A stretch of 64,000 bases of DNA from an uncultured Helicobacter sp. (GTDB taxonomy: Bacteria; Campylobacterota; Campylobacteria; Campylobacterales; UBA6016). The stretch lies in the NCBI GenBank assembly GCA_964630205.1, contig CAZVTM010000006.1, positions 8,022 to 72,021 on the forward strand, written 5' to 3'. A model generated the notes under the pieces. The model was not told the DNA's origin and ran no database searches. It saw nothing but the letters and a program-made list of their open reading frames with translations. Below, in pieces: positions 1-64,000 of the stretch. The position numbers and the translations under genes were made by a program. Every line of letters starts with the position of its first letter. Position 1 is the first letter of the stretch.

Positions 1-1
1 C

Positions 2-802
2 TTGTTACTGGATATACGTAGTTGCTCAAACTCACCAAGAGGCTTCATGTTGTCTAATTTTAATATAACAGCAAAAATAGCTGACGAGAATGAAATAAAA
101 AAGTTTGAAGGTGTTGTAAAGTTAGGGCATCATACATTTATTAATTTTTTATCATCACCATTCAAATATGTAAAATATCTCACACAGCACTACTGCAGAA
201 TACCGGAAAAGTCTCACTCATACAACAAATATAGTATGCATTTTAATGGAAACGCATACGTATATGGAGCTTGGCAATCCCCTAAATATTTTTGCAATAT
301 AAAAAATGAAATATACAAGATTTATACTATAAAAAATAAGATTGACAATGAAAACTTAAGAACATTAGAAAAAATTAGCAGGACAGATTCCGTCTCAATT
401 CATATAAGACGAGGAGACTATATAAGCGAAAAGTACAAAAACGACTTCGCACAATTAGATGTGGACTATTATGCAAAGTCTATTGACTACATAAAGAGCC
501 TATATCCAAATGCAGTATTTTTCATTTTTTCAAATGATATTAATTGGTGTAAAAATAATTTTGGATATTCCGATGCCTTTCAATACGTAGACCACAACAG
601 TGAAATGAATGGGCACTTTGATATGTATCTTATGTCAAAGTGCAAACACAACATAATCGCAAATAGTACATTTAGTTGGTGGGGTGCATGGCTAAATCAA
701 AATGAAAATAAGATTGTCATTTGCCCATCAAAGTGGTTTGGCCCAAATTTAAAAAACCACAGCATAAGAGATCTCTATGAAGAAAGCTGGATTCAGCTAT
801 AA
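2..802 (+). CDS. alpha-1,2-fucosyltransferase, GT11 family (5' partial, runs off window start)
   Basis: The frame is open to the window edge. It contains the 'HIRRGDY' motif and the C-terminal 'NSTFSWWGAWL' typical of GT11 FutC/WbsJ-type fucosyltransferases. Confidence 0.75.
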   Translation: MLLDIRSCSNSPRGFMLSNFNITAKIADENEIKKFEGVVKLGHHTFINFLSSPFKYVKYLTQHYCRIPEKSHSYNKYSMHFNGNAYVYGAWQSPKYFCNIKNEIYKIYTIKNKIDNENLRTLEKISRTDSVSIHIRRGDYISEKYKNDFAQLDVDYYAKSIDYIKSLYPNAVFFIFSNDINWCKNNFGYSDAFQYVDHNSEMNGHFDMYLMSKCKHNIIANSTFSWWGAWLNQNENKIVICPSKWFGPNLKNHSIRDLYEESWIQL

Positions 803-1882
803 CCTAGTCCGCAAATGAGCAAATACATCAACCATTGCAATTAGATTCATCGCTTCTGCACTTCTGTGTTTTTTTGCACCATCTCCTCTTATATAAGAAC
901 CATCTTTTTGTATAACAATATGCTTATCCAAATCCTGATACGCACCAGTTTCCTTACTCTCTGAGCCACTAAATAATTCAACCGTCGGCACACCAAGCGC
1001 AATAGCCACATGCATAGTTCCTGTATCGTTTGTCACCAAAACATCCATCTCGTTTATCAGTTTTGGCAGACTTTCGATAGCAAACTTGCCGCAAAAGTTT
1101 ATTATTCTCTCGCTATTTGCCTCTTTTATCACTTCTCCGAGTTTATGTTCTTTTTTACTTCCGGTTACGGCTATCACAGCGTTTGGATACTGGGCTAGTA
1201 TCATGTTTGCTAACTCTTTGAAGTTCTGGGCAGGCCACATCTTGTAGATATTTGCTGCCCCGGGCTGAAAACCTACGACTAGAGCGTCTCCATTCAATAT
1301 CTCTCTTTTTTTATGTTCATAATATCTTTGCGGAAGCAACATTCTGGTAGTTAGCTTCTCGCCGCCGATGGAGCGCACAAGGTCTAGCCTATCCTCTATC
1401 GTGTGTTGCTCTTTTTTGGAAAATTCATAACTAAGATGGTGCCTATAACTACTTTTTGTCGGAGTTTTGAGTATAGTTTTTGCGCCGCCCATTATCGCCA
1501 TCGGTATATCTTGCGGCCCGTTTGAGTGAAGCAAGAGGGCAATATCCGGTTTTGTATGCCTCAACTGCATCACGGTAGCAAAAAACTTTTTGAACCCGCC
1601 GTGATAGACTATGAAGTTGTCTATATATTCCGCCCCCTCAAGCAGCGGATAGATATTTTTGTGGACAAAAAGAGTAATTCTGGCATTTGGAAAAGAGTCT
1701 TTTAGGCTTTTGATTGCCGGGGTTGATAGCAGGGTGTCGCCGAGAGCGGTATTTGAAAAGACGAGTATTGAATTTTTTGGCGTATTTTTTAGCTCGTCGT
1801 AGCTTTTTTTCAGCGGTGTGCCGTTAAAGCGCACATACACCCAGAGGGCAAAATCCATCAAAAATTTATAAACAAACTTCAA
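797..1882 (-). CDS. glycosyltransferase family 9 (LPS/LOS heptosyltransferase-like)
   Basis: N-terminal 'ILVFSNTALGDTLLSTPAIKSLK' and C-terminal 'LVTNDTGTMHVAIALGVPTVELFSGS' are GT9 signature regions. It overlaps the next GT9 gene by 4 nt. Confidence 0.8.
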   Translation of the reverse strand: MKFVYKFLMDFALWVYVRFNGTPLKKSYDELKNTPKNSILVFSNTALGDTLLSTPAIKSLKDSFPNARITLFVHKNIYPLLEGAEYIDNFIVYHGGFKKFFATVMQLRHTKPDIALLLHSNGPQDIPMAIMGGAKTILKTPTKSSYRHHLSYEFSKKEQHTIEDRLDLVRSIGGEKLTTRMLLPQRYYEHKKREILNGDALVVGFQPGAANIYKMWPAQNFKELANMILAQYPNAVIAVTGSKKEHKLGEVIKEANSERIINFCGKFAIESLPKLINEMDVLVTNDTGTMHVAIALGVPTVELFSGSESKETGAYQDLDKHIVIQKDGSYIRGDGAKKHRSAEAMNLIAMVDVFAHLRTRL

Positions 1883-2925
1883 ATCATATCCCTAACCGCA
1901 GCGTAAACGCTATCCGGCAAAATATCGTCTGCGACTTTTGATTCAGAGGTCAAAACGACGCTTTTTGGATGATACGGTTTCCAAGTATCGACATTTGTTT
2001 TGCCAAATATCGCAACAACCGAGGGCGCAAAAACAGCCCCATAGTGCATGGCCCCGCCGTCCAAAGTCACAAGGCATTTTGAGTATTTGCAAAGGGCGCC
2101 AAACTCAGCGAGAGAGCCGGTCTCAAAATATTTGATTCGCTCACTACAAAACAGCTCTTTTGCTTCGCCCTCTTCAACACTTTTGGGGGCAGCTGTTACT
2201 GCTACTTTGAGGTCAGAATATACCGAAATAAGCGAAGCTAATCTCAAAAATTTATCTATTTTCCATCTATTCACAGATAGTCTTGATGAAATGTGAAATA
2301 CCACATATTTACCACACTTAAAATCAGACTCTTTTAGTCTGCAAAGCACGCTTTCATCGGCTACGGGCAATATATTCACATATGGACGGTAATTTTTGTC
2401 TTCTACGCCAAACAGCTTCAGACAATCAAACGCATTTTGCACCTCATGCTTGCCCGCAGGGCTCTCGTCGATAAAGGCGTCAAAATAAACCATGTCTTTT
2501 TTATTTTGCGGTAGGCGAACCACCTTTGTCTTTGCCCCGCTCCAGCTAACAAGCGCCGCATTTGAACGGCTAAACGAGCTACGAAGCCCGACTGCGTAAT
2601 CAAACTTTTCGCCTCGTACGGCAAGCATCGTTTTGAGGTGTCCAACCCATGCCGACAGCTTCGCCGCAACCCCTTTGTGGTGCTTTGCCTTCTCATACAC
2701 AAAGAGTCTATCTATGTATGGATTGTCAAGGAACGCCTCTTTGGAGTACCCGGCGCAAAGGACGCCGATAAAACATGTCGGAAACTGCTCCTTTATCGCT
2801 TGAAACACCGGCGTCGAGAGTACAGCGTCGCCTATATTGTCGTTTCTCACAAGCAGGATTTTTTTATTGTTTAAATCTAGCATAAAGCCCTCCGAGAATA
2901 GGCGACGAATAGAGTCTAAGCGCAC
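1879..2925 (-). CDS. glycosyltransferase family 9 (heptosyltransferase-like)
   Basis: 'ILLVRNDNIGDAVLSTPVFQAIKEQFP' and 'LVTLDGGAMHYGAVFAPSVVAIFGKTN' are GT9 motifs. An alternative start at M15 (2883) is possible. Confidence 0.8.
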   Translation of the reverse strand: MRLDSIRRLFSEGFMLDLNNKKILLVRNDNIGDAVLSTPVFQAIKEQFPTCFIGVLCAGYSKEAFLDNPYIDRLFVYEKAKHHKGVAAKLSAWVGHLKTMLAVRGEKFDYAVGLRSSFSRSNAALVSWSGAKTKVVRLPQNKKDMVYFDAFIDESPAGKHEVQNAFDCLKLFGVEDKNYRPYVNILPVADESVLCRLKESDFKCGKYVVFHISSRLSVNRWKIDKFLRLASLISVYSDLKVAVTAAPKSVEEGEAKELFCSERIKYFETGSLAEFGALCKYSKCLVTLDGGAMHYGAVFAPSVVAIFGKTNVDTWKPYHPKSVVLTSESKVADDILPDSVYAAVRDMI

Positions 2926-3646
2926 CCTTTAGCCACTTTGCGTCTTTGTCTTTTACCGATATTCTTTTGATCTCGCTTGTGTCGCCATCAGCCAAATTGA
3001 CCCCTCTTTTGGTCGTATACAGCACTTCAAACCCAAGACTCTGCGCCAAATCTATAAGCTCTGCCGTATAGTTACCTCTAGGCCAGCAGAGGTGTTTTGT
3101 GCTTCCGCCGTGTTTTGAGATATGTGATTTTGATAGCGCAAGGTCGTCCCTCCACTCACCCATCCCAAGCTCTTCGTTATCGTGAGCGTTTGAGTGTGAG
3201 GCAAAGTCAAAAACATCACCCATAAGCACCAAATCATCCCAGTTTATCACAGCAGACGCAGGCTCTTCGTAAGCTAGTTTTTTGCCCTCTCTGTGATTTG
3301 GGATATATATCTCATCCGACGCCCTTTTGTCCTCGCTAGCCCTCTCCACCCAGTCTGTAACGACAAAAATCGTAGCCCTCAGAGAGTATTTTTTGAGTAT
3401 TGGATATGCCACCAGATAATTGTCTATCCAGCCGTCGTCGAATGTGATAAGTACGCTCTTTTTTGGCAGTTCCAGCTCCCCTTTTTTGAATGCCAAAAAC
3501 TCATCCAAACTTAGTGTCTTATAGCCACTCTGCGAGAGAAATTTCGCATGAGATTCAAAATTTTCCGGCGTTATCGTCACGAGCGCACCTTTGTGGCTGC
3601 TCACATGATGATACATGAGGACGGGAACGCTGAGCGCTTTTTTCAT
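2864..3646 (-). CDS. polysaccharide deacetylase (NodB homology domain)
   Basis: Contains the 'VLITFDDGWIDNYLVAYPILKKYSLRATIFVV' NodB motif and downstream His residues. It lies within the LOS gene cluster. Confidence 0.8.
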   Translation of the reverse strand: MKKALSVPVLMYHHVSSHKGALVTITPENFESHAKFLSQSGYKTLSLDEFLAFKKGELELPKKSVLITFDDGWIDNYLVAYPILKKYSLRATIFVVTDWVERASEDKRASDEIYIPNHREGKKLAYEEPASAVINWDDLVLMGDVFDFASHSNAHDNEELGMGEWRDDLALSKSHISKHGGSTKHLCWPRGNYTAELIDLAQSLGFEVLYTTKRGVNLADGDTSEIKRISVKDKDAKWLKGALRLYSSPILGGLYARFKQ

Positions 3647-4713
3647 TTTGCTAGTATTTCCTCGTACTGTTTTAGCGTATCGGCTACCATCTTTTCAACC
3701 GAAAATTTCTCGATCACAAACTCTCTAGCCCTTCTGCTGGCCCGCGCATGAAACTCTTTATCCACGATAAATCTCTCTATCTTATCCGCCATATCATCGA
3801 CATTTTCGCACTCAAATAGCAGTCCGCTTCCACCATCTTCTAACGCCTCGGGTATGCCGCCGACCCTAGAGCCGACTACCGGCACACCGCACGACTGCGC
3901 CTCCAGTAACGCCGTGCCGAGAGCCTCCATATTTGAAGGGAGCACAAAAAGGTCTAATGCGCTTAGAATATTAACCGTATCGTTTCTAAAGCCGGTCATT
4001 ATGACCCTGCCATCCATGCCGCTCTCTTTTATTTTGTTTTGGAGATTTTCCCACTGCGGCCCTTCGCCCGCGATGACTAGCTTCACATCATACTTTTCGG
4101 ATAGTTTTTTGACCGCGTCTATCAGGTCTTTGTGTCTTTTTGCACCTCTTAGTATCGCCACTATTCCAACTAGGAATGTCTCTTTGCTGATTCCTAGCTC
4201 CCCTCTGAGGCTACTCTCTCCCTTTTGGAAATGCTCGGTGTCTATGCCCGTGTATATAAGTCTAATTTTTTCTTTTCTTACGCCGCGAGAGGCTATGTAT
4301 TCGCTTACTCCCACGCTTATCGCCGTCACTTCATCCGCTAGATATTTGTAGCTAAAAGGGCTTGCAAATGGGGTTTGAAGATGGCGCACCCTGACACATT
4401 TCACACCTGCAAGCTTCGCCGCCATACCGCCCAGCCAGCCGTCTCTGCCTGAATGCGTGGACACGATGTCGATGCCGAGCTCTTTGATATATTTTGCAAT
4501 GGTTAACACAGCCGGAATATCATAGCTAGCACGGGTCTTCACGGGCAAACACTCTATGCCAAGCTCACCTTGCATAGCCATTAGTTTACTATCTGGATTG
4601 ACGGCAAAATATGTCTTAACCTTATCTTTTGGCATATGATTTGCCAGCCTGACGGTTCTCTTTTCCTGCCCGCCCCAACCCTTTGAAGCTTCTACCTCTA
4701 GTACTTTTATCAA
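3643..4713 (-). CDS. glycosyltransferase family 4 (GT-B, RfaG-like)
   Basis: The C-terminal 'VLPSNMEALGTALLEAQSCGVPVVGSRVGGIPEAL' is an E-x7-E GT4 motif. It overlaps the downstream gene by 4 nt. Confidence 0.85.
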   Translation of the reverse strand: MIKVLEVEASKGWGGQEKRTVRLANHMPKDKVKTYFAVNPDSKLMAMQGELGIECLPVKTRASYDIPAVLTIAKYIKELGIDIVSTHSGRDGWLGGMAAKLAGVKCVRVRHLQTPFASPFSYKYLADEVTAISVGVSEYIASRGVRKEKIRLIYTGIDTEHFQKGESSLRGELGISKETFLVGIVAILRGAKRHKDLIDAVKKLSEKYDVKLVIAGEGPQWENLQNKIKESGMDGRVIMTGFRNDTVNILSALDLFVLPSNMEALGTALLEAQSCGVPVVGSRVGGIPEALEDGGSGLLFECENVDDMADKIERFIVDKEFHARASRRAREFVIEKFSVEKMVADTLKQYEEILAK

Positions 4714-4744
4714 AATTAAATACCCTTTTAATTACACTTTATCC

Positions 4745-5497
4745 ATGAATTTACAATCAATCAGCGTAACGATTTTAACCAAAAACGGCAAAAAACACAT
4801 CAAGGATGTCCTTGAAGCCTTGAGAGAGTTTGGCGAAGTAATACTCCTAGACAACAGCTCCACGGATGAAACCGTACAAATAGCGTCGTCGTTTGCCAAT
4901 GTCAAAGTCCACTCGTTGGAGTGCTTTGAAGGTTTTGGCAAAGCACACCGTCTTATGGAGGATTTGGCATGCAACGACTGGATACTATCTATCGACTCGG
5001 ATGAAGTGCTGAGCAATGAAGCGATAGAAGGGATAAAAGAAACAGAGGCAAACCATAACTTCATATATGAATTTGCGTTTAGAAACTACTTCAACGGCAA
5101 ATGGATAAAAACATGCGGCTGGTATCCGGATGCACACCCTAGACTATATAACAAACAAAAAGCTCGTTTTACTGATAGTTTCGTCCATGAAAAGGTAGTC
5201 GGCGAAGACATGCAGACAAAAAGAATATCGGGATACATAACTCATTACTCCTACGACGGTGTAGAGGATTTTTTAAGAAAAATGCAAAATTACAGCACAC
5301 TTTTTGCCGAGCAAAATAGAGGTAAAAAAAGCTCATCCGTATGTAAGGCTCTCGCTCACGGCTGTTTTGGATTTTTTAAAAGCTATATCCTAAAGCGTGG
5401 TTTTATACAGGGGTACGAGGGTTTTATCATTAGCTACTACAATGCCCAGACTGCTTTTTGGAAATACATCAAATTATACGAGGCGAATAAAAAATAA
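4745..5497 (+). CDS. glycosyltransferase family 2
   Basis: 'ISVTILTKNGKKHIKDVLEAL...LLDNSSTDET' and 'SIDSDEVLS' (DxD-like) match a GT2 fold signature. Confidence 0.8.
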   Translation: MNLQSISVTILTKNGKKHIKDVLEALREFGEVILLDNSSTDETVQIASSFANVKVHSLECFEGFGKAHRLMEDLACNDWILSIDSDEVLSNEAIEGIKETEANHNFIYEFAFRNYFNGKWIKTCGWYPDAHPRLYNKQKARFTDSFVHEKVVGEDMQTKRISGYITHYSYDGVEDFLRKMQNYSTLFAEQNRGKKSSSVCKALAHGCFGFFKSYILKRGFIQGYEGFIISYYNAQTAFWKYIKLYEANKK

Positions 5498-6159
5498 TGC
5501 TTTACATTCCAATGTACCACTATGCATCAGAGCGCAAACGAGGCAACTCCAAAGATGTGCTAAAACGACATTTTGAGTATTACGCCGAAAATTTCTGTTC
5601 CGTACTGCCGACAGATAAACTATGTGACGACAAGCAAAATATCTGCATTACATTTGACGACGGATACAAAGACTTCGGCGAGGTGGCATTGCCGCTTCTT
5701 AGGGAGTTTGGTCTAAAAGCCATTTTGGCGGTTTCTCCCGGTTTAATAGAAGAAGATAAAAACGGCGTTTATATGGGATGGAGCGAGCTGCATGAGGCTA
5801 TGAATTATAAAAATCTGGAAATTGCCGCACACGGACTAACACATAAAATAATAGCAGATAGAGAACATGCTAGATACGAGGCTGTAGAGGCAAAAAAAAT
5901 TATAGAAGACAAACTTGCATATACGCCACGCTCATTTGTCTACCCATACGGTAAATTTACCATCGAAGCCCACAAAGAGATAAAAAAAGAGTATGAGTTT
6001 GTCTTTCGTATAGGTGGAGCGGCAAACGTCGGCTGGGGTCAAAATATGTTTTATAGATTTTCTGCCGACAACACCGATAATCCAAAGAGCATGTTTACAA
6101 AGTTTAAAAAAGTTACCCTACTGGTCAAAATGTATATCAATCTGCATCGTGGATTATAA
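5497..6159 (+). CDS. polysaccharide deacetylase (NodB homology domain), second copy
   Basis: Contains 'ICITFDDGYKDFGEVALPLLREFGLKAILAV' and 'AAHGLTH'. Its start shares one nucleotide with the GT2 stop. Confidence 0.75.
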   Translation: MLYIPMYHYASERKRGNSKDVLKRHFEYYAENFCSVLPTDKLCDDKQNICITFDDGYKDFGEVALPLLREFGLKAILAVSPGLIEEDKNGVYMGWSELHEAMNYKNLEIAAHGLTHKIIADREHARYEAVEAKKIIEDKLAYTPRSFVYPYGKFTIEAHKEIKKEYEFVFRIGGAANVGWGQNMFYRFSADNTDNPKSMFTKFKKVTLLVKMYINLHRGL

Positions 6160-6230
6160 AAAAATATTAAGCAATATATTTGTAACTTTTTTGCTACTAT
6201 TTAGAAAAATATCCTTTAAAAAGGCTTTAA

Positions 6231-7254
6231 ATGTACGATAGGTATTCGGTCCAAAAAATAGTTTTTGCACTTACGATGCTTGTGAATATTTTAATTACCG
6301 TATTTTTGGACGGCTACTACTACATCAGCGGTAAAGAAAATTTAACCGTACAGATAGATGACAAGCTAAAAACCGTCGCGATGAGCATAAGACCGATGAT
6401 GGATACCTACAACGAAGAGATAAACGGAACAGGCTCAATCACTCCGGCTAGATATAAGGAAATACTAAAAAATCTAAGCCACTATACCGACTCTATAGGT
6501 GTAGAATATGTTTATCCCTTGATACAGCAAGTGGGGTAGCCATAGGTCGTACTTTGTTCCATTCAAAACGGCTAGCGGCAAAGAATATGTAGTCGGTATA
6601 GATGTATCGCCAAAAAGTATTAGCGACACACTAAATACACTACTTTTGGATGCTTTGATAGTAGGGGCTATAGTTAATATAATCACGGTTATCATCGCCC
6701 ATCTTCTATTTAAACCTTTTGTAATGCGGATAAGAGGCTTTACCGGTAAAATAAAAAATGCAAGCCAAAAGAGCAAAGAGATAAAAGATAGCGTATACGG
6801 AGCCGCAAGAGAGGCGGCAAGAGCTGGGGAGCACGGCAGAGGTTTTGCCGTCGTCGCAGATGAGGTCCGCAAACTAGCGGAAAGAACTCAAAAAAGCCTT
6901 GTAGAGATCAACTCTACCATTATGGTCATATCTCAATCAATAGTTGACGCTAGCGAGCAAATAGACAAAAATGCGCAAGCGATAGAAGGGATAAGCGGAT
7001 TCGCACATACGCTTGAAGAGACAATGGAAGATTCATCAAAAAGTATGCAGTCCGTCATTAGCGGCACCGACAACAATCTAGCCATGTCATCGCAAACTAT
7101 AAAAGCCGTTGATTACATCGTAGATGAGATATCAAAAATAGAATAGCTATCAAAAAACAATACCGCTCATGCAAAATCAGTAGCTACATTAGCTGAAGAG
7201 CTGCTAAGGGATATGAATGCCCTTGATAGCAACCTAAGAGAATTTAAGCTTTAA
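6231..7254 (+). pseudogene. methyl-accepting chemotaxis protein, decayed (frameshift, internal deletion, in-frame stop)
   Basis: The N-terminal TM plus Cache-like piece (6231..6539) stops at a G4 run. The reading continues in the +1 frame with '[11 protein letters not shown]', TM2, and the MCP hairpin tip '[22 protein letters not shown]'. Only about 30 residues separate TM2 from the tip. TAG at 7144-7146 is followed in frame by an MCP-like C-terminus '...LAEELLRDMNALDSNLREFKL' ending at 7254. Confidence 0.7.
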
Positions 7255-8350
7255 GCTTAGCTTTTATCTCCCCTTTTAGGGCTTCAAGCGGGTATTCGAG
7301 GAGGCATTTGCTTTTTTTGCTTCCCTCACACCCATCCCGTCCGCACGGGGCACAGTCCCAATCTACTTGAAACATCGTGTGTTTTCCCATCCGCTGAACG
7401 CCGTTTCTCGCCGTATATGTACACTCAGCCACCTCATTATCCCACGCCCCCCAGTTGAATACACCAGATGGTCCAAATACCGATATGCACGGCGTATTTT
7501 GGCTTGCCGCTATGTGCATTGCCGCTGTATCCGCCCCAAAAAACAGTTTTGCTTTTTTGCTTAGGGCGACCAGCTGTTTTAGCGTCAGTTTGCCGGCAAG
7601 ATTTAGCGGCGAGCTTTTGCAAGACAAGAGTATCTCATCCACCATCTGAAGCTCTTTTGTATCAGGAGCGGCGGTGACGACGACTTTCACGCCAAGGGTC
7701 TCGATGAAATCTATAATCTCTGCGTTTTGCATAGGGGAGAGACATTTGAAAAACCATCTTGAGGCAGGATGAACATGCACAAACTCTTTTGTATCACCGA
7801 GCAGTTCTTCCACTTTTGCCTCGTCGCTATGGGCAAAAAACAGCTCCACCTCTTTGTATTTTGGACTAAGCCCAAAAGCTCTGAGGGCGTCCAAGTTTGA
7901 CTCCACCAGATGGCGCATCAAAGTCAACCGAAACGAATGGGTATAGGGCGAAAACTTTGCAAATATCCCTTTTTTTGCCACCACCCCTACACGCACCCTT
8001 GCCCCTGATACAAGAGCGGCATATCCACCCCGCTCTCCTTCTGTGGTATTGATGACGATGTCATACCCTCTCTTTCGAATGTTAGCATACAATGACAGCT
8101 CATACTTGAGTCGCCCAAGTATCCCGCTAGACTTCACCTTTTTACGGTCATAGACAAATACCTCATCGATATAGGGGTTGAGCGTCAGCATCTCCTTTGA
8201 TTCGGCATTTACCAGATAATCCACCTTTGCATCAGGATATGCTTCTTTAAGATTTTTGGCAAGCACGGCTGAGAGGAGCACATCACCTATGTGACGAAAT
8301 TTCATTACAAGGATTTTCAAACTTGAATGCTTCTTTGCATATCTCTTCAC
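7244..8350 (-). CDS. glycosyltransferase family 9 (heptosyltransferase III/WaaQ-like)
   Basis: Contains 'ILVMKFRHIGDVLLSAVLAKNLKEAYP' and 'FFGADTAAMHIAASQNTPCISVFGPS', plus a Cys-rich C-terminus 'WDCAPCGRDGCEG'. It uses a GTG start. Confidence 0.8.
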   Translation of the reverse strand: MKRYAKKHSSLKILVMKFRHIGDVLLSAVLAKNLKEAYPDAKVDYLVNAESKEMLTLNPYIDEVFVYDRKKVKSSGILGRLKYELSLYANIRKRGYDIVINTTEGERGGYAALVSGARVRVGVVAKKGIFAKFSPYTHSFRLTLMRHLVESNLDALRAFGLSPKYKEVELFFAHSDEAKVEELLGDTKEFVHVHPASRWFFKCLSPMQNAEIIDFIETLGVKVVVTAAPDTKELQMVDEILLSCKSSPLNLAGKLTLKQLVALSKKAKLFFGADTAAMHIAASQNTPCISVFGPSGVFNWGAWDNEVAECTYTARNGVQRMGKHTMFQVDWDCAPCGRDGCEGSKKSKCLLEYPLEALKGEIKAKLKA

Positions 8351-8418
8351 CTTAGCGTCTTACACCATAAAAGATTGGACAACCAGACCCTGCACCAATG
8401 CACAACTCTTCGTTTAAT

Positions 8419-8913
8419 TTAGCCATCTACCCGCCCAGACTCTGCGCACTTATCTTGCCCCAAAAACTCTTTTGACAATAGCCCAATTAACTCTTCAATT
8501 TTTTTAATGCTAAGCTTGGACTTGAATATGTTTTTTGGATTCTTCGTATCCTTATCATAAAAAGCTATTGATGAAATTTCATTGTTTTTCTTATTTGTAA
8601 CTAAACTTTTCTTACTCAAACGTGCTATCGAATTTCTTAAATGTCTCAAATAGTTTTTAAAATCATGCAGCTCTTCTTTGCCCTTGTATGCATACTCCCA
8701 CTCTTTGGGCTTGTTATTTTGTAGAAACTTGTCCAATTCTGCATTTGATGCTATACCGCTTTCTTTTACAAAAACTATTAATCCCAGAAAAGAGTTTACA
8801 AGCTGCGTCTGCTCAAATTCAAAGCCTTTGCTATTAGTGCTCTTATACTTTTTATACAGCTCCAAATTATGTTTTGTTCTGCAAACAAAATCTTTCTCAT
8901 TTTTCCAAACCAT
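8419..8913 (-). CDS. HEPN-like protein (pEK499_p136-type by recollection) with Arg in place of the motif His
   Basis: The pattern 'FEQTQLVNSFLGLIVF...YLRHLRNSIAR...ISSIAFYDKD' resembles stand-alone HEPN proteins. The expected Rx4-6H histidine is CGT (Arg). An AGGAT SD lies 6 nt upstream, and the gene starts 21 nt after the hepT stop. Confidence 0.5.
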   Translation of the reverse strand: MVWKNEKDFVCRTKHNLELYKKYKSTNSKGFEFEQTQLVNSFLGLIVFVKESGIASNAELDKFLQNNKPKEWEYAYKGKEELHDFKNYLRHLRNSIARLSKKSLVTNKKNNEISSIAFYDKDTKNPKNIFKSKLSIKKIEELIGLLSKEFLGQDKCAESGRVDG

Positions 8914-8934
8914 CTTAAATCCTACACGTGTTAC

Positions 8935-9258
8935 TTACTGCATATTTAACAATACTAGTCTGAGCCTCGGCAAATGATTTCTCAAAACATCTTCAATAAC
9001 CACCTTATTCACACCCTCATAATCATGCGCTATAAAGTTTCTAGTCTTGTACGCCCCTTTTGCATCCTCCAATAGGCCATGCTTTTTTAGGATAGTTTCA
9101 TCCAGCTTGCCCAGTGTCTCGCCGATTTGCAACAGGTTCATAAGCGTTGCATTAAAGGCCATTTTATTATTTAGTACCGCTTCGATGGAGCCAAGAGTTG
9201 TTTTGTACTCTTCTATTTCGTCTATCATTTTGAGCAAAAATTCTATCTTCGCACTCAT
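8935..9258 (-). CDS. hepT: HepT (DUF86) HEPN-domain toxin of a type VII TA pair
   Basis: Contains the 'KTRNFIAHDYEGV' Rx4HxY HEPN motif. It is about 107 aa and has an ATGA overlap with the upstream NTase gene. Confidence 0.85.
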   Translation of the reverse strand: MSAKIEFLLKMIDEIEEYKTTLGSIEAVLNNKMAFNATLMNLLQIGETLGKLDETILKKHGLLEDAKGAYKTRNFIAHDYEGVNKVVIEDVLRNHLPRLRLVLLNMQ

Positions 9259-9566
9259 AACGCCACCAAATCTCTCAAGATATATTTTTTGCCTATCTCA
9301 TTTAGCGTATCAGCATCCGCAAGGTCTACATCTTTGTGAAGTCTCGTCTTTAGCAACTCTTTTATCTCATCAATTCTCGCATACGCCCTAAAACCACCGT
9401 ATTTTGACAAAAATTTCGGAGCATCGAGACGGTAAAGTATGTCAACATCACTACTAGGCTTCGCTTCATTTCTAGCTTGTGAGCCAAAAATGCCGATAAT
9501 CACAAAGCCGTCATCAAGCAACTCACTTTTTGCCTCTTGAATAACTTTTATCTCATTTTCTAGCAT
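9255..9566 (-). CDS. mntA: MntA nucleotidyltransferase antitoxin
   Basis: Contains the minimal NTase motif 'GIFGSQARNEAKPSSDVDILY' (GS-x10-SDxD). It is 103 aa and overlaps hepT by 4 nt. Confidence 0.85.
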   Translation of the reverse strand: MLENEIKVIQEAKSELLDDGFVIIGIFGSQARNEAKPSSDVDILYRLDAPKFLSKYGGFRAYARIDEIKELLKTRLHKDVDLADADTLNEIGKKYILRDLVAL

Positions 9567-9597
9567 CTTTGTTTTTCCGTTTTTTTGTGATTATAAC

Positions 9598-10494
9598 TTA
9601 TTTATAAATCTCTTCATATCTATTTTTCCACCGCTTATGAAACCAAAACCAGACATTTGGATTTTTGCGGATTTGCTTCTCTATCGCATCCGACTGCGCC
9701 TGTGTGCAGGAGAGTATGTCGCTGTTCACATCATCACTGACGGGACAATAAATCGGCTCGTAAAATGTGAGTTTGTACTTGTCAAAGCCGTTGTACTCGC
9801 AAAATATCGGGACGATAGCAGCGTCAAATCTACGGGCAAGTACCGAAAGTACAGGGGTTTGACGAGCCTCTTTGCCAAAGAAGTTTATAAGCAGCCCCTC
9901 ATCGTCGGCGGTGTTTTGGTCTACAAGTATCCCGACCGTTTTGTCCTCTCTCAGTGCTTTTACAAGTTTTCTCATCGCTCCGTGTTTACTGATGACCTCG
10001 GTACCAAATCGCTCCCTTGAGTTCGTGATGATTTTGTTCATCGCTTTTGAGTCCAGCTCTCTACCCACGACCACCATCTTGACCCCTGTGCGCACCGTCA
10101 CCGCCTTGCCCAGAACCTCCCAGTTGCCGTAGTGCGCCGTAGCAAAGAGGATTTTTTTGCCCTCCGCCTTTAGTCGCTCCACTATCTCCACACCCTCATA
10201 TTCGCACTTGCCTAGTATCTCATCCGCCGAGGCTTCGAGGTTTGTGACCACCCCGACTATGTTTTTGAGTAGATTTTCGTAAGAGGAGAGGATTATCTCT
10301 TTTTTTTGCGCTTCGTCCATACCGCCCTCAAATGCAAAATCCAGGTTGACCTCGGCTATCCGCCTATGTTTTGCGTCCACGGCGTAGGCTATATGGGATA
10401 GTATACGGACTACTTTTTTTAGCATAAACACGGGCGTGATTTTGGTCAAAAATGCAAAACTCTTAAAAAGGGCAATATAAAAAAGCTCTAGCAC
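9598..10494 (-). CDS. lipid A biosynthesis lauroyl/late acyltransferase (LpxL/HtrB/WaaM family)
   Basis: Contains the 'FATAHYGNWEV' Hx4E acyltransferase motif. It is about 298 aa and lies adjacent to waaC, as in Campylobacter LOS loci. Confidence 0.85.
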   Translation of the reverse strand: MLELFYIALFKSFAFLTKITPVFMLKKVVRILSHIAYAVDAKHRRIAEVNLDFAFEGGMDEAQKKEIILSSYENLLKNIVGVVTNLEASADEILGKCEYEGVEIVERLKAEGKKILFATAHYGNWEVLGKAVTVRTGVKMVVVGRELDSKAMNKIITNSRERFGTEVISKHGAMRKLVKALREDKTVGILVDQNTADDEGLLINFFGKEARQTPVLSVLARRFDAAIVPIFCEYNGFDKYKLTFYEPIYCPVSDDVNSDILSCTQAQSDAIEKQIRKNPNVWFWFHKRWKNRYEEIYK

Positions 10495-11408
10495 AAAAGC
10501 CCCCTCGCCGCCTCTATAATGCGCACAGGCTCAATGGTCGCTATCGAAAAATCGTCATAATCAAGCTTTGACGCATCCACTCCGTCCTTTGCCCCTATCA
10601 TCACATTTTTATCCGTTGCAAAGGCGTTTCTCTCATACGGTGTCGCCCCAAATATAGTGACGCTCGGCACATTCATAGCCCACGCCATGTGCGTGATGCC
10701 CGTGTCGCCGCCTATCACGAGGTCACACGAATCTACAACCGCCTTTATCTCATCAAGCCCCATCTGCCCTGCGCCGTCCAGCATGATTATATTTTCATCT
10801 TCAAACGCTGCGATGACCTCTTGCATCTTTTCCGAAGGATATATCTTGTTTGGTTTTGAGGCGGACATATTGATGAGGATATTTTTTTTGTTTTGCGCGG
10901 TTTTTTGGTTTTGCGTTTTGTAGCCCAGAAGTTTTGGCTTTTTGTATACATCATCAAGTGAGAAGCCGCCGCCAAAAGCGGAGTTTAGCAGGTCAATATA
11001 GCGTTCCACGATATTTTTTTGATACGGGCTGACGCATTTGTGGGTATAAAAAAAACTTGCAACACCCTCTCTGGCGCTCTTGTATGAATACCCTACTTTT
11101 TTTTGTGAGCGTAAAAAGCTTGTCACGACGGCGGATTTGAATAACCCTTGCAAGTCCAGCACCATGTCAAATTCGCCAAGATTTTTAAGTTTGTTTGCCG
11201 CCTCTATCAAGCCGCTAACCCCAAACGGCTTTAGCTTTAGAGCTACGATATCATCTACAAAAGGGGTGTCTTCGACCACCTCTACAAACCTCTCATCAAC
11301 AATCCAAGTGATATCGACATCCGCAAATTTTTGCTTGATTAGCGCCGCCGCTACAAGACTAAACACTATGTCGCCGATTGCCGAGAGTCTAACTATTGCT
11401 ATTTTCAA
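10488..11408 (-). CDS. waaC: lipopolysaccharide heptosyltransferase I
   Basis: Contains 'MKIAIVRLSAIGDIV' and 'LVIGGDTGITHMAWAMNVPSVTIFGATP' (GT9). It sits at the edge of the LOS locus next to the htrB-like gene. Confidence 0.8.
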   Translation of the reverse strand: MKIAIVRLSAIGDIVFSLVAAALIKQKFADVDITWIVDERFVEVVEDTPFVDDIVALKLKPFGVSGLIEAANKLKNLGEFDMVLDLQGLFKSAVVTSFLRSQKKVGYSYKSAREGVASFFYTHKCVSPYQKNIVERYIDLLNSAFGGGFSLDDVYKKPKLLGYKTQNQKTAQNKKNILINMSASKPNKIYPSEKMQEVIAAFEDENIIMLDGAGQMGLDEIKAVVDSCDLVIGGDTGITHMAWAMNVPSVTIFGATPYERNAFATDKNVMIGAKDGVDASKLDYDDFSIATIEPVRIIEAARGLLC

Positions 11409-11455
11409 CCGTTTTCCGATATTTTTTCGTAAATTTTACTGGGTGGCGGCTAAAA

Positions 11456-12169
11456 ATGAAAATATTCGAACGCTTTGACGAAGTAAACGCCTTTTGCACG
11501 GACAAGAGACACGGGAATTTTGCGGATTATGTCGGCGATGATGCGGCTAGCCTAGAAGAGCGGAGAAATAACTTTACCAAAAAGCAAAAGATAGTACTGC
11601 TAAAACAGGTTCATGGCGATGAAATATTGGAGATAAAAAGCGACAAGATAGAGCCAAACGGCACATTTTGGTTTGGCGGCGAGGCTGATGGGATGATGAC
11701 AAATGAAGCAGGACTAACGCTAGCCATTCAGACCGCCGACTGCGCAGGAGTGCTCCTCTATGACCCGGGTAGCAACGCTGTAGCTGCCTTGCATGCCGGA
11801 CGCAAAGGGGCGCAGCTAAATATCCTAGGCGGATGTGTAGCAAAAATGGCAGATAGATACGGTACAAAACCGCAAATTTTGACAATGTATGTCGGAGCGC
11901 ATATCAGAGGGTGTTGCTATGAGCTGCCTATAGAGATGGCAAAAGAGTTTGAAAAGTACGAAAACGCAGTAGAGCAAAAAGGGGGCAGATACTATCTCGA
12001 CATCGCCAAAGTCCTTATCTTGCAAGCCAGAGCTCTTGGAATAAAAGATGAAAATATAGAGATAAACGCATCTTGCACATCATGCGAGAGCCAAAAATAC
12101 TTTTCGTATAGGGCAGAAGAGGGCAAATGCGGCAGGATGCTTACGGCAATAGGCTTAAAAGCAATTTAG
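11456..12169 (+). CDS. pgeF: YfiH/PgeF family (laccase-domain, peptidoglycan editing factor) protein
   Basis: Contains 'LKQVHGDEI', 'ADGMMTN', 'TADCAGVLLYD', 'AALHAGRKG' and 'CTSC...YFSYR'. The start is set at the ATG at 11456 rather than the longer ORF-track start. Confidence 0.8.
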   Translation: MKIFERFDEVNAFCTDKRHGNFADYVGDDAASLEERRNNFTKKQKIVLLKQVHGDEILEIKSDKIEPNGTFWFGGEADGMMTNEAGLTLAIQTADCAGVLLYDPGSNAVAALHAGRKGAQLNILGGCVAKMADRYGTKPQILTMYVGAHIRGCCYELPIEMAKEFEKYENAVEQKGGRYYLDIAKVLILQARALGIKDENIEINASCTSCESQKYFSYRAEEGKCGRMLTAIGLKAI

Positions 12170-12202
12170 ATAAAATTTGTCCTAAAAAAGGAGAGCAATA
12201 AA

Positions 12203-13114
12203 ATGATAAACGAACTAAAACAATTTGCCTCTCTACGGGTGGAAGCAAGGGCATATCTGACCTATCTTCTAACCAGAAACATACCAAACCATGTACCAGA
12301 TATCACTCTGGATACCATACTTGCGGCATTTAAAAAGATAAAAAAAGAGAACGAAAATATATCGATACTTTACGTTCTAGACGCAAAAGGCGTACAACTA
12401 ATCGACAATATCTCAAACAAGCCGGAATTTCGCAAAGGTGCGGGTGTCAATAGAGCCAACAGAGCATACTACTATAGGGCGGCTAGAGAGAAAAAGCCGA
12501 TACTTACCGACCCTTATCCTAGCGTAACTACAGGGGAGCTTTGCGTTAGCGCCTCAATGCCTATATATGATGACAAAAACCATCTCAAATTCGTAGCCGT
12601 AATAGACATACCGCTAAAAGACATAGTCAGGATACTTCATCCGACGGTATGGAGTACAATTTTTACCAATACTAGCAAAATTACATACGGCGTATTTAGC
12701 GTTGCGCTGTTTTTGATTGCGGTACTGCTATTTGCCAAAGGGGTACTAGGTCTATTTTCGGAAGGAGCACATCCTAGCGACGTTCAAATACAGGGTATTT
12801 TTGAGACGACCATCTTGTTTACCCTGTCTCTCGCCATCTTCGACCTCGTAAAAGCGATATTTGAAGAGGAAGTGCTAGGGCGCAACAGGCGTGATAATGC
12901 CGAAGGGACACATCAGACTATGACAAAGTTTATCGGTTCAATCATTATAGCGGTAGCGATAGAGGCATTAATGCTCGTATTTAAATTTGCGCTCACCGAC
13001 CCTAGTAAAATGACATATGCACTGATACTTTTGGGCGGCGTCGCCGGACTCCTTGTATCGCTAGCGTATTACATCAAATCAACAAGAAAGCCAAAAAGAG
13101 AATCTCGTGACTAA
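12203..13114 (+). CDS. Cache/PDC-like sensor domain fused to a four-helix membrane domain; function unknown
   Basis: The N-terminus 'ILYVLDAKGVQLIDNIS...RANRAYYYRA...PYPSVTTGELCVSASMPIYD' looks PDC/Cache-like. The C-terminal half has about 4 hydrophobic helices. It overlaps the hisH start by 8 nt. Confidence 0.5.
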   Translation: MINELKQFASLRVEARAYLTYLLTRNIPNHVPDITLDTILAAFKKIKKENENISILYVLDAKGVQLIDNISNKPEFRKGAGVNRANRAYYYRAAREKKPILTDPYPSVTTGELCVSASMPIYDDKNHLKFVAVIDIPLKDIVRILHPTVWSTIFTNTSKITYGVFSVALFLIAVLLFAKGVLGLFSEGAHPSDVQIQGIFETTILFTLSLAIFDLVKAIFEEEVLGRNRRDNAEGTHQTMTKFIGSIIIAVAIEALMLVFKFALTDPSKMTYALILLGGVAGLLVSLAYYIKSTRKPKRESRD

Positions 13115-13724
13115 AATCGCAATAGTCAACTACCAAATGGGCAATCTCGCAAGCGTAAAAAACTCATGCGCGAAAGTCGGCTTTGAGGCGGACATAGTCT
13201 GTGAGTATGAAAAACTAAAAGAATACGACAAAATCATCCTCCCCGGCGTAGGCGCATTCCCGGATGCCATGAAACACCTAAAAGAGACAGGAATGGAAGA
13301 AGCCGTGAAGGAAGCGGCAAAGACAAAGCAGATTTTTGGGGTATGTCTCGGTATGCAACTCCTTTTTGACAGAGGTTTTGAGCACGAAGAGACGGCGGGA
13401 CTTGGGCTGCTAAAAGGCGATATAGTCCGCTTTGACCCCGAAATACTTGGAAATGAACGCAAGATACCGCACATGGGGTGGAACAAGCTATTCAAGCAAA
13501 AAGAGTCTCCCCTACTTGAGGGCATCGAAGACGAGTTTTACCTCTACTTCGTCCACTCATACCACGCAAAAGCTACGGACGATGAGATACTCTGTGTCTC
13601 GCACTACGGCGAGCGATTTGTAAGCATGGTGGAGAGAGATAACATCTGCGGGATACAGCCGCACCCCGAAAAATCAGGCGATACCGGACTAAAAATACTT
13701 AAAAACTTTTTGGAGAAAAAATGA
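13107..13724 (+). CDS. hisH: imidazole glycerol phosphate synthase, glutamine amidotransferase subunit
   Basis: Contains '[14 protein letters not shown]', 'LPGVGAF', 'GVCLGMQLL' (catalytic Cys) and '[10 protein letters not shown]'. It uses a GTG start. Confidence 0.9.
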
Positions 13725-14428
13725 CGATTTATCCTGCGATAGACCTAAAAGACGGCAAGGCGGTACGCCTAACCAAAGGGATTATGGAGAGCGCAAAGGT
13801 CTACTCCGACGAGCCTTATCACCTAGCAAGAGCGTTTGAAGAGATGGGTAGTGACTGGGTACACATCGTAGACCTCAACGGAGCGTTTGCGGGAAATCCG
13901 ATGAATCTTGAGGCTATCCAAAAAATCAGAGAGGCGACAAGCCTAAAGCTCCAACTGGGCGGGGGCATCAGGGATGAGGATACGATAAAAAGATATATCG
14001 ACCTAGGTATCGAGAGGGTAATTCTCGGCACGATAGCAACGCAAAATCCAGAATTTGTCAAAACCGTAGCCGCAAAATACAATGTCGTCGTAGGCATCGA
14101 CGCACACGACGGTTTTGTAGCGGTGGACGGCTGGGCGAAGACAAGTGAGCTCAGAGCCACGGAACTTGCTAGGATGTTCGCCGATAGCGGCGTAAAAGCA
14201 GTCATCACAACAGATATATCAAGAGACGGAACGCTAGGCGGAGTCAACATAGGCTTTACCGAAGAGGTAGCAAAGGCCGGCGGTATAGAGACGATAGCGA
14301 GCGGGGGCGTCAAAGACATAGAGGATATCAAAGCCGTCAAAAACAGCCCCTACATTGGCGGTGTTATCGTCGGCAAGGCGTATTATGAAGGTAAACTTGA
14401 TTTGAGAGAGGCGCTAGGCTTGCAATGA
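13721..14428 (+). CDS. hisA: ProFAR isomerase
   Basis: Contains '[15 protein letters not shown]', 'VHIVDLNGA', 'LQLGGGIR' and 'ASGGV' HisA motifs. Confidence 0.9.
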
Positions 14429-15249
14429 AAGAATTTTACTATGAACTGATTGTAGAAACCGGGGATTTCGCAGAGCTTATCGAAAACTTCCTAGGAGACT
14501 GGTGTGACGCAGTCATCGAGGATAACGGCAAGTTTATTACGACTTACGAATACGAACCTGTAAACGTAAGAGACGCTCTGCTTATTTACAAAAAAGAGCT
14601 TGAAGAGATGTTTGGGGCAAAATTTGTCCTGACTGCCGAAATCGTGCAGAAGAAAAATGAAGATTGGATAGAGTCTTACAAGAAAAGCGTGGAGCCAATC
14701 CTTATAGGCGATTACTACATTTATGCGCCGTGGCACGAGCCAAAATCAGGAGTAAAAAACTTCTGCATAGAGCCGTCGCTCGCATTTGGAACCGGACATC
14801 ATCCGACAACCAAAAATGCGATGCTTTTTGTGCAAAAATATGTCAAAAAAGGCGACAGCCTCCTAGATGTCGGATGCGGCAGCGGGATACTTGCGCTAAC
14901 GGCCGCCGATATGGGGGCAAATGTCGATTTGTGCGATACTGACGCCGAGGCCGTAGAGGTTGCAAAAAAAGTATTTGAAAGCAATAACTTGACATACAAA
15001 AATATATGGGCAGGCAGTGCCGATGAAGCAAAAATTGAGTATGATATAACGGTCGCCAACATCATAACCGACGTGCTTGTAATGATAAGCAAAGACCTTA
15101 AAAATAGGATGAAAAAGGGCTCAAAACTCATTTTGTCCGGCATACTGGAAGAGAATGAGGAAAAGCTAAAACCGTTCTACAAAGATTTAACCCCTATAGA
15201 TAGAGTTTGCGAATCTGAGTGGGTAACACTTGTTTACGAAAAACAATAA
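14425..15249 (+). CDS. prmA: ribosomal protein L11 methyltransferase
   Basis: Contains '[15 protein letters not shown]' and the SAM motif '[13 protein letters not shown]'. It lies upstream of ftsH, as in Campylobacter. Confidence 0.9.
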
Positions 15250-15264
15250 GGAACCGATACATAT

Positions 15265-17211
15265 ATGGAAAACAATCAACAAAAAGATCCTAAAAAAAAC
15301 GATAATTTTTTTAATAAAAACCCGCTTTTAGTATTTGCGATATTCTCAATACTTACGGTACTTATATTTAGAAGCCTATTTGAAGACGGCTCTTTTGACG
15401 GTAGCGGCTCGGGCGGGGCTTCTCAAACCCAAAACATAAGCTACTATGAACTTAAAAAACTAGTAGAAGCCGGACAAGTATCTTTTGTTTCTATCGGCGA
15501 AAGTAGCATCAAAGCAACAAGCAAGGGCGAAGCAAAAACCGTATATGTCGCAAAAAGGGTAATTCCGGACGACACACTCATCCCTATGCTTGAAAAACAA
15601 AACGTAAAATACGGCGCATACACCGAGAAAAACTGGCTTACAGACTTGGTATTCGGCTGGGTGCTTCCGGTGTTTATATTTTTTGCGATTTGGATGTTCC
15701 TGACTAGCCGTATGCAAAAAAATATTGGCGGCGGAATCCTCGGTATAGGCAGCATGAAAAAACTGATGAACTCCGAAAAACCAAAGGTCAAGTTTGCCGA
15801 TGTGGCAGGCAATGACGAGGCAAAAGAGGAAGTACAAGAGCTAATAGAATTTCTAAGAAGCCCTGATAGATACATCAAGCTAGGGGCCAAAATCCCAAAA
15901 GGCGTCCTACTCGTAGGACCTCCGGGGACAGGTAAAACTCTACTTGCAAAAGCGGTTGCGGGAGAGGCGGAAGTGCCTTTCTTCTCGGTATCAGGCTCTA
16001 GCTTTATCGAGATGTTTGTGGGCGTGGGCGCTAGCCGTGTGCGTGACCTGTTTGACCAAGCAAAAAAAGAGGCCCCATCCATCATATTCATAGACGAACT
16101 TGACGCAATAGGCAAGAGTAGAGCGATGGGACACATCGGCGGAAATGACGAGAGAGAGCAGACGCTCAACCAAATGCTTGCCGAAATGGACGGCTTTGGG
16201 GCGGAGTCTCCGGTAATAGTCCTTGCTGCGACCAATAGACCCGAAATCCTAGACCCAGCTCTTCTAAGACCGGGGAGATTTGACAGACAGGTGCTTGTCG
16301 ATAAGCCTGACTTCAAAGGAAGGGTGGAGATACTCAAAGTTCACGCCAAAAATGTGAAACTTTCCGATGATACCGACCTTGAAGAGCTAGCCAAGTTAAC
16401 GGCGGGACTTGCAGGTGCAGACCTTGCCAATATCATCAACGAAGCGGCTTTGCTTGCCGGACGAGAGAGCCAAGAATCCGTCAGCCAACAAAACCTCAAA
16501 GAGGCAGTTGAGAGAGCGATAGCAGGACTAGAGAAAAAATCAAGACGGATAAGCCCGAAAGAGAAAAAAATAGTTGCATACCACGAGAGCGGTCACGCCG
16601 TCATCAGCCAAATTACAAAAGACTCCAAAAAAGTAAACAAAGTATCCATCATCCCGAGGGGTCTGGCGGCTCTTGGATATACGCTCAACACGCCTGAAGA
16701 GAACAAATACCTAGTCCAAAAACATGAGCTAATTGCAGAGGTGGATGTGCTTTTGGGCGGTCGTGCGGCTGAAGAGCTATTCATCGGGGAGATTTCTACC
16801 GGTGCAGCAAACGACCTGGAGAGAGCTACGGATATCATCAAATCAATGATAATGTACTACGGAATGAGCGAAGTTGCGGGGCTAATGGTGCTTGAAAAAC
16901 AGCGAAATACATTCCTCGGCGGAGGCATGGGTCAGACAAAAGAGTACAGCGAAAAAATGAGCGAAGAGCTTGATAGCTACATAAAAGCCAAGCTTACAGA
17001 GAGATACGCCGCAGTCAAAGAAAAACTAGAGACATACAGAGAGGCTATGGAGTCTATGACTGCCGAGCTTCTAGAGATAGAGGTACTAGAAAAAGACAGA
17101 GTCGAAGAGATAATCAGTAGTTTCGAAAAAGAGAAGGGTATCGTAAGGGAGTCCGATGAGGACGAACTTCATGCGCCTCAGCAAGAACAAGCAAAAAGCT
17201 CTAAGGAGTAA
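15265..17211 (+). CDS. ftsH: ATP-dependent zinc metalloprotease FtsH
   Basis: Contains Walker A 'GPPGTGKT', SRH '[19 protein letters not shown]' and the zinc site 'HESGHA'. Confidence 0.97.
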
Positions 17212-17214
17212 AAC

Positions 17215-17877
17215 ATGAACAAGGTCGTTACCACAACCGAGATAGTCGCCAAAGAAGGTTATAAATACTTAATAGGGGCGGCGGCGGTACTCGCTCTCGC
17301 TTTTTATTGGAACTTTAGCGGCCTTAGCCTATTGGTACTCGGGGCAATGGCGGCTGCAATAGTGTATTTCTTTAGAAACCCGGAAAGAATCAGCGAAGAC
17401 GACACAAAATATGCGATTATCTCCCCGTCCGACGGCATCATCACCTCAATAGACAGGGAATACGAGGAGACTTTCCTAAAAGACGAGTGCGTTAGCGTCA
17501 CAATATCTACATCGCTAAAAGACGCCCACTTTATAAGGGCCCCCTTTGCATCCTCTTTTAAGCAAAAAAGTCTTCTCCACGGTCTATTTCTCCCGATAGA
17601 AAATGAAAAAGCAAGAACGCTAAACGAGAGATTTGCAGCATATTTTGAAGGTCAAAACGGAAAAAGCTACGTTTTATCTGTTATAGCCGGCAGTTTGGCG
17701 ACAAAGATAGCCCTATATAAAAACGAGGACTCCGCCATAAGGATGGGCGAAAGGATAGCGTTTTTGAAATCAGAATTTCAAACCGTTATCTGCCTCCCAA
17801 AAGACACGCTAATCAAAAAAGCGGTAGGCGATAGAGTCAAAGCCGGTGAAACCTTGCTCGGAAGTTTTGCGAGTTAG
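17215..17877 (+). CDS. phosphatidylserine decarboxylase-related membrane protein (short form)
   Basis: It has N-terminal TM helices and the size and position (ftsH-X-pssA) match the psd-related gene of Campylobacter. No clear LGST cleavage motif was seen, so the assignment is tentative. Confidence 0.55.
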   Translation: MNKVVTTTEIVAKEGYKYLIGAAAVLALAFYWNFSGLSLLVLGAMAAAIVYFFRNPERISEDDTKYAIISPSDGIITSIDREYEETFLKDECVSVTISTSLKDAHFIRAPFASSFKQKSLLHGLFLPIENEKARTLNERFAAYFEGQNGKSYVLSVIAGSLATKIALYKNEDSAIRMGERIAFLKSEFQTVICLPKDTLIKKAVGDRVKAGETLLGSFAS

Positions 17878-17880
17878 CCT

Positions 17881-18621
17881 ATGATAATAAAAAACGATGA
17901 AGAAAAAAACAAATTAGTATTTTTACTACCCAATCTAATGACTGCGGTATCGCTATTTCTAGGGATACTAAGCGTGCTAGCCTCCGTAAAAGGTGAGTTT
18001 GACAAAGCGGCGATTTATATATTTTTGTCACTCATATTTGACGGCCTTGACGGCAGAATAGCAAGAATGACCGGTACTTGTTCAAAATTCGGCGTAGAGT
18101 TTGACTCTCTTGCCGATTTAGTAGCATTCGGCGTAGCTCCTGCAATGCTTGTATATTTTGCACTGGGACATGAATTTGGGAAGATAGGGGTACTTGCGGC
18201 CGGATTTTTTGTGGTTTTCGGAGCCGTACGTCTAGCTAGATTTAACGTACAGTCTGAGTGTATCGAGCCAAATGTGTTTATAGGGTTGCCGATACCTTCC
18301 GCCGCAGTGTTTATCACTTGTTGGACGGTTGTGCTAGCACAATACGGTGTGCTAGTAGAGTACAAAGGAGTTGTTTTGGCCATCTCTTTTGCTGCGGCTC
18401 TTTTGATGGTCAGCAATATCAGATATGCGAGTTTTAAAAAAATGAAGCTTTCAAAACAAGCGCTTATGAAAATGTTTGTTTTTGTACTCGTACTACTCGC
18501 CGTAATGTTTTTGTATTTTCTTGAAACGTTGACAGCCCTTATAACACTTTTTGTCCTTAGCGGGATACTCAGGGCGGTGTATAATTTGACAATTTATAAA
18601 CTAAAAAATAGACATTCTTAG
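17881..18621 (+). CDS. pssA: CDP-diacylglycerol--serine O-phosphatidyltransferase
   Basis: Contains the CDP-alcohol phosphatidyltransferase motif 'DGLDGRIARMTGTCSKFGVEFDSLADLV' and is multi-TM. Confidence 0.9.
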   Translation: MIIKNDEEKNKLVFLLPNLMTAVSLFLGILSVLASVKGEFDKAAIYIFLSLIFDGLDGRIARMTGTCSKFGVEFDSLADLVAFGVAPAMLVYFALGHEFGKIGVLAAGFFVVFGAVRLARFNVQSECIEPNVFIGLPIPSAAVFITCWTVVLAQYGVLVEYKGVVLAISFAAALLMVSNIRYASFKKMKLSKQALMKMFVFVLVLLAVMFLYFLETLTALITLFVLSGILRAVYNLTIYKLKNRHS

Positions 18622-18630
18622 GACAAAGCA

Positions 18631-20184
18631 ATGCAAAGAATAAAAATATTTGACACGACCTTAAGAGACGGTGAACAAAGCCCTGGTGCATCAATGAACA
18701 CCGATGAAAAAATTAAAATAGCGACACAACTTCAAAAGCTTGGGGTAGATGTCATAGAAGCCGGTTTCGCAAAGGCAAGTCCCGGTGACTTTGAGGCTAT
18801 AGAGCGAATAGCGTCGGTAATAGATAAAAGTACAGTATGTTCTTTGGCGCGTGCCGTTGATGCCGATATCAAAGACGCAGGCGAAGCTATCAAGGCGGCA
18901 AAAAACAGAAGAATACATACGTTTATCGCCACAAGTCCGATACACATGGAATACAAGCTTAAAATGGCGCCGGACGAGGTAGTCAAAAGAGCCGTTCATG
19001 CCGTGCAGTACGCAAAGACTTTCGTAGACGATGTTGAGTTTAGCTGCGAAGATGCTACCAGAAGCGAAATAGCTTTTCTAAAAGAGATAGTAGCCGCGGT
19101 CGTAGAGGCTGGAGCAAAGACTATCAATTTGCCGGACACGGTCGGCTATACAACGCCAAACGAATACTTCAATCTAGTAAGCGAAATCAAGAAAATAACG
19201 GACGGCAAAGCGATAATCTCCGTACACTGCCACAACGATCTAGGCCTTGCCGTAGCCAACTCTCTAGCAGCGATACAAGCCGGAGCCGGACAAGTGGAGT
19301 GCACTATAAACGGTCTTGGTGAGAGGGCAGGAAATGCCGCTCTTGAAGAGATAGTCATGGCGCTCAAAACTAGAGGCGATATATTCGGCGGGTTTGACAC
19401 AGGCATCAACACAAAAGAGATATATCCCGCAAGCCGCATGGTAGCGACCATCACCGGCATTTCACCGCAACCAAACAAAGCAATAGTAGGCAAAAACGCA
19501 TTTGCTCACGAGAGCGGCATACACCAAGACGGTGTACTAAAACACAAATCTACATACGAGATCATAAGTGCGGCCGATATAGGCGTAGAGACAAATGCGA
19601 TAGTGCTAGGCAAACACTCTGGACGTGCGGCGTTCAAAGACAAAGCAAAAGAGCTTGGATTTGACCTTAGTGCGGAAGAACTCGACAAAGCGATTGAGCT
19701 CTTCAAAATCATCTCGGACAAGAAAAAAGAGATGTTTGATGACGACATCAGGATGATAATAGCCGATGTAACAAGCCATATTCCAAAGGTTTTTGAGTTA
19801 CTTCACCTTCAAATAGCCGACTCACAAGGCGGTCTGGCTACTGCAGCGGCGACACTTAAAACAGCTGAAGGCGAAAAGACCGATGCAGCGGTCGGCGACG
19901 GCACGATAGACGCCGTATTCAAGGTAATCGATAGACTAACAAGTGTATCCGGACAGCTAATGGACTATAAAGTAGAAGCGGTAAGCAAAGGCAAAGATGC
20001 TCTCGCAAGCGTAGTCGTAAAAGTCTCTTTCCAAAACGATACACCTGCGGTACTAGGACATGGTCTCGACATAGATACTATGACGGCTAGCGCAAAAGCC
20101 TACATAAGCGCGCTAAATTCATATCTGTCGATGAAAAATAGCCTCAAAAAAATAGATTGCAAAGACGATATCTGTAAGATTTAA
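18631..20184 (+). CDS. leuA: 2-isopropylmalate synthase
   Basis: Contains '[14 protein letters not shown]', '[16 protein letters not shown]' and a C-terminal LeuA dimerisation/regulatory domain. Confidence 0.95.
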
Positions 20185-20187
20185 TCT

Positions 20188-20214
20188 CAATCTCGGAGCA
20201 AAACTCCCAGATTG
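20188..20214. terminator. imperfect hairpin between convergent leuA and the TPR gene
   Basis: caatctcggag-N5-ctcccagattg forms an 11-bp stem with one mismatch. It lies between convergent stops. Confidence 0.5.
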
Positions 20215-20223
20215 GGCCCCTCA

Positions 20224-22527
20224 CTATTTTATGTCAAAATCAAAAAACTCCGATTCAAACACCCCTTTAATATTTTTAAACTGTGTGGCAGATTGATTTA
20301 GATTGGCTGCCTCAAGATACAAAAGCCCAAGAGCGTATATACTCTCAAGATTGGTCGGATCATACAGTTTTGCAAGCTCAAAAAACGATATAGCATCGGA
20401 ATGTTTACCTGAAGCTATCGCAGAAGCCCCTGCAAAGAAAAGGGTATTTGCATTTACATAATCTATATCAAACACGACGCTTGAAAATGCCGCATTTGCC
20501 TCTTTGAACATTTTTAGATACATGAGCGTACTGCCGTACCCTTTTAGAAGTTGCGCCCTGTCTACACGCTCGATTGCCAATCTTTTTTCGTATATATCCT
20601 TTGCTCTAGTCAAAAGACCCGATACCCTATGAAGGGATATAAACATATCTTTTGCAATATCAGGGCCGTAATACACGCTGCCGATGTCATAGTAGCCTTT
20701 ATTGAGATATGCTTGCGTCTCTCTGGCAAAAAACTTTACGTTTTCTCCGGAATTTTTGACAAATATATAAAGGCCGCCGGCTACTATATCCTTTGGCATC
20801 ATGTCGGATAGCGCTTTTGCACTAGTGATAGCGGCGTTTCTTTTGTCAAGCTTCAAAGATACGATAGTTGCCAAAGCTAGAGATGATGCGCTCTTTTTTT
20901 GACCGTTCATCAGCCAATCTATAGCTGCCACCGAATTATCAAGAGCATACGAAAACATAGCCCCGTACTCGCTCTTATTTGCAAAATTATTCGGCCCAAA
21001 AAGGTCTGCATCCAAAGACTCTTTTATTCTGTCAAAAGGAACACCCATAATTTTGGAAGTAATAATTGCAAAAAGTCCGGCTTCATAGTTTTTTGGATCA
21101 AAGTTGTAGGCTTTGATAAAGTATTTATTTGCCTCTCTAAAATCGCCGCTTTGAGCATATGTAAGACCCAAATTATACAAAAGTACCGCATGCGTCGGAT
21201 ATCTCGGTTCAAGGGCTTTGAACTGCCTATTAGCAAGATAAACACGTCCGGAGAGCGCATAATCTATCCCCCTTATCATCTCGGCATTTATCCTAGATTG
21301 CTTGGCTGCATTTTCAAGATAGGAGGCTCCGGCTTTGATATCATCCACCATTAGCCCGGCTTCCCCTTTTTTGATGGAAGAGACTGTTCTGTTTGGGTTA
21401 AATATCTTGTACGGGGCGTAGTACATAAGTATAGATGCCACACTTTTTTGGTTCGATACAAATTCATTTAGTAGCTTCTCTTGTATCATATCGCTCTCAA
21501 AAGCACGCTGTTTTAGAAATATTTGTATATCAAAAATTCTTGTAGCATTAGCCTCGGATATACCTATCGCCTCTTTGAGGGCATTTGACGTTTGAAAGGG
21601 AGATTTTGCTTTTAGATACACAAGAGCCTGAGCCATAATAGCTTTTAGCTTGTCATCGTCTTTTCTTTTTGCGGCTTCGAAAGAGTCTATTGCCTCTTTA
21701 TATTTTCCGTCTCTAGCCTGCAAAAACCCTATAGTCAAATAATTTCTATTTTTCTCTTTTTTGAGAATTTCAAGCATATCGGTACCATCATCAAACAACA
21801 AATAAGCTCTTTTTGCTATTTCATTCGATTCTGCGGTGAAAAATTTTCCGGTAGGGGCACTGACTGCGGCTAATGCCTCGTAATAGTCACCTTCGTAGTA
21901 ACTGATAAGTGCATAATAATATGAGTAAAGCGGAGAATTTACGTATCTCGGCAATGACGCTTTAGCCAGAGCTATATACTCTTTTGCCCCTTTTTTATCG
22001 CCTAGTTTGAACAGACAAACAGCCGAATTTATAGCACTCGGAAGCTCATTGTCGGATGATTTTATAGAGTTTTTAAAATATCCTAAAGCACCCTTGTAGT
22101 CACCGTCGCCCATCTTTGCAACACCGAGATTATAGTTTGATACGCTCTCTGAATATACGGATATCTCTCCGTACAGTTTGAGGGCGCTCTCCTTGTCGCC
22201 GCTTTCATAAAGAGCTTTTGCTTTTTCTATTAGCTGCTCTAGTTCGCTTGCGCTTATTTTTGGTTTAACGCCCGGTTTTATTTGTGGAGCTTCAGTGGCG
22301 TTTATCTCCACTTTCTCGCTTTTTGGTTTACCGATGATGATAAGTGTGACAGCTACCGCAATAATAATAACGGCAATAATTGGGGCTACAAAAAAAAGCA
22401 GTTTCTTTTTTAGCTTTTTCTTATCTTCGTCTCCGCCGTTTTCAACTTTATCGGAGTCGGCAACAGCGTCAGTTTTGGCTAAAGAGGTACCGTCCTCTTC
22501 GATAATTACCACCTCATCATCAGCCAC
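20224..22527 (-). CDS. large TPR-repeat membrane-anchored protein, PflB-like (flagellar motor scaffold) by synteny
   Basis: It has an acidic N-terminus, one TM helix ('LLFFVAPIIAVIIIAVAVTLIIIG') and many TPR-like repeats. Its position next to serS/trpS matches my recollection of C. jejuni pflB. Confidence 0.55.
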   Translation of the reverse strand: MADDEVVIIEEDGTSLAKTDAVADSDKVENGGDEDKKKLKKKLLFFVAPIIAVIIIAVAVTLIIIGKPKSEKVEINATEAPQIKPGVKPKISASELEQLIEKAKALYESGDKESALKLYGEISVYSESVSNYNLGVAKMGDGDYKGALGYFKNSIKSSDNELPSAINSAVCLFKLGDKKGAKEYIALAKASLPRYVNSPLYSYYYALISYYEGDYYEALAAVSAPTGKFFTAESNEIAKRAYLLFDDGTDMLEILKKEKNRNYLTIGFLQARDGKYKEAIDSFEAAKRKDDDKLKAIMAQALVYLKAKSPFQTSNALKEAIGISEANATRIFDIQIFLKQRAFESDMIQEKLLNEFVSNQKSVASILMYYAPYKIFNPNRTVSSIKKGEAGLMVDDIKAGASYLENAAKQSRINAEMIRGIDYALSGRVYLANRQFKALEPRYPTHAVLLYNLGLTYAQSGDFREANKYFIKAYNFDPKNYEAGLFAIITSKIMGVPFDRIKESLDADLFGPNNFANKSEYGAMFSYALDNSVAAIDWLMNGQKKSASSLALATIVSLKLDKRNAAITSAKALSDMMPKDIVAGGLYIFVKNSGENVKFFARETQAYLNKGYYDIGSVYYGPDIAKDMFISLHRVSGLLTRAKDIYEKRLAIERVDRAQLLKGYGSTLMYLKMFKEANAAFSSVVFDIDYVNANTLFFAGASAIASGKHSDAISFFELAKLYDPTNLESIYALGLLYLEAANLNQSATQFKNIKGVFESEFFDFDIK

Positions 22528-22539
22528 GTTCCAGCCCCC

Positions 22540-23793
22540 TTACAGGTATTTTTTGAGCGCCTGGGGGATATCTATGCCGCCGTCAGCCCTTTGATAGTTT
22601 TCCATGATAGCCACAAGCGTTCTGCCGACCGCAAGGGATGAGCCGTTGAGTGTATGCACCAGCTTATTTGCCTTGCCGTCTTTATATCTTATTTTGGCGC
22701 GTCTAGCCTGAAAATCGCCGCAATTTGATACGGAACTTATCTCTCTATATTTATCCTGAGAAGGTATCCAAACCTCAATATCTACCGTTTTTGCAGCAGA
22801 AAAGCCCATATCTCCCGAGCAAAGAGCCATCAGTCTATGCGGAAGCCCCAGTTCACGCAGCATATCCGACGCACAAGAGACCATTTCGTCAAGCATCGCC
22901 ATACTCTCCTCAGGTTTTGATATCACGACTAGCTCTACCTTGTGAAATTGATGCTGCCTTATCATCCCCCTTGTGTCACGCCCTGCGCTTCCAGCCTCTT
23001 TTCTGAAGCACGGAGTATGCGCCGTCATTTTAATAGGGAGATTTTCCGATGGAATTATCTCGTCATAATATAGATTTGTCAGAGGTACTTCAGCTGTAGG
23101 TATAAGATAAAACGCCCTCTCCTCATCACTCTCTAGGCGAAATAAGTCTTCTTCAAACTTCGGAAGCTGGCCGGTTCCTTGCATAGTATCGGCATTAACG
23201 ATAAACGGCACGCTAACAAGCTCAAACCCACGAGAAACGTTGAAATCAATCATAAAATTGATAAGCGCCCTCTCAAGTCTAGCCGCTTCGCCCCTCATCA
23301 CCGTAAAACGGCTTTTTGAAATTTTTACCGCCCTCTCAAAGTCTAGCCATCCAAGGGCCTCGCCCAGCTCCACATGGTCTTTTGGTGTAAATCCAAGCGA
23401 TTTTGGCTCCAAAACCGTTTTTATAAGTACGTTATCATCCTCATCCTTACCAAAAGGGACACTCTCATCCGGAGTATTTGGGAAAGTCAGAGCAAACTCA
23501 TAAAGCTTGGCTTCTAGCTCTTTTGAGCGTGCTTCATACTCGGCCGCCTCAACTTTTAGTTTGTCAAGCTCCGCTTTTAGTTCACTTACATCCTTGCCGT
23601 CTTTTTTATACTGACCAAACAATCTACTTTTTTCATTTTGAGAGGCCAAACACTCTTCCATTTTTCTTTTTGCCTCTTTTGAGTCAAAAGCCAGCTCTCT
23701 GAGCGAATTCAAAAGCTCTCTGTCAAGGCTTCTCTTTGCTAGGCTCGCCGCCACCTCATCAAAGTTGTTTTGCAGGGCTCTTACATCAAGCAT
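22540..23793 (-). CDS. serS: seryl-tRNA synthetase
   Basis: It has an N-terminal coiled-coil arm and class II motifs '[10 protein letters not shown]' and '[20 protein letters not shown]'. Confidence 0.97.
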
Positions 23794-24002
23794 TATTCAT
23801 TTTCCTCGTCTTCTACTATTCTTATTATTGTACCCTCGTCAAGAGCCTTAAATTTGTGTTTACCGCAAAACTCTTCATTCATTATTTTCAGGAGCTCTTC
23901 AGTTTTTTGATTAGCTTTCTCTTTGCTATCAAACCGAAATGAGCCGTCCATCTTGGAACGGGTAAAACAACCGCATCTTTTTTCAATTTCAATGGCAAAC
24001 AT
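23793..24002 (-). CDS. small conserved-looking protein (69 aa) wedged between trpS and serS
   Basis: The ORF abuts the trpS stop and its TAA overlaps the serS ATG (TAATG). It contains a 'CGC' pair plus a third Cys and has an acidic C-terminus. Confidence 0.5.
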
Positions 24003-24965
24003 CTATATTATCCCCGTTGCAGTTCGTATTTTTTCTATTATCGGCATCGCTTTATTCCTAGCCTTCTGGGCGCCTGATTTGAGTATATCTCTCACTTCGT
24101 CTTTGTGATTTAAATAGTACTCTCTTTTTTCACGATATGGCTCAAAATAGCTCCATATCTTCTCTTTTAGCTCCGCTTTGTACACGCCGTACCCCTCGCC
24201 GCCTTTTGCGTATCTAGCTTTTAGCGCTTCTAGTTCATCCGCAGAGTAAAACAGTTTTGATATTGCGTACACATTGCACTTTTCAGGGTCTTTCGGGTCT
24301 TCTACGGGTGTGGAGTCGGTAACTATTTGGTTTACCCTTTTTTTGAGCGTTTTTTCGTCACAGAAAATATCTATCGTGTTGTTATAGCTTTTACTCATCT
24401 TGGCACCATCCGTCCCAGGTACGGTCGCCACATCCTCGTCTATGCTCGCCTCCGGCATTTTGAATATCTCGCCGTACTCATTATTGAACTTTTGAGCTAT
24501 GTCTCTAGTCATCTCAAGGTGTTGTATCTGATCTTTGCCCACAGGCACGATGTCGGCATTAAATAGCAAAATATCCGCCGCCATAAGTACGGGGTAGCTG
24601 AAAAGCCCGTGGTTTGCCGCTATACCTCTGGCCGTCTTGTCCTTGAAGCTATGCGCCCTCTCTAGTAGCCCCATCGGCGTGAAGTTTGAGAGTATCCAGT
24701 ATAGCTCCAGCACTTCTGGAATGTCTGATTGCACCCAAAAAATTGATTTGTTTGGGTCGATACCGAGGCTTAGCATATTGATAGCAGCGTTCACGGTGTT
24801 TTCTCGTAACGCTTTGCCGTCAGAGAGGCTTGTCATTGCGTGGTAGTTTACGATAAAGACGTATAGTTCGCCTCTCTCTTGGTTTTCAACCATTCTTTTT
24901 ATCATCCCAAAGTAGTTGCCGATGTGCAGCTCGCCTGAGGGTTGGATACCTGAAAGTATTTTCAT
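24003..24965 (-). CDS. trpS: tryptophanyl-tRNA synthetase
   Basis: Contains 'SGIQPSGELHIGNY' (HIGH) and 'KMSKS'. Confidence 0.97.
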   Translation of the reverse strand: MKILSGIQPSGELHIGNYFGMIKRMVENQERGELYVFIVNYHAMTSLSDGKALRENTVNAAINMLSLGIDPNKSIFWVQSDIPEVLELYWILSNFTPMGLLERAHSFKDKTARGIAANHGLFSYPVLMAADILLFNADIVPVGKDQIQHLEMTRDIAQKFNNEYGEIFKMPEASIDEDVATVPGTDGAKMSKSYNNTIDIFCDEKTLKKRVNQIVTDSTPVEDPKDPEKCNVYAISKLFYSADELEALKARYAKGGEGYGVYKAELKEKIWSYFEPYREKREYYLNHKDEVRDILKSGAQKARNKAMPIIEKIRTATGII

Positions 24966-25071
24966 AGAGGAGCCCTAAAAATCTTTTTAATTTTTGCTTA
25001 AATTATATAACAGAGCAGATAAAACGGGGGTTAGAAGCTATAATTGAAAAAACAAAATCGGAGCGGTTATT

Positions 25072-25425
25072 TTGAAAAAGGCTTTTTTAATTTTTGCCAT
25101 TGCCACAGGTGTATTTGCCGGCGAATTTGACGGCACATACTCGACCAAAAAAGGCGACATCAAAGTCATGCAATTTGATGGCATCGTAAACTTCATGCTA
25201 CTCTCGGTCGGTAGCGGGTCGATGTCCTCTGCTTGCGATGTGTCCGGCTCGGCTGTTATGCAGTCCAAAACTACAGCGCTGTTTCAAAGAGCTTCAGATA
25301 CCGGTGGCTGCGCAATACTTTTTGATTTTTCACAAAGCGGCAAACTACTAGTCAAGTCAAAAGGGTGCCAAATGTTTTGTACGGATAGGTCGGGGTTTGA
25401 TGGGGAGTATAAAAAGACGAAGTAA
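25072..25425 (+). CDS. small secreted/periplasmic protein with four Cys, function unknown
   Basis: It has a signal peptide 'MKKAFLIFAIATGVFA' and a TTG start with a GGAG upstream. Confidence 0.5.
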   Translation: MKKAFLIFAIATGVFAGEFDGTYSTKKGDIKVMQFDGIVNFMLLSVGSGSMSSACDVSGSAVMQSKTTALFQRASDTGGCAILFDFSQSGKLLVKSKGCQMFCTDRSGFDGEYKKTK

Positions 25426-25462
25426 ATTTGACTTTGTAACTAAAATTTGATACCATTCACAC

Positions 25463-25723
25463 ATGGCAAAACACGACAAACTTTTTGACAAATTTACGAA
25501 AATCCCGCCGTTAAAAGATTTGAGCTTTAACGAGTTGGAAACGCTTTTGACGCATTTGGGATTTGAGAAGATAGAGGGTAGCGGCTCAAGGATAAAATTT
25601 ATCCACAAAGACAAAAACCTAGTAATCAGCCTACACAAACCGCACCCGTCAAACATACTCAAAGAGTACATCGTAAAACAAATTCAGGAAGTTTTGAAAG
25701 GATTTAAAGATGGAAACGCTTAG
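25463..25723 (+). CDS. hicA: HicA-family toxin
   Basis: It is 86 aa and 'LLTHLGFEKIEGSGSRIKFIH...ISLHKPHP' is a YcfA/HicA-like pattern. It overlaps hicB by 14 nt. Confidence 0.8.
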   Translation: MAKHDKLFDKFTKIPPLKDLSFNELETLLTHLGFEKIEGSGSRIKFIHKDKNLVISLHKPHPSNILKEYIVKQIQEVLKGFKDGNA

Positions 25724-26051
25724 TTACAAAGGCTATATCGGCTCTTTGCACTACTCAAAAGAGGACAAAACTTTTTGGGGCAAGGTAGAGATGATACGCT
25801 CACTAGTTACTTTTGAAGCGGACAATGCGGCGGAGCTAGAAAAGGCTTTTCAAGAAGCTGTGGATGATTATTTGGCAACTTGTAAAGAGCAAGGGATAGC
25901 GCCCGAAAAACCATTCAAAGGAGTATTCAATATCAGAATACAACCAGAACTTCACAAAGCGGCATACGAAAAGGCGTTAAAAGAGGGTATATCGCTTAAT
26001 AAATTTGTAGAGAGTAGTATCGCTAATGCACTTTTGTCACATGGGGCGTGA
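25710..26051 (+). CDS. hicB: HicB-family antitoxin with C-terminal RHH
   Basis: Contains 'YKGYIGSLHYSKEDKTFWGKV...VTFEADNAAELEKAFQEAVDDYL' and 'FNIRIQPELHKAAYEKALKEGISLNKFV'. Confidence 0.85.
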   Translation: METLSYKGYIGSLHYSKEDKTFWGKVEMIRSLVTFEADNAAELEKAFQEAVDDYLATCKEQGIAPEKPFKGVFNIRIQPELHKAAYEKALKEGISLNKFVESSIANALLSHGA

Positions 26052-26114
26052 AAGAAAATAGCATATTCACTGAATTTTGTGATTTTCTGGTCACCACCAT
26101 TTACTTGAATTACT

Positions 26115-26195
26115 TCAGGCGCCTAAAAAATCCCTTCCTATTGAAAATCCGACCAGGATACCAATTATAGCACCGACAAGTGTAGGCCAATCCAT
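26115..26195 (-). CDS. unannotated 26-codon hydrophobic peptide (MDWPTLVGAIIGILVGFSIGRDFLGA), type-I-toxin-like candidate
   Basis: It has an ATG with an AGGAG SD (26202-26206) at 6-nt spacing and a single predicted TM helix. It is below the ORF-track size cutoff. Its own extended -10 lies upstream. Confidence 0.4.
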   Translation of the reverse strand: MDWPTLVGAIIGILVGFSIGRDFLGA

Positions 26196-26255
26196 CTCTG
26201 TCTCCTCTGATATATTGGCATTACACCAAACCCAAGCATTTTGGAATTTGGCAAT

Positions 26256-26264
26256 ATTATAACA
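26256..26264 (-). promoter_or_regulatory. extended -10 promoter (TGTTATAAT) for the small peptide gene
   Basis: The reverse complement of attataaca is TGnTATAAT. It lies about 60 nt upstream of the peptide ATG and implies a leader of roughly 50 nt. Confidence 0.35.
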
Positions 26265-26457
26265 CACATGCCGGAAAATGCGAGCCAAATTTGTACTGCT
26301 TCTTTACTCTAGTTTTTAACAAACATTGCAGTAAAAGCAGCAGACCCCCTTTTTTTGTTAATTTCCAGCCTAAATACAAACTATTTAATTGTTTGCGCTA
26401 TCTGCAGAAAAAAGCTAGAATTTTTATGCTCTCCAGATAAAAACAAAGAGGTCATCA

Positions 26458-27279
26458 TGATTCAAAGCTTTTTCAACAAACTAAAGGATAACACCTTAAT
26501 TAAATTTTTAAGATTGTTATGGTTATTTTTTAAAATACCAGACTTGGTAGAACGAAAGCTCAAAAAGTCTGATTTTAAAATAGCCATATCTTTTCTTATA
26601 ACCTCCATGGTATTCTCTAGCGCCCTGACTAGTGCAGTATATTTTTTATCAGATAAGGATACTGCGCCATTTAACTATATTGAAATTGTAAATATAATTT
26701 TTGCAATACTCATGGTGTGTTACTGGATAATTCTGCTGGCTTTTTATATGGCGATTTTCATGGCAATCACTCATTATTTAGCAAAAAACCAGAACAAAGC
26801 CTTACCCACTCTATAGTCGCAGTATTTATTCAAGCAATTAAAATATTTTCGGTACTTTTGCCACTAATCTCTGTGGTTATTGAATTAGCGGCACCTTATC
26901 TATTTGGCAGTGAATATTTACTCTATAGAACACCGCATACACCGTCTTTGTACATAACACTACCATTGCTGATTTTGTTTACAGTAGCAATTATGCGATA
27001 TATGTTTTACCTTTTTATAGATACGCCAAAAGTAACTTTGGGTTTCAAATGTTTAAATCCATATGTTTTGCGACAGCCATGGTAGCATTGACACTCACTA
27101 TGTTTAAGTGTTTTACTATACGGTCGATAGATGTATATTTATCATCAAATGTGATTAATAAAAAAGAACTAAGGGCTAAACTCAGAAATACTATAGGTGG
27201 ATTAATAGCCGAAGATCGCATAGATAAAGATAAAGGGGTAGCTACATTGCACGGTATAAATGTTATTTTAGGCAAATAG
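26458..27279 (+). pseudogene. multi-pass membrane protein gene split by two -1 frameshifts
   Basis: Three consecutive ORFs (frames 0, 2, 1) overlap by 100 and 37 nt. Hydrophobic helices continue across both junctions. The first junction is near an A6 run (about 26789). The likely start is MIQSFF at 26458, with an 'AAAGAGG' SD. Confidence 0.45.
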
Positions 27280-27282
27280 ATT

Positions 27283-27304
27283 CCGAAAGGCGAGCGCCTT
27301 TCGG
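27283..27304. terminator. perfect 10-bp hairpin between convergent genes
   Basis: ccgaaaggcg-ag-cgcctttcgg lies between the membrane-gene stop (27279) and the groEL stop (27328). Confidence 0.7.
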
Positions 27305-27327
27305 AGGAGAGGAGAAAGCGGAGGATG

Positions 27328-28953
27328 TTAGTACATATCTCCCATTCCGCCGCCCGGCATTGCAGGCATAGCAGGTTTGTCTTCTTTGATCTCAGAGATT
27401 GTAGCCTCTGTAGTTAGAAGTAGGCTTGATACACTCACCGCGTTTTGTAGAGCCACTCTCACCACTTTTACAGGGTCGATGATGCCCGCCGCGAACATAT
27501 CTACATACTCGCCGCTAGCCGCATTGAAACCTGTGTTTTCAGATGCAGTTTCGATAGCGTGTACGACTACGCCGCCGTCAAATCCTGCATTTTCAGCGAT
27601 TTGTTTGATTGGGGCTTTGATAGCCTTCATGATGATGTCCGCGCCTAGTTTTTCATCGCCCGCAAGGTCGATTTTTACAGCTGCTGCAGCTCTGATTAGC
27701 GCTGCCCCACCGCCTATTACGATACCTTCTTCAACAGCCGCTTTAGTTGCGCTTAGAGCATCGTCTACTCTGTCTTTTTTCTCTTTCATCTCCATCTCTG
27801 TAGGTGCACCTACTTTGATTACTGCGATACCGCCAGATAGTTTTGCAAGTCTCTCTTGCAGTTTTTCTTTGTCGTAGTCGCTTGTTGTAGTCTCAATTTG
27901 AGCTTTGATTTGTTTGATTCTTCCGCTTACGGCTTCTTTGTCACCTTTGCCGTCAACGATAGTTGTATTGTCTTTGTCGATTATCACTTTTGAAGCTTGA
28001 CCTAGAGCAGTTAGCTCTGCATCTTCGATTTTTTGACCTAGCTCTTCGCTGATTACTTGACCGCCTGTTAGGATTGCGATATCTTCAAGCATAGCTTTTC
28101 TTCTATCGCCAAAGCCTGGAGCTTTAACAGCTGCAATATTTAGAACGCCTCTTAGTTTGTTCACGACAAGAGTTGCAAGAGCTTCGCCCTCGACATCTTC
28201 CGCCACTATCACTAGAGGTCTATTTGTTTTTACTACTTTTTCAAGGATTGGCAGTAGTTCTTTCATATTTCCTACTTTTTTCTCATAAAGCAGGATGTAT
28301 GGATTTTCGATTACCGCTTCCATTTTGTCAGGGTTTGTCACAAAGTATGGAGATAGATAACCTCTGTCAAACTGCATACCCTCTACGATATTTAGCTCAT
28401 CCACGATTCCCTTAGCTTCTTCTACCGTGATTACGCCGTCTTTACCCACTTTTTCCATAGCGTCGGCGATTAGATTACCTACCGCTTCGTCAGAGTTTGC
28501 AGAGATTGTAGCCACTTGAGCCGTCTCTTTTTTGTCTTTTACGGATTTTGAGATTTTTTTGAGCTCGGCTATGATTTCCGCAACGGCTTTATCCATACCT
28601 CTTTTGATTGCAACAGGGTTTGCGCCGCTTGTTACATATCTTAGACCCTCTTTGAATATTGCGTGAGCTAGTACGGTCGCAGTCGTAGTACCGTCACCCG
28701 CCGCGTCCGCAGTTTTGTTCGCTACCTCTTTTACAAGTTGAGCACCCATATTTTCGATAGAGTCTTTTAGCTCAACTTCTTTTGCCACAGACACGCCGTC
28801 TTTTGTGATGTGTGGGGCGCCGAAGCTTTTTTGAATAAGTACGTTTCTACCTTTTGGTCCCATCGTCACTCTAACCGCATCGGCTAGTTTTGTTACGCCG
28901 CTATAAAGAGCGTTTCTTGCTGCGTCTGAATAAAAAATCTCTTTTGCTGCCAT
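27328..28953 (-). CDS. groEL: chaperonin GroEL
   Basis: Contains 'AAKEIFYSD...', '[12 protein letters not shown]' and the C-terminal 'GGMGDMY'. Confidence 0.98.
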
Positions 28954-28987
28954 ATTAAATTCCTTCTTTGATATTTATTTTATGAAA

Positions 28988-29254
28988 TTACATTACACCA
29001 AGGATATCGTCGATGCTCATTACAAGATAGTCATTGCCGTCCACCTTGACTTCAGTACCTGCGTATTTGCCGAAAAGCACGGTATCGCCGCATTTTACTT
29101 CGCCTCTATCTTCTACTTTTTTAGATACGGCTACTACTTTACCCATTTGCGGTTTTTCTTTTGCGCTGTCAGGGATGATGATACCTCCAGCAGATTTTGT
29201 GACTTCTTCGGTTCTCTCAACAAGAACTCTTTTACCGAGTGGTTTGAAGTTCAT
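28988..29254 (-). CDS. groES: co-chaperonin GroES
   Basis: It is 88 aa with '[14 protein letters not shown]...[13 protein letters not shown]'. Confidence 0.97.
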
Positions 29255-29296
29255 TTATGACTCCTTTGTTAATTTTTAGTGTTTAGATTACTTTTA

Positions 29297-29323
29297 TTAG
29301 CACTCCAAAAACTAGAGTGCTAA
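29297..29323 (-). promoter_or_regulatory. CIRCE operator (HrcA binding site)
   Basis: TTAGCACTC-N9-GAGTGCTAA is an exact match to the CIRCE consensus. It lies about 40 nt upstream of the groES start. Confidence 0.9.
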
Positions 29324-29383
29324 AATTATACATGCTTTTATATGTTATGTCAAGAACTTTTGAGCCACTTTCGCTAAAGTTTG

Positions 29384-30226
29384 TTACAAGATAGCGTCTT
29401 TTACGGCCGGCTCAATATCTTCAAATTCAAAAACAAAGCCCGCTTCAAGTAGTTTTTTCGGATAGACTTTTTGTCCGCTAGTCAGCACCTTTGCACCCTC
29501 CGAATATACAAGCCTCAGTACAAACTCAGGCACGGGAAAAATAGTCGGACGATGAAGTGCGTATCCTAATGCCTTGGTCAGGCCTGCATTTGTAGTAGGG
29601 TGTGGCGCAGTAAAGTTGTATGCTCCGCTTCCACCTCTCTCGTACAAAAACTTTATCGCATGGGCAAGGTCATTTAGATGTATCCACGAAAAACCTTGTT
29701 TGCCGCTTCCTATCTTGCCGCCAAGCCCCGCTTTGAATATCGGAAGCATCTGGGCTAACGCTCCGCCGCCCTTTCCTATGACGATACCAAAACGCATATT
29801 TACGCATCTCACGCCGCAAGACTCTACGGCTCTAGCCGCAACCTCCCATCTTTCGCACAGCTCACCCAAAAAATCATCAGCTTTTTTGTAACCGTACTCG
29901 TCATTGTCGCCTTCATCGTAGTAGCCAACCGCAGAAGCACAAAAAAATGCCTTTGGCTTTTCGCCCATAGCGCATATCGTCTCCGCAAGCTTATTCGTAG
30001 TAGCTAGCCTACTGGAGACCAGAGTTTTTTTGTATTCCGCACTCCATCTGCCTATTATCGGGGCGCCGGCAAGATTTATTACAAGTTCGGCTCCATCTAG
30101 CTTTGCCGCCAGAGCGCCGTCAAAATCTTTTATACCTATTTTGGCTATTTCATACCCTTGTCTTGAGAAATATTCACACAAAAAACTACCTACAAAGCCG
30201 CTAGCGCCGCTAATCGCAATTTTCAC
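29384..30226 (-). CDS. NAD-dependent epimerase family protein (YfcH/TIGR01777-like)
   Basis: It has the 'MKIAISGASGFVGSFL' Rossmann motif and a C-terminal DUF1731-like tail 'GQKVYPKKLLEAGFVFEF'. Confidence 0.8.
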   Translation of the reverse strand: MKIAISGASGFVGSFLCEYFSRQGYEIAKIGIKDFDGALAAKLDGAELVINLAGAPIIGRWSAEYKKTLVSSRLATTNKLAETICAMGEKPKAFFCASAVGYYDEGDNDEYGYKKADDFLGELCERWEVAARAVESCGVRCVNMRFGIVIGKGGGALAQMLPIFKAGLGGKIGSGKQGFSWIHLNDLAHAIKFLYERGGSGAYNFTAPHPTTNAGLTKALGYALHRPTIFPVPEFVLRLVYSEGAKVLTSGQKVYPKKLLEAGFVFEFEDIEPAVKDAIL

Positions 30227-30255
30227 TTCATACCCTTTTAATATTATGGTGTATA

Positions 30256-31092
30256 ATGGATTCTATGGAAAATAAAGATTATCAGAAAATTGCAAAAGTT
30301 GTCTCCCATAAAAAGTTTGGGAAAGTGTGGGAACTTGAAAAAGGGCAACACATATTTGAAAGCAACGGGAATCAGTATGCGATAAGAAGCTCAAACTCTT
30401 TTTTTCTAGCAGAGAATTATCCTAGTTTTACAGAGCTTTTTTATAACAATTTTTCAAATAGCTTTGTACTCGCTACCAAAAAAAGTGAAAATTCGGTAGC
30501 AGTAGCGATGGTCAAAGCGGAGAGAGGGGTAAAGCTCTGGGATGTCCAGAATAGCTCACTCAAAACCATCCTAGAAAACAAGCAGCTTGTCCTAAAAAAC
30601 GGTAACGATATATACGATGCCAATAATTATGCAATAGGCAAAGTATTTGTAATGGACAGACTCTCCATGACAATGATGGTGGTTGGGGATGACTTCAAAG
30701 TTGCTTTGATGTTAGATGACGGACGAAGCGGAACGGTCAAAAGCGTCCTTAAGATGGATTTTGCCGAGGATGAGATGCTAAAGACGCAGCTTCTTCACGT
30801 CGAAGGGGTAAAGACAACAATAGAGTATCAAAACATAGGCGAAGCCGAAAAAGTAAAAGAACTTATAGACAACCTAATAGCCGAGGGGGTAGAGCCGTCC
30901 AATATAGCCGTAACGTCGCCGTTTAAAAGCCAGCTTGCGCTTTATGAAGATATACTGCACGACAGCATTCCGCATGAAAATATATTGCAGGCCAATATAG
31001 CCTCTACCCCAAAAAAATACGAATATCTAATATTTTCAATAGCCGCTTTTGACGGCAATGCGTTACTTCTCAAAAATCTCATACATTGGTAA
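30256..31092 (+). CDS. hypothetical protein with a C-terminal segment resembling an SF1 helicase 2A domain remnant
   Basis: 'VKELIDNLIAEGVEPSNIAVTSPFKSQLALYEDIL' and '...YEYLIFSIAAF' resemble the AAA_12 region of Dna2/Upf1-type helicases. No Walker A or B motif is present. Confidence 0.45.
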   Translation: MDSMENKDYQKIAKVVSHKKFGKVWELEKGQHIFESNGNQYAIRSSNSFFLAENYPSFTELFYNNFSNSFVLATKKSENSVAVAMVKAERGVKLWDVQNSSLKTILENKQLVLKNGNDIYDANNYAIGKVFVMDRLSMTMMVVGDDFKVALMLDDGRSGTVKSVLKMDFAEDEMLKTQLLHVEGVKTTIEYQNIGEAEKVKELIDNLIAEGVEPSNIAVTSPFKSQLALYEDILHDSIPHENILQANIASTPKKYEYLIFSIAAFDGNALLLKNLIHW

Positions 31093-31216
31093 AAAAGATG
31101 CTAAGGCAAACAGAAACTTTTATCATAGCCGGAAATATTGAGTTTTTATTTGAAAAAAACCAGCATTTAGGCACTTTATTGCAAAGTGCCTACGAAAGTG
31201 GACAGGTAATAGAACT

Positions 31217-31591
31217 ATGAGAATTTTTGAAAACGAACTTATTTTTATAGAGACCCACGACTCTGAAATTCCGTGGCTAAAAATATTTACGCAAACCCAA
31301 CACAAAGAGCTAAGTGACTGCGACGAGCCGACCAGAAAGGCAATCTTTGATGCAGCATTTTTAATTGAGGGCGAGATGCTTTCCTACTTCAAGCCCGACA
31401 AAGTCAACTGGGCAAGCTTTGGCAATATGCTCCCCCGTGTTCACATGCACATCCAAGCTAGATTCAAGGATGATTCGTATTTTCCTGAGCCGATGTGGGG
31501 AACTAAACAAAGAGAGTTTGCGGCACAATTCCCCCCTTTAGAACCATTTTTGGACTCTCTGGCACAAAAAATGCACAAGATTTTCCAATAA
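31217..31591 (+). CDS. HIT family protein
   Basis: It has a histidine triad-like 'PRVHMHIQARF' and is about 124 aa. Confidence 0.75.
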   Translation: MRIFENELIFIETHDSEIPWLKIFTQTQHKELSDCDEPTRKAIFDAAFLIEGEMLSYFKPDKVNWASFGNMLPRVHMHIQARFKDDSYFPEPMWGTKQREFAAQFPPLEPFLDSLAQKMHKIFQ

Positions 31592-31596
31592 ATTGA

Positions 31597-32859
<1,263 letters not shown>

Positions 32860-32869
32860 GGGATAGACT

Positions 32870-33835
32870 ATGGCAAAAGATGATTTGATAGGCGGCTCAA
32901 TTTGGGAGCAATACTCAAAAAAAGTAAGCGACAGAATGAATAATCCTCTAAATAGAGGCGAAATAACTGAGGAGGAAGCTGCCGATATGGGCTGTAAACT
33001 CATCGTTGCGGATTACGGCGCCGAATCGTGCGGGGATGCCGTCAGACTATACTGGGCAGTTGACCCGTACGATAATATCATCAAAAAAAGTAAGTTCAAA
33101 TCTTTTGGATGCGGTACAGCGATAGCAAGTTCCGATATGATGGCTGAGCTTTGCATAGGTAAAACGGTAGACGAAGCGGTCAAGATAACAAACCTAGATG
33201 TTGAATTTGCCCTCAGAGATCATCCGGATGAACCCGCAGTTCCGCCTCAAAAAATGCACTGCTCGGTAATGGCATACGATGTCATCAAAAAAGCGGCTTC
33301 AATCTACAAAGGGGTAGATATGGAAAGCTTCGAGGAAGAGGCGATAGTATGCGAATGCGCAAGGGTTAGCCTACGAACAATCAAAGAGGTAATCAAGCTA
33401 AACAACCTCAAAACGGTAGAAGAAATCACGGCATACACAAAAGCAGGGGCATTCTGTAAATCATGCATTAAGCCTGGTGGACACGAAGATAGGGAGTACT
33501 ATCTTGTCGACATACTTGCCGAGACAAGAGCGGAGATGGAAGGCTCGGCACAAGCACATGCCGTAAACGCTGAAGATTTTAAATCTATGACGGTAGTCAA
33601 AAAAACAAAACTAATAGAAAAAACACTTGATGAGCACATTAGACCGATGCTTATTATGGACGGCGGGAATCTAGAACTTCTCGATATCAAAGACGAAGGC
33701 GAAGAGACACATGTATTCATAAGATATATGGGTGCCTGCAACGGCTGCGCCAGCTCAAGCACTGGAACCCTTTATGCGATAGAGGCTGTACTAAGAAGGG
33801 AACTTGATATAAATATTAGAGTTCTTCCGATTTAA
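32870..33835 (+). CDS. nifU: Fe-S cluster scaffold NifU (three-domain)
   Basis: It has an N-terminal IscU-like domain ('CGDAVRLY', 'FGCGTAIASS', 'HCSVMA'), a central 'CECARVS...CKSC' domain and a C-terminal 'GACNGCASS' domain. Confidence 0.9.
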   Translation: MAKDDLIGGSIWEQYSKKVSDRMNNPLNRGEITEEEAADMGCKLIVADYGAESCGDAVRLYWAVDPYDNIIKKSKFKSFGCGTAIASSDMMAELCIGKTVDEAVKITNLDVEFALRDHPDEPAVPPQKMHCSVMAYDVIKKAASIYKGVDMESFEEEAIVCECARVSLRTIKEVIKLNNLKTVEEITAYTKAGAFCKSCIKPGGHEDREYYLVDILAETRAEMEGSAQAHAVNAEDFKSMTVVKKTKLIEKTLDEHIRPMLIMDGGNLELLDIKDEGEETHVFIRYMGACNGCASSSTGTLYAIEAVLRRELDINIRVLPI

Positions 33836-33851
33836 AAAATAAAGGGGGCGT

Positions 33852-35240
33852 CTATTCATCGCCACCCTCTTCTTCATCCCTCTCGCCTCTTTTTCTAGCG
33901 TAGATTACGATAGGCGACCCTTCAAAATTAAACTGCTCTCTTAGTATATTCATAAGATATCTTTTATAGCTAAAATGCAAAGTCGGAATATTCATAACAA
34001 GTGAAATTTTGGGCGGCTTCGTTGCATACTGAGTCGCAAATTTTATTTTGACTATTCTGCCGTGGTCGCCGGGAAGTTTATGTTTTTCACTGGCAAACTT
34101 AATAACGTCGTTTAGCTTTCTTGTCGGGATCTTTTGGGAGTAGTTTTCATACACTTCAATTATTTTGTCAAGTATCTTGTGAACCCTCTTGCCACTCAGC
34201 GCACTTACCGTAATAATCGGGGCAAAATCGAGGAATTTAAACTCGTCTTTTATATCTTGGAGTATCTCTTTAGGCTCTCTGGTTATCATATCCCACTTAT
34301 TGAGTACTATGATTGCGCCCGTTTTGTACTTGTCGATGAAACCAGCAACCCTCTCGTCTTGCTCGGTAAAATCACTACTTGCGTCAAGCACCAATATCGC
34401 TATGTCGGCGCTATCCAATACTTTTTCGCTTCTATCAAGCGCCCATTTTTCGATACCGACTATTTTACTTCTTTTTCTGATGCCAGCCGTATCCACAAAC
34501 GTGATACTTCTATCGTTATATTCTATCGTTTCATCCACCGGATCTATCGTAGTGCCGGCAACCGAACTTACTATCGAGCGGTTTGAGCCGGTAAGGGCAT
34601 TTAGAAGCGAGCTTTTGCCGACGTTTACACGTCCTATAATGGCAACTTTAATATCTCTTGATACTTCAACTTTTGCCTCTTCGTCATCATCATCCAAGAA
34701 ATCCTCAAGACTCTCATCGTCGTCATCCGCAGACAAGTCGTAAACCTGCGGCTCTTCGTCAAGATACCCGTCTATCCATTCAAGTAGTTTTGAGATATTT
34801 CTGTTATGGGATACGGAGATAAGAAAGCTGGTCTTTGCACCAAATTCAAGAAATTGCCACCCCGCTTCGTTTTCTTTGTCGTTGTCTATTTTATTGATTA
34901 TTAGAGCAAGAGGTTTGTTTAGTTTTTGTATTTGGAAAAATAGTCTCTTTTCCTCATCGCTGGGGACGCCTTTGCCGTCGCATACAAACAACAGTATATC
35001 AGCCTCTTCGGCAGATTTTAATGATTTTTCTTTAACCCTATCAAAAAGCTCGTCTCTGTCCTCGATACCCCCGGTATCCCAAAGCTCCGCTTCCCCTTTA
35101 TATGTTCTAAAAACTCTCCTCTTAACATCTCTCGTAGTTCCCGCTATGTCGCTGATTATTGCGTCGCGATACCCCAAAATTCTGTTAAAAAGCGAGCTTT
35201 TGCCAACATTTGGCCTACCTATTATCGCTATTTTTTTCAA
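33852..35240 (-). CDS. der: ribosome-associated GTPase Der/EngA
   Basis: It has two G domains ('GRPNVGKSS', 'GRVNVGKSS') and a KH-like C-terminus. Confidence 0.95.
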   Translation of the reverse strand: MKKIAIIGRPNVGKSSLFNRILGYRDAIISDIAGTTRDVKRRVFRTYKGEAELWDTGGIEDRDELFDRVKEKSLKSAEEADILLFVCDGKGVPSDEEKRLFFQIQKLNKPLALIINKIDNDKENEAGWQFLEFGAKTSFLISVSHNRNISKLLEWIDGYLDEEPQVYDLSADDDDESLEDFLDDDDEEAKVEVSRDIKVAIIGRVNVGKSSLLNALTGSNRSIVSSVAGTTIDPVDETIEYNDRSITFVDTAGIRKRSKIVGIEKWALDRSEKVLDSADIAILVLDASSDFTEQDERVAGFIDKYKTGAIIVLNKWDMITREPKEILQDIKDEFKFLDFAPIITVSALSGKRVHKILDKIIEVYENYSQKIPTRKLNDVIKFASEKHKLPGDHGRIVKIKFATQYATKPPKISLVMNIPTLHFSYKRYLMNILREQFNFEGSPIVIYARKRGERDEEEGGDE

Positions 35241-35280
35241 ATTATTATCACTCGTTTTTTAACACGAATAATACAAAGTT

Positions 35281-35736
35281 TTAGATAACGGCTTCCAGTT
35301 TTTTGACTGCGGCGTCGCTAAACGGTTCGGCATGTAAAAACAAAAGGCTTCTATCTTCGCCGAATAAAGCCACGGCAACCATATCTTCCGTTTTTAGTTT
35401 AGCTGCATTATAGAGTCTCTTTGCGCAATTCCCATAGACGGCAAATATACGCTCATCTTTCTCTTCCGGAAAAAAGTTTTTTACCGCAGAGTCAAAACTA
35501 TGGCGAAACATCTCATCTATGGAGCTTTTAAAAGCAATGATTTTATTGATTTTTATTGCCCCTTTTGAAAGCTTTTCAAGCTTTGCGGACCATACTTTAG
35601 AGAAGTGTTTTGTGGTTTGGTTTCTGTTGAATACGATGATAAAAGCGGTTTTTTTTCCGTTTTCCATCACACTTTTGAGAGGTATCTCGCTACCCGTCTT
35701 ATCGTGGGCTTTTATAGATTCTATTAGCTTTTGCAT
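35281..35736 (-). CDS. hypothetical protein (151 aa)
   Basis: It is a clean ORF but I recognise no motif. Confidence 0.4.
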   Translation of the reverse strand: MQKLIESIKAHDKTGSEIPLKSVMENGKKTAFIIVFNRNQTTKHFSKVWSAKLEKLSKGAIKINKIIAFKSSIDEMFRHSFDSAVKNFFPEEKDERIFAVYGNCAKRLYNAAKLKTEDMVAVALFGEDRSLLFLHAEPFSDAAVKKLEAVI

Positions 35737-35893
35737 ATGACACCTATGAGAAAGTTTAACATTTGCTATGAAAATTATAACAATTCGCTTACTTAAAATA
35801 TAATTAAATTTTATGAAGTGCGACTTATGCCAAACAAAGCGTCATTTTTTGATAGAATTATCCAAAAAAATAATTCATGACGGATGTGCATCG

Positions 35894-36565
35894 ATGGCGA
35901 TAAAACTTTTGTTACTAGAAGATGAGGCGCAATTAAGCGAAATTATTACTGAGTATCTAGAAGAAAATGATTGCGACGTCACCATAGCGACAGATGGGCA
36001 AGAGGCCATGGATAAGATATACGAAGAAAGTTTCGATATCTTACTGCTTGACGTTAAAGTGCCATACATGAACGGTTTTGATTTGCTCTCAAAAATACGC
36101 AAAGACGGCAATGAAACCCCGGCAATTTTTATCACTTCGCTAAATAGCCTAGACGATTTATCCAAGGCTTTTGAATCAGGGTGCGACGACTATCTCAAAA
36201 AACCGTTTGAACTAAAAGAGTTGCTACTGCGCATAAAAACTATCTCCAAAAGGGCGTTTTTCCACAAAGCCGATGAAAAAATAGAACTCGGCAAAGGGGT
36301 ATTTTTCGATATTAGCTCCAGTAAAATTACAAAAGATGGAACAAGCGTCACATTGTCAAAAAAAGAAAGCCTTATATTAAAACTGCTTGTTAAAAATAGA
36401 GGGAAAATAGTCACTCCGCAAATGATATTTGAAAACGCATGGGATTATGAGGACGAGCCTAGCGAAATGAGCTTGCGCACATATATAAAAAATATCAGAA
36501 AAATAATAGGCAAAGAGCTGATAGAGAACTTGCGCGGACAAGGATATATGATTGTTACAAGTTGA
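35894..36565 (+). CDS. OmpR-family response regulator
   Basis: It has a receiver domain ('LLLLEDE', 'DILLLDVKVP', 'KPF') and a winged-helix C-terminus ('LRTYIKNIRKI...RGQGY'). The start is set at the ATG at 35894. Confidence 0.85.
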   Translation: MAIKLLLLEDEAQLSEIITEYLEENDCDVTIATDGQEAMDKIYEESFDILLLDVKVPYMNGFDLLSKIRKDGNETPAIFITSLNSLDDLSKAFESGCDDYLKKPFELKELLLRIKTISKRAFFHKADEKIELGKGVFFDISSSKITKDGTSVTLSKKESLILKLLVKNRGKIVTPQMIFENAWDYEDEPSEMSLRTYIKNIRKIIGKELIENLRGQGYMIVTS

Positions 36566-37724
36566 GAAAAAGTCTCTTATTCAGTTTGTACTGTTATACG
36601 TCGTCTCAACTACTCTCTTTCTCGTGGCAATGTCTATTGTTTATTACAATTACCAAGAAAACATCTTCCTTGAAAATAAACGAACCTCTATGCAAATATA
36701 TTCTGAAAAAGTCGTAAATTCAATATATGATCTCAAACGCACAGAAGAGATAGAGCTATATTACTCCGAGGACAAAAGATTTGACGTTGCAATGTTCGAT
36801 AACAAAAAAAAGCAAGTTTTTTCAACTTTTGACGCCAAAATAGATTTCAAAAAAAACTTCTATCATCATGGGGCATATCTGTATTATGTAGACAAAATAG
36901 AACTAGCGCATATGAATATCAAATATCTAATAATCAGGGGTCGCGACATAGCCCCGGAACTTGAATCCGTAAAAACGCATCTTTTCGTAATTATGTCTGC
37001 TTCATTCGTATTTGTATTCGTACTTGCGTATTTTTTGTCAAAGATGTTTTTGCGCCCGATTAGAAACTATATTACAAAGCTAGATGATTTTATCAAAGAT
37101 ACGACGCATGAGCTCAATACGCCGCTTGCGACCATTACTATGAGTATAGAAACGATAGACAAGTCATCACTTGACCCAAAAACCTTACGGAAAATAGTCC
37201 GCATAGACAACGCCGCAAAGACAATATCAAGCCTCTATCAAGATTTGAGCTTTATGGCTCTCTACGGCAAAAAGCCGAATAAAGACGAAATAATAGAGCT
37301 GGATAAGATGGTAGCAGAGAGGATCGAATATTTCGAGCCGTTGGCCGATGTAAAAAATATTAAATTCGAAGCAATTCTCAGTGAATCTAAAATATATATG
37401 GATAAAAACAAGATGAGAATTCTAATAGACAATCTCATCTCAAACGCTATAAAATACAATAAAAATGGCGGAAAAATACGAATTGTAACTAGTACCGGAG
37501 AGCTCGTGGTTGAGGATGAAGGCAAAGGGATACCGAAAGAAAAGCTAAAAGATATTTTTGCAAGATACTCTCGTTTTGACGATGCTAGCGGCGGCTTTGG
37601 AATAGGTCTTAGCATCGTAAAAATGATATGCAATGAATATAAAATACTATTATTTGTTGATTCCAAATTAACTCACGGAACAAAATTTGAACTCAAATGG
37701 AGTTTTGCAAATCAAATGCAATAA
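36552..37724 (+). CDS. sensor histidine kinase
   Basis: It has two TM helices, the H-box 'THELNTPLATI', the N-box 'LISNAIKYN' and the G-box 'GGFGIGLSIV'. It overlaps the regulator gene. Confidence 0.85.
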   Translation: MLQVEKKSLIQFVLLYVVSTTLFLVAMSIVYYNYQENIFLENKRTSMQIYSEKVVNSIYDLKRTEEIELYYSEDKRFDVAMFDNKKKQVFSTFDAKIDFKKNFYHHGAYLYYVDKIELAHMNIKYLIIRGRDIAPELESVKTHLFVIMSASFVFVFVLAYFLSKMFLRPIRNYITKLDDFIKDTTHELNTPLATITMSIETIDKSSLDPKTLRKIVRIDNAAKTISSLYQDLSFMALYGKKPNKDEIIELDKMVAERIEYFEPLADVKNIKFEAILSESKIYMDKNKMRILIDNLISNAIKYNKNGGKIRIVTSTGELVVEDEGKGIPKEKLKDIFARYSRFDDASGGFGIGLSIVKMICNEYKILLFVDSKLTHGTKFELKWSFANQMQ

Positions 37725-37807
37725 TTTTTCACTCTTTTTTCACACATCATTTTTTATAATCTTTGCGCTAAGCCCAAAAGGCAGCATAAAATTCTAAGGG
37801 GTTCTCA

Positions 37808-37948
37808 ATGAAAAAAGTTCTTGCTCTACTAGTTGTTCTTGGTCTTACATCTGTATTTGCTTCTGAAGCAAACAAAACAGAAAAAAAAGCTGAAAAACCA
37901 GCTGAAAAACCAGCTAAAGCTAAAAAAGAAGCTAACAAAACTAAATAA
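37808..37948 (+). CDS. 46-aa secreted lysine-rich peptide
   Basis: The sequence is MKKVLALLVVLGLTSVFA|SEANKTEKKAEKPAEKPAKAKKEANKTK. An AAGGGG SD lies upstream and a terminator hairpin follows. It is below the ORF-track cutoff. Confidence 0.45.
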   Translation: MKKVLALLVVLGLTSVFASEANKTEKKAEKPAEKPAKAKKEANKTK

Positions 37949-37959
37949 GTTTTGTTCCG

Positions 37960-37981
37960 GCGAGACTACGGTCTCGCTTTT
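37960..37981 (+). terminator. rho-independent terminator
   Basis: gcgagac-tacg-gtctcgc is followed by TTTT. Confidence 0.6.
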
Positions 37982-38101
37982 CCGTAATTTCTTCTTCATT
38001 TAACCACCAACACAACCAAATCCGATTAAAACCCGCGCTCAAAAGCATCTTTTCGCTAAAATCAATACAAAGTTACAAAGACAACACCTAAAGGGTTATA
38101 G

Positions 38102-40618
38102 ATGAACGATTTGTTTGAAGCAAACGAAGATATAGTAGAAACCTCCATTGAAGAATCGGTAAAATCAAGCTATCTTGACTACTCGATGAGCGTTATCGTA
38201 GGGCGTGCCCTGCCAGACGCAAGAGACGGTCTAAAGCCGGTTCACAGAAGAATACTCTTTGCTATGAACGAGCTATCGCTCAGCGCCCGTTCGGCATACA
38301 AAAAATCGGCACGTATCGTGGGTGACGTAATCGGTAAGTACCACCCGCACGGTGATAGCTCAGTATACGACGCACTCGTTCGTATGGCTCAAGACTTCTC
38401 GATGAGAGCCCCTCTAGTCGACGGACAAGGAAACTTCGGCTCCGTAGACGGCGACAATGCTGCAGCGATGAGGTATACGGAAGCCAGAATGACCTCTCTC
38501 GCAGAAGAGTTACTAAAAGATATCGACAAAAACACCGTGGACTTCGTAGCAAACTACGACGGAAGTATGGATGAGCCGTCAGTTTTACCGAGCCGCTTTC
38601 CAAACCTACTTCTCAACGGTTCCAGTGGTATCGCCGTCGGTATGGCAACAAATATCCCTCCGCACAACCTGAACGAACTTGTAGACGCACTTGTTTATCT
38701 CATAGAAAACAAAGAGGCGACTCTTGAAGAGATAATGGAGTTCATAAAAGGCCCTGACTTTCCAACAGGCGGCACGATATTCGGAACAAAAGGCATTTTG
38801 GAAGCTTTCCGTACAGGCAGAGGCAGGGTAAGACTAAGAGGCAAAACCCACATTGAGAAAAAACAAAATAAAGAGATAATCGTCATAGACGAGCTACCGT
38901 ATCAAGTAAACAAATCCAAACTCGTAGAAGATATAGCTGAACTCTCAAAAGAAAAAGTAATAGAGGGTATATCCGAGGTTAGGGATGAGTCCGATAGAGA
39001 CGGTATGAGGGTCGTAATAGAACTCAAAAAAGACGCTATGGCGGAGATAGTACTCAACAATCTATATAAGCACACACAGCTATCAACAACATTCGGCGTT
39101 ATCATGCTTGCCATCGTCAACAAAGAGCCGAAGGTATTTACGCTACTTGAGCTTCTAAATCTATTTTTGGGTCACAGAAAAACTATCGTTATTAGAAGGA
39201 CGATATTTGAACTCCAAAAAGCAAAAGATAGGGCGCACATACTAGAAGGTCTAAGAATTGCCCTTGATAACATAGATGAAATAGTAGCCTTAATTCGCGC
39301 ATCAAAAGATCCGCAAACAGCCAAAGAGGGATTGATGGGTAGATTCTCTCTTAGCGAGATTCAAGCGCAAGCAATTCTTGATATGAGACTCCAAAGACTA
39401 ACGGGCCTCGAGAGAGACAAGATTGAAAATGAATACGCCGAGCTAATGAAGGAGATAGAGAGGCTATCTGCAATTCTAAAAAGCGAAGATTTGCTAAACG
39501 ATGTCATTAAAACAGAGCTAATAGAAATAAGAGAGAGATATAACCAGCCAAGACGCACCGAAATCACGGAAGACTACGAAGATATCGACGTGGAAGACCT
39601 AATTCCTAACGAGCCGATGGTTGTAACTATGACACACAGAGGCTACATTAAACGTGTAAATCTCAAGTCTTACGAGAGACAAAACAGGGGCGGAAAAGGC
39701 AAAGTAGCAGTCACGACTTATGAGGACGATTTTATTGAGAGCTTCTTTGTCTGCAATACTCATGATACGCTAATGTTTGTCACAAACAGGGGTCAACTAT
39801 ACTGGCTCAAAGTGTACAAAATACCTGAGGCAGGCAGAACAGCCAAAGGAAAAGCAGTTGTAAACTTGCTAAACCTACAAGCAGAAGAGCAAATAAAAGC
39901 AGTTATTCCTACGACTGACTTCAGCGAAGAAAAATCGTTGGCGTTCTTTACCAAAAACGGTATCATCAAAAGAACAAATCTAAGTGAATTCTCGAATGTC
40001 AGAAATGTAGGTATTAGAGCTATTACACTAGATGAAGACGATGAGCTTGTGACGGCATTTATCGTTGACCACCAACACAAAGAGTTCTTTATATTAACCA
40101 AAAAAGGTATGTGTATACGCTTTGATATAAGAGCCGACATAGAGGGCAAAGGTGGCGTTAGGGAGCTTGGGCGTACCGCAAGAGGTGTAACGGCCATTAG
40201 ATTCAAAGTCGGGGAAGACTATGTCGTAGGGGCAAATGCTCTTAAAAATGAGAATGAAGAGATACTCACGGTCAGCGAAAGAGGATTTGGCAAACGAACG
40301 GAAGCGAACGAGTATAGACACCAGTCAAGAGGCGGCAAAGGTGTAATAGCCATGAAAATCACATCAAGAACAGGCGATATGGTAGGTGCACTTATTGCCG
40401 ATGAAAAGATGGATATGATGGCATTAACCTCTAGCGGCAAAATGATAAGAGTCGATATGCAAACAATTAGACAAACAGGTAGAAACGCTAGTGGGGTTAT
40501 GATAGTAAGAGTTGATGAAAACGACTTTGTCGTGGATATCGCCAGATGCCCTAAAGAAGAGCCGGAAGAGCCTGGTCTGGAAGAGGATGGCACCGAAGGA
40601 CCTACGGAGCTGATTTAA
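38102..40618 (+). CDS. gyrA: DNA gyrase subunit A
   Basis: Contains '[27 protein letters not shown]', '[17 protein letters not shown]' (QRDR) and the active-site '[10 protein letters not shown]'. Confidence 0.98.
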
Positions 40619-40630
40619 AGTTTTAATACG

Positions 40631-40819
40631 ATGGACGATATTGGAAATATGAAAAAAGCTGGTGTTTTAAAAATTGCATCTATCGTGTTGTGTATTGGAA
40701 TGTTTTTTGCTGGTTGCTCATTTAAAGCGGAAATAGACAGCAGACTTATCAATGGGCATCAGTCCGGCGGCTCTGCATATACTCCGGTTTTGGATGGCTG
40801 CGCAAATGAAAGTAGGTAG
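40631..40819 (+). CDS. small lipoprotein
   Basis: It has the lipobox 'FFAGC'. The likely start is MKKAG at 40649. Confidence 0.5.
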   Translation: MDDIGNMKKAGVLKIASIVLCIGMFFAGCSFKAEIDSRLINGHQSGGSAYTPVLDGCANESR

Positions 40820-40828
40820 GGGTAGCGT

Positions 40829-41089
40829 ATGAAAAAAACTTATTTTTGGCTGTTTGTCTGTATTGCCGTCATATTTGGCGGATGTTCTTCAAAAAATGAG
40901 CCTAAACCTGAAAAGCAGGAAGCCAATGCGACGCAAAAGCAAGAAGGGAACATTAGCAAACAAAAAACTGCCGAAACAAAAAAGACCGAAGTGAATAAAA
41001 CGATAAAACGTACAAACATCACGGTCAATAATTTTTCAGATTGCCAATTGTCTGCGCCAAGCGACTATAAAACTATTCCTTACGAATAA
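40829..41089 (+). CDS. small lipoprotein, Lys/Glu-rich
   Basis: Its signal and lipobox are 'MKKTYFWLFVCIAVIFGGC'. Confidence 0.6.
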   Translation: MKKTYFWLFVCIAVIFGGCSSKNEPKPEKQEANATQKQEGNISKQKTAETKKTEVNKTIKRTNITVNNFSDCQLSAPSDYKTIPYE

Positions 41090-41104
41090 AAACAAAGGAT
41101 AACC

Positions 41105-41551
41105 ATGAAAAAAACGCTCTTAATTTCAGCATTTTTCGTTGCATCTCTTTTTGCAAACACCACTGAAGCTGCAAAAGAAAATCTAGTTGTTGAAGAAAAA
41201 AACATAGTCCTAAACAACAATAACATAATCACCCTATCGGTAATTGGTCAAGGCGTAGCCCCTGAGCATACAATATCTCCAAGCCAGTCGCTTACATTGG
41301 CAAAAAAAGCGGCAAAAGCAGACGCCCTTGCTCAGCTTGCCGAAAAACTAAACGGAGTTAAAGTAGAAGGTTATGACCTTGTTAAAAATATGGTCGTACA
41401 AAGATCACAGGTTAAAACTTGCGTCTCTTCAATGGTTAGACATGCAAATATCGTTGAAACAAAATGCAAAGGCGACCTATGTGAAGTAGAAATGGAGCTG
41501 AAAATCGTCGGTAACAAATGGTATCCAGAACTAGCATCTGCCTACAAATAA
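41105..41551 (+). CDS. flgP: LPP20-family protein, FlgP-like (flagellar basal disk)
   Basis: It has the LPP20 pattern 'SLTLAKKAAKADALAQLAEKLNGVKVEG' and the position gyrA-X-Y-flgR-asd. It has a signal peptide but no lipobox Cys. Confidence 0.65.
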   Translation: MKKTLLISAFFVASLFANTTEAAKENLVVEEKNIVLNNNNIITLSVIGQGVAPEHTISPSQSLTLAKKAAKADALAQLAEKLNGVKVEGYDLVKNMVVQRSQVKTCVSSMVRHANIVETKCKGDLCEVEMELKIVGNKWYPELASAYK

Positions 41552-41904
41552 TATCGCTTTCCCTCTTCGGAGGGGACTACTATTTTACCTACTCTCTAAC
41601 ATCTAAAAATATAGTTGCCAGCTCAGAGAAACTACAAATCAGCAAAAAAATGACCCCCACGGAAGCGAAACCAATAAAGTATTTTGAAATCAGCAACGAC
41701 AGATATGCAAAAAATGAAAAAGAATTTGTCGCTCTCTATAAAGATGAGATAACAGAGTTAATCTTGGGGCAAAATGCCTTCATTCAATCAAGCTCAAAAA
41801 CAACTAACATGATAACCTCCGATATCTCAACGCTAAGAAGCTTGCCAACCCTTATAAACATTGATTTTAAAGAAGATTTTGGTATCATCGGCATATACGA
41901 GTAA
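41518..41904 (+). CDS. flgQ: FlgQ-like protein (by position); start uncertain
   Basis: It occupies the slot between flgP and flgR. The ATG at 41518 overlaps flgP by 34 nt, and an alternative ATG lies near 41650. Confidence 0.4.
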   Translation: MVSRTSICLQIISLSLFGGDYYFTYSLTSKNIVASSEKLQISKKMTPTEAKPIKYFEISNDRYAKNEKEFVALYKDEITELILGQNAFIQSSSKTTNMITSDISTLRSLPTLINIDFKEDFGIIGIYE

Positions 41905-41916
41905 GGGTAGCAAAAA

Positions 41917-43065
41917 GTGAAAATAGCGCTTGTAGAAGACGATATTAATATGCGAAAATCGCTGGAAATGGCGTTTTTATGCTATCCAGAATATGAACTA
42001 AAAACTTTCAAAAATCCCAAGGAAGCATTAAAGTCAATAGATGACAGCTTTGATTTGGTGATTTCAGACCTGACAATGCCGGGAATGGACGGCCTAGAGT
42101 TCGTCAAAGAGCTTGACGGGAGATTTCCTGTAGTTATCATTACGGGAAACGCCACGCTAAATAGGGCGATAGACTCGATAAGACTTGGTGTAAAAGATTT
42201 TATAACAAAACCTTTCGAGATACAAACCCTAATAGACGCAATCAAAAACGGCTCAAACGAAAAACCAAACCAAGTGTTGCAAAAACCAAAAAAAGACGAC
42301 TTAAAGACATCGACAAAAGATGGTTTTATTGCTATTTCAAAAGGGCTTGAGAGGGCGATAGAGGTCGCCAGTAAAGCTGCTGCCACAGATGCGAGCATCA
42401 TACTCTTGGGAGAGAGCGGTGTCGGTAAAGAGGTATTTGCCAACTTTATACACAAAAACTCACCGAGAAACGAAAGACCTTTTATTGCTATTAATATGGC
42501 GGCCATACCCGATAATCTAATAGAAAGCGAGCTATTTGGTTATGAAAAGGGGGCTTTTACCGACGCTCAAAATAGCAAGCCGGGCAGATTTGAACTAGCA
42601 AACGGCGGTACGTTATTTTTGGACGAAATTGCAGAGATGCCATATCCCCTCCAATCAAAGCTATTAAGGGTATTACAAGACAAAGAAATAACTAGGCTTG
42701 GCGGTACAAAACCGATAAAGATAGACGTCCGCATCATCTCTGCAACGAACGTAAATATAGAAAAAAATATTAAAGAAGGGTTGTTTAGGGAGGATTTGTA
42801 TTATCGTCTCAATACGATTCCGGTTAAGATCCCGCCGCTAAGAGAGAGGCAAGAAGAGATAATTCCTATAGCGGAGATGACCCTTGCAAATACGGCCAAA
42901 AAATACGGTGTCAAAGAGCACACGCTATCAGACGGTGCAAAAGAAGCTCTTATCAGGCATATATGGCAAGGCAACATCAGAGAGCTTATTTCCGTATGCG
43001 AAAGGGTTGCAATCTTAACGGATAACGATGTAATAGAGGCCGAAGACATAACACAAAATTTATAA
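41917..43065 (+). CDS. flgR: sigma-54-dependent response regulator FlgR, lacking a C-terminal DNA-binding domain
   Basis: It has a receiver domain ('DLVISDLTMPGMDG') and an AAA+ domain ('GESGVGKE', 'GAFTDA' GAFTGA-like, 'ELFGYEKGAFT'). It ends right after the AAA+ lid. Confidence 0.8.
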   Translation: MKIALVEDDINMRKSLEMAFLCYPEYELKTFKNPKEALKSIDDSFDLVISDLTMPGMDGLEFVKELDGRFPVVIITGNATLNRAIDSIRLGVKDFITKPFEIQTLIDAIKNGSNEKPNQVLQKPKKDDLKTSTKDGFIAISKGLERAIEVASKAAATDASIILLGESGVGKEVFANFIHKNSPRNERPFIAINMAAIPDNLIESELFGYEKGAFTDAQNSKPGRFELANGGTLFLDEIAEMPYPLQSKLLRVLQDKEITRLGGTKPIKIDVRIISATNVNIEKNIKEGLFREDLYYRLNTIPVKIPPLRERQEEIIPIAEMTLANTAKKYGVKEHTLSDGAKEALIRHIWQGNIRELISVCERVAILTDNDVIEAEDITQNL

Positions 43066-43083
43066 TCTAAAAGGGAAGAAAAC

Positions 43084-44118
43084 TTGAAAGAATATATAGT
43101 AGCAGTAGCGGGAGCCACAGGCGCCGTCGGACAAGAGATGATAGAAGTTTTGCAGGAGTTTAAGCTGCCTATAAAAAAGCTTATCCCACTAGCAAGCGCG
43201 AACAGCCTTGGCAAAAAGATAGAATTCAGAGGCGAAGAGATAGCCGTAAAAGAGCTAACCGAGAGCGTATTTAAAGAAGAGGGCGTAGAAATAGCACTTT
43301 TTAGCGCTGGCGGCAGCGTATCGGCAAAATATGCGCCCCATGCAGCGGCGGCTGGAGCGGTCGTTATCGACAATACAAGCCACTTTAGGATGCAAGAAGA
43401 TGTGCCGCTAGTCGTGCCTGAGGTAAACAAAGAAGACATCAAGGATTGGAAAAAAACAGGCGTTATAGCAAATCCAAACTGCTCCACAATTCAGATGGTA
43501 ACGGCTCTTAAACCGCTTGATGAGCTTTTTGATATAGAGAGAATAGATATAGCCACCTATCAGGCTACAAGCGGTGCCGGTATGCAGGCAATGGAAGAGT
43601 TGGTTGACCAGATGAAAAAGTTTTTTGAGTTCAAACTGGACGATTATAAACCGCAAAAATTCGTCCACCAAATAGCTCTCAATCTTATTCCCCAAATAGA
43701 CAGCTTCCTTGAGAGCGGCTACACAAAAGAAGAGATGAAAATGGTCAATGAGACCCAAAAAATCATGCACAAAAATATGCAGGTTTCTGCAACATGCGTA
43801 CGCGTACCGGTACTTAGAGGACACAGCGAAGCAGTGACTATCAAGTGCAAAAAACCGGTAGACGCAGCGAAAGCTAGAGAGGCTCTCGCAAAAGCTGAGA
43901 GTATCGTAGTGCAAGACGAGCCGTCAAAATCTGTCTATCCTATGCCTCGCCCGACATCCGGCACAAACGACACTTATGTAGGCAGAATCAGGGTTGACAA
44001 CTTCGATTCGCATATTCTCCACCTATGGATAGTTGCCGACAACCTCAGAGTAGGTGCCGCCACTAATGCGGTTAGGATAGCAAAAGAGTGGATAGCAATG
44101 CAGGAGGACAATAAATGA
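43084..44118 (+). CDS. asd: aspartate-semialdehyde dehydrogenase
   Basis: Contains 'VAVAGATGAVG', 'NPNCSTIQM' (active Cys) and 'QATSGAG'. It uses a TTG start with an AAGGGAAG SD. Confidence 0.95.
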   Translation: MKEYIVAVAGATGAVGQEMIEVLQEFKLPIKKLIPLASANSLGKKIEFRGEEIAVKELTESVFKEEGVEIALFSAGGSVSAKYAPHAAAAGAVVIDNTSHFRMQEDVPLVVPEVNKEDIKDWKKTGVIANPNCSTIQMVTALKPLDELFDIERIDIATYQATSGAGMQAMEELVDQMKKFFEFKLDDYKPQKFVHQIALNLIPQIDSFLESGYTKEEMKMVNETQKIMHKNMQVSATCVRVPVLRGHSEAVTIKCKKPVDAAKAREALAKAESIVVQDEPSKSVYPMPRPTSGTNDTYVGRIRVDNFDSHILHLWIVADNLRVGAATNAVRIAKEWIAMQEDNK

Positions 44119-44690
44119 AATGTGACAACCCGCAAAACGATCAAGAAAGAGCAAGGTGCAACGATCTAAAAGAGTCGCCTTGGTATGAAAGCGCATTTGA
44201 AAACTTCCTTTGGAATAGCAGGCTATGGGTACTTTTTGCAGTCGTATCGGCTCTTATAGCGGCCGTGGCTCTTTTTATTATAGGAACTTTGGATGTATTG
44301 GACGTAGTAAGGCAACTATGGAACTACTACATACTGAGCGATCACTCGCATGATATACATGCAACCGCCGTTAGCGAGATTATAGGAGCCGTAGATTTAT
44401 ATCTTATAGGCATAGTAATGCTGCTTTTTAGTTTCGGTATTTATGAGCTTTTTATATCGCAAATCGACCCTGCCGTAGAACACAGCTCATCAAAAATTCT
44501 TGAGATACACTCTCTAGACGAACTAAAAGATAAAGTTGCAAAAGTCATCATAATGGTGCTTGTAGTCAAATACTTCCAAATGGTGCTTGATATGAAATTT
44601 GAGGGGCCGCTTGAGATGTTATACCTTGCCGGCTCTATTCTTGCGCTCTCATTGGCGCTATATTTTTTACACAAAGGCGGGGAACATTAA
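44115..44690 (+). CDS. YqhA/UPF0114 family membrane protein
   Basis: The 'FENFLWNSRLWVLFAVV' start and a four-helix topology are typical of UPF0114. Confidence 0.65.
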   Translation: MKCDNPQNDQERARCNDLKESPWYESAFENFLWNSRLWVLFAVVSALIAAVALFIIGTLDVLDVVRQLWNYYILSDHSHDIHATAVSEIIGAVDLYLIGIVMLLFSFGIYELFISQIDPAVEHSSSKILEIHSLDELKDKVAKVIIMVLVVKYFQMVLDMKFEGPLEMLYLAGSILALSLALYFLHKGGEH

Positions 44691-45707
44691 TTGGTTTTTA
44701 TAGATGCATGCTTTAAAAAGCCCACAAAGCACACTCCAATATGGATGATGAGACAAGCCGGTAGATATCTGCCAGAGTATAGGGCGACGAGATCAAAAGC
44801 AAAAGATTTTATAGATTTTTGCAGACGCCCAGACCTTGCGACGGAGGCTACGCTTCAACCGATAGATATATTAGACGTCGATGCGGCAATCCTTTTTAGC
44901 GATATTCTTGTGGTGCCGCTTGAGATGGGCATGAAACTAGAGTTCATAGAAAAAAAAGGGCCGGTGTTTCATGACCCCGTTAGTACGATGGCTGACCTTG
45001 AGAGGCTATCCAAAACTCCGCAGGATAATCTCGGATATGTGTATGAGGCGGTAAGCCAAATAAGAAAAAGCTTGCCTGCAGACAAAGCGCTAATAGGCTT
45101 TGCGGGAAGCCCATGGACGCTTGCTACATATATGGTAGAAGGACAAGGAAGCAAAACTTTTGAGAAAATCAAAAAAGAGGTGTACAAAAACCCTGAATTT
45201 ATGAAAGCGCTTCTATCAATGCTAACGGAAAGCGTCAAAAAATATCTCATCAATCAAATAGATGCCGGCGCAAATGCCGTACAGGTATTTGACAGCTGGG
45301 GCGGCGCACTCGAAGAGGATAAATTCTTTGAATTTAGCTGGAAATATATGCTCGAAATCAGTGAGTTTATCAAAAAAGAGAGACCGAATATCCCCGTAAT
45401 ACTGTTCTCAAAAGGGATAGGTACCTATATGGACAAAATAAGCGGCAACTTCGATGTATTCGGCGTTGACTGGGGTACGCCTATGAAACTTGCAAAAGAA
45501 AAAGTATTCAACAGATACGCCCTTCAAGGTAATCTTGAGCCGTCTCGTCTTTATGATAAAGCCGAAATGTTAAAGGGCGCCGAGGATATACTCTCTTTGT
45601 TCAAGGGGCAAAGCGGCCACATCTTCAACCTAGGGCACGGGATGATTCCTGACCTTCCGGTTGAAAATGCAAAAGAGCTTGTAAGTTTCGTACACTCATA
45701 CCGATAA
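44691..45707 (+). CDS. hemE: uroporphyrinogen decarboxylase
   Basis: Contains '[15 protein letters not shown]' and 'FDSWGG'. It uses a TTG start. Confidence 0.95.
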
Positions 45708-45717
45708 GGAGATTACT

Positions 45718-46092
45718 ATGAAGTTTTCAAAACTGTTGATTTCGTTTATTCTTTCGTTGTCTATTTTTAGCTCCTCGCTATTTGCCGAAATGGTAGAGAC
45801 GAGAGCGATGTTAAATACAGAGACTTCAAAAGCCAACATTGATTCATTCCTAGCCAGAAGCGATGTGCAGCAAAAACTTGCGGCCCTAGGCGTAGATGAG
45901 GCTACAATCAAAGATAGAATGGCCTCTTTGACAAGCGACGAAATAGCGCAAATCAGCCAAAAAATAGATGAGATGCCTGCCGGCGGCGATGCCGGAATTA
46001 TCGGTGTTCTCGTATTTATATTCGTGCTACTTTTGATTACCGATATTTTGGGGCTTACAAAAGTGTATAGTTTTACAAGGTCTGTTAGATAA
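45718..46092 (+). CDS. PA2779-like small secreted/membrane-anchored protein
   Basis: It has a signal peptide, then 'FLARSDVQQKLAALGVDEATIKDRMASLTSDEIAQISQKIDEMPAGGD', then a C-terminal TM helix. The pattern matches my recollection of the PA2779 family. Confidence 0.55.
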   Translation: MKFSKLLISFILSLSIFSSSLFAEMVETRAMLNTETSKANIDSFLARSDVQQKLAALGVDEATIKDRMASLTSDEIAQISQKIDEMPAGGDAGIIGVLVFIFVLLLITDILGLTKVYSFTRSVR

Positions 46093-47018
46093 AACACCTA
46101 TTTTTTTGCGCGTTAGCCCTGCTGCTTGCCGGGTGCGCGCCGAAAAATTACGACTACATCTTAAAAGATACATCCATTATCCCCTCAAAAAGGGCGAAAC
46201 CACATATTTATCCACAAGACTCTTACCACTGCGGACCATCCTCTCTTGCTACAGTTTTTGAAAAAGAGCGAATAGCTTTTGACTATAGCGATTTATTGAA
46301 ACACACTTTTACACCGGGGCTCAAAGGGACGCTGCAACCACAGATGAAAGCAACGGCCAGAAAATACGGCTTGATACCTTATGAAACGGGCAAAAGCCTA
46401 AAAGACATTTTATTAGAACTATCAAACGATACGTCAGTTATAGTACTATTCAATCTTGGATTAAAAACCCTTCCGGTCTGGCACTACAGCGTAGTTACAG
46501 GGTATGACAAAATAGAAAAAAAAGTTTTTTTGTCTGCCCCTAACGGCCTAGAGACGTGGATGAGCTTTGAGGAGTTTGAGACGTTTTTTGAGAGAGGAGG
46601 CAAATGGGGGATATCACTGATAAAACCGCCGAAACTTCCTAAAACATCAACCGAAAGTGATATCATAGCCGCAATACTAGATATGTACGAAATAGACCAA
46701 AAAGAGATAGCTAAGCAAGCGGCGTTCGCTTACCTCTCAAATAATCCATCTTCTTATGCCGCAATGGTTTTGGTCGCGAATATATATCTGAAAGAAGATG
46801 ATTATAGAAGCGCCGCTTTTATGTATAATGAAATTTTGAAGATAATGCCCGACGAACCTTCCGTGCTAAATAATTTGGCTACCTCGCTTTTAAAACAAAA
46901 AAAATACGATGAAGCAAAAAAATACGCTTTAAAGGCGGTCAAAATAGGCGGTAAATTTGTGCAAAACTATCAAAATACATTGAGTGAAATAGAAAAAGCT
47001 ATAAAGGAACAAAAATGA
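46089..47018 (+). CDS. PA2778-like C39-type cysteine peptidase-TPR lipoprotein; no canonical start codon (ATA at 46089)
   Basis: The frame is open from 46089. It has the lipobox 'LLLAGC' (Cys codon 46134), the putative catalytic 'YHCGPSSLATVF' (46230) and 'WHYSVVTGYD', plus C-terminal TPRs. The first ATG/GTG/TTG in frame is at 46296, after the catalytic Cys. Confidence 0.55.
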   Translation: MKHLFFCALALLLAGCAPKNYDYILKDTSIIPSKRAKPHIYPQDSYHCGPSSLATVFEKERIAFDYSDLLKHTFTPGLKGTLQPQMKATARKYGLIPYETGKSLKDILLELSNDTSVIVLFNLGLKTLPVWHYSVVTGYDKIEKKVFLSAPNGLETWMSFEEFETFFERGGKWGISLIKPPKLPKTSTESDIIAAILDMYEIDQKEIAKQAAFAYLSNNPSSYAAMVLVANIYLKEDDYRSAAFMYNEILKIMPDEPSVLNNLATSLLKQKKYDEAKKYALKAVKIGGKFVQNYQNTLSEIEKAIKEQK

Positions 47019-48826
47019 ATAAATGGATTGAAACTTTATCAAAAGAGAGTGAACTTTTTATAGTTGATAAAGAGGTTGACGTATTTCTAGAGGCGGCACA
47101 TATAGCCTATCTCGAGATGAAAAAAGACAATCCAAAAGCCATATTGTTCACAAAACCAATCAATAAAAAATTAGGTATCAAATATGATACTCCGATCCTT
47201 GCTAATGTATTTGGAAGTACCAAAAAATGTGAATTAGTGTTTGGCGGCGATTTCAATAAAATAGCCGAAAAAATAGAAGGATTTTTAAAACTCAAAAAAC
47301 CAAAAACACTCAAAGAAAAAATATCGAAATTCAAAGATATTCTTGCCCTAAGACACGTATTTCCAAAGTCTGTATCAACCGGCGAATGTCAAGATATAGT
47401 CTATCCGCAAGGCAAAAGACTAGATGAGATAATGCCTATTCTTACCACATGGAAAGATGACGGCGGACCGTTTATTACGATGGGGCAGATATATACAAAA
47501 AGCTTAGATGACGGCATGAAAAATGTCGGAATGTACAGGCTGCAACTATTTGACGACAACACGCTAGGACTTCACTGGCAGATACACAAAGACTCAAATC
47601 ACTTTTTCCACGAATACAAGAAAGCTGGGCAAAAGATGCCGGTGGCAATAGCGATAGGAGGCGATCCACTATACACTTGGTGCGCTACAGCCCCTATGCC
47701 AAAAGGGTTTTTTGAGCTTATGCTATACGGTCTCATTAGAGGTAAAAAAGCAAAAATGGTGAAATGCAAAACCGTTGATTTAGAAGTGCCTGCCGATGTT
47801 GATTTTGTGATTGAAGGCTTCGTGGATACTTCAAAAGTAAAAGACGAGGGTCCTTTTGGCGACCATACGGGATATTACACACCTATCGAGCCGTATCCAT
47901 ACCTCGACGTAACTGCGGTAACTAGCAAAAAAAATCCGGTATTTTATGCAACCGTTGTGGGTAAACCGCCTATTGAAGACAAATACATGGGGTATGCAAC
48001 TGAGAGGATATTTTTGCCGCTCATCAAAACTACCGCACCCGATATTATAGACTATGCCATGCCTGAAAACGGTGTATTTCACAATCTAATCCTAGCAAAA
48101 ATAGACACGCTCTATCCTGGTCACGCAAAGCAGGCTATGCACGCATTTTGGGGCGTAGGGCAGATGAGCTTTGTCAAGCACGCCCTGTTTTTCCCAAAAG
48201 ACGCGCCGCACCTCAGAAATTACGATGAAATAGTCAAATTTATAGCCAATAGACTAAAAGCGGAGCATCTACTTATCAGCGAGGGTGTGCTGGACGCCCT
48301 AGACCACTCCAGCGACTCTTTTGCATACGGCGGCAAGTTAGGTATTGACCTGACGGACGCAAAACCTTATAACGCAGATTTTGAGGACATAAGCGACGAA
48401 GATGCAGCCACTATATTGGGTGCAAAGGAGGCAAAAATATACCTCAAAGATACGCCAAACCGCGTACTCTCTGCCAAAATAAACAGAGTTACCACTGCAA
48501 AAGAGATATTTGAAAAAACCAAAAGTGAGCTATCAAAATACGCCAAAATAGTCGTGATATTTGACGAGGAAAACAACGATTTAGGCAATCCGTATATGCT
48601 TTTTTGGAGACTCCTAAACAATATGGATGCAAAAAGAGATATATATATTGATGGCGAATTTATCTTTGTGGACGCAACAAAAAAAGGTAAAAAAGACGGA
48701 TTTGAAAGAGAGTGGCCAAATGACACAGTCTGCGAAAGAGAAATATTAGATAGCTTAAAATCAAAGAGTATTATTGATTTTGACGAAGAGTTTTTAAGAA
48801 AATGGCAGATAGTCGATTTTGACTAA
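47015..48826 (+). CDS. UbiD-family (prenylated-FMN) decarboxylase, menaquinone-biosynthesis type
   Basis: It is about 603 aa with 'GGPFITMG', 'NVGMYRLQ', 'HWQIHKD' and 'GPFGDHTGYY' UbiD motifs. Confidence 0.85.
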   Translation: MNKWIETLSKESELFIVDKEVDVFLEAAHIAYLEMKKDNPKAILFTKPINKKLGIKYDTPILANVFGSTKKCELVFGGDFNKIAEKIEGFLKLKKPKTLKEKISKFKDILALRHVFPKSVSTGECQDIVYPQGKRLDEIMPILTTWKDDGGPFITMGQIYTKSLDDGMKNVGMYRLQLFDDNTLGLHWQIHKDSNHFFHEYKKAGQKMPVAIAIGGDPLYTWCATAPMPKGFFELMLYGLIRGKKAKMVKCKTVDLEVPADVDFVIEGFVDTSKVKDEGPFGDHTGYYTPIEPYPYLDVTAVTSKKNPVFYATVVGKPPIEDKYMGYATERIFLPLIKTTAPDIIDYAMPENGVFHNLILAKIDTLYPGHAKQAMHAFWGVGQMSFVKHALFFPKDAPHLRNYDEIVKFIANRLKAEHLLISEGVLDALDHSSDSFAYGGKLGIDLTDAKPYNADFEDISDEDAATILGAKEAKIYLKDTPNRVLSAKINRVTTAKEIFEKTKSELSKYAKIVVIFDEENNDLGNPYMLFWRLLNNMDAKRDIYIDGEFIFVDATKKGKKDGFEREWPNDTVCEREILDSLKSKSIIDFDEEFLRKWQIVDFD

Positions 48827-49342
48827 ATGATAAACGCACTAAACTATTCATCATCAAGATCAAATATAACTTACGCCGTTAAAGGTGGAGAAAATGGTGC
48901 CCAAAAAATAGAAGAATCCGATAAAAAACAAGATTCTAAAGAAAAAGAGACCATAGCCAAACTACAGGCCAGAGATACCGAAGTCAGAGCTCACGAAGCG
49001 GCCCATATAGCAGCGGGCGGAGGGATAGCAGGTGGAGCAAGCTATGACTATCAAATAGGCCCCGACGGCAAAGCCTACGCCGTTGGAGGAGAAGTGCCGA
49101 TAGATATAAGCACGGAAGGCGACGCAAAAGATACGCAAGCCAAAATGCAAAAAGTAAAAGCTGCAGCTCTAGCCCCTGCGAGTCCAAGTCCTCAAGATAT
49201 TAAAGTCGCTGCAACAGCCTCGATGATAGAGATGAAAGCAAAAATGGATGAATTAAAAGAAAAAAGCGAAGAAGCCAAAGATGGCGTTAAAAAAGCAGGG
49301 CTAAAAAAATATGAAGAATCTCAGAATATGAGCAAAAGCTAG
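48827..49342 (+). CDS. SprA-related putative metalloprotease-like protein
   Basis: Contains 'LQARDTEVRAHEAAHIAAGG' followed by 'GPDGKAYAVGGEV'. This matches my recollection of the SprA-related/CJM1_0395-type family. Confidence 0.55.
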   Translation: MINALNYSSSRSNITYAVKGGENGAQKIEESDKKQDSKEKETIAKLQARDTEVRAHEAAHIAAGGGIAGGASYDYQIGPDGKAYAVGGEVPIDISTEGDAKDTQAKMQKVKAAALAPASPSPQDIKVAATASMIEMKAKMDELKEKSEEAKDGVKKAGLKKYEESQNMSKS

Positions 49343-49357
49343 AAAGTAGAGGAAGGG

Positions 49358-50317
49358 TTATACCCCCGCCTCTTCTCTTCTAAGTAGATATTCCCATCTC
49401 TCATCTACATCTTTTTGGAACTGTTCGATGATATGCTCATTTTTAGGAGTAAATAAATGTTTAAATCTACCTTGAGCAGCCATATAATCCCTTACAGGAA
49501 TTTTATTTTTAGGTTTATATGTTATTGTCAATTTCGTACCGTTCTCTATTTCAAATAGAGGGAATACGCAAGACTCAACAGCAAGCTCATTAATCTCCAT
49601 ACCTCTATGTGGCTCAAATTTCCATTCTGTAGGGCATGGGCTAACGGCGTTAAGGAATGAAGGGCCGCCGCACTCAAAACCTTTTTGTACTTTTTTTACC
49701 ATGTCTTTCCAATGAGAAGGGGACACCTGCGCGACATAAGTAGCACCGCTTGCGGCCATAATGCCTATGATGTCTTTTTTCTTGTGCTTTTCACCGTAAG
49801 ACTCTCTACCTGCTGGAGAGGTTGTTGTTGCGCCGCCGATAGGGGTGGATGAACTTCTTTGACCGCCAGTATTCATATACCCTTCGTTGTCAAGGCAGAC
49901 ATACATCATGTCATGACCTCTTTCAAGGCATCCGCTTATCCATTGAAGACCTATGTCGTATGTACCGCCATCACCGCCAAAGGCTACGAATTTTGTAGGC
50001 TTGGTTTCACCACCAGGCAATTTACCTTTTCTTTTTAAAACTTTATACATTGACTCGGCACCGGCTATAGCCGTAGAGCCATTCTCAAAGCCGATATGGA
50101 TTGAGCTAACGTCCCAGCTTGTAAAAGGGTAAATCGATGTACATACCTCAAGACATCCTGTGCTGTATCCTGCTACGATGTTGTAATCTGTAGCATTCAT
50201 AATCTCTCTAACGATAATAGAGTGTGAACATCCAGGACAAAGTCTATGCCCACCCTCGAATCTCTCTAGAGAAGTCGAAAATTCTTTTAAGTTTTTAATT
50301 TCTTTTATACCGCTCAT
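49358..50317 (-). CDS. porB: pyruvate:ferredoxin oxidoreductase beta (TPP-binding) subunit
   Basis: Contains 'CPGCSH' and the 'GGDGGTYDIG' TPP motif. It is the last gene of a four-gene POR operon. Confidence 0.9.
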   Translation of the reverse strand: MSGIKEIKNLKEFSTSLERFEGGHRLCPGCSHSIIVREIMNATDYNIVAGYSTGCLEVCTSIYPFTSWDVSSIHIGFENGSTAIAGAESMYKVLKRKGKLPGGETKPTKFVAFGGDGGTYDIGLQWISGCLERGHDMMYVCLDNEGYMNTGGQRSSSTPIGGATTTSPAGRESYGEKHKKKDIIGIMAASGATYVAQVSPSHWKDMVKKVQKGFECGGPSFLNAVSPCPTEWKFEPHRGMEINELAVESCVFPLFEIENGTKLTITYKPKNKIPVRDYMAAQGRFKHLFTPKNEHIIEQFQKDVDERWEYLLRREEAGV

Positions 50318-50327
50318 GATTTACCCT

Positions 50328-51545
50328 TTATTTAGCGTCAAAGAAGCTTAGTTCTTTGCCTCTTAGGTTGATATGTTGTATCAACGGCTTAACTCTTTTT
50401 TTGGCTTTTGAACACTCTTCAAGATCTGCATATACTTTTGATAGATGCGCAACGGTAGTATCTCTCCCGCCAAGACCGTAAGTGTAGTTTAAAACAGGAA
50501 TATTTATCCCGTTGTCAAGCATCACGGAGCATACATCGTTAAATACAACGCCTGTTGTACCCATTGGGCAGTTTCTATCAAGAACCGCTACAGATTTTGC
50601 ATTTTTAAGAGCAGAGGCAAGAAGATCTTTCGGGAAAGGTCTAAGGACCCTTATCGCCGCAAGACCTACTTTTTTGCCCTCTTTTCTCAATTTGTCAACA
50701 GTTAGTTTTGTTGTACCTACTGCACTCCCGATGATTACAATGATCTCATCGGCATCATCAGTCATATATGTTTCTATAAGTTTATATTTTCTGCCTGTCA
50801 GTTTTTCAAACTCGGCGAATACTTTTTCAATAACAGAACCGGCATTCATAATAGCGGCATTTTGATTAGCTTTATGCTCAAAGTGCCACTCTTCCTCTGT
50901 CTGGGCGCCGTACGTCACCGGATTAGCCGCATCAAGCATAGGTTTGACAAATTTATAGTCGCCTATGAATTTATAAGCCGTCTCGTCATCAAGCGGATGC
51001 ACAACCTCTACGGTATGGCTAGTAAGGAATCCGTCTTGGTGAACCATAACAGGAAGTCTAACATTAAGGTCTTCGCCTATTTTGAAAGCGCAAAGATTAA
51101 GGTCATATACCTCTTGAGGATTGTATGCACAGATATTTAGCCAGCCGCTTAGAAGACCCAGATACATATCCGAGTGGTCACCGTGAATGTTTAGAGGACT
51201 TGCAAGAGCTCTATTTACAACGTTTAGGACGATAGGAAGTCTCATGCCGCTCGCCTGATAAAGTACCTCTATCATCAACGCAAAACCTTGCGAGCTTGTA
51301 GCCGTAGCAACTCTACCGCCGGCAGCCGCAGCGCCAACGCAGGCGCTCATTGCCGCATGTTCAGATTCTACCATTATAAATTCGCCGCCGTTAATATCGC
51401 CGTCGGCCGCATACTGCGAATAGTTTTGCACTATAGGCGTTGAAGGCGTAATAGGATATGCCGCAACTACGTCTATTTGCGCTTGTCTCATCGCTTGGGA
51501 AGCAGCCGTATTACCGTCCCAAACCGTTCTTGTTTCTAGTTCCAT
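50328..51545 (-). CDS. porA: pyruvate:ferredoxin oxidoreductase alpha subunit
   Basis: Contains 'AAYPITPST' and 'ESEHAAMSACVGA'. Confidence 0.9.
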   Translation of the reverse strand: MELETRTVWDGNTAASQAMRQAQIDVVAAYPITPSTPIVQNYSQYAADGDINGGEFIMVESEHAAMSACVGAAAAGGRVATATSSQGFALMIEVLYQASGMRLPIVLNVVNRALASPLNIHGDHSDMYLGLLSGWLNICAYNPQEVYDLNLCAFKIGEDLNVRLPVMVHQDGFLTSHTVEVVHPLDDETAYKFIGDYKFVKPMLDAANPVTYGAQTEEEWHFEHKANQNAAIMNAGSVIEKVFAEFEKLTGRKYKLIETYMTDDADEIIVIIGSAVGTTKLTVDKLRKEGKKVGLAAIRVLRPFPKDLLASALKNAKSVAVLDRNCPMGTTGVVFNDVCSVMLDNGINIPVLNYTYGLGGRDTTVAHLSKVYADLEECSKAKKRVKPLIQHINLRGKELSFFDAK

Positions 51546-51548
51546 CGA

Positions 51549-51941
51549 CTATTTCTCCTCGCCCGCTTTTTTCTCTTTTTTTGGCCAATTTGCCAGCTCA
51601 TTCGCCTCATCTGCTCTCTCGGCAAACATAATCAGCGATTTTGGGTTTGTAGGGCAAACGTGTGCACAGATGCCGCAACCTTTACAGTGGTCATAATCTA
51701 TATGTGAAAACTTTTTATCTTTCGAAATAATAGAAGTGTCCGGACAATACACCCAACAAAATTGACAATGAATGCAATGTTCGGCATTAAATATAGGTTT
51801 TTCAACACGCCAATCGGCAACCGAATAAGTGAAAGAGTTGTTGTCACTATGTACCCACTCTTCAGGTTTTGAAAACGATGTCAGTACTGCACCAGGTACG
51901 AAACCGTCCCAGTCTTTTAATAGATGATCTGGAGTTGCCAT
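51549..51941 (-). CDS. porD: pyruvate:ferredoxin oxidoreductase delta (2x[4Fe-4S]) subunit
   Basis: Contains 'CIHCQFCWVYCP' and 'CKGCGICAHVCP'. Confidence 0.9.
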   Translation of the reverse strand: MATPDHLLKDWDGFVPGAVLTSFSKPEEWVHSDNNSFTYSVADWRVEKPIFNAEHCIHCQFCWVYCPDTSIISKDKKFSHIDYDHCKGCGICAHVCPTNPKSLIMFAERADEANELANWPKKEKKAGEEK

Positions 51942-51955
51942 ATTAATAAATCTCC

Positions 51956-52513
51956 TTAGTTAACTTCATTGTAGGCTCTAGTTATAGCTGCGTTGTTACC
52001 GTCAATAACTTTTTGAGGGAATTTTTTAAGGATTTTTTTCATCCCTTCCAAAAACGCTTCAATTGTAAAAATGCCGGATACTTTCATAAGTGCGCCAAGC
52101 ATCGGCGTATTAGGAATAGCTTTTCCTATGGTTTCTTTACTTATTGTAAGGCAATCAAGAACATAAACCTCTCTGCCAACAAGGAAAGGAGCTTGTTTTA
52201 ACAATTCTTCTTTGGACATATCAGTAGTTATAATAAATTTAGTGTTTTCGTTTGTATTTCTAGTAATGTTACCTGAGAAAACTAGCGACGGATCTATAAC
52301 AAGTACATAATCCGGTAGCATCTCTTTGGAGTGGTCGATAATTTCTTCGTCCGATACTCTATTATAAGCATTCATAGGAGCGCCTCTTTTTTCGGCTCCG
52401 TACACAGAAAATGCTTGAACAAATTTTCCCTCTGCGGCAAGCACATCAGCAAGAGCTTTCGCACCCGTAACAGCTCCTTGTCCGGCTCTTGAATGCCATC
52501 TTATTTGAAGCAT
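51956..52513 (-). CDS. porG: pyruvate:ferredoxin oxidoreductase gamma subunit
   Basis: Contains 'IRWHSRAGQGAVT'. The start is set at the ATG at 52513, which has an AAGGGA SD, rather than the TTG at 52528. Confidence 0.9.
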   Translation of the reverse strand: MLQIRWHSRAGQGAVTGAKALADVLAAEGKFVQAFSVYGAEKRGAPMNAYNRVSDEEIIDHSKEMLPDYVLVIDPSLVFSGNITRNTNENTKFIITTDMSKEELLKQAPFLVGREVYVLDCLTISKETIGKAIPNTPMLGALMKVSGIFTIEAFLEGMKKILKKFPQKVIDGNNAAITRAYNEVN

Positions 52514-52583
52514 GGTTTCCCTTTCCAATTAAAATGAAGTCAATTCTATTTTAAAAATGCTTAAAATTGTCGCATAAAAAGCT

Positions 52584-52606
52584 AAAAAAGAGATAAAATC
52601 TCTCTC
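52584..52606 (-). terminator. weak hairpin plus T-run after the HAD gene
   Basis: On the minus strand, gagagat-ttt-atctctc is followed by TTTTTT. Confidence 0.35.
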
Positions 52607-52623
52607 ATTTTTTTGTGACTTTT

Positions 52624-53277
52624 TTAGTTGAAATTTTTTATTGTTTTAACGGCCTCCAAAACATCCGACACCAGTATATCCGACAGAGCTTCCAGCTCAT
52701 TTTTATCGCCGTATCCCGTCATAAGCGCTATATGTTTTATCCCTGCATTTTTGGCAGCCTCGACATCCAAAGAAGTATCCCCTATCATCCAAATGTCATT
52801 TTTGCCGCCTGCTCCGTTTTTACCCATTTTATGAAGGGCTTTGTATATAGGCTCCGGGTGCGGCTTTACGTTTATCACGTCTTCTCTGCCGACAAGCACT
52901 TCAAAATAATCCATAACATTCATGTGCTCCAAAAGTTCGGCAGAATATCTCGCAGTCTTTGTTGTCACTATACCTAGCCTTGCAAAGGACGAAGCTAGCT
53001 CGATGGCCTCAAAGGCTCCATCGAGTAAAAAAGTTTTTGCCCTGGATATCTCTCTATAATGAGCTTTATACGCACTTACATGGTTATCGATTTTATTTTC
53101 TTCAACACCCAAAAATGCGAAAATATCTTCTAGCGTATATCCTATTTTTGACTCAATATCTTCCCTTTTTGGAAATTTAGAATTCATAACTTCAAAAGAT
53201 TTATAAAACGATTCTATGATGGCCTCAGTAGAATCTATCAGCGTTCCGTCCAAATCGAATAATATGGTTGTTTTCAT
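52624..53277 (-). CDS. HAD-superfamily hydrolase (phosphoglycolate phosphatase-like)
   Basis: Contains 'ILFDLDGTLIDS', 'GIVTTK' and 'MIGDTSLDVEAAKNAG'. Confidence 0.8.
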   Translation of the reverse strand: MKTTILFDLDGTLIDSTEAIIESFYKSFEVMNSKFPKREDIESKIGYTLEDIFAFLGVEENKIDNHVSAYKAHYREISRAKTFLLDGAFEAIELASSFARLGIVTTKTARYSAELLEHMNVMDYFEVLVGREDVINVKPHPEPIYKALHKMGKNGAGGKNDIWMIGDTSLDVEAAKNAGIKHIALMTGYGDKNELEALSDILVSDVLEAVKTIKNFN

Positions 53278-53398
53278 AGTTTTTATGCCTTATTAAAAGT
53301 TGAAAAGATATCAGAAAATAAATTGCTATATCTTTAACACTTTTTAGTGCTACAACAAAGTAGCGTCTTTGGGTGATTTCACATATTAAGGATAAACG

Positions 53399-54122
53399 AT
53401 GAAGTTAGTTAAAACAGTTTTACTATCTGCCGTTGTGGCATCATCGATAGTTGCCGATATTGGCGCCGATTTAGAAATTTCTCCGTATATCGGAGCTAAT
53501 TTTTTAATGGACCGAGAGATACAAAAACCTCTCCCGAGGCAGGGGTAATCGTAGAAAAGGCTCTAAACAGCAACGGGCTTGCTCTTGCAGGTTCACTTGG
53601 ATATGCGCAGGGTAAATTAAAATCTGACGATAAAACAAGAAAAATGTACAAATACGGCCGCTGCAATAGAAATGGACTCTGACGGCGACGGCGTAGTGGA
53701 CTCAAAAGACCAATGTCCAAATACGCTTGCAGGACTTCAAGTTGACGAAAAAGGATGTTTTACGTCTGCAAACCTAAAAATCAATTTTGACACTGCAAAG
53801 TCAGTAGTTAAAAAAGGATATATGTCAAAATTAGAAGCTTTTGCAAAATTCCTAAATGCGAACAAATCGGTTAATGTAACAATCGAAGGGCATACCGACA
53901 ACGTAGGAAGCGCAAAAGGGAATCTAAAGCTATCGGAAAAGAGGGCGAAAGCTGTTGTAGATATATCTAGTAAAAGAGTATAAAGTAGATGCGAAGCAAC
54001 TAAAATCAATCGGGTATGGGGCAACAAAACCTATAGCCGATAACAAAACAGCCGCAGGGAAAGCTGAGAACAGAAGAATAATGGCGGTAGCTGACCAAAT
54101 CAGTCAAACTCCAAACAAATAA
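53399..54122 (+). pseudogene. OmpA-family outer-membrane protein with TSP3-like repeat, three frameshifts
   Basis: It has the signal peptide 'MKLVKTVLLSAVVASSIVA' (AAGGA SD) and a stop at 53546. A +1-frame segment reads '...ALNSNGLALAGSLGYAQGKL...'. The reading then returns to the first frame with 'DSDGDGVVDSKDQCPNT...INFDTAKS...TIEGHTDNVGS...LSEKRAKAV'. A final shift at about 53960 leads to 'KEYKVDAKQLKSIGYGATKPIADNKTAAGKAENRRI'. Confidence 0.7.
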
Positions 54123-54140
54123 TCACCTAAGGTTTCTTGC

Positions 54141-54443
54141 TTAATCGCAAGAAACCCCTTCTTTTGATTTTTTGTATCCCGACTTAGCCAAAATCTCTAT
54201 ATAAAAACTCTCAAGATTGTTTGCGGCGGCGCTATCTATGGATGCCGTTATCTGCGAAAAGGCGATTACTTCAGCATTTGCTTCATCTGCACCAAATTTA
54301 CAATCAAACTCCCAAAAGTCTACACCCTCCGGCAAAGCTTTTCTTTTTTCCCGTTTGATATATTGTCTTATCTCATGTTTTGCCGATTCAACGGCTCTGT
54401 CATAGTTTTTATTTTGTATTTTTAGTTTGAATGTTTTTTTCAT
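54141..54443 (-). CDS. small basic hypothetical protein (100 aa)
   Basis: The start is at MKKTFKLKIQ, with an AAGGA SD. The longer ORF-track version would overlap tRNA-Phe. Confidence 0.5.
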   Translation of the reverse strand: MKKTFKLKIQNKNYDRAVESAKHEIRQYIKREKRKALPEGVDFWEFDCKFGADEANAEVIAFSQITASIDSAAANNLESFYIEILAKSGYKKSKEGVSCD

Positions 54444-54530
54444 TAAATTTATCCTTGGATTACGCAAATAGCTCAAATCTTTGAATAAAGTAAAAAGATT
54501 GTTTTCAAAGTTGGAGGTTTTAAGTTGTGG

Positions 54531-54606
54531 TGGTGGCTGGAGGCGGAATCGAACCGCCGACACGCAGATTTTCAGTCTGCTGCTCTACCGACTGAGCTAT
54601 CCAGCC
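54531..54606 (-). tRNA. tRNA-Phe (GAA)
   Basis: The 76-nt sequence GGCTGGATAGCTCAGTCGGTAGAGCAGCAGACTGAAAATCTGCGTGTCGGCGGTTCGATTCCGCCTCCAGCCACCA folds as a cloverleaf. The anticodon loop is CTGAAAA and CCA is encoded. Confidence 0.95.
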
Positions 54607-54657
54607 AAATTTGGGAGTCAAAAAGGAAGCGAAATTATAATCAGTTACTCTTAAAGT

Positions 54658-55851
54658 TTAGCTTAAAGCCAAAACAAATGCTTTGAATTTCTCTCCTCGC
54701 TCTTTGTACCCGCTGAATTGATCGAGGCTGGCGGCTGCCGGAGATAGCATTCCGACGGAGTTTGCATCCATCTGTTCGCCCATTTTTGTGACCGCCGTCT
54801 GCAAGAGTGCACATTTTGTACATTTGATACCGTACTGAGCGCAAAATGAGGCGATCCGCTCTTCGTTGGAGCCTATGGAGAACACCTCAAGATTTTTGCC
54901 CTTCAAAAACTCAAACATAGAAGTTAGGTCTTGCCCTTTATCGTCGCCGCCAAGCAAAAGAAGTATTTTTCTATCCTCGTAGTTTTTGACCGCCTCTATC
55001 GTAGCGTCAAGATTTGTCGCCTTGCTATCATCAACCCATAGTCGCCCCAAAGCGTCCCTGAACTCCTCTTGTCTATGCCCGTCTATGTTAAAGGCATTGA
55101 TAAGCTCATAATCCACTTCGTTAAAAAGCGCTTTTGTCACGGAGAGGGCCATCAAAGCGTCAAACAAAAATACACCCTTGAACTTTATCTTGGAGGTGTC
55201 TATATCAAAATACGCCGCCAAATCCTCGGCGCTCTCGTATCCGACGAAAAAGCCGTTTGTCGGTATATCTTTGTATTTTGCAGGGGCGACTATCATCTCA
55301 CCCTCCTCCATAACGGCAAAAGGCATTAGCTTTGCCGCCTCGTACTCTTCCATGCTACCGTGCCAGCTCACATGGTCAGGGGTAATTGGAAGCAGTAGAT
55401 AGATATTCGGCTTTGCCTTTTTGGTGTAGTGCATCGTAAATGAGCTGGTCTCAAGTATCCACATATTTGCGTTTTCGTTCATCTGCGCAAGCGGTGAGCC
55501 GATATTGCCGCCTACATCTGCACCTCGTCTTTCGAGTAGATGGTGTAGCATCTGTGTAGTCGTAGTCTTGCCGTTGGTGCCGCTAATCCATATACTAAAA
55601 GGCATACTATCCGCAAACAAATCATATTCGCTTATTAGATGTTTGGCACTTGCCGTGAGCGGATGGTGCGGCGGTATCCCCGGGCTTGTCACTTCCAAAT
55701 GGCTTGACTCGGGGTCAAACAGATGGGAAGGGAAAAGCGTATTGCCTTTTTCATCCGTTTTTATCTCTTTGATGTTGTCGTCAAAAATCCTGCAGTTGCC
55801 GTATTTATTCGCAATCGCTTGCGTCGTCTTTCCATATCCAAATAGCGTCAT
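54658..55851 (-). CDS. murD: UDP-N-acetylmuramoylalanine--D-glutamate ligase
   Basis: Contains 'SGTNGKTTTT', the Mur ligase middle domain and 'DDSKATN'. Confidence 0.93.
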   Translation of the reverse strand: MTLFGYGKTTQAIANKYGNCRIFDDNIKEIKTDEKGNTLFPSHLFDPESSHLEVTSPGIPPHHPLTASAKHLISEYDLFADSMPFSIWISGTNGKTTTTQMLHHLLERRGADVGGNIGSPLAQMNENANMWILETSSFTMHYTKKAKPNIYLLLPITPDHVSWHGSMEEYEAAKLMPFAVMEEGEMIVAPAKYKDIPTNGFFVGYESAEDLAAYFDIDTSKIKFKGVFLFDALMALSVTKALFNEVDYELINAFNIDGHRQEEFRDALGRLWVDDSKATNLDATIEAVKNYEDRKILLLLGGDDKGQDLTSMFEFLKGKNLEVFSIGSNEERIASFCAQYGIKCTKCALLQTAVTKMGEQMDANSVGMLSPAAASLDQFSGYKERGEKFKAFVLALS

Positions 55852-56915
55852 CAGCGTATCTTAATCGTTAGAAGTGCGATAATGTTTGACAAAAGCGCAA
55901 TAATCCAAAATCTCACTATTATCTTGTTCTCAGCCCATTTTTTCATCTCAAAGTGGTGATGCAGAGGCGCCATCAGAAACACCCTTTTGCCTCTGGATTT
56001 GAAAGAGGCTATCTGGATGATGACCGACATTGTCTCTAGCACAAAGATAAAACCTATTGCGATAAGGAGTATCTCACTTTTTGAAGTAACCGCAAGAAAC
56101 CCCATCAATGCGCCTATCGGCAGACTGCCGCTATCACCCATAAAGACTTCCGCCGGATTTGAGTTGTACCACAAAAAGCCAAGAAGAGCGCCGACCATAC
56201 AGAAAGCAACAACGGTCAGCTCCCCCACCCCTATGACTTTGGGCATAAATAGGTAGCCGCTAAGGACGGCATTTCCCGTAACATATATCAAAATCCCAAG
56301 AGAGATAAAGGCAAACACGCTAGGTACCGTAGCGAGACCGTCGAGACCGTCGGTGATATTGACCGCATTGCTAGCCGCCACCATCACAAGAGCCCAAAAC
56401 GGAATAGCCAAAAGCCCCATGTCAAAAAGCGGACTCTTCAAAAACGGAACATAAAAAGAGGTTGGAAAACCCAGATAAAAAAACAAAAAAGAGGATATTA
56501 CGAGAGCTACAAAAAACTGCGCATATAGCTTGCCTCTGGCGGAGAGTCCCAGCTCGTTTTTGCCGCCCGTGATTTTGCCCATGTCATCGGTAAGCCCTAT
56601 GGCCATAAATCCGAGCATCAAAAATATAGAGGATATTACATACAAGTCGTCCATCTTTGCGGAGAGTGCCGTAGCAAGAAGGGTAGCGGTCATAAACACG
56701 AGGCCGCCCATCGTAGGCGTGTTTTTTTTGCCTTGATGCGACTCGGGAGCCAGCACATATATCGGCTGCTTCATTTTCTTGGCTTTTGCCCACCTAACAA
56801 AGCTCGGCATCATAGCGATAGTCAAAGCAAAAGCGATAAAAAAACCTATGAGCGCCCGAACCGTAATATAGTGGAAAATATTTACGCCGTAAAAGCTGTA
56901 AAGCCAGTAAAACAT
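55851..56915 (-). CDS. mraY: phospho-N-acetylmuramoyl-pentapeptide transferase
   Basis: Contains 'KKNTPTMGG', 'NAVNITDGLDGL' and 'APLHHHFE'. The start is set at MFYWLY (56915). Confidence 0.95.
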   Translation of the reverse strand: MFYWLYSFYGVNIFHYITVRALIGFFIAFALTIAMMPSFVRWAKAKKMKQPIYVLAPESHQGKKNTPTMGGLVFMTATLLATALSAKMDDLYVISSIFLMLGFMAIGLTDDMGKITGGKNELGLSARGKLYAQFFVALVISSFLFFYLGFPTSFYVPFLKSPLFDMGLLAIPFWALVMVAASNAVNITDGLDGLATVPSVFAFISLGILIYVTGNAVLSGYLFMPKVIGVGELTVVAFCMVGALLGFLWYNSNPAEVFMGDSGSLPIGALMGFLAVTSKSEILLIAIGFIFVLETMSVIIQIASFKSRGKRVFLMAPLHHHFEMKKWAENKIIVRFWIIALLSNIIALLTIKIR

Positions 56916-56984
56916 TACAAAAAGTCCTCTTGTTATAAAAGCCAAATTTTAGTAAACTTTACCTCAAAAGCCCATAAATAACAG

Positions 56985-58484
56985 GTGAAAACGCTAATGC
57001 GAAAAAAAACTATTTTAATAATTACGGATGGAATAGGCCACTCTCCAAAGACGGAGTTTAACGCTTTTTATTCTGCAAAAAAACCTACATACGATAGACT
57101 ATTTGCGAGCATCCCGTACTCACTTGTCAAAACACACGGATTAAGCGTAGGCTTACCTGAGGGGCAAATGGGCAATTCCGAGGTCGGTCACATGACTATA
57201 GGAAGCGGGCGAATACTATACCAAGACTTAGTCAAAATATCTTTAGCGTTAGAGGACGGCTCTCTTGCGTCGCACCCGAAACTACAAATGCTTTTTGACT
57301 CATCAAAAGATATACATATAGCAGGGCTTGTCTCCGACGGCGGTGTCCACTCGCACTTCTCCCATATAATAGGTCTTGCAAAAATCGCCGAAAAAGCCGG
57401 TAAAAAAGTGTGGCTCCATGCCATAACGGACGGTAGAGATGTTAGCCCGACCTCCTCAAAAGGCTTTTTATCAGAGCTTCTTGCCGTATGTAACGAAAAT
57501 ATAAAACTTGCCTCAATAGCTGGTAGATTTTATGCGATGGATAGGGATAACAGATGGGATAGGGTCGAGCGAGGCTACAACGCCATCTCAAACGCCACGC
57601 CGAAAGCTACCGTTTCGGTACTTGAATATATAGATACACAGTATGCCAAAGAGATAACGGATGAGTTTTTGGAGCCTGTCTCTTTTGACGGATTTGAGGG
57701 CATCAAGGATGGAGACGGTTTTGTCTTTGCCAACTTCAGGTCAGACAGAGCTAGAGAGATAGTAACGGCTCTCGGAAAAGAGGATTTTAACGGTTTTGAG
57801 AGAGCCTACAAAAAAATCAACATTGTCACGATGACGGAGTACTCAAAAGAGTTTAGCTATCCGGTGCTTTTCGAGAAAGACGAACCGACGAATACGCTAG
57901 CAGAAGTCATTTCAGCGGCGGGACTAAAACAGTTTCATACGGCAGAAACAGAGAAATATGCACATGTGACTTTCTTTTTTAACGGCGGCATAGAGACTCC
58001 GTATCTGAACGAATCAAGGGCATTGATACCTAGCCCGAAAGTCAAAACATATGACGAGATGCCGCAAATGAGCGCTTACGAGGTGTGCGACGCTGTATTA
58101 AAAGCGATGGACGAAGAGTATGAATTTGTAGTCGTCAATTTCGCAAACGGAGATATGGTGGGGCACACGGGAGTTTTTGAAGCTGCCGTAAGGGCCGTCG
58201 AAGCGGTAGATGAATGCCTAGGCAAAATATTTGCAAAATCGGATGAAAAAGATTATTCCGTGGTGCTCACATCTGACCATGGCAACTGCGAAGAGATGAG
58301 AGATGACGAAGGCCATACGCTAACCAATCACACCGTCGGTTCCGTATATTGCTTCGTCAAAGATGGTGACGTGAAAAGCGTAAAAGAGGGTGGACTAAAC
58401 AATATAGCCCCTACAGTTTTGACCCTGATGGGACTCGCAATACCATCTGAGATGGACAAACCACTAATCGAACTAAAAGGATAA
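56985..58484 (+). CDS. gpmI: 2,3-bisphosphoglycerate-independent phosphoglycerate mutase
   Basis: Contains 'ILIITDGIG', '[15 protein letters not shown]' and 'TSDHGN'. An alternative ATG start lies at 56997. Confidence 0.95.
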
Positions 58485-58486
58485 AA

Positions 58487-59230
58487 ATGACATTTACAGG
58501 TAAAAACGTACTAATAACAGGGGCCAGTAGAGGTATAGGCTCTGAGATTGCCAGATACCTTGCAAAACAAGGGCTAAAAGTATGGATAAACTATAGAAGT
58601 AGCGCCGCAGAGGCAGACGCTCTAAAGGTCGAGATAGAAAGAGACGGCGGCAAAGCGGCGGTAATAGGATTTGATGCAAGCGACGAAGAGGCTTTCGTAA
58701 ATGCGGTCAAAACGATAGTGGATAGTGACGGCAGCATGGATTATCTCGTCAACAACGCAGGTATTACAAACGACAAGCTCGCCCTTAGAATGAAAATAGA
58801 AGATTTTGAGAGCGTCATCAAAGCAAATCTAACATCTACATTTATCGGTTGTAGAGAGGCACTAAAAGCCATGAGCAAAAGCAAATTCGGTAGCGTAGTA
58901 AATATAGCATCAATAGTAGGCGAAACCGGTAATGCCGGGCAGACGAACTACTCCGCAAGCAAAGGCGGCATGATAGCAATGACAAAAAGCTTTGCGGCAG
59001 AGGGTGCAGCAAGGGCGATAAGATACAACACTGTAACTCCGGGCTTCATACAAACAGATATGACAAACGAGCTAAAAGAAGAGATAAAAAACTATTACAT
59101 AGATAAAATCCCTTTAAAGAGATTTGGGAAACCTGAAGAAATTGCAAGCGCGGTTGCGTTTTTGCTTTCTGATGAAGCATCGTATATCACCGGGGAGACG
59201 CTAAAAGTAAACGGCGGGATGCTAATGTAA
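58487..59230 (+). CDS. fabG: 3-oxoacyl-ACP reductase
   Basis: Contains 'VLITGASRGIG', 'NNAGIT' and 'YSASKGG' (SDR). Confidence 0.95.
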   Translation: MTFTGKNVLITGASRGIGSEIARYLAKQGLKVWINYRSSAAEADALKVEIERDGGKAAVIGFDASDEEAFVNAVKTIVDSDGSMDYLVNNAGITNDKLALRMKIEDFESVIKANLTSTFIGCREALKAMSKSKFGSVVNIASIVGETGNAGQTNYSASKGGMIAMTKSFAAEGAARAIRYNTVTPGFIQTDMTNELKEEIKNYYIDKIPLKRFGKPEEIASAVAFLLSDEASYITGETLKVNGGMLM

Positions 59231-59301
59231 TGCTAAAATTAGCCAATTTAACACTTGCTTTGATATAATAGAGAGTTTAAAAATTCCGTTAGGAGAAGTT
59301 T

Positions 59302-59535
59302 ATGGCTATTTTTGATGATGTAAAAGCGGTTGTTGTTGAGCAACTAAATGTAAGTGCAGACGAAGTAAAACCTGAATCTAAATTTGTAGAAGACCTTGGC
59401 GCCGACAGCCTTGACGTAGTTGAGCTAGTAATGGCTTTGGAAGAAAAATTCGATGTTGAAATTCCAGACGATCAAGCAGAAAAAATCCAAACTGTACAAA
59501 ACGCAGTAGATTTCATAGAAAACATAAAAAAATAA
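59302..59535 (+). CDS. acpP: acyl carrier protein
   Basis: Contains the '[19 protein letters not shown]' phosphopantetheine site. Confidence 0.97.
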
Positions 59536-59542
59536 ATTGCTG

Positions 59543-59567
59543 AAAACTCCGAACCTCTCGGAGTTTT
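59543..59567 (+). terminator. perfect 10-bp hairpin between acpP and fabF (attenuator/processing site)
   Basis: aaaactccga-acctc-tcggagtttt lies immediately after the acpP stop. Confidence 0.5.
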
Positions 59568-59602
59568 CGACCCCCACTTCAAATTCTTCGGAGATAAAAC
59601 CA

Positions 59603-60841
59603 GTGAAAAGAGTAGTAGTAACAGGTATAGGAATAATATCTTCTTTGGGCCACGACGCAAAAAGTTCTTTTGAGGCTATACTAGAGGGTAAGTGTGGCAT
59701 CGAAAGGATTTCATTGTTTGATCCGGAAAACTTTCCGGTACAAATAGCGGGAGAAGTAAAAGGCTTCGACCCTACAGTCGTAATGGACGCTAAAGAGGTA
59801 AAAAAATCCGATAGATTTATACAACTCGGTCTAAAAAGCGCGGTGGAGGCTTTTGCAGACTCAGGTTTTGACAAAAACACTATTAACGCTGAAAGATTTG
59901 GCGTATCCGCAGCCAGCGGGATAGGCGGTCTTCCTACTATAGAAAAGAACTCGGTTATCTTGTTCGAACAAGGGCACAGAAGAGTATCTCCTTTCTTTAT
60001 CCCATCCGCTCTTGCAAATCTACTAGGCGGTATTGTAAGTATAGAGCTCGGTCTTAAAGGGCCAAACCTATGTGCAGTAACAGCTTGCGCAGCTGGAACA
60101 CACGCTGTTAACGAAGGGGTAAAATCTATACTCCTAGGCCAAGCTGATGCGATGCTTGTAGTTGGCGCAGAAGCAGCTATATGCCCGATAGGAATGTCTG
60201 GTTTTGCGGCAATGAAAGCTTTATCTACAAGAAATGACGATCCACAACACGCATCAAGACCTTTTGATACAGATAGAGACGGTTTTGTAATGGGAGAAGG
60301 TGCAGCCACTTTAATCCTTGAAGAGTATGAAGCAGCAAAATCAAGGGGAGCCAAAATATACGGCGAAATCATAGGGTTTGGCGAAAGCGGTGACGCAAAT
60401 CATATAACAACGCCTGCCCCTGAAGGAGAGGGTGCGTACAGAGCCATGAAAGCGGCGGTAGATTTTGCTAAAGGCAGAATTGGCGATTTCAAAATAGACT
60501 ACGTAAACGCTCACGGCACAAGTACAAAATACAATGACTGGTACGAAACAATGGCTCTCAAAAAGCTGTTCGGTGGCAAAGACAACTGTCCGCCCATCAG
60601 CTCAACAAAAGGTGCTACCGGTCACTGCCTAGGTGCGGCGGGCACAATAGAGGCTGCCATTACTCTAATGGCCATGAGAAACGGTGTGATGCCTCAAACG
60701 CTCAATTACACTACGCCGGACGCCGATTGTGACCTTGACTATATCCCTAATAATGCAAGAGAAGGCAAAATAGAAATAGCAATGAGCAATTCATTTGGAT
60801 TTGGCGGCACAAACGGTGTCGTAATATTCAAAAAGGTCTAA
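59603..60841 (+). CDS. fabF: beta-ketoacyl-ACP synthase II
   Basis: It has a GTG start with a GGAGA SD, reading '[16 protein letters not shown]'. It contains the active-site 'TACAAGTHA', 'NAHGTST' and 'GHCLGAAG'. Confidence 0.95.
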
Positions 60842-60845
60842 AAAG

Positions 60846-61784
60846 TTGGCTTTTTATTTAGATTTTGAAAAAAAGATACAACAACTTCAAGAAGAAATCG
60901 AGCTAAGCAGCGTAAAAAAAGATTTTCACGCTGCAGAAATACTAAAGCAGGAACTAGATAAAGAGGTTGTTAAGACATATAAAAATCTTAGCGACTACCA
61001 AAAGCTTCAACTCGCACGTCATCAAGACAGACCTTATGCTCTTGACTATATAGATTTAATAATGACGGACGCTTATGAAATTCATGGCGATAGGCATTTT
61101 AGAGATGATAGCTCCATAGTATGCTTCATAGGTAAAATTGGCGATGTAAAATGCGTCGTAATAGGTGAAGAAAAAGGGCGAGGAACAAAAAATAAAATTC
61201 AAAGAAACTTCGGTATGCCTCATCCGGAAGGTTATCGAAAAGCCCTACGCGCCGCAAAGCTAGCGGAAAAATTCAATCTCCCTATACTAATGCTAATAGA
61301 TACTCCGGGGGCATATCCTGGTCTTGGCGCAGAAGAGAGAGGCCAATCAGAGGCAATCGCAAGAAACCTTCTTGAGCTAAGCCAGCTTGAAACTACTACG
61401 ATATCGGTAGTAATAGGCGAAGGCGGCAGTGGCGGTGCGCTTGCGATAGGCGTAGCAGACAAACTAGCCATGATGAGATATAGCGTATTTAGCGTTATCT
61501 CTCCGGAAGGGTGTGCAGCCATACTTTGGAGTGATCCTGCAAAAGTAGAGACGGCTACAAGCGCCCTCAAAATAACCCCTGATGATTTAAAATCCATGAA
61601 TCTTATAGATGACATAGTGGATGAGCCTATCATAGGCGCCCATAGAGATAAAGAGGGTGCGGCAGAGGCAATAAAAAACTACTTTTTATCAAACGTTCAA
61701 GAACTTGGAAAACTAAGTTTGGATAAAAAACTCGAGAAGAGATATGCCAAGCTTATGGCGTTAGGTAGATTCGAAGAAAAATAA
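60846..61784 (+). CDS. accA: acetyl-CoA carboxylase carboxyltransferase alpha subunit
   Basis: Contains 'YLDFEKKI', '[13 protein letters not shown]' and 'IDTPGAYPG'. Confidence 0.95.
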
Positions 61785-61791
61785 TATAAAA

Positions 61792-61812
61792 CCCGACCCA
61801 CTCAAGGTCGGG
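61792..61812. terminator. hairpin between convergent accA and the cytochrome gene
   Basis: cccgacc-N7-ggtcggg. Confidence 0.55.
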
Positions 61813-61828
61813 AAAGAAACTGGACTTC

Positions 61829-62239
61829 TTACTTCCAGCTTCTAATAATCACGTGACATGTATTACATGAGTTTAGAACTTTTCCGTAAGCCGTGAAAGC
61901 CTCTTCGTATTTGCCGGCTTCTAGTTTTTTAACCATTTCATTGGCATACTTATTTACTTTCTCACCCTCTTTTAGTGCTGTTTTATAAAGGGCTTTCTTC
62001 TCTTTAGGAAGATAATTTACAAGACCTTCCTTCAAAATAGCTACTTTATTTGAAGCCTTGAGAGCGGCTACGCCTTCTACAACTCCTGATTTTGAGTTAT
62101 AAAGAAGAGCTTTTTGGATAGAAGCCATAGCAGCCTCTTGAGCCGCCATATCTTTCATCAAAGCCACTTTGTCTTCAGCAAAAAGAACGGCCGGCAGCAT
62201 AATAGCTGCAGCCGATATAGTTAGTATTTTTTTAATCAT
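61829..62239 (-). CDS. class II c-type cytochrome (cytochrome c'-like four-helix bundle)
   Basis: It has a signal peptide and is helical. A single 'CNTCH' haem site lies 8 residues from the C-terminus. It starts 10 nt downstream of petC and has an AAGGGG SD. Confidence 0.6.
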   Translation of the reverse strand: MIKKILTISAAAIMLPAVLFAEDKVALMKDMAAQEAAMASIQKALLYNSKSGVVEGVAALKASNKVAILKEGLVNYLPKEKKALYKTALKEGEKVNKYANEMVKKLEAGKYEEAFTAYGKVLNSCNTCHVIIRSWK

Positions 62240-62249
62240 ATTTGACCCC

Positions 62250-63089
62250 TTAGTGTACTTCTTTGAATTTAGAAACTTTCCATAGGTATGTTATTACCGT
62301 AAGAATTGCAAAGTATCCTAGTATCCAAAGAGCTAGAGAATTTCTCTCGCCTTTTTTAGGATCACCTACTTTTTCAAGATGCTCGATTACTTTTGCTTGA
62401 GCCTCTTTTGTTAGACCTACTCTAGGCATTGCAGTACCGTGAAGAAGTTTTTGAGGATCATTAATGAAGCCGTCAAGATAATGTTCACCTTTTGATTTAA
62501 TCATTTGAGATAAATCAGGTGGATTTGAACCCATATACTCTTTTATTCTAGCATCAGTTGCGGCAAGTCTGGAAACACCCTCGTATTTAATAGAGTGACA
62601 TCTTACGCAAGCCTCTTCTGTAATTTGTTTTGCGCTCATATCTTTTGCTGCTATAGACGCAAGATAAGCGACTATACTTCCCGCATCTTCGGCAGATATA
62701 CCTAGTGCTGGCATTGCGTATTTACCAGGCTTAGCTTTTACCGTTCCTTCAGGGTTTTGGATAAAGTTTGCAAGGAAGTTGTGGTCATAAATCGCCGCAA
62801 CATTTGAAAGATCCGGTGGAACAACACCGTAAGTGTTAGCTGCGTCCGCATCGCTCATCGCAAGTTTAATGCCCTCTTTGTTTACTGAGTGGCAAGACGT
62901 ACACTGTGCAGCTACAAGTTCTTTACCTTTTGCCACATCGCCCGTCGTAGGTTGTTTTGGCAAATCTTTAAATGTGAAGTCCGCAGGAGCAACTTCAGGG
63001 TGCATTACGTGGTGTGCATAAGGCTCAACACCCCAGTAAGTAAGACCCACAAAGAATATTAGTACGACTAGTATTTTTAGTTCTCTCAT
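62250..63089 (-). CDS. petC: cytochrome bc1 complex dihaem cytochrome c subunit
   Basis: It has two haem sites, 'CTSCH' and 'CVRCH', and a C-terminal TM anchor. It follows petB. Confidence 0.85.
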   Translation of the reverse strand: MRELKILVVLIFFVGLTYWGVEPYAHHVMHPEVAPADFTFKDLPKQPTTGDVAKGKELVAAQCTSCHSVNKEGIKLAMSDADAANTYGVVPPDLSNVAAIYDHNFLANFIQNPEGTVKAKPGKYAMPALGISAEDAGSIVAYLASIAAKDMSAKQITEEACVRCHSIKYEGVSRLAATDARIKEYMGSNPPDLSQMIKSKGEHYLDGFINDPQKLLHGTAMPRVGLTKEAQAKVIEHLEKVGDPKKGERNSLALWILGYFAILTVITYLWKVSKFKEVH

Positions 63090-63092
63090 ACC

Positions 63093-64000
63093 CTAGCCTC
63101 TCTTTCTTTCGATTTTGGAAATTAATGGAAGCGCCACCAAAAGAAGCACTAGGAACGATACTGAAAATACGAAACCGATCCAAGCATTGATACCGGTAGG
63201 AGGAAGCTTACCGTAAACAGTTAGGCCTATCATAACAACGATTAGCGCCCAGAACCATACTCTAAATAGAGGTCTTTTGTGTGCAGGTTTTACACTTGGA
63301 TCTCTATCAAGCCAAGGAAGAACAAAGAATATTACGTTCGCTATACCAAACGCTACAAGACCAAGATTTGCACTAAAGAAGAAACCTCTAAGAACCTCAT
63401 AAGACCATAGGAAGTACCACTCCGGATAAATATGCGGAGGAGTTTTCATACTGTCAGCCGGCATAAAGTTGATTGGGTCCATCGCAAAATTAAAATGGAA
63501 GAATACAAGGTAGAAGAAGAAAATCATAAATCCAGATAGAACAAAGAAATCTTCAGCTAGGAATGTAGGCCAGAAAGGTATTACTTTTGAGCCTTTTTTA
63601 TCGCCTGCTTGGAATTTTGCAGCTTCAGCTTCAAAATCTATCTCTTCACCCTCTTGGTTGTTAACGTGAGGAATTCTAAGAGAGTACATATGAAGACCGA
63701 TAATTCCCATAATAATTAGAGGAAGTATCAATACGTGTAGAGCAAAAAATCTTGTCAGAGTGGCGTCAGCGACAACGTAGTTACCTCTAATCCAAATAAC
63801 AAGGTCAGCACCTATGAAAGGGATACCGCCAAATAGGTTTGTAATAACTTGCGCAGCCCAGTAGCTCATTTGACCCCATGGAAGCATATAGCCTGAGAAA
63901 CCTTCCGCAGAGAAAGTAACGAACAAAAGCATACCGCTTATCCATATCATCTCTCTACCGCCCTTATAGGAACCGTAGTAGATAGCTACAAACATATGTA
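63093..64000 (-). CDS. petB: cytochrome b of the bc1 complex (5' part beyond window end)
   Basis: Contains 'GYMLPWGQMSYWAAQVITNL' and 'RFFALHVLILP'. The frame is open to the window edge. Confidence 0.9.
   Translation of the reverse strand, partial: HMFVAIYYGSYKGGREMIWISGMLLFVTFSAEGFSGYMLPWGQMSYWAAQVITNLFGGIPFIGADLVIWIRGNYVVADATLTRFFALHVLILPLIIMGIIGLHMYSLRIPHVNNQEGEEIDFEAEAAKFQAGDKKGSKVIPFWPTFLAEDFFVLSGFMIFFFYLVFFHFNFAMDPINFMPADSMKTPPHIYPEWYFLWSYEVLRGFFFSANLGLVAFGIANVIFFVLPWLDRDPSVKPAHKRPLFRVWFWALIVVMIGLTVYGKLPPTGINAWIGFVFSVSFLVLLLVALPLISKIERKRG

Follow-up and report, generated by a model that had tools for sequence, protein, structure and literature searches.

The window analyzed here is a 64-kb stretch of DNA from an uncultured member of the Campylobacterales, and its TrpS is 81-93% identical to the TrpS of six MAGs. 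Between trpS and groEL lies the type II toxin-antitoxin (TA) pair hicAB (25463-26051). Convergent with this pair, with 63 nt between the stop codons, is a 26-codon ORF that starts at an ATG at 26195-26193 on the minus strand and stops at a TGA at 26117-26115. The ATG, the spacing of AGGAG, the 26-codon frame, and the TGA had all been proposed in a sequence-only reading of this DNA, and each of them is present. That reading also placed an extended -10 about 60 nt upstream, which is borne out: TGTTATAAT at 26264-26256 is 60 nt from the ATG, which would put the transcription start near 26249 and give a leader of about 54 nt. On the plus strand, three ORFs of 119, 122, and 76 aa are read away from the peptide gene and occupy frames 3, 2, and 1 in succession. 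The features of the locus, along with the content of the same slot in related contigs, are collected in Table 1.

Table 1. Features of the hicB-groEL interval in the window, and cargo of the same slot in related contigs (window coordinates unless a contig is named).
Feature	Position	Strand	Basis or comment
hicA	25463-25723	+	Pfam E 5.5e-12
hicB	25710-26051	+	Pfam E 4.4e-21
Low-GC strain-specific cargo holding the ORF	26055-27281		Breakpoints: hicB stop, groEL terminator hairpin
26-codon ORF plus stop, MDWPTLVGAIIGILVGFSIGRDFLGA	26115-26195	-	Sequence, ORF list
Proposed antisense promoter, TTGAAA-16-AATTAT	26141-26168	+	9/12 matches
Second perfect extended -10, TGCTATAAT, within the ORF	26164-26172	-	Motif match
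Predicted leader, about 54 nt, two predicted hairpins	26196-26249	-	Fold prediction
Shine-Dalgarno AGGAG, 6-nt spacer to ATG	26202-26206	-	Sequence
Alternative extended -10-like site, TGATATATT	26208-26216	+	TGNTAWWWT match, low predictive value here
Perfect extended -10, TGTTATAAT, candidate promoter	26256-26264	-	Motif match
Weak, imperfect AU-rich hairpin (26293-26345), CCCC, U7 (26350-26356)	26293-26356	+	Fold prediction
Three overlapping membrane-like ORFs (26457-26816, 26717-27085, 27049-27279)	26457-27279	+	ORF list
groEL terminator hairpin, TCCGAAAGGC-GAGC-GCCTTTCGGA	27282-27305		Conserved right boundary of the slot
TGNTATAAT copies outside the locus	59261-59269; 35774-35782	+; -	Perfect match
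Slot of L081: signal-peptide ankyrin-repeat protein	L081 1992-2326		Contig ends inside the cargo, groEL out of view
Slot of L082, L172, L173: operon of 76, 32, 113 aa	L082 4346-5081	-	
Slot of L183: 76, 32, 102 aa version of the operon	L183 2846-3700		
Slot of L170: 136-aa protein	L170 917-1472		
Slot of L180: DUF1643-like protein	L180 3382-4104		

The predicted product, MDWPTLVGAIIGILVGFSIGRDFLGA, is one TM-like helix, and its most hydrophobic 15-residue stretch has a mean Kyte-Doolittle score of 2.41. It carries a net charge of -1, and its C-terminus, RDFLGA, has no lysine. Its glycines at positions 8, 12, 16, and 20 (i, i+4, i+8, i+12) fall on one helix face and make up a glycine zipper. 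Pfam Gly-zipper_Omp (PF13488) matches the peptide with an E-value of 0.027 and 14.8 bits, below the gathering threshold of 25, and the resemblance is motif-level rather than family-level. With a short frame, a start signal, and one predicted TM helix, the ORF has the makeup of a gene for a small single-pass membrane protein, and a TM-forming product of fewer than about 60 codons is also what is expected in size and hydrophobicity of a type I toxin. Of the 51 long ORFs in the window, 4 have AGGAG upstream and 21 have a 4-mer Shine-Dalgarno (SD) core there; SDs of this type are in use by real genes of the window. A 57-codon form that begins at the in-frame TTG at 26288 was rejected, since it lacks an SD and the extended -10 falls inside it, leaving the 26-codon form as the coherent one. 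At 26 codons, the ORF is too short for codon usage to be informative. A role as a leader peptide or attenuator was dismissed because the minus strand carries no gene downstream of the ORF.

The strongest competitor to a real gene is that AT-rich, acquired, and possibly decaying DNA has accidentally yielded promoter-like hexamers, an SD-like run of purines, and a frame that happens to encode a hydrophobic, glycine-spaced peptide, with no product made or none of consequence. We regard this as somewhat unlikely. We compared the window with 300 dinucleotide shuffles of itself. ORFs of 20-60 codons with AGGAG, a 4-10 nt spacer, and ATG number five in the window against 3.3 in the shuffles, and the other four of the five are evidently spurious, as an accident would have it. 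However, the 26-codon ORF is the only hydrophobic one among them, and AGGAG ORFs with a TM-like stretch are expected only 0.10 times per window when the 15-residue mean is at least 2.0 and 0.023 times when it is at least 2.4. Translated in all six frames, the window contains the pattern GxxxGxxxGxxxG a single time, in the 26-aa peptide, versus 0.24 times in the shuffles; inside an AGGAG ORF it appeared in none of the 300. The finding was picked by eye out of a large scan, which again favors accident, but it is improbable that a perfect extended -10 placed 60 nt before the start, AGGAG with its 6-nt spacer, the ATG itself, and a TM helix with a fourfold zipper would come together. Together, the joint chance probability of the ORF features is low, and the combination of ORF, SD, and -10 exceeds chance.

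The promoter motif cuts both ways. TGNTATAAT is found four times in the window against 3.3 expected, a chance-level count that suits an accidental origin. Of the two copies outside the locus, one precedes acpP by 33 nt and the other precedes a gene for a 151-aa protein by 38 nt; both are likely strong promoters that calibrate the motif in this genome. Judged by their placement, the motif marks real-looking promoters, and this speaks against accident. The relaxed motif TGNTAWWWT is depleted overall, with 27 sites in the window versus 37.8 in shuffles, and 7 of the 27 sit within, or on the border of, the 1.2-kb segment to which the ORF belongs (26055-27269, about 2% of the window). A promoter match there is therefore worth less than one elsewhere. 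Such a distribution is characteristic of acquired, AT-rich DNA crowded with promoter look-alikes, and the excess of -10-like motifs again fits an accidental origin. The fourth copy of TGNTATAAT, TGCTATAAT within the ORF, would, if active, give rise to an RNA that has neither SD nor AUG and that continues in antisense into the hicB 3′ end.

The segment that holds the ORF is 1.2 kb long and has a GC content of 0.29-0.35, compared with 0.40-0.49 in its flanks. In two relatives (L002 and L003, the latter with a GroEL to which that of the window is 95.8% identical), groEL abuts a 117-aa gene beside trpS, and there is neither hicAB nor cargo; relative to these two, the window carries an insertion of about 1.85 kb (25415-27270). 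Other relatives keep hicAB (L081, L082, L170-L181, and L183), at 85-95% nucleotide identity in L081, L082, L170, and L172-179, and differ in the cargo downstream. Homology between the window and the relatives that carry hicAB ends at window positions 26046-26054, a few nucleotides from the hicB stop, and resumes at 27280-27282. Counting the window, six related genomes hold six unrelated cargos in this slot, with the two operon versions counted, and their breakpoints agree within a few bases. The cargo of the window is absent from the five relatives in which hicB is next to groEL. We conclude from these alignments that the stretch of a few hundred bases from the hicB stop to the groEL terminator acts as a hypervariable swap site, a conclusion more solid than that on the peptide. 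The pattern is typical of accessory or defense hot spots and could be mined further.

The cargo DNA found no match among plasmids and phages by blastn, and no family match in Pfam, NCBIfam, or PADLOC. The three plus-strand ORFs, concatenated, had no homologue in the protein set, and the 119-aa ORF had no match among viral contigs. Given its composition and boundaries, the cargo is probably foreign, orphan DNA that was horizontally acquired. The three plus-strand ORFs may be one gene with two frameshifts (an A6 run lies near 26785), the product of assembly errors, or three coupled genes.

One of the alternative cargos also encodes a small membrane protein. A 32-aa ORF with a single TM segment, MLETFAMVFLAVMFVAMLAYGTYELTSENPKI, and a GGAG SD is found at 3706-3804 of L172, 4706-4807 of L082, and 3289-3387 of L183, flanked by a 76-aa two-TM gene and a 102-113-aa gene, and the shorter contigs L174-L179 hold the start of the 76/32/113-aa operon. 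L172 and L183, with HicB identities to the window protein of 96% and 83%, share 27 of the 32 residues. On this evidence of conservation, it looks like a real small membrane protein, encoded in an uncharacterized three-gene operon that travels with hicAB. Genes for small membrane proteins thus do travel in this slot, and the 32-aa ORF illustrates what conservation evidence for such a peptide would look like.

The sequence-only reading had placed the peptide gene next to hicAB, and this holds as a matter of position only, given that homology ends a few bases from the hicB stop. Since each relative with hicB holds other cargo in the slot, the ORF is part of the cargo and not of hicAB. Across 74 hicB loci there was no recurrent small hydrophobic ORF convergent with and downstream of hicB, and any such ORF at all was present at 4 of the 74. 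The ORF is not co-inherited with hicAB, as a third component of the pair would be. With the breakpoint at the hicB stop and no recurrence in the 74 loci, we rejected a functional link between the ORF and hicAB; lying beside a TA pair does not in itself argue for a TA function.

Exact-sequence look-ups of the window HicB, GroEL, 117-aa ORF, and 119-aa ORF returned no match, and the exact HicA sequence was found only on two short contigs (L170 and L171). In L180 (1907-3381), a 372-aa ATPase_2/AAA-type gene stands in place of hicA and overlaps the start of a 126-aa HicB, with the surroundings (trpS, the 117-aa gene, and groEL) otherwise unchanged. On L184 (1-4791) and L185 (1-4136), hicAB lies beside TraG_N and a phage-type integrase, and the HicB there is 81% identical to that of the window, which indicates that this hicAB lineage is also carried on conjugative or integrative elements.

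Searches for relatives of the peptide came back empty. Neither the peptide nor the 57-aa ORF has a relative in species-representative genomes, in a set of 5.8 billion proteins, or in metagenome and viral contigs. A tblastn search of plasmids gave only two matches, with E-values of about 8-10 and both inside permease genes, and peptide relatives were absent from 185 fetched loci searched in the same way. No paralogue was found elsewhere in the 64-kb window. A phmmer search of 1.84 billion representatives, with a 32-aa query made of the peptide and 6 upstream in-frame residues, gave three matches, all rejected as artefacts in which weak matches to tandem-repeat proteins add up. With no homologue in the collections searched, a result that favors accident, purifying selection on the ORF cannot be assessed. 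In syntenic relatives, the segment with the ORF and its SD is absent or replaced in every one, formally the outcome that the sequence-only reading had named as counting against a gene. By these comparisons the ORF is strain-specific, and its absence from relatives does not show that it lacks function.

We tentatively favor, at a confidence just short of even, a genuine orphan gene for a single-pass membrane peptide with a glycine zipper. Most likely, such a gene would be self-contained and would have arrived with the 1.2 kb of low-GC acquired DNA between hicB and the groEL terminator. What favors a gene is the rarity of a hydrophobic AGGAG ORF (0.02-0.10 expected per window) that also holds the sole fourfold zipper, together with TGNTATAAT copies just before real genes elsewhere in the window and AGGAG SDs in real use. 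It is weakened by the missing homologues, the density of -10-like motifs in the cargo, the second -10 inside the ORF, and the lack of a terminator 3′ of the ORF; in addition, three successive frames without homologues suggest decaying DNA. The earlier claim of an unannotated hydrophobic peptide gene with its own promoter stands as far as sequence alone permits, on account of a strong and well-spaced SD, a -10 like that at acpP, a TM helix with a zipper, and low joint chance.

We propose the following for how such a gene would work. The housekeeping sigma factor would recognize TGTTATAAT, and the resulting mRNA would carry a leader of about 54 nt with a short hairpin that partly occludes the AUG. 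Ribosomes would then load on AGGAG and make the 26-residue peptide, which would become a single-helix protein of the inner membrane. Through its GxxxGxxxGxxxG face, it may pack tightly against other copies of itself or against a partner membrane protein; the nearest candidates for a partner would be the membrane ORFs that the cargo encodes in the divergent direction. In the best case, the ORF is a new orphan within an established class, the small membrane proteins, and in the worst case it is nothing at all. Should the peptide be produced, the small membrane proteins of bacteria, a numerous and sparsely mapped group, would gain a further orphan, one whose glycine-zipper helix is unusually clean and would be easy to synthesize and test. 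For annotation, the locus is a caution: in acquired, AT-rich DNA, conservation offers no means to validate expression signals, however good they look.

A second alternative is that the ORF is the true 5′ end of a longer gene for a membrane or secreted protein, cut by a nonsense mutation, a frameshift, or recombination between the cargo and hicB, and now a dead stub. We find this improbable. In its favor, just 60 nt separate the end of the ORF from the cargo boundary at 26055, the three successive frames without homologues give the remaining cargo a degraded look, and an N-terminal TM helix with a good promoter and SD is the expected leftover of a truncated gene. However, the in-frame stop lies inside the cargo and not at the junction, further stops follow in the continuing frame within 60 nt of the ORF stop, and the exhaustive search with the 32-aa query found no longer protein that starts with the peptide sequence.

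The sequence-only reading had gone beyond a peptide gene and proposed the architecture of a type I TA locus, in which a membrane-damaging peptide toxin is blocked in translation by a plus-strand antisense RNA that acts on the leader, SD, or start. We consider this very unlikely. The antitoxin RNA would start at TTGAAA-16-AATTAT or at TGATATATT and would end near 26293-26356. Although TTGAAA-16-AATTAT is present as proposed, plus-strand promoter matches of the 9/12 type number 4 in the region against 4.6 in shuffles, so that, unlike the combination of ORF, SD, and -10, the antisense part does not exceed chance. An RNA from TGATATATT would overlap the leader, in antisense, for no more than roughly its first 27 nt. 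The hairpin and U7 on the plus strand fold at a predicted -10.9 kcal/mol (z -1.54) and were not called by the terminator scan, which found no intrinsic terminator on either strand from 25400 to 26900; as a terminator for a plus-strand RNA, the predicted structure is possible but unconvincing. An Rfam search at a permissive E-value returned sub-threshold noise only, with no hit reaching its gathering score, and the Rfam antitoxin families were thus unmatched.

At its full 191 nt, the predicted mRNA is not unusually stable compared with shuffles (z -0.48), an unremarkable fold that suits a chance ORF and weighs against a type I toxin. Locally, the 71 nt from 26250 to 26180 fold into two predicted hairpins of -18.5 kcal/mol (z -2.09), and 5 of 200 shuffles did as well. 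The second hairpin pairs the AUG and first codons, which favors the type I proposal, but it leaves AGGAG in the loop, so that in the predicted folds the SD is not sequestered until processing as in type I messages. Overall, none of the RNA features of the locus rises above what AT-rich sequence offers by chance.

Other features also weigh on the type I proposal. For it are a small hydrophobic peptide with its own promoter and a 54-nt leader, an opposite strand with -10-like sites and a weak hairpin followed by a U-run, and a setting typical for TA loci, in mobile, strain-specific DNA with another TA pair alongside. Pore formation would also be compatible with a glycine zipper. Against it are the absence of paralogues and of homologues in relatives, the lack of a basic C-terminal tail in a peptide with net charge -1, and the failure of small hydrophobic ORFs to recur downstream of hicB at the 74 loci. 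None of the tests run (antisense promoter, terminator, fold, Rfam, paralogues, and homologues) gave support to the proposed architecture, and the type I reading fails or stays undecided on every testable feature of the family except that of a small hydrophobic ORF. We hold it equally doubtful that the ORF belongs to an unseen type I family or membrane-acting abortive-infection module, in which a glycine-zipper pore former repressed by a plus-strand RNA would be an interchangeable cargo of the slot in sulfur-oxidizing Campylobacterales.

The orphan-gene reading, which we continue to favor, can be set beside several known systems. The AapA/IsoA loci are the type I TA loci of Helicobacter and Campylobacter (PMC5416894; T1TAdb, PMC8594479). 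The window ORF resembles them in encoding a hydrophobic-helix peptide of about 30 residues from an intergenic position in a Campylobacterota host, with its own -10-type promoter and a leader of tens of nucleotides. AapA/IsoA loci are multi-copy, with synteny conserved across strains (PMC5416894), several chromosomal loci being conserved in almost every strain, whereas the window ORF is single-copy, occurs in one genome, and lacks such conserved multi-copy synteny. In AapA/IsoA, the antisense RNA has been mapped and is driven by a strong promoter, and the full-length mRNA is translationally inert until 3′ processing; here, in contrast, the antisense promoter is at chance level, the fold is unremarkable, and the SD is in a loop. 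The toxicity of AapA1 requires C-terminal Lys-Arg, and a basic C-terminus is essential in the AapA peptide (PMC10537873), but the window peptide does not have the basic C-terminal residues of this family, being acidic overall and built around a glycine zipper.

A closer likeness is to small single-pass inner-membrane proteins, of which AcrZ, KdpF, and MgtS are examples. Such proteins act by binding larger membrane proteins (PMC12648545, PMC10730256). Like them, the window ORF would encode 20-50 residues with one TM helix behind its own SD, and it was missed by annotation; members of this class are often restricted to a strain or clade. They differ in having detected products, known partners, and conservation within a clade, whereas the window ORF is a candidate drawn from sequence and is unconserved. 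The four glycines on one helix face also recall transmembrane glycine-zipper helices with their (G/A/S)xxxG repeat. The nearest comparison by position is the 32-aa ORF of L172 and L183, which differs in belonging to a conserved three-gene operon (76, 32, and 102-113 aa) and is dissimilar in sequence to the window peptide, but which shares with it a small single-TM product, a GGAG-type SD, the strand opposite hicB, and the same slot.
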